Shown here: piece by piece, positions 1 through 64,000 of the stretch
Position numbering within the stretch: position 1 is the stretch's first letter
How the letters are laid out: each line of letters starts with the position of its first letter
Origin: Phaeosaccion multiseriatum
Taxonomy: Eukaryota > Protista > Ochrophyta, other classes
Length of the DNA: 64,000 bases
Assembly (NCBI GenBank): GCA_965112735.1
Contig: OZ218951.1
Coordinates: 3,410,001 to 3,474,000, forward strand
Direction: 5' to 3'
The notes under the pieces: generated by a model
What the model saw: the letters and a program-made list of their open reading frames with translations, nothing else
The model's database searches: none
What the model was told of the DNA's origin: nothing
Made by a program: the position numbers and the translations under genes

Positions 1-986
1 GCTCGTCCATTGATTTCGTTGGGGCTGCCGTCGGCACCGTCACTGTCACCGTCACCGCTGCTGATGAGCCCAACAGTGAGGCTCCTGCGTAGGAGGACAG
101 GGCCGTTTCTGTCTCTGTCTCGGTCTCTCTCCTTGACCGGAGTCGAGAGGTCATCTCTCCGACCCTTCTGCCCGTTTTCTCCTGCAGGGAGAGGGGAGAG
201 GAAGGGCGTAAGGTGAGGCCTGGGTCCACATCGCTTCCCTTCGAGCCAATCTGTGTGTGTGTGTGGGCGAGGAGAAAGCCCTACCACTGAATGCAACATA
301 ACAAATGGGGACGGCGAGGTTCCTTCACGTGACTTACTCGTGAGGGTGCGCCCCCCGTCGGCCTGGAGGTACAGCTCCAGTTCAACATCCAGGCTCGGAG
401 CCAGGGCTCGCCACCGCTGCTCCCACGCGGCGTCATGCCCCTGGCTTTGTTCGCTGCTTTCCCCCTCCTCCCCTGGGCCCTCTTCCTCCTCCTCCACTCC
501 GGGGCTTCTAGACGCTCTTCGCGCGACAAGGAGGGCCTTTAGCGTCTCCCCTTGATAGTACGTCCAGAGGTCCTTGCCATTCCGACTCGCCTTTGGGGAG
601 GGGGTGGGGAAAAGGTCAGGGGAAGGGGAAGGGGGGAGGGAAAAGGGAAGATGAGGCGAAGGAGGGGGGGGGGGAGTTCGTAGACTTGACCTCGACAGAG
701 CATGAAATGCCTGTGATAATCACGTCGCGTCGAGAAGCCAACGCCAAGGGAGGTGACGTCGCTGATGGGGGGAGCTGCCCAATGTCAGAGGAGGAGTTGA
801 TAGAGTGAGTATGTGGCGCCGAACCAGGCCGTGAGTTGACTTTGCACTTACTGTATGGCAAAGTCTACTTACTTTATGGGCTTGTCTTCCATCCGTAGTC
901 TGGGTTGGTTGCTCCCTTGTGCCGCCCACAATGACCAGCTCCAAGACTGCCTGCTCAAAGTCCGGGGGCATGGCTGTACTTGACAT
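1..986 (-). CDS. 5' part of a spliced gene that runs off the window start; possibly a TRAPPC14/Trs65-like TRAPP II subunit
   Basis: Exons 986-873, 774-691, 590-338 and 181-<1 join in frame at GT-AG junctions. Peptides DFEQAVLELVIV, YYQGETLKALLVARR and WEQRWRALAPSL resemble the recalled TRAPPC14 N-terminus (LYLGETVRFLLVLR...AWAELATAL). The family call is a weak inference. Confidence 0.5.
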
Positions 987-1206
987 GGCGCTATGTTCTC
1001 TGCTCAAGACGGCCACCAGACCATCTCGGTTGCCTAAGGTATAACTATGCTCTTCTTCTTCCCCCTCAATGCGAAGCAGCCATCTGTGATATTGAGTGGA
1101 GGCTCAACACGTGCACACGGCGGTTAGGTGGAGTGTTTTGTGTTTTGCGTTAAAAGAAAGGGTACCGAGGTGGAAAGCGGCTGGACGATCTTTATAAGTA
1201 GAGAAC

Positions 1207-7765
<6,559 letters not shown>

Positions 7766-7771
7766 TAGAAT

Positions 7772-8155
7772 GATGGATGGATGGATGGACGGACGGATGG
7801 ATGGATGGATGGATGGATGGATGGATGGATGGATGGCAAGTCATGGCAGCCAGTAAGGCAATGATGGACCCATGTAAGGCAATGAATGACTTTGGCAAGG
7901 GGGGGCGCTGGCCTGTCCACCACCAGGGCCACCAGGGAGGGGAGGGAGGGAGGGAGGGAGGGAGGGAGGGAGGGAGGGAGGGAGGGAGGGAGGGAGGGAG
8001 GGAGGGAGGGAGGGAGGGAGGGAGGGAGGGAGGGAGGGAGGGAGGGAGGGAGGGAGGGAGGGAGGGAGGGAGGGAGGGAGGGAGGGAGGGAGGGGATGGG
8101 AGGGAGGGAGGGAGGGAGGGAGGGAGGGAGGGAGGGAGGGAGGGAGGGAGGGAGG
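7772..8155. repeat. (GGAT)n and (GGGA)n microsatellites between convergent genes
   Basis: Directly visible. Confidence 0.9.
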
Positions 8156-8460
8156 GGTGGGGGAGGAAGGGAAGGGATGGAGGGAGGAGAGGGAGGGGAT
8201 GGGAGGGGATGGGATGGGAGGGAGGGAGGGGAGGAAAGCCTCTCTCTGCGGGGCCCATGTAAATACGAGTAAAGAAGAGATGCTTTTGTTTCAAGTACGA
8301 AGAAAGAAGAGACGCTTTTGCTTAAGTCACTTTGCCATGGGGCCCGTCCCCCCGGGGACGCAGGGGACGTAACAATAGCAATCCATTTAGAGCTTCTACG
8401 CGCAATTCCCCTATTACTATGAATCAATGAATATGAATCAACGATTCAAAAGGAGGACCC

Positions 8461-10749
8461 TCAGCACAAGAAGCGATCATCGTCGTCGTCAGCTGTGAGG
8501 AACCTCTCGTCCCTGGTGGCCTGTACCCTGCCCCTCAGCGTGTCCCTCGCAGAGCTCCCACTCCCACTCCCACTCTCACTCTCACCCACACTCACACTCA
8601 CACTCGCACTCACACTCACACACCCCTCTCTCTCTCTGGACAGCTTGGACGACTTGCTGCTATAGCTGCCAGGACTGTCACCACTGGCTACATGAGCATT
8701 GGCCCTCACACTGGAAGGAACAAGCCGCTGCTTGTCAGACGGGAAGAGGAGGCAGTCCTCCGCTGCAGGGAGAAGAGGAGGGCCGAGCATGGACTCTAGA
8801 CCACTCCTACTGCTACTCTTACCACTAACGCCGCCGCCCCACTTCCGATGGCTGAGAGGCTTGAGTTCCCCCTTTGCCGGTCGAGCGCCTGCCTTGCCTC
8901 CTTGATTGTTACTGCTGCTGCTGCCCATATGCCTGCCTCCACCTTTCGCCTTATCCAGCATCTTCATGGTCTTCTGAACGTGGTCTTTCTGCTGCAACTG
9001 TCTCTCTAACTTGCCGGAGAACTCTCTTAGATCCTCGGTGTTGACCTCTCTGCTGCTGCCACTGTCGCCATTGCCCTTGCCCTCGCAGGCGCTTGTGGTG
9101 TTGCCGTGGTTATCTTGATCCCTCTTCTTCGACGAGAGGAGAGACTCCGTTTTGCTCTCTCCCTCGAACTCCAACAGCTCGTGAACCTCCTCAATCTCGC
9201 TCTCCAGGCTCTGAGATCCATCGATAGATACATTGATCGGTTGAGTGTGTTGGTTGGTTAATTGGTTGGTTGGTTGGTCCATTCGTTTATGGTCAAGGAG
9301 GGGAAGGGTGAAGAGGAGGAGAGAAGGTTAAAATCGAGGAGGGAACAACGAGAGACGAGGGAGCGGGCATTGGTGCACAGTTTCTTTGTGTAGACCTCGC
9401 TGGTCAATGCGCCTCGGAGCGGCAAGGGGGGGGGGGGCGAGGAGAGTGGCAAGCTCGAGTGATGTGGTGATGATGATCTCGTGTGATTCAGGCAGAGCGA
9501 GCAGGAAACGACGCGTTTGCGTGCCAGCATGGGCACGACTGGGCCTTCCTTCCTTCCTTCCTTCCTTCCTTCCTTTTCTTTTCCCTTCCTTGCCCTTCGT
9601 CTAGTGAGGTTCGAGCACTTTCGGTGGCGTTCTCACCCTCCCCCTCCTCTCTCGGACACACACATACACACACACGCCCATACCCACACCCACACCCACA
9701 CACCCACACTCGTCCCACACTCCTCCGCATCTCACCTTTGCCTCATTTTCGAAGGCCTCCCGTAGCTCGCTGACAATGTCCTGCACAGAGCTCACGCTGA
9801 CCTTCTTTTCTCCCTCCCCCCCTGCGATGAGGCCGAGAGCAGCTGCCGTTACGGCATTGTGTTGCAGCACCTCGGGGGCGGAGCGGGTGGAACGGGACGA
9901 GGAGGGCCGGCCGCTGGACAGGGATGACGACGTGCTCGGTCTCTCTTGCTGACTACTAGCGGCAGCAGCAGGAGGTCCTGCAGAGCTGGATATAATGTAG
10001 GCGTACACTGCCTTTTCTCGCTCCGTCTCGATGGGAATGGGCGGGGGCCTGAGCGCAGTAACCGGCTCTTTGTCCGTGGTGGGCCCGCCTGACCGGCCGT
10101 GACCAGTGCAACCACAAGATCTGCCCATGGCTACGCCGGTCGTACTCTGCGTACGAGGGAGGGGGGGCTGCGGTGCTCTCCTGGACCCTTCTCTGCTGCT
10201 GCTCTGGTTTCGGTGTCCTCCCCCCTGCTCTCTGCATTGCCCATCCGTGGTTCCCTCTGCGGCTGCGGCATCCCCCAAGCGTTCCAGCAGCAGTTTGATG
10301 TGCTTCTCCAGCAGCATTCTCTCTGGTCCGAAGGCAATCTGCTTCTCGACTTGTCCCTTATCCTCGCCGTCCTTGCCCTGCTGCTGCTCCTCCAGCTTGG
10401 CTCGCAACTCGTCGTTGTCTTCTCTGGCCATCTGGAGGATGTCGTCTAGTGCGTCTAGCTCGCGCCATAGACAGTCATTGCGGTCAATGAGGCGCTCTCC
10501 TAACAAAGCTCGAATGGTGAACACCTCTTGGGGCTGTGCACGAAAGGGGGAGAGTTACATGGACCAAGAGACACGTGGTGAGTATACCACTTTGTGTTCA
10601 CGACGAACTCAATAATGCTACCATCCTTTCTGCGATGATTGCCATCCTCCAGAAGCACTCACCTCAAGGCATGCCTCTATTCTCTCCCATAGCGTGCGCG
10701 GGCCAACGTCTGAGGCAGATGATGCTGTGGACACCTTACTCCTCCTCAT
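8461..10749 (-). CDS. CCDC24: Coiled-coil domain-containing protein 24 homolog, 3 exons
   Basis: Exons 10749-10663, 10533-9736 and 9210-8461. TLWERIEACLE/PQEVFTIRALLGERLIDRNDCLWRELDALDDIL and VSSVQDIVSELREAFENEAK/SLESEIEEVHELLE match the two conserved blocks of CCDC24 as recalled. Confidence 0.75.
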
Positions 10750-11061
10750 CTCTGTGCTCCTAAATTTATCCTTGGCGAGGGCAAAATGCCTCATAAAAGG
10801 CCAGCGTTTGTCCTCTTCCAACCTTCTTTCGTTTGAAACTGCCTCGTTCACAACTGGGCTGTACGCCCAACACAGACACTTTGAAAAGAATTTTCTCCTT
10901 TCCTTTTTTCTCCTTCTTTTTTTTCCTTTGCTTCACTCGCTTAATAACATTACTCACTTCATTCATTCACCACTCACTCACTCACGTCTATCAATATACA
11001 AGAGTCTTACGTAAATTAAATTTAGTACAGGTACGTGACAAGTTAGTACCCTGCTCAGCCC

Positions 11062-14000
11062 TCAGTCGCCTTGTTCTTCTTGACTTGTTGACTGGTGACG
11101 CACGCTGCTCGCCTCTGCCCGTATCCGTGCCTTGCTTTGCATGAGGGTGACCTCCTTCCGCGACTTGCACAACTCCCTCTCCTTGTCCAATAACCACCTC
11201 CGTTCGGGCGGGGGCAAAAGGTCCGCCATCTTCTCGACAATTGTTTCTCGCCGCACAGGCTTGGTGGCGAAGTCGTTCCCGCCCGCTTCCCTACACTCCC
11301 GCACGGCCTCCGCCGAGCAATCCGCAGTGAGGAAGATGATGGGCGTGTCTTTGCAAGGGCCGTCGCCAGCTCTCAGCTCTCGAGCGGCGTCGATGCCGTC
11401 CATCACCGGCATGACCTTGTCCAGCAGGATGATGGAGAAGCGCTGCAGGCCACACGAATCCACCGCTTGAAGGCCGGTATCCGCACACTTCACGACCAGC
11501 CCCAGCGAGCCCAGCAGCTTGTTCAGCACCATGCGATTGACCTTGTTATCGTCCACCACCAGCACGGTGGGAGGACGAGGAGCTTCCCCCATGAGTCCCC
11601 TGTGAGCAGCAACTGCTCCTCCTTCCACTTCCCTCGGAGTCGCGCTATTCTCCGACCCGTCGAATGTGTCCTCGATACTGGCGGGGCCAAGTGCCTCTCC
11701 TTCCACTCGTACACCGTCATCTCTCGTGTACACTCGCCGATGGGCCACAGTGGTGGTAGCCTCGCGAAGCTTGCCTTCCACTTTGAAGGTGCAGCGAAAC
11801 TCTGACCCCTTACCCAAGACCGACGAGCAGGTTACGTCTCCCCCCATGGCCCGAGCAAGGGCGGCGGAGATGGCCAGCCCCAGGCCAGTGCCCTGCACGT
11901 TGGTAGTCGCGCTGTCGTGCACCTGGACAAAGGGTTTGAAGAGGCGTTCGACCGCGTCGGGTGCCATCCCGATGCCAGAGTCGCGTACCGTGAGGAGAAT
12001 CATCACCTCCTCTGACTCCTTGCTGCTCGGCGGGTTGGCGTCTAAAAAGACGTCGATGGAGCCGTGCTTTGTGAACTTTACTGCGTTGCTGATGAAGTTG
12101 TTGAACAGTTGCCGAATCCTCACGTCGTCGCCAACCACCTTACCCCGTGGCACACTGTTCTCGATGGTGAGGCTCATGCTGGAGAGCGAAGAGGTGCCAC
12201 TCGTATGGAGGACGGTCCAAGCACTCTCCACCATCTCCACCGCGAGCGTCTCGAGGCGAAACGTCCTCTTGCCAATCTCAATCTTGCCCGCCTCGATCTT
12301 GCTCATGTCGAGAACGTTGTTCACCAAGCTGAGCAAGGTGGAAGAGCACGAGTGTATCACGTTGATGTAGGGCAGCACCGCGTCGGGAAGCTCGACGCTT
12401 TCCAGCAGTTGGGCCATTCCCAAGATGCCATTCATGGGCGTGCGAATCTCGTGCGTAATGGAGCGGAGGAAGCGCGACTTGGCAGAGGAAGCCTCTCTTG
12501 CGGCCGCTGCTTCTTCCTTCATCGCCTTCTGGAGCAACCAATTGCGATGCTCCCAGTAGAAGAGCAGCGCAAGCAGCACACAGCCCCCCGCCAGCACAGC
12601 GTAGTACTCCCACGGAAGGCCTCGCTTCTGACGCGGGGAAGTGGCTGCCTCCACATAGAACGACGTTTCGGGGTCGGACGTTTCCTCGAAGCTGAAAATC
12701 GTCTCGGAGTCATCCGTAAATGGTACCCCTACGAGGGTCGTTCTCGACTCATTGTCGCTCGCGAGAAAGCCAATGTCTACTTGAGTGCCAGGGTACGTGG
12801 TCTGGAACTTTAGCAAAGAGGATTTCTCCAGAACGCGCTCCACCCTGATGAAAACGGCGACAACCCCCATGTTTTCTTCTTCACCGTCGCCCCCCCCGGA
12901 CCCATCTGCAGCTGATGATGAGCCGCTATGCGGCGCTGGCCCTCCGTTGACGGGCAGTAGGAAAATGAAAATCGATTCATCCGTATCCCCAGCAGGAAAG
13001 GGTGTCGAGTACGTATTGTCTCCTGTTTGTAGGAGGCGCTCAATTCCTACCCTTTGGGTCGCATCGGCGAATATATCGAAGCCCAAGACCGCGTCGTTGC
13101 GCGGTTCAGAATACAAGACTGGCCAATAATACTCCCCCTCCGTGCGGTTTGGCGATGGCACGATTCCAAACTCAGATCTCTCCGTGATCGTTATTTCTTG
13201 CCCATACAAAGTCGACGCAGCCGCCTCGAACTCAGGCCGAGCTTCCGCAGGCACTCTCGGCAAGTAGACGACAGACTTTCCGTTCGATGTGGCTGGGGCG
13301 GTCAAAGCGGAGAATTGGGTCGGGGTGACATCGCCGCCACCACCCCACATCTCCAGGGCCACGCTGATAATTTCACTCTCGCTGTTTGGAGACTTGAGTT
13401 GGCTGAAGACTGTGGTCTGGAGGAAGGCAACATCGGCTCTGTAGGCAGCCGTCTCCTCTCGCTCCAGAGATTTAGCATACTCCAACCCGAGGAAGTGAGT
13501 GGTCAATAACCCCACAGCGAGCAGGAGAAAGAGGCGGAGACGTCTCAGTGCCTTCTCTGAGGTGAACAGCCCGCAGTTGTACGCCTTCTTCCTTGTGCGT
13601 TCTTCTTCTCCGTTCTCAGATTCCACACTTTCCCGTGTAGAACCTTTCTGCTCCCCAGTCTCGCCCCCCCCCGGTGCCAAGTCTCCTCTGGCGAAGTCAT
13701 CCCCCCTCCCCCTCGCAGAGTGTACTGGCGACACTGTACTTGGTATCCCTTTCGAATCACGCCTTGATGCTTCATTTTGAGTGTTTTTTCCCTCTTCCAT
13801 CTTCCTCTCTGCTGTCATGGTCTTCGAAGACACCAGTAAATTCTTCTGATTCCCATGGTATGAAGCGTCATCAATGGGGAGCAATATTCCCCCCCCCCCG
13901 CCCCCACCCCCATTCACTACTACCACTTCTACACAATCAGGTTTTGCGCCTTCTCCCCCTTCCGAAGGGTCCATTCTACTCGCCTGCGTCCCTATCCCCC

Positions 14001-14073
14001 CTTCCTTCCATAGAGGTAGCGCAGTACTCCTGCTGCGGCGTCCTCCACTTCCTAACCTCCGGAGTACTTGCAT
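11062..14073 (-). CDS. Intronless membrane hybrid sensor histidine kinase (TM-CHASE-TM-HisKA-HATPase-REC)
   Basis: 1003-aa ORF. TM1 LFLLLAVGLLTTHFLGL. CHASE motifs YLPRV...RPEFE...YWPVLYSEP...VLGFDI. TM2 YYAVLAGGCVLLALLFYW. H-box ITHEIRTPMNGI, N-box NFISNAVKFT, G1 DSGIG, G2 GTGLGL. Receiver VDDN...LLDKVMPVMDG...LTA...KP. Confidence 0.95.
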   Translation of the reverse strand: MQVLRRLGSGGRRSRSTALPLWKEGGIGTQASRMDPSEGGEGAKPDCVEVVVVNGGGGGGGGILLPIDDASYHGNQKNLLVSSKTMTAERKMEEGKNTQNEASRRDSKGIPSTVSPVHSARGRGDDFARGDLAPGGGETGEQKGSTRESVESENGEEERTRKKAYNCGLFTSEKALRRLRLFLLLAVGLLTTHFLGLEYAKSLEREETAAYRADVAFLQTTVFSQLKSPNSESEIISVALEMWGGGGDVTPTQFSALTAPATSNGKSVVYLPRVPAEARPEFEAAASTLYGQEITITERSEFGIVPSPNRTEGEYYWPVLYSEPRNDAVLGFDIFADATQRVGIERLLQTGDNTYSTPFPAGDTDESIFIFLLPVNGGPAPHSGSSSAADGSGGGDGEEENMGVVAVFIRVERVLEKSSLLKFQTTYPGTQVDIGFLASDNESRTTLVGVPFTDDSETIFSFEETSDPETSFYVEAATSPRQKRGLPWEYYAVLAGGCVLLALLFYWEHRNWLLQKAMKEEAAAAREASSAKSRFLRSITHEIRTPMNGILGMAQLLESVELPDAVLPYINVIHSCSSTLLSLVNNVLDMSKIEAGKIEIGKRTFRLETLAVEMVESAWTVLHTSGTSSLSSMSLTIENSVPRGKVVGDDVRIRQLFNNFISNAVKFTKHGSIDVFLDANPPSSKESEEVMILLTVRDSGIGMAPDAVERLFKPFVQVHDSATTNVQGTGLGLAISAALARAMGGDVTCSSVLGKGSEFRCTFKVEGKLREATTTVAHRRVYTRDDGVRVEGEALGPASIEDTFDGSENSATPREVEGGAVAAHRGLMGEAPRPPTVLVVDDNKVNRMVLNKLLGSLGLVVKCADTGLQAVDSCGLQRFSIILLDKVMPVMDGIDAARELRAGDGPCKDTPIIFLTADCSAEAVRECREAGGNDFATKPVRRETIVEKMADLLPPPERRWLLDKERELCKSRKEVTLMQSKARIRAEASSVRHQSTSQEEQGD

Positions 14074-14229
14074 TGCCTGTCCACTGCTGACCGGTTATTG
14101 CGGAGACGTGAGACGTTGGATTTGGGACGGGATGGATCCAATCGATGGAGGGTAAAAGGTCCTCATAGTATTTTAACTCAAACTGATTCCGAAACGGCAC
14201 ATCTTAGAAGGAGGAGAGTGTTAAACGAT

Positions 14230-15459
14230 ATGGATGGAGCTTCAGCAGCAGTGGGTGGGCGACGATCTCGTTCTCGTTCATCGTCTGCGGATTGTTCTTC
14301 TCACCAATCCCCTCCCGTCTACGCTGCCGACGAATCAAGTGGCAGTGGCAGGAGAAGCAGTAGCAGCAGCAGCGGCGGCGGCGGCGGCGGGGCCGCTAGC
14401 ATAACGGCGCATTGGGCCAAAGGACAAGATCATCGAAGGCTACGCGCCCGGGTTTCTTCCCAAGACGGAAAAAATGATGGCTTGTGGGGGAGGATTGACC
14501 GGGAGGAAGATGGAGAGGAGCAGCATCACGAGCATGACCATGCGTTTGAGAGAGGACTCATGGACCATCTGCTCCCCCCCCGGGCTCTGCGAAGGGGGGC
14601 CACTGTGTTGTCGAGCTGGAGAGACAGGCGGGCTAGAAACAGAGACAGCGACAGCTACTCAGGTTTGCTGCGCCCTGCGTCAGGTCAGTCACTCACGGCG
14701 CTAGCGTCTGGCCCTGCCTCGTTTAGGTAGATACTTTGGACACATCCATCACCCTTGCTTTGGTTGGATTCGCTCATCTTCCAATACTCTGTCCGACTTT
14801 CTGTGTGCAGCTTCGAATGCGGCAGACTGCAGCTTATTGAACAGCATCGGCGACCGAATCCGAACACTAGAGGGCAGCTTGCGCTCCATGAGGGAGCAAG
14901 TCATCGTCCGGGACAAGGAGATCATCACCATGCGGAGGGAAAAGCGCTGCCTCATAGAGCAGCTACAGGCCGGTTTGCCGGCAGTCGGGGCGGGACCGGC
15001 AGCAGCAGCTGCACGGGGTGGTGCAGGTGGAAAGGCCGCTAGAGCAAAGAATGGATTCCACCAGCAGCAGCAGCAGCAGGAGGAGGAGGAGGAGGAGGAG
15101 GAGGAGGAGGACGACGAGGAGGGGAGGGGCGAAAGGCAGTCGGGGTCACAGGCTACCGGATCGGATGAACAAAAGGCAGGGCGAGGGGGGAGATCAAGGG
15201 CAAGTTGGGGCCCGGGGCCTGTCACGTCTACTACGGCCCTTTTGGAAGAGTTGCCGCAGGTACTGGCGGAGAATAGGAGAATGCAGAAGCAGATTGCGGA
15301 TATGGAGCAGTTTCTTGCGGACTACGGACTGAGATGGGTTGGAGCTGGCAGCCCTTCGGCGGCGGAGGGGCACCTTACCCGCCCTGCCAGGCGGGAAGTC
15401 CGAGATGCATCAACAGCAGCCGCAGTTGCTGCAACAACAACAACAACAGCAGCAGCAGC

Positions 15460-15509
<50 letters not shown>

Positions 15510-16599
15510 GAGGAGGAGGAGGAGGAGGAGGAGGAGGAGGAGGAGAAGGTGGTGGAGGTGGAGGAGGCGATGAAGTGCGTAGAGGGGGTGGTTTCCTCGT
15601 GGACTTTGACCACCTTATCGGCAAGGTCAAGGAGCTCAACGCCTCTATGGCCCAAGAGCGCACTAGAATGGTCATCTCCGACGGTGGCCGCAAGGCCCAG
15701 TTTCAGTCCATCGGACGGGTTCCCCTTCAGCTCTTCTCGGATGCTCTTGGAGTCGGAAGCTTCGGCCCCGGAAGGCCCGGAACAAGTCTTTTGGAGGCCA
15801 ATTTCGATTTGCGGCTGTTTTGCGACCCCAAGACGCAGCTCTTCGTGCGAGACTTGCTCGATGGGTGAGAAACCTTCTTCTTATGACTACTCTCTTCAGG
15901 TCCCTTTAACAGCATCCTTCGATGTGTGCCACTTCCTGACCCCGCCCTCTCCCGCCCCTTCCCTCCCCTTCACAGATGTGGTATGGCAAGACTGAATGAC
16001 ACCAAACGTTTTCCCGCTCCCTCTGTTGTCTGTTTCCCAGGTATTTCCCTTCAGAGTTCCGCACGCAATATCCCGACGGCTTCGTCTTCGAAATACGGGA
16101 CTCGAGGTCCGTAGGAACCTTACTTACCCTCCTTTCTGAGTTGGGGTAGGATAGGCGTACGTGAGGCTCAACCTAAGTCAATGACCCCCTCTTTTCCCTT
16201 CGATGCAGGACGGTTTCCACCTCGGGAGGATTACTCGGCGGCCCTTTTGCAGGCCATGGACACCGCCTCGGCAAGGCAGATGCCCCACGGGGAGGAACTA
16301 CCCCCTTCCGGAAACACGAAAGGGCAGCTAACGGGTCAGTAAGAGAAGTTCAAGAAGCGGCATCAGTGGCAGCAGCAGCAGCAGCAGCAGCTGTGCCCAC
16401 CGCCGCCGGAAATGTGCAAACTAGAACGGCAGGTGAGACCCGAGACCGAGCCGTGGGGAGCCGTGCTGTGGTGCAAGTGCTTCATAGCCACGGAACAAAG
16501 CTCCGAGTGGAGTTGGGATTCGACGACACCATCGACGCGCTGAGAATCGAGGTAATGGGATGAGGGACAAACAAGACTTGGGGCGCTTGGCTTGCTGCC

Positions 16600-16681
<82 letters not shown>

Positions 16682-17168
16682 TGCTGGGGTGTGCTGCTTC
16701 GCCTTCAACGACCACGGAGGTTGATAGAAGTTGTGTGAGACTTGGGACTGCGGGGAGGGTTGAGCTGGCCGGAAACGCAATATCATATATTCTATTACGG
16801 GTTTCAGTTTGTGGGGAGCCTCCTCACGATTTCTTGTATTTGTACTATGAAGGGAGAGAGCATTGCCTTCTATTTGCTGACTCCATTTGTTTCTGATTGC
16901 CGTTCCCGCTCCTCGGTACTTTTTGTCGCCACAGCTTGGTCGGCAGCTCAGCCTCTGCCCTGCAGCCACTACGGCCCTTCAAATACGGACCGCTTTTCCT
17001 CCCAAGGTAGGAGTGACTCACGCGTAAACAGGCGGTATCGCATTGGAATTGTTGACGCTCCCTACGACTGACGCACCCTTACGTCCACAGGTTCACGATG
17101 ACAGCTCCCAGACTCTAAGGGAGGCGGGGCTCACACCCAACGCGACGGTCATCGCACGAGTGCTTTGA
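14230..17168 (+). CDS. UBXN11: UBX domain-containing protein 11 (coiled coil, SEP and UBX domains), 6 exons
   Basis: Exons 14230-14683, 14811-15864, 16041-16106, 16209-16552, 16935-17006 and 17091-17168. Signature MEQFLADYGLRWVG. SEP: DLLDGYFPSEFRTQYPDG. UBX: IRTAFPPK...QTLREAGLTPNATV. Confidence 0.9.
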
Positions 17169-17569
17169 GGAACCTTCTGCGGAACCTTCTGAGGAAGATT
17201 TTGTGCACCCCCTCTCGGAGGATGCGTCTCCCCGGGGGAGGGATGTGACTCACAGCAGCGCATCTTGTCCTCTCGCCTCCTCTGCTTGACGATAAGACAC
17301 AGCAGCAAACCAAATCGATTGCCGGGTGCCATTCCTGTAAACCGCGTTTCTTCTTCCTCGTCCTCTTCTTCGTTCTTCTTCTGCTTCTTCACCGCCCGGC
17401 AGGAAGCCGCCCTCAGTCCTCTTCTTGTTTGAGATCCTTCTCGTGATGGGCTGTATTCATCTTACTCGTCGCACCCTTGCACAGTGGGGTCTTGCAAGAA
17501 AGGCAGGGAAGGGGCCTCTAGCGAATCAGTCTGGTGGGGTGCATTCCTCAGTCAGGTGGGGTGCATTCC

Positions 17570-19389
17570 TCAGTCTGGAGGCGGTGCTTCCTCTGGGCCG
17601 TTCTTTATTCGGTCGGTAACCCACTGCATCACGCTCTCCATCATGAAGGGGTCGTCTGCACTGAGGAATCGAGACAAGTCCTCACTGTTCGGCACCCCTT
17701 CCTCGTCGTGATCCTGATTCTTTTTCTTCTTCGTCTTCTTCTCCTCCTCCTCCTCCTCCTCCTCCTCCTCCTCCTTCTCCTCCTCCTTCTCCTCCTCCTC
17801 CTCCTCCTCCCCACCCTCCTCCTCCTCCTCCTCCTCCTCCTCCTCCTCCTCCTCCTCCTCCTCCTCCTCCTCCTCCTCCTCTCCCCCCCCCCTCCTCTTC
17901 TACCATCATCTGTTGCCGAAAAGAGGTCTCTTTCACCCCCCCTAGATAGCTGGAAAGCCCAACCGCTGCTGCTGCCGCCTCCTCCACGCCTTCCCTGGCC
18001 GCCATAGCCGCCGCCCCCCCCAATGCTGCAGACATCACGGCCGCAGCGGCTTGGAAGCTGCGCTGTAGTCTTGGCCGTATACCCTGCTCTCCCTCCTCAC
18101 CACTCAGCATGTCAGAGAGCCCCCCTCACCCAGACCCCCAGGTCGGAGCCAGGGGGATGAGCCGAGCGCTCTTGCTGCGGATGACGCACTCCGCGCCAAT
18201 CCCGAGCTGCGCCAACGCTTCTTCAAGGGCCGGTGACGAGGTGTTCGACAGGGGCCACACGAGGGCCCTGCCATCAGCAGCACCGCCGTAATCATCATTC
18301 CCCGCACCAATACCAGCACAACCACCACCACCATCACCACCATCACCACTAGCAGCAGCGGAGCCTGTCCCATCAGCGACCACATGTGTCGAAGCCTCAT
18401 CTGCTTGTGCTTCCTTCGGCCCTTGCAAGGCCGCAGCAGCAGCCGCAGCAGCAAAAGGACGCACTTCATCTACTTGATGAGGCTGAAATGCCGCGTCCTC
18501 CCTGACACCTCCTGCCAGTCGCTCATCCTGCCTCGTCACAGATCTTCCGCGGGTGCCACTGATGCCTCCTTCGCCGCTGCTAACGTTGCTGCCGCTGGAA
18601 GGAGGGGACGGCACAGTGCTCACATCGATGACAATGACGGCATCGTCAGTTCCGTAGGCCCCTCTCGCGTAGTCCAGGTCGGCGGGACTCAGAGCAACGC
18701 CCTCGTTCTAAAGGGATGGACGAAGCACCACGCAGACAGATAGAGAGAGAGAGAGAGATTGAGAGAGAGAGAGAGAGAGAGAGAGAGGCAGGCAGAGAGG
18801 TGGGGAAGAACGAACGACACCCCGTTAGGGGGAAGAGGGGCGATGCCACAGCTTTCGCCCCTTGAGTGTCTCATCATCCCCCTGCTTTGTTGGAGCTGCT
18901 CCCTGCCGTGAACAAGTCGTAGGAACAGGCTCAAACATCACTGACTGAATCAACTTCTCACCTTCCACGCGGGATGCCGGAGGACGAAGCACTGCTCCCG
19001 TTCCAAGAATCCCGTCACCAGCAAATGTGACCCCGATACCCCGCATTGTCCGCAGCATTCCATGGGTACGGGGAAGCAGTAGGCGCCGTCTCCGATGTCG
19101 CCGCGCTATCTTTCTCTGTTCTCTGCTCGGCATCATCTCCGCCACTGTGGCCCTCCTCCCCAGCTGCTGTTGGTCCAGCAGCTTCACGCCATTGCCGACC
19201 TTCTCCCCTTCTCTCGCCCGCAGCAGCAGACGCTGCAGAGAAGGCCAGCGGGCCTGCAGAGCTCCTGCGGCTGCCAACACTCGCAGAGGGCTCTCCTCTT
19301 ACACCTGCAGCACCAGCCCGAGCAGTCTGAGCAGGATTGCCTTGGCCATCGTCGACCCAAGGGCCATGCTGCACCCCTGCTGCATGCTG
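17570..19389 (-). CDS. Unknown low-complexity (Ala/Gly/Glu-rich) spliced gene; model incomplete, possibly a pseudogene
   Basis: A clear (CT)n acceptor precedes an exon starting at 18707 (NEGVALSPADLDYARGAYGTDDAVIVIDV...). Upstream exons are about 18902-18821 and 19386-19019. There is an in-frame TGA at 18126-18128 and an apparent frameshift in a C10 run near 17883-17892. The start codon is unresolved. Confidence 0.4.
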
Positions 19390-19396
19390 TTACTAC

Positions 19397-19433
<37 letters not shown>

Positions 19434-19827
19434 ATCCTGTCTTCATCGTGCCCAGCCCTTCCCCACCGGCTTGCTCCCCTTGACCCATGCAATGCTGCTG
19501 CTGCTGCTGTCTATCCAAGCGGGGCGGAAGCCTCTTGCTGTCCACGAGCAAGAGCAGTACTTGATTCTTCTCTCTGAGCGATTCTTGCTGAAAGGAGTAT
19601 TACTAAGCTCCTGGACGAAGGGGGCATCGCTGTGGATGAGGTCCTCTATGGCGAAAGGGACAGCGACAACGAGAACGAACAAAGAGCGAGCGCTGGCTTG
19701 TGCTCCATGCTAACAAATGGCAAGGATGGCGAATGACCAACATCCGACGGTTACACACGCGATCCACACACCCCATTTTTTTTTTGTTGTACATCTGGAG
19801 GTTTGAGACGCTTACAGTATACCACGC

Positions 19828-22800
19828 ATGGAGAGCAAAAAAGACGAGGCCGCGTGGAATCCCTCATCTAAAAGTCGCATACTTCCTGTTGACGATGAGG
19901 GGGACGAAACAGAGAAAAAGGCTCCTCCCCCTCTCGACCTGGCCCCCGCCCTCGACTTCCCCCCTCCGCTAGACCTGTCCGGGGGAGGACTCTTGTTCCC
20001 CAATAACAAAGTGTTTCTGACTTCAGGGGAGGAGTCGGCGGTGTCTACTTCAAGAGGAAAGTTGGCTCCCCTGGAGCTAAGTCCTGGTGGAAGCTCACGT
20101 CCAAGCAGCTCAAGAAAGAGAAAGAAGCATCGCAGCCACAGAGACAAGGAGTCTGCGCGAGGGAAAGATGGAGGCGGAGGGGAGGAGGAGATTCTCTCGA
20201 TGGCTTCGAGTCAGCTGTCTTCCGACGTAGCCTCGAGCAGCCAGAACAAAGCCGCCGCCTCGGGATCCGGGGAAGGGGGAGGAGAGCAGAGCGAAGCTGC
20301 GCAGGGACACGAGGGGCAAGGGGCGGGTGCAGCTGAAGAGGGGGAGGACCGGCGGCCTCTGATAGATCCTGTCGCTCACGAAGGGGGGGAGGAGGTCGCG
20401 CATGAGCCCCACCACCAGCATGCGTACTCGACACTGGAAGAGGGAGTGGAGTACGGCCAAGGAGAGGGGGAGGAGGGCGGCTACACGGCAGAGCAGTATG
20501 CCGAGTGGGAGCAACAGCAGTGGGCGGGGCATGAGGATCATGGCCAGCACCAGGAAAACGGGCACAATGAGTACGGAGGGGAGCATGCGGAATGGGGTCA
20601 TCATCATGGTGTGGAAGGACCGCAGCAGGGGTGGGGAGACGCGGCAGGAGAGGATCAGGGCAATGGAGGAGTGGACGGTCAGTACCACACGGGGCAAGAA
20701 GGGTACGGAGAGTACCCTCCGTACGACTATGGGCACGGACAAGGGGGAGGCGAGGGGGACGGGGGGGCGGGTCAGCATCAGTACGCCGAGTACGGACACT
20801 TGCATGTGGACACACAACACCAAGACCATTACCATCCGCAAGGTGAGAGGCAGACGCTCACCACCCAGCCAGAGGGTGTTCAGAACTCTCCTCTCTCTCA
20901 GTCCGCTATTCACCCGTTCGAGCCAATAGTCCCCCGCTTACACACTCATCTCTCCCCAGTCTCCATGGCTGCTGCATGCCATGAGAGAGCTTAGGAATCC
21001 TTTCTTCTTTCTTCCACCGCGTACCTCCCCCCTCCCCCCCCCCTTCCTCTCCTCCGGTCCTGCCCAGGCTCCGAGGCTCTCGAGCTTGGCTCTCCCCTGA
21101 GTGGGTATGCCAGTACGGAGTGGGAGTTTGATGAATACGGTCAGGCCTATCAACAAGTTCCTCCCTCTGAGCCTGGGGGCGAACCACTTGAAGGGAAACA
21201 AGGGCAACAAGGGCAACAACAAGAGGGAGGAGGCAGGGGGCACTTCTCTCAGCGCAGATCCTCCAAGGCCAGGCAGGGGCAGGCAGCGCCTGAGGGTGAT
21301 GATGATGCTGCAGCCGCCATCGCAAAGAGCAAGAGGCGGAGAAGGTCCTCGATGGGACAGGTGTGTGGGCGCGTGCGTGCGTGTGTGCGTGAGTGTGTGT
21401 GAGTATGTTTGAGTGTGTGTGAGTGAGTGATTCATCGTGCTTGTGATCCCCCTACCTCCCCCATCCACTGCCATCCCCTCACCTCGCCTCACCCCGCCCG
21501 CCCCCCCCCCTTCGCCCCTCCCCTTCCCCCTCCCCTTCCCCCTCCCACCCCCCTAACCCCCAACCCTGAACCTCATTACCAAACCCACCCACTACCCTAA
21601 CCCACCCACTACCCTAACCCACCCACTACCCTAACCCACCCACTACCCTAACCCACCCACTACCCTAACCCACCCACTACCCTAACCCACCCACTACCCT
21701 AACCCACCCACTACCCTAACCCACCCACTACCCTAACCCACCCACTACCCTAACCCACCCACTACCCTAACCCACCCACTACCCTAACCCACCCACTACC
21801 CTAACCCACCCACTACCCTAACCCACCCACTACCCTAACCCACCCACTACCCTAACCCACCCACTACCCTAACCCACCCACTACCCTAACCCACCCACTA
21901 CCCTAACCCACCCACTACCCTAACCCACCCACTACCCTAACCCACCCACTACCCTAACCCACCCACTACCCTAACCCACCCACTACCCTAACCCACCCAC
22001 TACCCTAACCCACCCACTACCCTAACCCACCCACTACCCTAACCCCCCCACTACCCTAACCCACCCACTACCCTAACCCACCCACTACCCTAACCCACCC
22101 ACTACCCTAACCCACCCACTACCCACACCCACCCACTACCCTAACCCACCCACTACCCTAACCCACCCACTACCCTAACCCACCCACTACCCACACCCAC
22201 CCACTACCCTAACCCACCCACTACCCTAACCCACCCACTACCCTAACCCACCCACTACCCACACCCACCCACTACCCTAACCCACCCACCACCCACACCC
22301 ACCCATTCCCCTTGCAGGCTGTTGATCTGGACCCTTACGACGAGGGACTGGGGGCGGATTATGCACGCTCGCCCTGGAAGCCTCCGAGGAAGAAGATCGC
22401 CATCGCCTTCGCCAGGGAACACATGTTTCAGGAGGGGACTGCACCATGGAATACCTCCATCAAGGAGATGGCTTCGATGGGGCCAGGGTCACAGCTTTTC
22501 TTCAAGGTACGAGGGGCGAGGGGGAGGGAGCGAGGGGAGGGAGGGGAGGGAGGGAGGGAGGGAGGGAGGGAGGGAGGGAGGGGTGGAGCTTTTCTCCCCC
22601 ACTGTTGTTTAGATTTGTGTCTCACTCTTCACTCTCTCCGATTCTCCGCGCCCCCCCTCCCTCTCTCCCTCCCACTCTACCTCCCTCCCTCCCTCCCTCC
22701 CGCCCTCCCTCCCTCCCTCCCTCCCTCCCTCCCTCCCTCCCTCCCTCCCTCCCCCCCTCTATCCCTCCATCCCTCCCTCTCCCTCCCCCCCAGCTGCAAC

Positions 22801-25800
22801 GCATGTTCGTGGATCTGTTCCTGCTCCTGTCCGTACTTGTATCCCCTTATATTTACCTCAATTACTCCAATGCGCTGGGCCTTCATCCTGACGACGTCGA
22901 CAGCACCACCATCCTCCTCACCACACTCGGCAATCAGGTGGGGTGGGCCGTGACGTCACCATGGGTGGATGGATGGGTGCCAGCGGATGGGTGGATGGAT
23001 GAGTGGGTGGATGGCAGTGGATACACACACACTCTCCCTCCCTTCCTCACTCACTCACTCACTCCCTTCCCCTCCCCCTCCCCTTCCCTCCCCCTCCCCC
23101 TCCCTGCAGGGCTTCAATGCCAATCTGATCGACACCGAGTCCGACTGCGAGACCTTCGACTGCACTGGGGAGAGTCTGACGGTACGTGGCCCTACTTGAT
23201 GTTCCGTGGTCTTGCGTCACATCACGTGGCCCTACGTGTCCTTACGTGTCCTTACGTGTCTTGACATGACAATACGTCGGCGGTACGGTCGATCGGTCGG
23301 CTCGATGCCCTTGGGCTAATCAGTAAAGGAAAGACCACACAAACACGAGACAAGAAAGTAGCACAGAGCAGGGAGAGAGGCGGAGCATCGCCTCAGGGCA
23401 TCGTCTCGGCTTGACATCCTGCTTGACATCCTGCTTGACATCCTGTCCCGCACGGATACTTAAAGTACTCAATTACTTGAAGTACCCTTTAAGTACCCTT
23501 GCTGTCCCACACGTATATGCTGCATTGGCTCGCGCTTGACACCAACCTCTGCCCTCCCTTTCTCTCTCCCTCCCTCTCTCCCTCCCTCCCTCCCTCCCTC
23601 CCTCCCTCCCTCCCTCCCTCCCTCCCTCCCTCCCTCCCTCCCCCCCTCGCTCAGATCGGCGACAAGCAGCTGAAGGCCGATGAGGTGGGGCTTATGATAT
23701 CGGGTGTCTTGGGACTTATGGCGGTGGCCATGATGCTCTTCTGCAGGTGGGTTTTGAGTTTGAGTTCCGGCTTGTGGGGTTTACTGCCCCGTCCGTATGT
23801 CGTAGTCCATTACTATATTTGAGTTTGAGCGGGACTTCCTCAAGCCCTACCCATGTACCCCAACGAGATCTTCCTTCCTTCCTTCCTTCCTTCCTTCCTT
23901 CCTTCCTTCCTTCCTTCCTTCCTTCCTTCCTTCCTTCCTTCCTTCCTTCCTTCCTTCCTTCCTTCCTTCCTTCCTTCCTTCCTTCCTTCCTTCCTTCCTT
24001 CCTTCCTCCCACCCTTACGTCATCGTCAACTCAACTCAATTGCCTTCTGTTCGTCTTGTGTGTGCTCTCTACCTGTTTGCCTTTCTGCTCTACCCATATG
24101 CCTTTCCGCTCTACCCATATGCCCCTCAGACACCTTGCCGCGGATGTAAAGAAGGCCGTGAGCGCGAGCAAGTCCGCAGGGCTCAATGTCGCCGACTACA
24201 CCGTCTTCGTGCAGGTATGGCTACCGCCTTGTTGCTAGTCGCCCTTGGAACAGCGCAAGGAGGCAAGGAGGGGCTTCCGACCGCTTGACTGTACTTCGAC
24301 CCCCCGTCTCTCACCACCTCTCGCCTGTATGTCTACCCTCCCTCCCTCCCTCCCCTCCCTCCCTCCCTCCCTCCCTCCCTCCCTCCCTCCCTCCCTCCCT
24401 CCCTCCCTCCCTCCCCTCCCTCCCCTCCCTTCCCTCCCTCCCTCCCTCCCTCCCTCCCTCCACTGACATAATAAAGGGTTTGCCTAAAGACGCTTCCTAT
24501 GAAGGCGTACTCAAACACATGAACGACCGCTACGACCTCACCAAGTGGACGCCCACCTTCCCCTGGGCGGGGCTCAGTCCTCGAGCCGTGGCCTTTTGCC
24601 GCTGGACTCTCTTGGGTGCGGTCTTGGGTAGTGTCATAGCAAGAGCGGCGACGGCAAGTGGTGCCACGGCCAACCTCACGGCCTCCTTCTTCCTTGGTTC
24701 CGCCTCGATGTTCATCTGGACGGTTACAGTAGTGATAGCGTTGTTGTTGGGCTTGTTGATGACGCTGTGTACATCCAAGAAGACCAAGGAGAGACCGCCG
24801 CTTGTGGCACCCGAACCTTCCTCCACCGACGAGGAGGAGAGGAAGATGAAGAGGGAGAGAGAGGAGGAGGAGGAGGAGGAGGAGGAGGAGGAGCATGAGG
24901 CGGAGGAGGAGGGGGATGAGGAGGAGGGAGACAAGAGCGGGGGGGGGGGTGGCAGTGATGCGAGCTCGAGGTGCCCCTCTCCACCGGATTCAGGCTGGAC
25001 TTCGCCCATGGATCACGCTCAGGCCCAGGCTGGGGGAGGGGTGGGAGGGGGCAGCAACAAGGGGAAAGGCAACGACGATAGCGGCGCAAAGGGTAGGGGA
25101 GGCAAGGGAAAGGGCAAGGAAGTGGGTAGGAAGCCCGGGAGCCCGAATTTCCGACTGGAGGAAGGCCGGAAGGGAGTCGATCCAAGGTACGTAAGCGTAT
25201 GTGCGTGCGTGCGTGCGTACGTACCTACCTCCCTACCTGCCTTCCTCCCTACCTCCCTCCCTCCCTACCTCCCTACCTCCCTACCTCCCTATCTACCTAT
25301 CTACCCGCCTACCTACCTACCTACCTACCTACCTACCTACCCATCTACCTACCTACCTACCCTTCCTCTGTCTTGTCTTTCTTCCTTCTCCCTTCCTCTG
25401 CCCCCCACTCGTCCAAGGCTCTCTGTGAAGTCGAGTGCGCATTCCGCTCGCCTCAACGCTCTTCCGCTTCTGCTTCTTGTCCCCCCCCCTCTGCCTGCCT
25501 CCTACCCCCCCCCCCCCTCTATGTCCTCCCCTGTGCTCTTCCCCTCGCCCTTCCCCTACCCCTCTACCTTGCTCTCCTGCCCTGTATCACCAACTGCCCC
25601 ACCCTACCGTGCCCATATTCCTGCCATCAGAGCTCTGAGTCCCACCTCGCATGTGAACAAGAGTATGGCTCTGCGCATCGGGCCCGTCAGGGACACAACC
25701 TATGAGGGGGCACGCGAGCTGAGCAAGTAAGTCAAGGGAGGGTTAGCAAGTGTGCTTAGCAAGCAACAAGTTACCGTAGAGAAGTGTGGTTAGCAATCAA

Positions 25801-25825
25801 CACGTTACGTTGAACAAGTGTTCTT

Positions 25826-25857
<32 letters not shown>

Positions 25858-27574
25858 AGAGTGAGGGTGAGGGTGAGGGTGAGGATGAGGGTGAGGATGA
25901 GGGTGATGGTGAGGATGAGGGTAGGCCTTAGATAAAGCAGAAACTGACGCAGGTAAGTGCACAGGAAAGAGGGAGCAGAGGGAGAGTGAGGGAGGGAGGA
26001 AGGAAGGAGGGAGGGAGGGAGGGAGGGAGGGAGGGAGGGAGGGAGGGAGGGAGGGAGGGAGGGAGGGAGGGAGGGAGGGAGGGAGGGAGGGAGGGAGGGA
26101 GGGAGGGAGGTAGGGAGGGAGGGAGGGAGGAAGGGGACGAGCGCAGCGTCTAGAGCGCAGAGCAGCCCCCTTGTTCCGACGGACACAACACTAGCTAGGA
26201 CTGCAGGGGGGGGCAGTGGACTCAGTCTCAGTCTCCTACGCTTCTCTCCCTCTCTGCTTCCTTCCTTCCCTCCTTCCCTCCCTCCCCCTCTCCCACTCTT
26301 GTCTCTAGTGACGATGTGCTGGAAATGACGGCAACGGACGAAGAAGCAGCACAAGGGAGAGAAGGCTCAATCATGGCCACGTCAGGCAAGAGAGACAGCA
26401 ACGGAACAACATCAATAGCCACGGCAGCCGAGGGAGGCCAGCCACAACAAGAACAAGAACAGCAGCAGCAGCAGCAGCAGCAGCGACCAAGCCTCTTCCT
26501 CAACACGTGGGTGTGCTCCATCTCCATGGTGCGTGGCAATGGGGAAGCTCTTCGCTGGTGCATGCAGGAGCAAGATGCCCTCGCCAATCTCAAGGCCACC
26601 CGAGCACACCTCAAGAGGGCCCTCGATGTGCAGGTAACGGGTGGTACGCCAATGGGTGGGTGCGTGCGTGGGTAGTAAGTCAATGGGTGGTGGTGGGTGC
26701 ATGGGTAGTAAGTCAATGGGTGGGTGCGTGCGGTTACGTCATGGGTGTGTAAGTAGATGGGTGGCGTGGGTGGCGTGGGTGGGTGAGTGGGGGTGTGTGC
26801 AGGCACACAGGCATGCAGGCAGGTGTATGGGCAGGCAGACAGAGACGGGTAGACAGGCAGCTGGAGGCACAAGTGGCATGCACTGTCACCGGAGGGACGG
26901 GAAGAGGGGATGGAGGAGCGCCAATGGATAGATAAAAGAGATGTTGAAAGAGGGGAGGAGGGGCGCTACTGGATAGATAAAGGAGATGTTGAAAGGGGGG
27001 ACGGAGGAGCGCTACTGGATAGATGAAGAGGTGTTGAAAGAGGGGACGGAGGCGGGTCGCGTGGGTGAGGGTGTGCTTTCTAACCCGACGCTCTCTCCCT
27101 CCCATCGTCACTAGATGCGCTACTCCAAAATGGGTGTGGAGTTCCTCGACACGTACTGCCGCTGGAAGGTGGCGTGGGCACTGCGGTGCATGAAGAGGGC
27201 GGAGAAGAAGGTGGCAAGGGCGCGGAACAAGGCGGTGGGGAAAGGACAGGACCGGCAGGACAAGCTCAAGCAGTGCCATGGGGCTTTCGTGCTCTTCAAC
27301 AATGCCGCCTCTAGAGACAGGTAGGCAAATTTGTAACAGGGAAAGGTTTGCTTATTTGTTTGCTTGCTTGCTTGCTTGCTTGCTTGCCTTACCGTACTTC
27401 GGCTTGTTTGTTGCTGCTGCACTTTTGGAAGCCATCCTGTCCACATGCTGCTGGTCTCTGACTTGTTTCTCCTCTCCCCTGACTGCCCGCCTGTCCATAT
27501 GCCTGTCCATATGCCTACCCGTACACATACCTGCACACCCATATACCTGCCTGCCCGTATACCTGCCTGTGGTG

Positions 27575-27636
<62 letters not shown>

Positions 27637-29532
27637 GATGCCTGGAGGACTACCGCTGGAGCAAGCGGGCGTGGTTGCGCTGGCTGCAAGCGGACTACTT
27701 GCGATTCAGAGAGGACCCCGCCGTGCTGAGGAGAAGATCTTCCCTCGCCCTCCCCGCTGCTGCTGCTGCTGGCCAGGCCGGTGCTTCTGCTGCTGGGGTC
27801 GGGGTGGGCAGGGGCGGTAAGGGGAGTAAGCAGGACAAACAGGGCGGCCTCCCGGACAAGTCGTTCCGCCTTAAGGTGAGGGAGTGTGCATGAGGGAGTG
27901 AGTGAGTGAGTGAGTGAGTGAGTGAGTGAGTGAGTGAGTGATTAAGTGAGTGAGTGAGCGAGTGAATGCGTGAATGAATGAGTAAGTGAGTGAGTGAGTG
28001 AGTGAGTGAGTGAGTGAGTGAGTGAGTGAGTGAGTGAGTGAGTGAGTGAGTGAGCGAGCGAGTGATTAAGTGAGTGAGTGAGTGAGCGAGTGAATGAGTG
28101 AGTGGGTGAGTGATTGAGTGATTGAGTGAGTGAGTGAATGAGCCTGCTCTTGCCCCAACCCGAGCCCTGCTTCTGCCCTGCCTTGGCCATATACCTCTAC
28201 CCTGCCCGTTCACCTCTACCCTACTCTACTGTACCCATACACTTCTCCCCTGCCCTGTCCTGTATCACCAACTGCCCTACCTAACCCTCACAGGTGACCG
28301 CTGCGCCCCAGCCGAGCGAGCTCATGTGGGAGAACCTCACCATTTCCTTCCTCAGTTCGGTGCTGAGAAGGGCACTGAGCTTCTCCATCACTGTCACACT
28401 TCTGCTCGGCTCCTTCATGGTGATGATCTCAGCTCGAAACGCTGCCGCAGACATGGAAGACACAGTGCCCTCCTCGAGCCTCTGCAGCGAGGTGAGCGAA
28501 GGAGGGAGGGAGGGAGGGAGGGAGAGAGGGAAGGAGGGAGACCTCTGACTGGCGAGCACACACACATACAAACACATATTCACTCACACCCACGCCTGCT
28601 GCCATGTGCTGCCATCTGCTTGTTGCCATCTGTTTGGTGCCATCTGCTTGTTGCCATCTGTTTTGTGCTATCTGCTTGTTGCCATCTGTTTGGTGCCATC
28701 TGTGGCCATCCACAATTGGTGCTATCTGCTTGTTGCCATCTGCTGCCATCCACTGGCGTCTTCTGTTGCTATGCCAGGGTCTGCCTGCTCTCGTGACGGG
28801 CACCTATGACCTGAGCACGTACGGGGAGCTTGACCTTGTACGCAGCGCAGATCTTGACGGGACCTGCGCCACAGGTTAGGGAGGAGGGGAGGGTCGAGAG
28901 GGATGTCGATACGATATAAGCATATATATAGACATATCGATATCGATATCGAGATGAGATATCGATGAGAGCAGGCGGACGATGCGTTTCGATACGCTTG
29001 GGTAGGGGGTGGGTGGGGGTATAGACGAGTTAAAGAGCGCTGTTGAGTTGGGAGGGGGGGCGCTTGGCAGTCTCGCTTGGCCTCGCTCAACACACCCAAA
29101 CTTGCACACACGCACGCACACGCACGCAAAAACAAGCAAATATCATTCTGGTGACTCAAGCCTTGGGCCGTCTCCTCTCCTCTACCCTTCCCTTCCCTCA
29201 TCTCCCCTCCCTCCTCTCCCCTCCCCTCTTTGCCCTCCCCCCCCCTTCCCTCTCCTCCTGCCTACCCATCTACCTTGGCCACACTCCTCAATCAACAGGA
29301 GAGTACTACATCGCCTACAGCTCGGAAGAGGCCCTGGACTATACCAGCCTGCCTCCCCTCTACGACCCCGAGGATGACTCCACCCTCACTCGTGCAGCTT
29401 TTGAGGCCACGCCCATCACAGATGGCGACGGCTCGGATTACACATTGTGCGATGAGCCATGCATCGATCCCTCGGACAGCAGCCTGTGCTACACCATCTC
29501 GTGCGTACAGGATGGGTGGCAGGTGAGTGAGC

Positions 29533-29565
<33 letters not shown>

Positions 29566-31897
29566 CTGCTCCTACAGCTGCTGCTGCTTAGGTCCGCTGC
29601 TTAGTTCCGCTGCTTAGTTGCCTCTTCGGGAAATGCCATGGCGGACCCAGATAGACTCTAGAGGACTTCCTGTACTCCTTCCTTCCTTCGCTCCCTCCCT
29701 CCCTCCCTCCCTCCCTCCCTCCCTCCCTTCCCTCCTCATTCCTTCCTTCCTTCCTTCCTTCCTTCCTTCCTTCCTTCCTTCCTTCCTTCCTTCCTTCCTT
29801 CCTTCCTTCCTTCCTTCCTTCCTTCCTTCCGTCTTTCCTAATGGGACTCGCTCTCTATTCTGCCGAACGCGAAGGCCGAAGCGAGACCAATCCTCCCCAA
29901 ACCCCCCTGCCTCTCATCGTCTTAGCTGAAGCTAACCGGTGACACTGAGCCTCCTCTCTACCACACCCACTTGCGTCTCTTTCCTCCACGTCTTACCCCC
30001 ACTCCTTGCGGCCCCTGCTGCTCTTCCAACCAACCAACCAACCAACCAACCAATCTTCCCCTCCCTCCCCACCCATTGACCTACCTACCCCTCCCCCCCT
30101 CCCTCCCTCCCAACCAACCAACCAACCAACCAACCAACCAATTGCAACCCCCTAACCACCAAAGTCCACAACGCACGGCAGCCACGAGTGCCTGTCCTTC
30201 CGCAAGAACTTCTTCGTGTCCTGCTACTGCGTGCAAGAGCTGGTGGCGGCCGTTGAGGACAAGGGCTGGATAGAGGGACCGAAGGCGCTCATGGGAGACG
30301 AAGAGCTCGATGAACTGTGTAGGGATGTCGTGATTACCTATCTCAAGGTGTACGGACTCCGAGCCTTCGTGTCGGTGACCATTGTGGTGGTGAATGCGCT
30401 GCTCACGTGGGTGATGCGCAAGCTTGCCACGTTGGAGAGGTGAGAGAGTTGGATGGAGGGAGGGAGGGAGGGAGGGACGTGTGGAGGGAGGGAGGGAGGG
30501 AGGGGGGAGGGAGGGAGGGAGGGAGGGAGGGAGGGAGGGAGGGAGGGAGGGTAATGAGGAAGAACGGGATGGATGGAGTGCAGGGAGAGAGGGCGACTTC
30601 CCCTTGGCCCCGCCACACAAGAGCTCTAAAGCATCGCTATCACTCATCGCTATCACTCGTCGTCAGTTACCCCTCTCTTCCTCCCTCAACTCATCCCTTC
30701 ACTCCCTCCCTCCCCCCCTCCCTCCCCTCCCTCCCTCCCTATCTCCACAGACACAAGAGCGGCAGTGGCGAGGCCAAGAGCGCCGCCACGCACATGTTCC
30801 TGGCCATGTTTCTCAACACCGCCATCATTGTGCTGCTGGCCAACTCCACGTGGAGCTTGTTGGGCATCCTCGAATCCCATTCAGACACACCCGTTTTCGG
30901 CAGGGAGTGGTACGTTAGGGTTTGTTTTTATCTGTGTGTGTATGTGTGTGTGTGTTTCTGTGTGTATGTACTTATGTGTGCATGTGCGTGTGTGTGCGTG
31001 CAGGGAGTGGTACGATGTGGGTCCGTCACTCCGTCGATCCGTCACTTCATCGTCCTCCCCTCTCCGCTCCCTCCTCCCCCCTCCTCCCTCCTCCCCGCTC
31101 CTTCCCCCCTCCTCCTTCAAACCCCCCCCTCCTCCATCCCCCCCCCCCTTCAGGTATGTCGGTGTGGGGCAGGCCATCATCCTGACGATGGCACTTAATG
31201 TCTTTGTACCTCACCTCGGCCCCCTTCTCAAGGTGTTTATAGTGAACCCTCTGAAACGGAGGTTGTATGCGAAGAAAGCCGTTACACAGTCGCAACTCAA
31301 TGAGCTCTACAAAGGCCCACGGTTTCAGATTGAGGCACGGCTTGCAGCGATGCTCAATACCGTCTTTGTCACCCTCTTCTACTGCGGTGGTAAGAAAGTA
31401 GAGGTTTGAGAGCTGAAGAGAAGTGGCCACCCTGATTGTCCATCCATTGACTGCCATCCTTGTTTGTCCATCCATTGACTGCCATCCCTGATTGTCCATC
31501 CATGGACTGCCATCCCTGTTCGTCAATCCATTGACTGCCGTCGTTGCTAATAGCCGTGGCCTACTCCAAATGAAAGGATGGCACTCCATGGCGTATTTGC
31601 TGACTGAGGTGCTTTCATTGACATTGCTTCCCTCCGACAGGTATGCCTGTGCTGGTTTGGTTCGCGACGGTGTCCTTCCTTCTATCGAGTAGGCTGGACC
31701 GTATGTTGCTGCTGCGCTACTACTCGCGCCCTCCGCAGTACAACGCTGGCATTGTGCAGGTGAGGAGGACGGGAGAAGAGGGGGAGGAGGGTGTGAGTGA
31801 ATGTGTTTATGTGTGTGTGCGTGTGTGCGTTTGTGTGTGTGACTGCGTGTGTGTGTTGGTGCATGCGTGTGTGTGTGTGTGTGCGTGTGTTGGTGCA

Positions 31898-31944
<47 letters not shown>

Positions 31945-32444
31945 GCGTGGGTGCGTGTGTGAGTGTGATGCGTGTGTGTGTGTGTGTGGGTGCATGCGCC
32001 TCAGTACTTCCCATCCTACCCACCCCCGACCAACCCCCACCGCACTCCCATCACCCACCCCCCCTCACCCCACCCATTGACTTATGCACCCACCCATTAT
32101 TGGCATATTGACTCATCGACCCACCCACTTATTATTGACTTCCGTACCCACCCAAACAGGAGTTCCCCCAGCTGCTGCCCCTCGCGGTGATTATGTTCCT
32201 CCTGGTCTCCGCCGTGATGGTGGCACAAGACGAACTTGTAACCGCTTACTCTTCCGAAACGCTCGTCAACATCATCGGGGAAGACGTGCCCTACGCGCCT
32301 CAGCTCGGCAAGCCCAACGTGTTCGTGCTGCTGCTGCTCCTTGCCCTGTATGTGCTACACTTCGTCATCCGTGCAGTCGCCAAGCCGCTTTGGAAAGTCA
32401 TCAGGGGCGTCTTGTTTGGCGTCAAGGGGGAGGGCGAAGGCAAC

Positions 32445-32510
<66 letters not shown>

Positions 32511-32684
32511 TGTGTTTGTGTCTGTGTGTGTGCGTGAGCAGCGGTTAATTACGTGTTGATCGTGCCCACTCGCCCGCCGTCGGAGCCACACCTTGTCCAA
32601 AGCAAGCATATCTACATATCTGTTCTGTTCTCGTTACTGACTCAATTATACTGCACTTCTACTCCCCACACACACGCACGCACA

Positions 32685-32769
<85 letters not shown>

Positions 32770-35514
32770 ACACATACGCACACCCACACCCACCCACACA
32801 CATACCTACCCAGGGTGGCACCCCTATCCACAAACCTGACCGTGAGACAACAAAAGGCCTCTTACAGCGGTGCCTTCATCATCAACATGAGTACCAATCA
32901 GACCTTCTACCACGCCCAGCACGGCCGCCTGTCCAAGCCGGACTATAAGGCGGGGTGGAGGGTGATGAACGACGGCATGTCTGTGTGTCGCCTCTGGACC
33001 AGAGACGGGGTCTGTGCAGGGGTGCATCATAAGGTAGGGGGGGGTATAGGGTGCAAGGGTATAGGGGTATAGGGGTATAGGGGTATAGGGGTATCGGGGT
33101 ATAGGGGTATATAGTATGGTATATACTATATACCCCCCACTACTGTATTGGGTATAGCGGGATAGGGTATATGCCCCCCATTACGGTTTCGGGTATAGGG
33201 TATAGGGTATAGGGGCATATAGGGTAGAGAGAGAAGGGATATAGGGTAGGGGCTTGGGTAGTGTACATAAAAGTAGGTAGAGAACGGAGGACGGAGCTCC
33301 AGACCAGGGAAGGAGTCTGCGCAGGGATGCGTAATGGGGCAGGGTATGCCACACAATGCCCACAACCAATCAACCGACCGAACCAAGCCTCCCTCCCTCC
33401 TTTCCTCCCGGCCAACCAACCAACCAACCACACCCACCCACACCCTTTCATCTCCTTTCCAAACCGAACCACATCAAACCAACTCAAACCGGACCAAATC
33501 AAACCATACCATACTAAACCAAACCAAACCGAACCAAACCAACAATAGGCCCGTTCCAAGCGCAAGACGTGGGAGATGCTCTCGAAGCAAGGTTTGCACT
33601 CATACCTCATTAAGGACAACATTCGCTACCTCACGGCCCTCGAGATGCTCGCCCACGGCAAGGAGCTCGAGTCAGAGAGGCAGAGAGAGGACGAGGCAGG
33701 CAAGAAGTTTAAGGGAGACCTGTTCGACAGCGAGGAGGAAGGTGCGTGGGTGGGTAGGTGGGTAGGTGGGTGGATGGGTGGATGGGTGGATGGGTGGGTG
33801 GGTGGATGGGTGGATGGGTGGATGGGTGGGTGGGTGGGTGGATGGGTGGGTGGATCGGTGGATGGGTGGATGGGTGGATGGGTGGATGGGTGGATGGGTG
33901 GATGGGTGGATGGGTGGATGGGTGGATGGGTGGATGGGTGGGTGGGTGGATGGGTGGGTGGGTGGGTGGGTGGATGGGTGGATGGGTGGATGGGTGGATG
34001 GGTGGATGGGTGGATGGGTAGATGGGGTGGAGTGAGGTGGGTGCGTGCGTGTGTGGGGGTGGTCTGGTCTCTTCCTCTTGCTATCATCATGCTTTTGTTC
34101 TTCGTTCTTTCCTGTTTGTGAGCCTTATTGAGGCAATTCACCCACGCCTATGCCCACGCCTTCACCCCCTCTCCCTCCACTCAGCACCCCCTCCCCCTCG
34201 CGAATCCCTATCCATCCACTGCCATACTCTCCCCATCCACTGCCATCCCTCCCCCATCCACTACCATCCCACTCCCCATCCCCCCACCCCCTCGCCAATC
34301 CTTATCCATCCACTGCCATCCCCCAACCCCCCCCCCTCCACACCTACCCACGAATCTCAATGAAACCGATCCACATGTTCATTGACTGACTGAACTGAGC
34401 AGACAAGCGCAGTCAGATGCGCAAGTCCCCCTCCGTGCAGCAGCTCGTGGGCCGCTTGCCCAGCTACAAGGACCTCAAGGCCGGCCTCGAATCAAGCGTC
34501 GACACACTGGAGGCTAGCATTGAGAAGGGGCTGGAGCGGCTGCCGAGTGTCAAGGATGTTCTGCTCAACAAGAGCAAGAGTGGCGACGAGAATATGGGAG
34601 GAGGGAAGGAAAGGAAGGAAGAGGAGCAAGAGGAGGAGGAGGAGGGCGAGGAAGGCGCCGTCGCGAAGTCTGCAACTAAAAGTGGTGTGGGAGGAGATGG
34701 AGGAGACACGGCGCACGATGATGTAACTGTCAAGTCCGACTTCGGTCCTGCTGGGCCGTCACAGCAGCTGCTGGGGGCGGAGGACCTGGGGGCGGAACAG
34801 GTTGACGACGACGACAACGAGGACGACGACGACGCAGATTCCAACTCGAGCACCACGGCGAGCAAGTCATCGGACAAGGGCACAGACATCACCACCCCTA
34901 CTGGCTCTAGCCCTGGCACAGGAAGGGGCACCTTGTCTTCCAAGGCACCTGTCAGTGAAGTAGACTCTGTGCCCCATGCCTCTCCATCCGTCGGGCCGGC
35001 GGCAGGGACAGCAGCAGGGCCACCACCTTCCGCTGCGGTTGGTACTACGGCTGCTACTACCACTCCTGCTGGTACTGCGGCTCCTGCTGCTAGTGCTACA
35101 AGCGCGGATACTACTACTACTGCTACTGTTACCGCCACCGCCACCGCCACCGCTGCTACTACCGCTACCGCTGCTACAACTCCTGCTCCTTCTCCACCCA
35201 ACGAGGCTGGGCCTGTGGAGGAACCGGGCGGGGAGGGAGGGGCGAAAGAGGGGAAAGGGGAGGAGGGAGGAGCGAAAGAGGGGAAGGGGGAGGAGGGAGG
35301 GGCGAAAGAGGAGGAGGGAGGGGCGAAAGAGGGGAAGGGGGAGGAGGGAGGGGCGAAAGAGGGGAAGGGGGAGGAGGGAGGGGCGAAAGAGGAGGAGGGA
35401 GGGGCGAAAGAGGGGAAGGGGGAGGAGGGAGGGGCGAAAGAGGGGGAAGAGGAGGAGGGAGCGGCCCCCTCGGCTGCAGCGGAGGAGCCAGGAGTGGCGG
35501 ATCAAGCAATGTGA
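19828..35514 (+). CDS. OSCA/TMEM63(CSC1)-TMC superfamily ion channel, about 23 exons
   Basis: Spliced peptides include [51 protein letters not shown]...[21 protein letters not shown] and [40 protein letters not shown]...[16 protein letters not shown]. The first exon is 19828-20842 and the last is about 34403-35514. Confidence 0.88.
21582..22290. repeat. 17-bp minisatellite (CCCTAACCCACCCACTA)n, about 41 copies, each containing the telomeric hexamer CCCTAA, in channel-gene intron 2
   Basis: A near-perfect tandem array is directly visible. Confidence 0.95.
27896..28140. repeat. (GAGT)n intronic microsatellite
   Basis: Directly visible. Confidence 0.9.
33746..34025. repeat. (GGGT/GGAT)n intronic microsatellite
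   Basis: Directly visible. Confidence 0.9.
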
Positions 35515-35857
35515 TGATGCAGCGGAGGAGCCGCCCCAGGAGTGGCGGATCAAGCAATGTGATGCCTATGCCGGAGCGATTGCGCACCTTTCCGCCTTTA
35601 GATAGTCCAAGGTAGCATAGAAGGAAAGTGCAGTAATTACAAAAAAGAAAGGGGATTTAGTCCAGCCAGCCAGTGGCTGCACACCCGACAAGATCGAGCA
35701 ACTGAACTCAAATTCAAACTCAAATTCATGTTTTGTTGACATAATTATGTAACGTCTGATAGCCCCTGTTCGGCGTTTTTTTTGGTTTTGGGCGAAGAAG
35801 AGCTAGAGAGGGCCGCAGAAAACAGAGGGAGAGAGCCGAGTGGACCCACAGGTGTGC

Positions 35858-38458
35858 ATGGCCAATGAATCCCCCCGCCGCCGCCCCTCGAGTGAGCAGG
35901 GGAACGGGCTGGGGGAGCTGCTGGACAATGAGGGCTTCCACCCTCCGGATACCGCGCCAAGCGGTGGGAGTAGAGCTGGTGTTCGGACAAGCGCGTCCAC
36001 GATGCTTCCCCTGGTTGTGCCCACAACTTCTATTCAAACGGAGGACACTGCACTCCAGGGAGACGAGGAAAGCACGCATCAGCAGATCCTTGGGGAGGAG
36101 TCGTCCATCAATGATGATGGGCAAACAGCAAAAGACCCCCAACAGTCGCAGTACGGGACGAACACAGAGGCAGAGCAGACAGATGGGGGCGGGGGAGATG
36201 CAGCGGGGGAGAGAGAGCCCGAGCGCTCACATGCACAGGCAGCAGCACGGCAGCGGCAGAAGTCGCCACAAAGAAGACAAAGTGGTTTGGGAAGCCATGG
36301 CTGGCGAGGCGGTGCTGACACCAACCAAGAGCAAGAGGAGGAGGAAGAAGTGAGTCGTTTTATGCGCGATGCACAAGGCCTCCCTGTGCTGGACTGCGAA
36401 GGCCGCCCCATGAAGAGGGTGAAGTGGAAGCCGCAGAACCAGGCGCAGCGTCTCAAGTACGAGCGCATCAAGCAGGCGATGGTTGGCCCCGAGTCCGTGC
36501 AAGGGTGGCTACAGACGGTTACCCTCACCCCTGCAGACCTCATGGTACCCGAGGCCCTAAGGAAGGCGGCGGCGACGCACATCAGAGGAAGTCTGCTGGG
36601 CCAGGTGCAGGACCCTGGGCTGTGTCCGAGCAACGACATTGTGCTCAAGAGGAGCGGACAATTGAGGAAGGTGCTGGCGGATGGAGCCGAGAAAGACGCC
36701 TTTGAAGACGCCGAGAGGATCACAGGTGAAGAGGAGGAGGAGGAGGAGGAGGAGGAGGAGGAGGAGGAGGAGGAGGAGGAGGAGGAGGAGGAGGAGGAGG
36801 AGGAGGAGGAGGAGGAGGAGGAGGAGGAGGAGGAGGAGGAGGAGGAGGAGGAGGAGGAGGAGGAGGGGGTGGAGAATATCACAGATTGTTTGGCTCCTCT
36901 CGCAACACTCGCTCTCGCCCTGCTTCAATGCGGTTGATACCATCTCATCCCTTCCCCTCCCCCTCGCCTCCCTTCCTTCCACCCCATCCCATCATTCTCT
37001 CCTCCCCCTTCTCCTCCTCCATCCTCAGCTGTGCGGAGGAAGTTGCATGAAGCCCAAGCCGCCCGATTGAACCGCAACCCACGCATGCTCGATGGCTTTG
37101 CGCTGCTCAGTGCCACGGGGGTGGAGCTCCCCGACGAGGCCCGTAGAGCAGACGTGAGTGGCCTCGGATATACCCTATTCACCTCCGAGGACATACTGTA
37201 TTTCTCAAGACTGGAACACGTGGACGCGGGAGACAATCGTCTCAATATGAATACCTTCGCCGGCTTGCCTCGGCTTGAGGAGCTGCGGTTACAGTGTAAC
37301 GCCATTGAGGACATTGGCCGTCGCCCGCCGCAGGGCAGCTTGAGCGCGTACTGCTACCCGGCCTTGCAGCGGCTGGACCTGAGCTATAACTCCCTGTCTC
37401 AGGTGTCCATCGCCGCTCTCTCCCACCTCCCTGCCCTGAAGGACCTCGACCTGACTTGTAACGGCCTCACGGAGCTGCCCGGCCAGATGGAGGGGATGAG
37501 GGTGCTGGAACGGTTGGTGCTGGAGCGGAATCAGTTCGAGGACCCGCTCGTCTTGGTCGGGCTCGGCCGCTTGCCGGCTCTACGTGAGCTCGACCTTGCC
37601 TTCAACTTCTTCAACAGATTCGACTTGTCAGGGCCCCAGCTGACGCCTCCGCTGACCGCTGGGAGTGCCGGTAACAACCAAGCGGAAGGAAGCTCTCCAC
37701 CCGGCTCTCCCAGCACTGCAGCCGCTGCTGCTGGTGCATCACCACCACCACCAACAACAACAACGACAACAACGGACCCACGTCACCAGCAACCGCAACC
37801 ACCTCCGGCTTCCCCCGCGTCGCTCCGACAAGTACCGCACCAGCGCCAGAACCAACAGCGTATCCAGGACGAGAAGGATGAGCGGGAGGCAGCCCGAGTG
37901 CCCTTTCCCATGCTGTCCACCCTGGACATGGCCTTCAATTACATTGCTTCGGAGGAGCACGTCTTGGAGGTGGCGTCACTATCAAGACTGGAGCGCATCA
38001 TCTTATATGGCAACCCTTTGTGCGGACCGACGGGCGAGGACCCGCTGGGGCTGTGCGTGGAGAACCTCGTAATGTATGCGGACGCTGCTCGGCAGGAGAG
38101 TTACCTCAACGGCACCGGGCTCTCCGCGGGGGTTAGCAGCACGGGGCTATGGAAGGGCGGCACGAGCAGCAGCGGCAAGAGTAAGAGGCACCGAAGCACC
38201 AATGTCAGTACCAGGCCGCTCGAGCCCATCACCGAGATGCCTCGTAAGAAGGCCAGCGCCAATACTCGCGGGCGGAGGAGGCCTTATGCGGACATTGGCA
38301 TGACGATGGTCAGTGAGGACCCCGTGCCGTTGGCCTCGTCCTTCCGGACAGAGGGCAACCATCGTTTGCAGAGGAGGATCGAGGAGGGGGCTAGAGTTCG
38401 CGCAGGAGGAGGAGGAGGAGGAGGAGGAGGGCGAGGAGGAGGAGCGGGCAAGAGGTCT

Positions 38459-38489
<31 letters not shown>

Positions 38490-39241
38490 CACAAGACATT
38501 GTTGAGGCTACGCTTAGGATGGCACATGAGCAGTCGGCCAGAAAGGCAAGGAGAGAGAAGGAGAACAAGACAAAGGCCAAGAGAGAGGAGGACCATACCT
38601 TCCTCACAGCCGTTGACGCCGAGGGTGGGCTGGAGGGGTTAGGGGAGGAGGTGGAGGAGGAGGACGAGGAGGGGGAGTGGGGGGAGGAGGGAGAGGATGA
38701 AGGGGGGGAGGAGGGAGAGGACGAGGAGGAGGAGGTGAACTCCCTGGGGGTGCCCAAGAGGCTACTGGGGAGGCCGATCGATGCGAGGCACCGGGGCGAC
38801 CCGTTGAAGTTGAGGATGGCAATCATGTCTCTTCGGCACGCACTCAAGCATCCGGTCAGCTCCGGCATGGACGTAACCGTCATGACGGCCAAGGGAGAGG
38901 GAGGAGGGGGGGGTGAGTCTGTGCTAGTGTCTGACAAGCACCGACAGGGGCCGTCGAGGGACACGCGTGCCTCGGTCGCCAGGAGCCTTCCGCGGCGGCC
39001 GTACCAGCTGCGGAGGCTGCAAGGGAGTATGCAGCAGGAGAGGGCGGAGCAGGAGCAGGCAGGGCTCGCGGTCAGGGGAGGGGGGCTGGGAGACGTGGAA
39101 CAGGTGGTGCGCGGGTTGAACGACAATGTAAGAGGGTTCGGCTTGGAGAAGAGGGTGCTGGAGGCAGGGGATCACAACCACCCGGGTATGGCGAGCCTCA
39201 TCCACATGGTCAATCAGGTCATGGATGAGATGTCCGCCTGA
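35858..39241 (+). CDS. XRRA1: XRRA1-like leucine-rich repeat protein, 2 exons
   Basis: Exons 35858-36725 and 37029-39241 (phase 1); the intron holds a (GAG)n run. LDGFALLSATGVELPDE...HVDAGDNRL...LQRLDLSYNSL...LDLTCNGLTELP...FPMLSTLDMAFNYI...IILYGNPL follow the XRRA1 LRR pattern. Confidence 0.82.
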
Positions 39242-39606
39242 ATGTAGAGCAGTTGCAGAGTAGAGCACAGCAAGGCCAGAAGCGGGTGACCAGGCCTGCT
39301 TACTTACTTGCCTGCTTGCCTCTTGCCTGCTTGCCTGCGTGTTTAGTTGCCTGCGTGACTGCTTGAGTGCTGTTTGTGTGTGTGTGTGTGTGCATCGGAT
39401 GTATGGATGGCAGTGGATGGAAGGGCGGGCGGATGGCAGCGGGAGGAGTTGCGGTGTGATGGCCTACGCCTTGCTTTTCCTTCAACCTCCATGGACCGCA
39501 CAAAGCACCATAGTAGCAGGACAACGGCAGGACAACGGCAGGACAACGGCAGTACGGAACTTGGTATTTGTGTTGTCCTGCACAGTATTGGGTATCGGGG
39601 CATTGA

Positions 39607-39793
39607 GAGCCCTGCTGGACATCAGCAAGACCCAAGTCCTTGTACTTGGAGTTCTATGCCCGTAAGGAGCACAATAGTAGCAGGACAACACGAAAGATCT
39701 TGAAAGTCGTGTCCTCCTTCCATTATTGTGCTTCTTACGGTGATAGAGATGGAAGTACAAGGACCTGGGCCTTGGTGTGGTCCAGCAGGGCTC
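39607..39793. other. Long imperfect inverted repeat (187-nt fold-back), candidate miRNA precursor or MITE remnant
   Basis: Nested pairings: GAGCCCTGCTGGAC (39607-39620) with GTCCAGCAGGGCTC (39780-39793); GTCCTTGTACTT with AAGTACAAGGAC; CCGTAAGGAGCACAATA with TATTGTGCTTCTTACGG. Confidence 0.8.
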
Positions 39794-40252
39794 GCTCTGT
39801 CTCAAGCCGTGACAATGGTGTATCGTAGATAGAAACGGCCCTAAAGGGCGACAATAATGATATCGTAGATTGGTCAATACATCTTGCGTTTTATTTGTCC
39901 ATATGGTCGAGTCGTTCTTCTCCCTGTCTTCCTCGCCCTCCCTCTATACTCGCGCTGGAGGGAGTAAGCTTCAGCAGCCTGGCAGGACTATCCTCACGCT
40001 GGAGGGAGGAAGCTTTTATCACGCTCCCTCCTGCGCGCGAGTGTGCAATAGAGTGGGCGACAGCTTTGCTTCTTCGTACCAAAGCGCCCGCCCTTACCCC
40101 CCTACCAGAGTGCGTGTTGGGCAAGCACAGTATTTGTGCCGTTCTTCTTCCTCCTTCCTCCTCAAGATGAGGGCTCCTTCACAACGATGCCATGTGCACC
40201 TTTCGCAGCATCGGCACTCACTGCGCTCCGTGGTCCTTGCTCTCTTCCTTCC

Positions 40253-41452
40253 TTATCCATCCTTCACAATAAGATCCTTGTAGTCCTGAGGGTTGAAGCC
40301 TGGAATGGGCGGAGTGAGCATGGGCATCTTCCTCTTGAGAGGCGACGCCAGCTTGCTGCTGACCAGCGCTGCTTTCTTCAGGTGTAAGAAGACGCCGAGA
40401 GAGAGGGAGAGAGGGGGGGGGGGGGGGAGGACAGATAGGGATAGAGAGAGAGCAGAGAAGGAACGACAAGACGATGTGAGGATCCTTGCGAGAGGGACGG
40501 AGAGAGAAAGAGAAAGAGCATAGGAGGAAGGACGAGAGCAAGGACCAGAGGAACGACGACCATCGCTCGTGAGTGTCAAGTACTTCACTTCAGGACAGGC
40601 CGCAAATTGGCGGCTTTGGTTGGTGCCTGCGGTGACTGCCGCCCCATCCCCTCCGCCCCTTGCCCCTTCTCCTCGGATGGATCCGACCTACCCACCTTCA
40701 GGTTGGGAGGGAGGGCGTCGATGGCCTCGTAGCGCAGCGCCTCCTTCATCATGTGCACCGCTTTGGCCTCGTTGTTGCGCTTCATCTTGTTGCGGTTGTG
40801 AGTTAGACCGATCTCAAAGTTCCGGGCGAGCTCCTCGTCCGTCCACTCACTGGGGAAGGGGCAAGGGCACGACAAGCAGCATCAGCAGCAGCAGCAGTAG
40901 CAGCAGCAAGCCAGGGAAGTAAGGACGAGAAGGAGGCCACCACCGAATACAGCGAAGTAAAGGAGCCCATGGGGAAGGAAAGGGTTCAAAGCCGATACGA
41001 GTGCACTTCCTCTGCATACACACTACGAGCCGCGACGCCTCCGAGAAAAAGAAACGTCTCTTGTACCGACGAGGCTCTTCCATGGCCGTCCAAAGCACTT
41101 ACATCTTTCTCGTCTTGGAATCAAGCATCGCCACCCACATGTCCTTCTTCGTATCCCTCTTGGCCTTTGTTGTCTGCCGGTCGGCCTTGCTGCCCTTTTT
41201 GGCCTTTGTGCCCAAGTGCCGCACAGAAGCATTACCCCACCCTACGCCTCGTGTTTCAATGGCCCCCGCTGCTACTCCACCACCTCCTCCTCCTCTTCCC
41301 ACCGCTGCTCTGAATCCTTCACCCCCTCCTCGTCCTCCTCCTTGCACCCCCCCCAACTCCGGTGCTGATAAATAACCTAGCTGTGGCTGCCGTCTAGAGA
41401 GCCTGGCAGAGAGCCGTAGACAAGACCCGCAGCATTGAATCGCACCGCTCAT
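40253..41452 (-). CDS. MRPL40: Mitochondrial large-subunit ribosomal protein mL40 (MRP-L28 family), 3 exons
   Basis: Exons 41452-41103, 40849-40696 and 40375-40253. Arg/Ser-rich presequence, then EWTDEELARNFEIG...LRYEAIDALPPNLKKAAL...RKMPMLTPPIPG. Confidence 0.72.
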
Positions 41453-41657
41453 CTCCGTCGCTCTGGCAAGAGAGAGTGTGGGAGGGTTGCAGAAAAGCAT
41501 ACGGGTAATTATTCATTGCCTTGCTCCGTCTCTCATGTGTTTGTTTGCTTCTGTTTTCCACCAGGACTTCTCTCTTCTCTCCTTCCCTCTTCCCTCTCAG
41601 GGACTCGTCTCCCTACTTTCCTGCCCTTCTTTCCCTCGCTGAACTCGTTGAGAGCGG

Positions 41658-43852
41658 ATGGAGGGAGGGTGGAGAGAAACAGTTGACGATACGCTTGCCC
41701 TGGTCAAGTCCTATCTCGGGATCAGCGCGGCGGATCCTGATGGGCAGACGCAGCAGCAGGAGGAGCAGCAAGAGGAGCAGCAAGCGGGGCAGCGAGAGGA
41801 GGAGCAAGCGGAGCAAGCGGAGCAGCGAGCGGAGAAGTCCACCAATGCAAGTGGGGGTGGTTTTACACCAGCGACTCCCAAGACCGACTCGGTGACTGTT
41901 GTGTTTCCCTTGACGGACTATGTGAAGCACTCCATGCAGCACAGCCTCGCCTGGACAGAGATAGAGGGAGGATTTCCGACGTGCTTGGCCACTGTCGCTG
42001 GGAATGAAACGTGGCTTGCGCTTCACCAAAGCATGGACCGATGTAAGGAAATATGCCCTCTCCGTGCTGTGTCCATTCATCGCTCACTTTTTATTTCGAG
42101 CCTTTTACGGGCCTTCAGATATGCTTCCCCGGTCGCTCTCACCTTCATTCTCGTCTCTTTTGGTGTGAACTCCGCTCAAGCTTGCTTGCTCTTCGGCTCT
42201 GACGAAGATGTGCTTGCAGTTTCGTGTCATCGCCACGCTTCTCTCTCTCTCTCTCTCATTCTCTATGCCTCTCTCCCTCCCCCTCCCTCTCCATCTCCCT
42301 CCCGTTCTCTCCCTCTCTCTCTCCCTCCCCCCCCCCCCCGCCAAAGGCATCTCTCCCTTCCACCGCCTCCATGAGATATACCCCGATCAACTCGTGTGGA
42401 GCAGCGCCCCAACACCGGGCCCTGCCGAGGAGGAGCAGCGCGATGAGTCGGGCCCTAATCAGGCAAAGGAACGTGCCCAAACAGACGGGGGTGAGGCGCG
42501 TGAGGGGGCGGAGGGCAGCAGCGCGGCAGGAGGAGGGGGGGAGGGTCATGGGGGTGGAACGAGAGCCATCAAGGGGGCGTCAAATGCGGCCAAGCCTGAG
42601 CCCGAGGCAGGCAAAGAGCCTGCAGAGTGGGTGGTATTCTTCCTCTACACGCCTGTAAGTTTTCCAAGCTTTATTATTCTGATTAAACTTTTTCCCGTAC
42701 CAGCCTTGCCAGCCTGTGATTCCCCAATCAATGGAGTCATATGATTCCCCAATCAATTGAGTCCATAGCACACCAACTCACTACTCACCCCCCCCCCCCC
42801 CCTGCTCCTGTGCACAGAGGGAGCACTTCTCGTCGGTGATGGACGCGGCTGTCCACAGTGTGGCAGGTGCCTTCCCCCACGTGTGGTTCATCAAGGGGCA
42901 GGGCGCCGCCTTCTCCAGGTGAGCGAGTTGGTGCGTCGGCGGGTGGCGCCAAGCAAGCCAAGCAAGCCAGCCCCACAAGGCACTATTACTCTCCCGTATA
43001 TATGTTGTTACGAAGGGACTGTGAGACGTCGTTCCCCCCCCCCCCCCCTCCTCCACTGACCAGAAAACCAATCGAGGACACCAGCACAGCCTCGATGCCA
43101 CCCAGCACCTCTGGTCGGCGTGGTTTGCTGTACTGCCTTCTGCTCTGCCTTCTGCTGCCATCTGCTGCCATGTGCTTCCCCTCTCCGCTGCTCTCTCACA
43201 CTCCCCCTTGCTACCTTCTGCTGTCATGTGCTCCCCCTCGCTCCACTGCTCTTTTCCTGCCATTTCTCCCCTCCACCTGCGCCCCCCCCCCCCTGCACAC
43301 AGGTTCACCGCGCAGTACCACGTGCGCTCCTTCCCCCGCCTGCTCCTCTTCAACAACGGCAAGCCCGTGGGCAAGTTCAAGGGAAAGTGCTCGGTACCCG
43401 CGCTGGCGCTCTGGCTGACACGGCAAACAGGTGAGTGGACCCAAGGGTCTCCTGTGCTCTCTCCCCGCCCCTCTCTCTCTCTTTCCGTCCCTCTCGTTCT
43501 CTGCATCTCTCTCTCTGTCTCTCTCTCGGTCTCTCTCTCTCTCTCCCTCCTTCCCTCCCTCCCTCCCTCTTTCTTTCTCTGACGTGTGCTCTGACGTGTT
43601 CTGTGATATTGTGATGTGATTGTGATACCCACCCACGCTGCAACTGGGGCAAAAGAGCCGTGCTCACTCCTCCTCCTTCTATCCTTCTTTCCCATTCCCA
43701 AAGGCGTTCTGCCAGTGGCGGAGGTGCTTCCCTTCCAGCCCTCTCCAGTGGGCTTTCACATGCGAAGCAGCCTCGTGTGGGCCCTGGTGTGGGTCGCGTA
43801 CAGAGGCGTACAGTGGGCCATGAAGCGCAACTGGCGCGGCCGACGCACATGA
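41658..43852 (+). CDS. TXNDC15: TXNDC15-like thioredoxin-fold membrane protein, 5 exons
   Basis: Exons about 41658-42042, 42347-42654, 42818-42918, 43303-43430 and 43704-43852. VVFFLYTP-REHFS...AGAFPHVWF...FTAQYHVRSFPRLLLFNNGKPVGKF...WLTRQTG plus a C-terminal hydrophobic helix align by eye with TXNDC15. Confidence 0.68.
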
Positions 43853-44646
43853 GAGACACGGCCAACAGCCTACTACGGCCTAGAGCCTACTACGGCCTAG
43901 AGCCTACTGCAGCCTATTAGCCAGCAGCCTCATCAGCCTGCAGACAGGAGCCTAAGCAGCCAGGAGCCTAAGCAGCCAGCACTAAAAGACAATTGCCAAT
44001 GGCCGGCATAGCATGGCTGCCAGAGCACGGCCTTGCGCTCCACTCGGACGGCAGGAGGCAGAGGACCACCGCGGACAGCAGCCAGGCCAGGCAGGAGGTG
44101 CTGCATGATGCATGCATGTGGCCACGCCGGGATGGATGCGTCAAGCCCGCCCGTAAGTACGCACACTGGACCAGTCAAAGGACTTACGAGGCGCGAGGCA
44201 CACGAAGGAAAACGCGCTAGGCTGTGTCAGCGCCACCTCCTCCACCTCGCCCTACTCTTCTCTTCTTGAGAGCATCCCTCCATTGCACCTCAAGGGAAGC
44301 CCACCCCGCCCCACACCAACCCCCGCACCCCGTTGGCAGCACAGCGTGCATACCTAATGCATTCCTTCGACCGATGAGCGAAGAGATGGATCGACTGGAG
44401 ACCACAGAAGACGACAGTGAGTGATGCGTTCCCTCGATAGACAGGAGGTTTGGCTGGGAGGAGGCGTCAACGGCTGTGATGCTCTCTCGAAAACGAGATG
44501 ACAAGTCAGACGCTTAGCATTGTGTGGAAGAGGGGGAAGGACATACGTTGGCCTACGCATGTGTGTGTGTGTGTGTGGGGGGGGGGGGGGAGGGGCAGGC
44601 ACGTCGAGCAGAGAAGGGGACTCACTCGGCAGCACTTGGGTAGTGC

Positions 44647-44687
<41 letters not shown>

Positions 44688-44872
44688 ACATACATGACTT
44701 ACTTGCCGCTCTACACTCGCCGAATCAGGAAATCGAATACTTGTTCAGAAGTCATTTGTGATATATTGTGATTATTTACAAGTCCCGCGAGACCAAAGGG
44801 CGAGCCGCAAAGAAAGAGCCGCAAAACCGCTCAGCGGAGGGAGGCGAGGCGAGAGGACAAGCCCGCAAGAGG

Positions 44873-45010
44873 CCTCCTCCTCCTCCTCCTCCTCCTCCTC
44901 CTCCTCCTCCTCCTCCTCCTCCTCCTCCTCCTCCTCCTCCTCCTCCTCTTCGTCTCCTCCTCCTCCTCCTCCTCCTCCTCCTCCTCCTCCTCCTCCTCCT
45001 CCTCCTCCTC
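44873..45010. repeat. (CCT)n microsatellite downstream of HCF164
   Basis: Directly visible. Confidence 0.9.
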
Positions 45011-45111
45011 TCCCCCTCCTCCCCCCACCCCCCCACGCCCCCTCTTCTCCCTCTACTCTACTCTCCGTCCACTCTACTCCCCCTCCCCTCTCTCCTCTCT
45101 ACCCTCATTCC

Positions 45112-45385
45112 TCACTCCTCCACCTTGATGTTGAGACTGGCCATGACGTTGTGTTCCTCCCCATCAAAGGCATCGTACCCTTTGAAAGGTAAGTCCTTGT
45201 CCCCCTGCAACAGCGCAGTAATGTCATCCGTAATGACCTGCTTGGGCACGAGGCCGATGATGGCCGTCTTGACATCCCCCTCCTTGGTGATCATGGCGAG
45301 GTGTGGAATGCCATCCACACGGAACGCCTCCACGAGGTCCGCGTTGGCAGCGGAGTCTCCGTCGATCACCACGAAATTCACCTGT

Positions 45386-45435
<50 letters not shown>

Positions 45436-46435
45436 TGTGTGTATGTGTGTGTGCGTGCGTGTATGTGTATGTGTGTTCGTGTGCATGTTTTATGTGTGTG
45501 TATGTGTGCGTGTGTGGGCAGGGAGGGGAGGGGAGAGGAGGGGAGAGGTATTGGCGGTCCGGGAAAGAGTAGCCAGGTACGAAAAAAAGTGCCTCATATC
45601 TCTCTCCAGAACAAAATAAAGTGGAGGGGAGCGCGGGCCAATGCGGGCGGGGGCGAGTGGGTGGGTTGGGTTGGGTTGGGTTGGGTGACACCGATGTCCT
45701 GGATGTTTGGCGGCTCTCTCTCTGTCCGGTCCGCACTGCTAGGGCGTACTGTATACTAGCCGTACGCACCTTTCCTTTGTACTGCTTCTCAATGTCCTTC
45801 ATGGTGGGCGCCATGGCCTTACAATTGCCACACCAGTCGGCATAGAAGTCTACCACCGTAGGCTTGCCGTTCGTCAGAGCCGTAACCAAGGGGGTAGAGG
45901 TGGTCTCCATGGCCCGCAGCATGCCCAGCGGGTTGGCGTTAGCTGGGGCGGCCCCCGAGTGGGTGAAGAAGAAGAGCATACAGGTGGATAGGAAGGAGGT
46001 GAGGGCCACGGCGATGCTATTGCGCTTCTCGACGCGCTGCTCTGCTGCAAAAGCTTCTCTCCGCGCGGCTGCAGCGCCACTGTCCTCCACCGTCTTGCCC
46101 ATCTGCTGGGCTATTCTCTGCTGCAGAGTGAGCCCATCGCCGTCACCACCGGACGACGCTCCATCTGCTTGGGCCGCATCCTCTTCTCCCCCGTCTGCCT
46201 CAGCATCAGCATCATCCGCGGCTCCACCCAACCTAGTGGGAAGCCAAGCGCTTCTTTGTGACACCCTTGCCTCCCCCGCCCTTGGAGTGCATGCTCGGAA
46301 AGGCTCATTTCCGACACCACAAGCGCTTAATGTCCTCGACAGATGAGGAGCACTTCCCCCTGTCGGGGTGAAGGCTCGGCCCCGCCGGACGCAGGTGGCT
46401 ACCAAAACCCCTATGATTGCGGTGCTCCCCTTCAT
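45112..46435 (-). CDS. HCF164: Plastid thylakoid thioredoxin-like protein HCF164/TxlA, 2 exons
   Basis: Exons 46435-45770 and 45381-45112. Signal peptide MKGSTAIIGVLVATCVRRGRA|FTP has an ASAFAP-type cleavage site. A TM helix (IAVALTSFLSTCMLFFF) precedes ALTNGKPTVVDFYADWCGNCKAMAP...FRVDGIPHLA...IGLVPK. Confidence 0.88.
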
Positions 46436-46665
46436 CCTGCCTCTCCTTTCCACCTGACGAGACCTCCTGTCCATGCAGCGAATAGTCCTTCGTTTTGTGG
46501 GCAGGAGGGGAGCAAAGACAGGGCAAAAGTGGGAGGGGAGGAGAGGGGGAAATTAGGATGGAATGAGTGCGCGGAAACCCTTCCTTCCCCTCACTATATA
46601 TTTTCCACGGTCTTGGGTCTTCATGTGACGTTGAGACGAGGGCTTGGCGCCTCTCCTCTACAGGG

Positions 46666-48360
46666 ATGCCTTGCTGGAGACATCGCAACTGCTTGCATGT
46701 GAAGGTGGGGCTTCACAGGTGCAGAGTGCTCAAGGTGAGGAGAGAAAGCGATTATGATTTTCAATATTGGATCCGCCTTACCCCTCCCTCCCCCCCCCCC
46801 CAACTCTCAGCTCATCGTGTATATTGAGGGGAAGCAGCTCGACGCCTTTAATGAGGTGTGTGGGTGTGCGCGGGATGCTCGACTACGGTGTGAGGGGGGC
46901 GAAAAGGGCGGTGGGTCTGGCTCGACGTGGCTACGGGAGAGGGAATCGCGACTCTGGAGCTGCCTCCCCCCAGCAATGGGGGTGAGATGGTCTCGGTGTC
47001 GCTTTTCCAGTGTCTCACGCATCCACCCAGGCACCTTTTACACCGCCCAGAACAAACTTCAGCTGCGGTTTTGGGCTCTCTTTTGGGTCTGAATTCGTAC
47101 GGCTGTCAGCGGTCAGACAACCGCTCGCTGGCTCCACGGGCACGGTGCTGACTTTGTTCGGTGCACTGTGCCTACTATCACTCGGTGAACATTTTATTTT
47201 ATTTTATTGGATCGTCCTCTCTCCTCCTCTCTCTGTGTGGATGTGCTTTCCCTTGCTAAACCTTCTGTGAAACCTTTGTTGTTGTCTCCGCCATCCTTTC
47301 TGTGCTGTGCAGGATGAAAGCCTCTATGACACCCTTCTGAAGGATGTTCGACGCCTGGTGAGTGAGGGAGCTACCCTGGTAGATACGCATGTTTTGTCCT
47401 GTACTCTCCTCCGTCCATCCTGGAGCCTCACTCCTCCTGCCACTCCCTTCGCTTCCCCTTCCTCCTCGCCCCCACCTCCTCTTCTCCGCCCCCCGCTTGT
47501 TCCCACCCCCCCCCCCCTCCCGCCACCCCTTTCCTGCTCTGCACCATCCTATCCCAAAATAAAAGATTGTGGAAACTGCAGACGACCCCGACCAGGACCC
47601 TGAGGCCGATGCGACCTTCAAGTCCTACAAGCAGCTGCGCAGGGACAATCAAACCGTCCGGAGCAAGAGACTCAAGCTCACCTTCCAGTTCGTCCGCACA
47701 CGTCCGGCCTTCGAGGTGCTCGAATTCAATCCCAACCCGGGGAGGATGCGCGCACAAGTAGGTGGTGCAGCAGCCGTCGTGGGCTCCATTCCCGTCTCCC
47801 CCGCCACGCTGTGTGTGTGGGCGTCTCTACTCCCCGCCGCCATCAAAGGAAGGAGCAGCAATGGCAAGGGCAAGGGCAAGCAGCAGCCCCAGACCAAGAT
47901 GGAGGATAGTGTTGTCGGTGATGATGATGATGATGATGAGGAGGAGGAGGAGGAGAGAAGCAGCGAGGCCAGCGCCTTGTTCCAGTCTCGGTACCTGGAC
48001 CAGCACTTCGGCGGGGCGGCGTGCTCACAGGGCGGTGGTGAGGGAGGAGGAGCGCTCGACCACCAACTTGGGCGCGGGGGAGGAGGGGGCGCAGACAACT
48101 TGTTTGCACGCGCAGCGGCGGCCGCGGCCAACCGCACAGAGGAGGAGGAGCTGCAACTTGCCATCGCTCTGTCGCTCTCCAGCAAGGACAATGACAACAA
48201 CAGCAACAACTACAACTACAACACCGAGGGCTCCGAGTCGTCATCGCTATCAAGAGGAGGAGGAAAGCGCAAGGCCAAACGGCCTAAGAGCGCTTCTGGT
48301 GCATCAGGGGAGGGTGAGAGTGCGGTGGAGGTCATCTCGCTGGAGGAGGACTCTCCGTAG
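46666..48360 (+). CDS. Nuclear protein with a possible SLX4IP-like N-terminal domain, a UIM, an NLS and a C-terminal SIM-like motif; snoRNA host gene, 4 exons
   Basis: Exons 46666-46734, 46811-46855, 47313-47357 and 47566-48360, all phase 0. UIM TEEEELQLAIALSLS, NLS-like KRKAKRPK, SIM-like VEVISLEED. The SLX4IP resemblance is pattern-level inference. Confidence 0.7.
46906..47194 (+). ncRNA. Intronic box H/ACA snoRNA, copy 1 (289 nt); predicted guide for the 18S site equivalent to human Psi1347 (SNORA4/ACA4) and yeast Psi1290 (snR83)
   Basis: H box AGACAA 47115-47120. Lower stem TCGCTGG/TCGGTGA. Pocket CTCCAC (47132-47137) plus ACTA (47174-47177) is complementary to conserved 18S UAGU-Psi-G-GUGGAG. 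Upper stem GGGCACGGTGC/GCACTGTGCCT (11 bp). ACA at 47189-47191 is 15 nt from the pocket apex and is followed by TTT. Confidence 0.85.
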
Positions 48361-48539
48361 TAATGCGGTGGAGTGTTGTACGTCGGTGCCAGTTGTGATG
48401 AGCTGCTTGCACATGGCAGGAGGTCGGGATGCTCTCGCAGAGCTTGGTTGTCAAAGGATAGAGCGACCCGCAGGCTTGCTCTCGGGTTGTTAATGGTCGA
48501 TTCGACTACTAGACAAGATATGATACAAGCACTCAGCGG

Positions 48540-48631
48540 ACCACCGAACAGACTCTTGTGGAACAATAACCATCCATTCCACAGAGTCTGTCTGGTGGTG
48601 GTTATGGTTCCACAAGAGTCGGTTTGGTTGT
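48540..48631. other. About 35-bp hairpin with two alternative 3' arms
   Basis: The 5' arm ACCACCGAACAGACTCTTGTGGAACAATAACCATC is complementary both to 48577-48599 and to 48597-48631. Confidence 0.7.
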
Positions 48632-48884
48632 ACATGAGGCCATCTCGCTGTAGGGAGGACTCTCCATGACCCCGAGATGGAGGAGGAGAGGAGAGGAGAG
48701 GAGGAGCAGAGGCCATCCGTGGATCAAGCATCTGACGAGGAGTGGATAGAGAGAGGAGCAGGGCACCCCTCCTCATCGAGCGACGGCTGAGGAGAGAGAG
48801 GAGCAGGCCATCCATTCATTGAGCGACGCTACACTGGGACGGACAAGACTACTGCTTTGCTGTGTGGCCTCCCTCCTCCTCCTC

Positions 48885-48915
<31 letters not shown>

Positions 48916-49197
48916 TCTGCTCTGGGGTTGTGGGAGGGAGGCCTGCGACTTAATGATGGTGAGTTGGAAGTGAGAGGAGGACCAGCCAGCCAATGCTCTG
49001 GTGACTTGCAAGTGAGAACAGGACGAACGAAGCAGCCGGGAGGGCAGGAGAGCACAGTCTTGGCCTGCAATCAAGAGGGTTTGGTTTTGTGTTTTTGGCT
49101 GGATGGATGCATGCATGGATGGGTGGATGGATGGATGGATGGATGCGTACTTTTTTCACCTCCTCTCCTCCACTCTGCGGGGGGGCGAGAAGAAGAA

Positions 49198-49486
49198 GGG
49201 CGGTGGGTCTGGCTCGACGTGGCTACGGGAGAGGGAATCGCGCCTCTGGAGCTGCCTCCCCCCAGCAATGGGGATGCGGTGGTCTCGGGGTCGCTTTTCC
49301 AGTGTCTCACGCATCCATCCAGGCACCTTTTACACCGCCCAGAGCAAACTTCAGCTGCGGTTTTGGGCTCTCTTTTGGGTCTGAGTTCGTACGGCTGTCA
49401 GCGGTCAGACAACCGCTCGCTGGCTCCACGGGCACGGTGCTGACTTTGTTCGGTGCGCTGTGCCTACTATCACTCGGTGAACATTT
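49198..49486 (+). ncRNA. Box H/ACA snoRNA, copy 2
   Basis: 9 substitutions and no indels relative to copy 1. H box 49407-49412, pocket and ACA (49481-49483) are intact. Confidence 0.85.
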
Positions 49487-49646
49487 CATTTCGTTGCGTT
49501 GCATTGCATTATCGTCTCTGTTCTGCTCTGTCCGTCTCTTCCCTTCCTTCCTTCCGCCCCCCCCCCTCGCCCCCTGCTGGCTGTGCTCTCCTTTTATTCC
49601 GAGTGGGCGTGCTTAGCCCTTCTTTCTCCCTCTCTCCCTCTCCCTC

Positions 49647-49726
<80 letters not shown>

Positions 49727-50892
49727 CCCTCTCTAACCTCCGTACCCCTTTCCCTTTCGGTTGCAGTGTGCTGTGCGGCGCAGACATGTCGGAGCGCGAG
49801 ACGGACTGACACATTTGATGGCAGCGGATGGACACATCGGATGGCAGCGGATGGACATATCAGATGGCAGCGGATGGAACGGCGGATGGCAGCGGATGGA
49901 CACATCAGATGGCAGCGGATGGAGAGTAGTGCTCCACCGTCCAAATGTACACATGCATGTATGTATGTATGTATGTAACAAGTGGGCCAGTCACGCACGG
50001 AAGGAGAGGGACACAAATCTTTGTATCAGTGTTCTTTTCCCGGGGAGGAGGTGGGGGTAGGAGTGGGTATGAGGGGGGGGGTGTCAGGACGCGAACTTTC
50101 AAGGCACACGCAGTATGTGCATGTTCATGCATTGGCCGAGGGGAGGTGGCGAGAGTGGTAGGGAGGGGAGCTAAGCTGGAGGGAGGGAGGGAGGGAGGGA
50201 GGGAGGGAGGGACCCAATAGAGCCTATCATGCCAGCACACACCTTCGCAGAGCCGAATGGCCTGACTGACTCGATTGGGACTGTGTGTGTGTGTGCGTGC
50301 CGTCCCACTAAGAAGCGTGGATGTCGAAAGTGGTCTCTATTCTCCTTTCTTTAGTACTGTTTGTATCTTCATGAAAAAATATAGTGATTGATGGAGAGAA
50401 TGAATCAACATAACCAGCACAGTACCCGTCTGTACATGCACCTTTCACACCCTCCGTCATGGCGCCTGACTACCCTACCATATCATGCGCACGCACGCAC
50501 GCACGCACGCACCCCTCCTTTGGTTGGGCTTGCTTCCCTTCCCTTCGGAACGGTGCTTGCTTGCTCAGCCTGGTCCTCTTTGGTGCCCTGTGTTTCTCAG
50601 GCTATCGACGGCTAACCCAAAGGCAAGGAGGAGGGTCCTACCCCACCCCCCGCATCTGAGCCACCCCGACCCTGACCCTGGCCCTGACTCTGACCCTGAC
50701 CCTGGCCCTGACTCTGACCCTGACCCTGACCCTGACTCTGACCCTGACCCTGACCCTGACTCTGACCCTGACCCTGACCCTGCCTCTTCTTCCTGTCTCC
50801 CACCCCCCTCGCCCCTCAAGTCAAGAAACAGTATCAAGTCAAACAGTTCCCCTCTTTCCCCTGAACCTCCTCCTTTCGGTGATGCATCGCTC

Positions 50893-51552
50893 TCATCGGA
50901 TGGGGGCTTTTGTGTAGCTGGAGAAGCCTCCTCTGCCCCCCCCCATCCCCTCGGGAAGGTGTATTCTGTGTGGGTCCGCGCCGCCCCCCTCTCTCCCTTC
51001 GGAGACGCCGCGCCTTTGCCGAACCTTGGGCACAAACGCTTTTGCCACCGGCTGTGTGGTAGTGGGGGCCGTGATTTGGTGTTAGGACAGTGAGTTGGTG
51101 TCAGGACGGTGCGTGGGTGTCAGGACAGAGAGTGAGTAAGTCAGTGACAGGATAGGGAGTGGGTGTCAGGACAGAGAGTGAGTAAGTCAGTGACAGGATA
51201 GGGAGTGGGTGTCAGGACAGAGAGTGAGTAAGTCAGTGACAGGATAGGGAGTGGGTGTCAGGACAGAGAGTGAGTAAGTCAGTGACAGGATAGGGAGTGG
51301 GTGTCAAGACAGAGAGTGAGTATGTCAGTGACAGGATAGGGAGTGGGTGTCAGGACAGAGAGTGAGTAAGTCAGTGTCAGGACGTGCCCACCCCGGCTGC
51401 TTACCATTCCAATGCCATAGGTGAGATTGAGGTTTCTCTTCTGACTCCATTTTGTTGAGTGCACCCCTCTTCCTTCTCCCCGCCTCGCGGCGTGGGGGTC
51501 GGCAGCTTCATTTACACGTTGTTGTTGTTGCCGTTGTTGCTGCTGCTGCTGC

Positions 51553-51633
<81 letters not shown>

Positions 51634-53740
51634 GTCGGGGGGGCTTGCGGCGCGATGACTGAGGGTGGCCTCGCCGGGGAGGGGGAGGAGGAGGAGGAGC
51701 CTTTGACGGGGATAATGTGCACGTCTGACTGCATGCCAGAGCCAGTGCGTGAGGGCCGTGCTAGCGCTGGAGGAGAGGGAGAGGAGGGGGGGGTGACTTG
51801 TCGAGAGGAGGAGGAGGAGGCGGAGGGGGCTGAGGCCGCTCTACCTCTGCAGCAGCCCACGCCGTGCAGGAGGCCAGGAGTGGCAGCGGCGGTTACTGCT
51901 GTATGAGGAATTGGTTCATGGGGTATGAGGAATTGGTTCATGGGGTATGAGGAATTGGTTCATGGGGTATGAGGAATTGGTTCATGGGGTATGGGACATG
52001 GGGCGTAGAGTTGGGGGAGAGAGGGAAAGGGGTCGGCAGTCAGTCAGTAGGGCGAGAGGCAGGAGGAGGAGAGCAGAGCAGAGCAGAGCAGAGCAGAGCA
52101 GCCTGAATGAGACTGCAGTGGGCTGCGTTGGCTGGGGCAGTGCTGATACTAGCAGCGCTAAGATGACCGCCCACCCTCTCCACCCACCCACGCACCCATC
52201 CACCCCGCTCATCCACCCACCCACCCATCCATCCACCCACCCACCCACCCATCCATCCACCCATCCACCCCACCCACCCATCCACCCATCCACCCATCCA
52301 CCCATCCACCCATCCACCCATCCACCCATCCACCCACCCACCCACCCACCCACCCTGCGCACCTGAGGCATCGCGGCGGCCCTGGTGGTTGTGGTGGTTG
52401 GCCATGGCCTTCGAGCCGTGACCATTCACCTTAATGCGCCCCCCCCCCACCCCTGTCCATCCCCTCGCATGATCGGAGGAGGGAGTGCTGGTGCTGCTGC
52501 TGGCCGTTGCTGAGGCTGGACAGAAGCTCCCACGCAGACCACATGAGCCCCTCCGCACCCTCCCTCCTCCTCCTCCTCCTCCTCCTCCTCCTCCTGCTGC
52601 TGGTGCTGGTGCTGCTGCTGCCCTGGTTCCGGACCCTGATCCGTGCGCCGCTGCTGCCCTGCTCATTGCTGCTACCGCTGCTGCGGCCATATCACCAACT
52701 GCTGCAGCTGCTGCTGCGGCGGTGGCGGAGGCCCTTTGAGCGGTGTGGCTGTGTGCCGCCGAAGCTCGTCCAATGGGCGCAGACTGCGGCCGCTTGGAAG
52801 GAGAAGCGTACGCCGAACAAGGAGTAGTACCATGGGGACCTCCCCCCCCTCCCCCTCCCCCTCCCACTCTCGACGCACTGGCCCCCACCCCTCCCCGCCG
52901 CTGTGCGCTGCTCGCCTCCTGCTGCCGTTCTCTCTCGTGAAAGGCCTCCGGACTACCGAAGGAACCGCTCCCCCTCCTCGTCCTCCTGCTGCTGTCCCTC
53001 CGCCCCTCCTCCCTCCTGGCCGCAGCAACGGTGCGCACCCCCAGTCGCACCAGCTCCTCGTCGTCCACTGCACGTGTTGGTACTCTCCTTCTGGCGACAA
53101 CGCAGCCCTCGTCTACCATCATCGTCCTCGTCGGCGAGTGCTGGGCAGAAGCGGGCCGTCGCTGCTCCTCACGCCCTCCCCGTCCTCCTCCTCCTCCTCC
53201 TCCTCCTCCTCCTCCTCCTCCTCCTCCTCCTCCTCCTCCTCCTCCTCCTCCTCCTCCTCCTCCTCCTCCTCCTCCTCCTCCTCCTCCTCCTCCTCCTCCT
53301 CCTCCTCCTCCTCCTCCTCCTCCTCCTCCTCCTCCTCCTCCTCCTCCTCCTCCTCCTCCTCCTCCTCCTCCTCCTCCTCCTCCTCTGTAGTCCCCCCTCC
53401 GTGTGACCTCTCTGCGATGCTCATGCCGCATGAGCTCAGAGCCGTCCTTGTCCATGCAATACACCTTACTCGTGGTCCGGACGGAGTGAACGGAGTGTTC
53501 CCTACGGGCCCTACTACTATCGCCCCCCCATGCGTCTTCAATGACCGCCGCTCCACGGCCCATACACACTCTCTCCGTCTCTCTCTCCCTCCCCCTGCGG
53601 CTGCTGCTGCTGCTGCTGCTGCTGCTGCAAGGGTGGGCTGTGGCCGGTCGCTGTCTCCCGTGCTGAGGCCGAGGCGGCGTCGTCGTTATCCTCTGTGATC
53701 CCCCTCTCTGCTCCTCGACCTCCTCCTCCTCCTCCTCCTG

Positions 53741-53776
<36 letters not shown>

Positions 53777-54318
53777 ATGGCGATGATGACGACGGTGATA
53801 GAGGGCCTCACTGCCTCCTACGTGGGTGCGACGATGTTGCGCGGAAGCCGGTCTTCTTCTTGCTCTTCCTCCTCCACCACCACCACTACCACCTCCTCCT
53901 CCTCCTCCTCTGGACCCATTGCTGCTCCGGCGCGACACAATATCTTTCGGATAAAGCAGCGCCGCGTATTCTCGCGCATATGACTCCCGCACCACTATCG
54001 GAGTACCGCTTGGTCTGCCACCAATGCCAGTGCCACCGGAGCAAGTGGAGGAGGAGGAGGAGGAGGAGGAGGGCCTCCCGGTGGGGGCGTTGTGACCATC
54101 TCTTCTGGGGTTTCCCTGCCCAACAAAGGTGTCCGCATGTGTGTGGCTGGAAGAGGAATGCTGTTCGAAAACATGGGCCGATGCCGGGCGTTTCCTCCTC
54201 CCCCCCATCACCACTGCTCTGGTGACCTCATAGAGCCTCTCTCCCTCCTTCGCAGGCACCGATCGAGCGGACCTGGGACCCGGTACCTCGCCATCGCCCC
54301 GCGGATGGCGATGGTAGA

Positions 54319-54360
<42 letters not shown>

Positions 54361-54825
54361 CTTCCTCTACCTCGGCTTGGGTGCTTCCGCCTCCGCTTGC
54401 TGCCCAAGCCTGAGAGAGAATGGACCCTGGCCGAGCGCCAGCAGCCGCCGGCCCAGACCTTGCCGGAGGAGCAGAGGAGGGACGCTTCACTCTCACTCCC
54501 CCGGTACTGCTGCTGCTCGATCGCGGAACTGCCAAAGGCGGCACCCTGCTGCGATGCTCCTTGGCCATGCTGCTCCTGTCCCTCCCCCCTCCACCCCTGC
54601 CGGTAGTAGCGCCTTGGTCGGCATCGTCCTCGTCGCTGTTATCGTCGAGGTCATACCCTTCTTCTTCTTCTTCTTCTTCATCGTCTTCCCCTTGCAATAC
54701 AACTCTTTTGGCGCTGAGCATTCGCTGCATGCTGGCATCTCCTCCCCCACCGGCCCCTTCTCCAGCACGGGTCCTGCTGCTCCTCCTCCTCTGTACCGTG
54801 CTGCGCTCGCTACTACGCTGGTCCC

Positions 54826-54856
<31 letters not shown>

Positions 54857-55239
54857 AAGCCGCCGAAGCCGCTGAAGCCGCTCCCTCTTCCACTCCTTCT
54901 CCCTCTCCATGGCCTTTATCCGGGCAATCCTCGAAGGCTGCAGGGGAGCCCCCGAGGTGCATGTTATGTCCGCCCTCACCATGAGCTCTCTCTCGTACTG
55001 TGCCGTGGTTTTACGCGTTAGCCGAGCCGTAGCTTGGGCTTGCTGCCGAGCGGCCAAGGAGCCTGCTCCAGCGGAAGCCGGACGGGCGCGATGAAACTCC
55101 TTGTTCTTCACTGTGCCCGTGCTACTGTCCACGTGAGGCACTTTTACGGTGGCCGACACTGGACGCTGACGTCGGGGGGCGACAGGAACCATGCTGGGGT
55201 CAGCAGGCCCTAGTTCTACGGCCATCCTTTTATTTACAC

Positions 55240-55290
<51 letters not shown>

Positions 55291-55636
55291 CCACAGTTTC
55301 AACTGCTGTTTCTTGATAGTAGGAATACGACTGCGTTAAATGGGCTGAGCGGGCACTTCGCGGGGTGCGTGGGCTGCTATTGCTTGTGTGCGAGTAGCAT
55401 GGGGCTTCATAGACATCCTCTACTTCCTCTTCATCATCCAAGTACTCTCCACGCTGTCCCCAGCCCGCGGTGTACACCTTATCCACTGCGCAGCCCTGCA
55501 GCTCAAAGTCTCTCCAACGCCCACCGTACTCGCCGTCGCCTCCTCGTCGCGGGCTTTGCTTGGGCGAGAACAGCTCTGTCGTCTCCCACGGCCCAAACTC
55601 CGAAGCCGCCATCGCCGGGGCATTTGGTGGACGCAT
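50893..55636 (-). CDS. Large intrinsically disordered protein with repeated RPx[S/T]A motifs and poly-Q/poly-G tracts, about 3 exons
   Basis: Exons 55636-52363, 51898-51405 and 51051-50893 splice in phase. Eight RPx[ST]A motifs are present and no recognisable globular domain. The last exon is uncertain. Confidence 0.65.
51113..51375. repeat. 46-bp intronic minisatellite, about 5.5 copies
   Basis: Unit GTGGGTGTCAGGACAGAGAGTGAGTAAGTCAGTGACAGGATAGGGA is repeated head to tail without spacers. Confidence 0.92.
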
Positions 55637-56051
55637 AGTATCGTACGACCTATCTGTTTTTCATCGCCACAGCGCCATCCCAAAGACGTGCCAGCACCCC
55701 GGATGCTCCCACATGGGATCTACTGCTGTGCCTCCCACACTGGGATGAAAGAGAAAAGAGAAAACTTTGTAACGGGCTATGTGAACGTGTTGGTGATCCA
55801 TAGGCTGGTTCGGCCGGTATGTCCGCCGCCCTTTTTTTCCCTTTCCTCTCGACTGCTCTTCATCTTACTGTATAAAAATCCCTCTGAACTGATCTATTTC
55901 ACCATCTCTGAACTGATGTACTATCCTGGTCGAAGCAGTCCAACCCCTAACTTTCCCTTCAATCACTAGCTTTTCTCTCTGAGATTCGACTCCAAGGCTG
56001 TCTGCCCACTGGCTGGCAAGTGAAGAAGGTCAGCTAACTCAAGCTAACTGA

Positions 56052-63432
<7,381 letters not shown>

Positions 63433-63702
63433 CTGCAAGGGGTTAGGAGGAAGGGAGGGGCGTGAGGGCAGGAGAGTGTAAGGGGTGGGGGTGGGGGTGA
63501 GGGAGAGGTAGGCCTTACGTCCTTCTCCCCTTTCTCCTGGCACCGAACCGCACGCACACACACACGCACACACACGCACCTGCACACACGCACACATACC
63601 CACACCCACGCCCATACCCACCAACACACACATACGCACCTGCACACACACACAGCCACACATACATGCACACACACATGCACGCACACTCATATTCACA
63701 CA

Positions 63703-64000
<298 letters not shown>

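Follow-up and report, generated by a model that had tools for sequence, protein, structure and literature searches.

Two copies of a 289-nt element in the window, the whole stretch of 64,000 nucleotides analysed here, probably each encode one box H/ACA snoRNA of ~289 nt on the + strand, with the 3' hairpin (HP3) guiding U1295 of the 18S rRNA. The locus represents a well-supported predicted guide for one of the most conserved small-subunit pseudouridines, in helix 34, and predicts a Psi at 18S U1295. ORF-based annotation is blind to snoRNAs, and to our knowledge those of ochrophytes are almost uncatalogued; the current understanding of H/ACA RNPs is unchanged by the locus.

The duplicated element, its flanks and its host gene

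Alignment of the two copies (Table 1) bears out the sequence-only reading, which had placed them 2292 bp apart and counted 9 substitutions but no indel in the 289 nt. No further copies were found in the 67-Mb genome by BLAST and two covariance models, and the models, built from the 5' and 3' halves (R1 and R2) and run genome-wide, recovered neither diverged paralogues nor either half alone elsewhere. The possibility of a SINE, of which the same reading had named hundreds of dispersed copies as the sign, is ruled out together with that of a MITE by the presence of two copies in 67 Mb instead of many dispersed ones.

Table 1. Positions in the window of the two copies, the host intron and the features of copy A.
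Feature	Positions	Strand	Basis or remark
Host intron around copy A (GTGTGT...CAG)	46865..47312	+	read from sequence, inferred gene model
Copy A of 289-nt candidate H/ACA snoRNA	46906..47194	+	within host-gene intron
HP1, 143-nt 5' hairpin	46906..47048	+	fold z -3.8 in copy A, -1.6 in copy B
H1, ANANNA box, AGAACA (AGAGCA in copy B, 49341-49346)	47049..47054	+	sequence
HP2, 46-nt internal hairpin without pocket	47060..47105	+	fold z -5.0 and -4.6
H2, second ANANNA, AGACAA	47115..47120	+	sequence; predicted unpaired, P 0.85
HP3, canonical guide hairpin	47125..47188	+	fold; pocket strands predicted unpaired, P 0.94-0.96
5' guide strand, GCUCCAC	47131..47137	+	pairs 18S GUGGAGU, 7 bp including one G.U
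3' guide strand, ACUA	47174..47177	+	pairs 18S UAGU immediately 5' of target U1295
ACA box	47189..47191	+	15 nt from pocket top
Copy B of 289-nt candidate H/ACA snoRNA	49198..49486	+	96.9% identical to copy A

The flanks had been described as diverged, and overall they are, but ~15 nt upstream and ~45 nt downstream of the core can still be aligned at ~60-65% identity with several indels. Farther out, the upstream sequences match no better than shuffles and the downstream match consists only of CT/GT low-complexity sequence. The residual identity of the adjoining flanks, with their indels, therefore indicates that a larger DNA segment was duplicated, with preservation confined to a core of RNA size. 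The 5' edge of this block coincides exactly with the base of HP1; on the 3' side, the copies first differ at ACA+4.

The substitutions are distributed as one in the basal part of HP1 (96 nt), five in its apex (nt 46-92) and three in the 3' half. Each of the last three replaces A by G: one affects an N position of the first ANANNA and two turn U-A into U.G pairs, and hence they fit the earlier claim that such changes keep the H consensus or give G-U pairs; substitutions in basal stems are likewise of the type G-C to G.U or U-A to U.G. As two sequences were compared, the conservation of the core could be due in part not to selection but to gene conversion or to a duplication of fairly recent date.

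Copy A lies on the sense strand within a GT-AG intron of a protein gene whose flanking exons keep one reading frame; it starts 41 nt past the donor and ends 118 nt ahead of the acceptor. Copy B is situated ~840 nt past the stop codon of the host gene, with a possible donor GTGAGT at 48959 and possible acceptors at ~49602 and ~49766. The + strand assignment rests on the position of the ACA, on the fold energies and on the sense orientation in the host intron. The consensus fold reaches -111 kcal/mol on the + strand versus -91.5 on the - strand, and an RNA from the - strand, which would lack a 3' ACA and has the less favourable consensus energy, was rejected. The sequence-only reading had also argued for the + strand from the changes giving G-U pairs; the U.G pairs are real, but the argument is weaker than proposed, since other G partners are available on the - strand.

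In both copies the first ~190 nt are spanned by an open frame of 61-62 codons, which in copy A continues from the upstream exon and which has synonymous changes in 3 of its 6 changed codons, as might be expected if a protein-coding exon had been duplicated. However, open stretches of 61-81 codons are present in each of the three + frames, and 67% of shuffles contain one of equal or greater length. The excess of synonymous changes lacks significance, Pfam gave no match for the translations, and the flanking exons join in frame across the GT-AG intron that contains the element. A coding exon was rejected on the frame length at shuffle level, the lack of a Pfam match and the intron spanning the element, and we give it practically no credence.

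Hairpins, boxes and length

The three-hairpin fold is real, and its best reading is a 5' hairpin, an H box, an internal hairpin, a 3' guide hairpin and an ACA. In the numbering of the element, the first ANANNA occupies nt 144-149, the middle hairpin nt 155-200, AGACAA nt 210-215, the guide hairpin nt 220-283 and ACA nt 284-286, followed by TTT. All three hairpins of copy A fold better than dinucleotide shuffles (z = -3.8, -5.0 and -3.0 for HP1, HP2 and HP3, respectively; z = -3.4 for the whole RNA), while the HP1 apex is less stable in copy B (z = -1.6). The motifs listed in the sequence-only reading are all present and its + strand box H/ACA anatomy of hairpins, ANANNA and an ACA 15 nt from the pocket stands, but the closing stem of HP1 (GGGCGGU/ACCGCCC) has 7 bp in the minimum-energy fold and not the 8 given before.

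HP3, within the last 72 nt including the tail, is composed of a 7-bp lower stem, a 6/8-nt pocket and an 11-bp upper stem, and the distance from pocket top to ACA falls inside the 14-16 nt of the class. HP1 possesses no open two-sided pocket; it has a one-sided 3' loop, the top of which lies 16 nt from the following box. HP1 and HP3 are set apart by a hinge that also contains HP2, giving the hairpin-hinge-hairpin-tail fold, and the single substitution in HP2 changes U-A to U.G. Copy A has a possible CAB-type UGAG in its HP1 apex, which copy B has lost. The extra length of the element is due to the long first hairpin and the inserted middle hairpin; yeast H/ACA RNAs are ~200 nt on average, and the earlier description of the element as unusually long is hence overstated. 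Its 'three-domain' label holds in the sense that three hairpins fold, but the two extra hairpins have neither a canonical pocket nor a target above chance.

A single functional ANANNA box out of the two would suffice. H1 directly adjoins the closing stem of HP1 and is predicted to be unpaired (P 0.96), and is preferred over H2 as the putative H box, purely on geometry; H2 might serve as H box instead, or be coincidental. The RNA would most likely be released from the spliced intron by exonucleolytic trimming, copy A lying in a sense-strand intron, and Cbf5, Nop10, Nhp2 and Gar1 would assemble on two hairpin-box units, one formed by HP1 with the AGARCA H box and the other by HP3 with ACA. HP1, a long 5' hairpin without guide pocket, would mainly serve RNP assembly and stability, whereas HP2 may be an insertion that forms an internal hairpin past the H box and ahead of the 3' hairpin, like that of yeast snR30.

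A different division of the element would confine the functional snoRNA to the ~135-nt 3' part (HP2, AGACAA as H box, HP3 and ACA) and treat HP1 as a separate conserved element, such as a 5' leader, a processing signal or an independent small RNA from the same intron. HP2-AGACAA-HP3-ACA is canonical in size and order, with AGACAA 4 nt ahead of HP3, and such a division would accord with the missing canonical pocket of HP1 and the concentration of 5 of the 9 substitutions in its apex. On the other hand, AGACAA lies 9 nt past HP2, which itself has no pocket, whereas AGARCA adjoins HP1 as expected for an H box, and a 19-nt hinge may well contain one ANANNA by chance. Moreover, the basal 96 nt of HP1, with their one change, are the best-conserved part of the element, the preserved block begins exactly at the HP1 base, and HP1 is never seen without the 3' half. 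We therefore consider this shorter snoRNA unlikely and retain the ~289-nt RNA with H1 as its probable H box.

Even less probable, in our opinion, is a true three-unit H/ACA RNA of archaeal type, in which AGARCA, AGACAA and ACA would all be functional and each hairpin would carry one protein set. An ANANNA or ACA motif, predicted to be single-stranded, does come after each hairpin, and all three hairpins are conserved between the copies. However, HP1 and HP2 are devoid of pockets and targets, HP2 stands at an atypical distance from its box, and the N-terminal extensions of eukaryotic Cbf5 have been argued in a 2025 structural study not to accommodate a third protomer (PMC12745780). Two further RNA classes were rejected for the element: telomerase RNA, as it contains no CCCUAA-type template, and C/D snoRNA, as it contains no UGAUGA/CUGA pair.

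The guide pocket and its predicted 18S target

The pocket match to 18S rRNA proposed from the sequence is found in the species' own 18S, where UAGU-U-G-GUGGAGU occupies positions 1291-1303 and forms a bipartite pairing of 4 + 7 bp around U1295, the 3' guide strand contributing only 4 bp. In a control with random guides, 113 of 20000 guide pairs (0.57%) matched any rRNA uridine this well. HP3 would act as the working guide, with the strands GCUCCAC and ACUA clamping the 18S segment so that U1295 is placed at the base of the HP3 upper stem, 15 nt from ACA, and converted into pseudouridine. From the rRNA sequence, U1295 is predicted to be the HP3 target and the helix-34 equivalent of yeast Psi1290. 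The earlier attribution of this site to snR83 agrees with the guide listed for yeast 18S Psi1290 (PMC5699541).

For the other hairpins no target was detected above chance when six alternative HP1/HP2 pockets were compared with the rRNAs, U2 and U6; U5 snRNA was not found by its Rfam model. Pairing of the chaperone type gave a best duplex to the 9.9-kb rDNA unit with a score of 14; shuffles had a median of 13 and a 95th percentile of 15. The sole alternative that scored was an 'opened' HP1 pocket at SSU U655 (6 + 5 bp), which was rejected: it lies 22 nt from the box, costs ~10 kcal/mol to open, targets the variable V4/ES6 and does not exceed chance once seven tests are allowed for. That the basal part of HP1 is nevertheless a working module seems highly unlikely to us, either as the site of a third H/ACA protomer, which would be the first in eukaryotes, or as a non-modifying clamp. 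In the clamp variant the 6-bp basal helix of HP1 would open and pair with 18S V4/ES6 around U655, and the element would then be a Psi guide that also carries an snR30-like chaperone arm.

The sequence-only reading had also called for an Rfam scan, and this returned no H/ACA family, neither at gathering thresholds on the whole window nor at E <= 10 on the 3.4-kb region and the isolated element; no family, H/ACA or other, rose above noise on the element. Metagenome scans with a strict pattern and with a pattern in which the stems were written as purine/pyrimidine classes were both blank. These results, and the fact that two sequences only are at hand, are what might be seen if the copies were recently duplicated non-functional sequence or a decaying pair of snoRNA pseudogenes, with H/ACA features and an 18S match that are fortuitous or vestigial. 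Such an origin would nonetheless demand that the contrast between core and flanks, the 0 indels in 289 nt and the structure-compatible substitutions all coincide, and with them the canonical geometry and the match to a uridine modified in yeast; we regard it as very improbable and favour a snoRNA with HP3 as its predicted guide.

Comparison with known H/ACA RNAs

The yeast H/ACA snoRNA snR83 guides 18S Psi1290 and Psi1415. The alga's element belongs to the same RNA class and is predicted to address the same helix-34 uridine, and U1295 lies at +10 from the helix-34 CCG (acetylation site), the same offset as that from yeast ac4C1280 to Psi1290. Unlike snR83, it has three hairpins, no pocket of HP1 or HP2 matches the Psi1415-equivalent region, and no Rfam covariance model matches it; with snR83 it would therefore have function in common, but no demonstrable ancestry. 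Human SNORA4, also named in the sequence-only reading, presumably targets the equivalent 18S uridine, an assignment that found no confirmation in the literature searched. Vertebrate H/ACA snoRNAs are shorter than the alga's element (~130 nt) and have two hairpins, and SNORA4 is further separated from the element by the missing Rfam match.

Yeast snR30 does not guide pseudouridylation; the m1/m2 motifs of its 3' pocket bind 18S ES6. The alga's pocket strands CUCCAC and ACUAUCAC, in contrast, fit a Psi site and show no recognisable m1/m2 motifs, and the Rfam search gave no match to this family either. In layout, however, the element is the same as published for snR30/U17 (SNORA73), which has a long pocketless 5' hairpin, an H box, an internal hairpin and a canonical 3' hairpin with its pocket 14-16 nt from ACA (PMC7601244). 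Hence the layout of the alga's element is already known from yeast. The three-hairpin H/ACA sRNAs of archaea resemble it in the number of hairpins and in the ANA-type box after each. Every hairpin of the archaeal RNAs is a guide with a K-turn or K-loop, whereas the alga's element has a pocket in one hairpin only.

A second duplicated H/ACA-like RNA was found in the same genome (L020:229-455 and 2388-2614), with copies of ~190 nt that are ~2.2 kb apart and 95% identical. Its sequence is unrelated to that of the present element, and it was not recovered by models R1 and R2. It shares an ACA end with conservation decaying just past it, and a small internal hairpin that lies between an ANANNA and the 3' hairpin. 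Taken with this second locus, the element suggests that H/ACA RNAs of this lineage are built to carry an internal hairpin past the H box, as in budding yeast, which bears on whether such internal-hairpin elaborations are ancient or arise repeatedly.

Structure and preservation of the duplicated element

The + strand RNA of the element, a 289-nt H/ACA snoRNA candidate present in two copies (A and B), is predicted to fold into three hairpins (5', middle and 3'; HP1 to HP3), accompanied by two ANANNA boxes (H1 and H2). The pocket strands of HP3, both boxes and ACA are predicted to be single-stranded by the partition function, with probabilities of 0.85-0.99.

Coordinates and predicted features of the element (fold z-scores for copies A / B)
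Feature	Position	Description	Fold z
Copy A	window 46906-47194 (+)
Copy B	window 49198-49486 (+)
HP1	element nt 1-143	long imperfect hairpin, 7-bp closing stem	-3.8 / -1.6
H1 box	element nt 144-149	AGAACA (A), AGAGCA (B); adjoins HP1 directly
HP2	element nt 155-200	plain hairpin without internal pocket	-5.0 / -4.6
H2 box	element nt 210-215	AGACAA; 9 nt 3' of HP2
HP3	element nt 220-283	7-bp lower stem, 11-bp upper stem	-3.0 / -2.3
HP3 pocket		6-nt strand CUCCAC, 8-nt strand ACUAUCAC
ACA box	element nt 284-286	immediately 3' of HP3; 15 nt from pocket top

The predicted structure favours H1 over H2 as the true H box, because H1 adjoins the HP1 stem and lies 16 nt from the top of a one-sided 3' loop in HP1, which resembles a vestigial pocket, while H2 is separated from the pocket-less HP2.

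The two direct copies, 2292 bp apart, differ by 9 substitutions and no indels (96.9% identity across the 289-nt core), as the sequence-only reading had described. Five of the HP1 substitutions fall at the apex (nt 46-92) and only one within the 96 basal nt (G-C to G.U); a single change in H1 affects an N position, and HP2 and the upper stem of HP3 each carry one U-A to U.G change. The flanks were said to have diverged, and they have, but they are not wholly unrelated, since ~15 nt upstream and ~45 nt downstream still align (~60-65% identity with several indels); therefore the duplicated DNA segment was larger than the element. The preserved block begins at the first base of the HP1 closing stem, and on the 3' side the copies first differ four bases past ACA. 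Compared between two sequences, the core may have been preserved by gene conversion or by purifying selection; by either route the preserved unit is RNA-shaped, and we find it very improbable that the sequence is fortuitous or decaying.

A BLAST-type search of the whole assembly (67 Mb, 22 contigs) recovered only copies A and B, and separate covariance models, R1 for the 5' domain and R2 for the 3' half (the latter with one stray base pair that both copies satisfy), added nothing to these when run on the genome. Because both approaches give two copies only, the element is not of the SINE or MITE kind, for which many dispersed copies would be expected. The two parts were each found only together with the other. 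A canonical 135-nt snoRNA beside a separate HP1 element is a less likely but possible reading.

The + strand is favoured by the consensus fold energy (-111 versus -91.5 kcal/mol for the - strand), by the position of ACA where conservation ends on the 3' side, and by the sense orientation of copy A in a host intron. The wobble changes once offered as proof of strand do occur, but are weaker evidence than claimed, because the - strand consensus fold offers alternative G partners. A coding exon is rejected as well: translations of the element have no Pfam match, long open frames are usual in the GC-rich sequence here, and the excess of synonymous changes is not significant.

Predicted target of HP3 and target scans of HP1 and HP2

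The genome's own rDNA unit was retrieved, its boundaries set with Rfam, and HP3 was compared with it, its guide strands taken as the predicted structure defines them. The 18S target foreseen from sequence does occur in the species' own 18S, where ACUA/UAGU and GCUCCAC/GUGGAGU pairing with HP3 leaves U1295 and G1296 without partners at the foot of the upper stem. Of 20000 random guide pairs in the same placement, only 113 achieved 4+6 bp or better, no more than one G.U being allowed, at any of the 1387 rRNA uridines. U1295 lies at +10 relative to the central C in the CCG of helix 34, the sequence between being presumably identical in yeast. The same offset separates yeast ac4C1280 from Psi1290, for which snR83 is the guide (PMC5699541). 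The predicted target in the alga is a universally conserved 18S pseudouridine; SNORA4 as guide of the equivalent human site found no confirmation in the searchable literature.

For HP1 and HP2, all box-compatible positions and then six alternative internal loops were scanned against the organism's SSU, 5.8S, LSU, U2 and U6, and nothing convincing appeared (the Rfam model found no U5 in the genome). Along a 9.9-kb rDNA stretch, the whole RNA showed no more continuous complementarity than shuffled sequences did. The V4/ES6 region of 18S is bound by snR30/U17 in other eukaryotes. One candidate, an opened HP1 pocket (window 46913-46926 with 47027-47041), makes 6+5 bp around SSU U655 (positions 649-661 of the retrieved 18S region, L012). 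It was rejected: the pocket lies at a non-canonical 22 nt from H1, requires melting of a basal 6-bp helix (paired P at least 0.95, cost ~10 kcal/mol), targets the variable V4/ES6 region and is at chance level after counting seven tests. As these scans gave nothing above chance, HP1 and HP2 are best read as non-guide structural parts.

Relation to known H/ACA RNAs

The order of a long pocket-less 5' hairpin, H box, internal hairpin, canonical 3' hairpin and ACA is the layout of yeast snR30, which a review describes in the same order (PMC7601244). Precedents for such an elaborated architecture thus exist; one- or three-hairpin H/ACA forms are also known in selected eukaryotes, and yeast H/ACA RNAs average ~200 nt (PMC7601244). 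A third protomer in eukaryotes has been argued to be unlikely by a 2025 structural study (PMC12745780), and a true three-protomer RNP seems highly unlikely here too.

The element resembles snR30 in build and snR83 in the predicted action of its 3' hairpin, but belongs to neither family. Rfam searches at gathering thresholds and at E <= 10, including the isolated element, gave no family match, and metagenome scans for the element gave no matches. Within the H/ACA class it makes up a new family, and copies A and B are well supported as a previously uncatalogued H/ACA snoRNA gene pair, putatively guides.

Host gene, neighbourhood and other duplicated candidate RNAs

In our inferred gene model, the intron that holds copy A runs from 46865 to 47312 (GT...AG) in a + strand host gene whose flanking exons (..46864; 47313-47361, GTGAGG donor) keep a single reading frame. 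The last coding stretch spans 47569-48360 (+; stop codon 48358-48360). A domain scan of the host protein, made on separate exon-bearing frames, gave a weak UIM match in the C-terminal stretch (EEEELQLAIALSLS; 17.9 bits, below cut-off). At the very C-terminus of the protein, VEVISLEEDSP resembles a SUMO-interaction motif followed by an acidic tail. Copy B starts ~840 nt downstream of the host stop codon; it is possibly intronic too, given a candidate donor at 48959 (GTGAGT) and, further on, acceptors rich in pyrimidines at about 49602 and 49766.

The stretch that separates the host stop codon from copy B contains a nearly perfect inverted repeat of ~92 nt (48540-48633), a long hairpin with a short TGTGGAA...TTCCACA module. 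It is single-copy in the genome and so no dispersed hairpin mini-transposon; its miRNA-precursor-like Rfam match, to mir-1267, is sub-threshold (28.5 bits versus gathering 70, E 0.0065). Just 5' of the host gene lies a divergent thioredoxin-domain gene (45224-46474, -; PF00085, E 5e-12), with a long GT/CA microsatellite inside a probable intron. Tandem arrays of 23-nt (GGATGGCAGCGGATGGACACATC-like) and 46-nt units follow copy B at 49792-49923 and 51043-51410.

A second duplicated H/ACA-like element was observed 2.8 Mb away, in a fetched piece (L020) of contig G000:C2 of the same genome (L020:229-455 and L020:2388-2614; G000:C2:599528-599754 and 601687-601913). Its copies, 2159 bp apart, share a conserved core of ~190 nt (95% identity) in which an ANANNA box (ACAUGA) precedes a small internal hairpin; a long 3' hairpin follows, and ACA lies at the conservation edge. 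As an internal hairpin follows the ANANNA box here too, such elaborations may be typical of Phaeosaccion multiseriatum H/ACA RNAs. In the same piece, two 86-nt copies (L020:818-903 and L020:982-1067; 91% identical, 164 bp apart) with UGAUGA and CUGA are likely box C/D snoRNAs.
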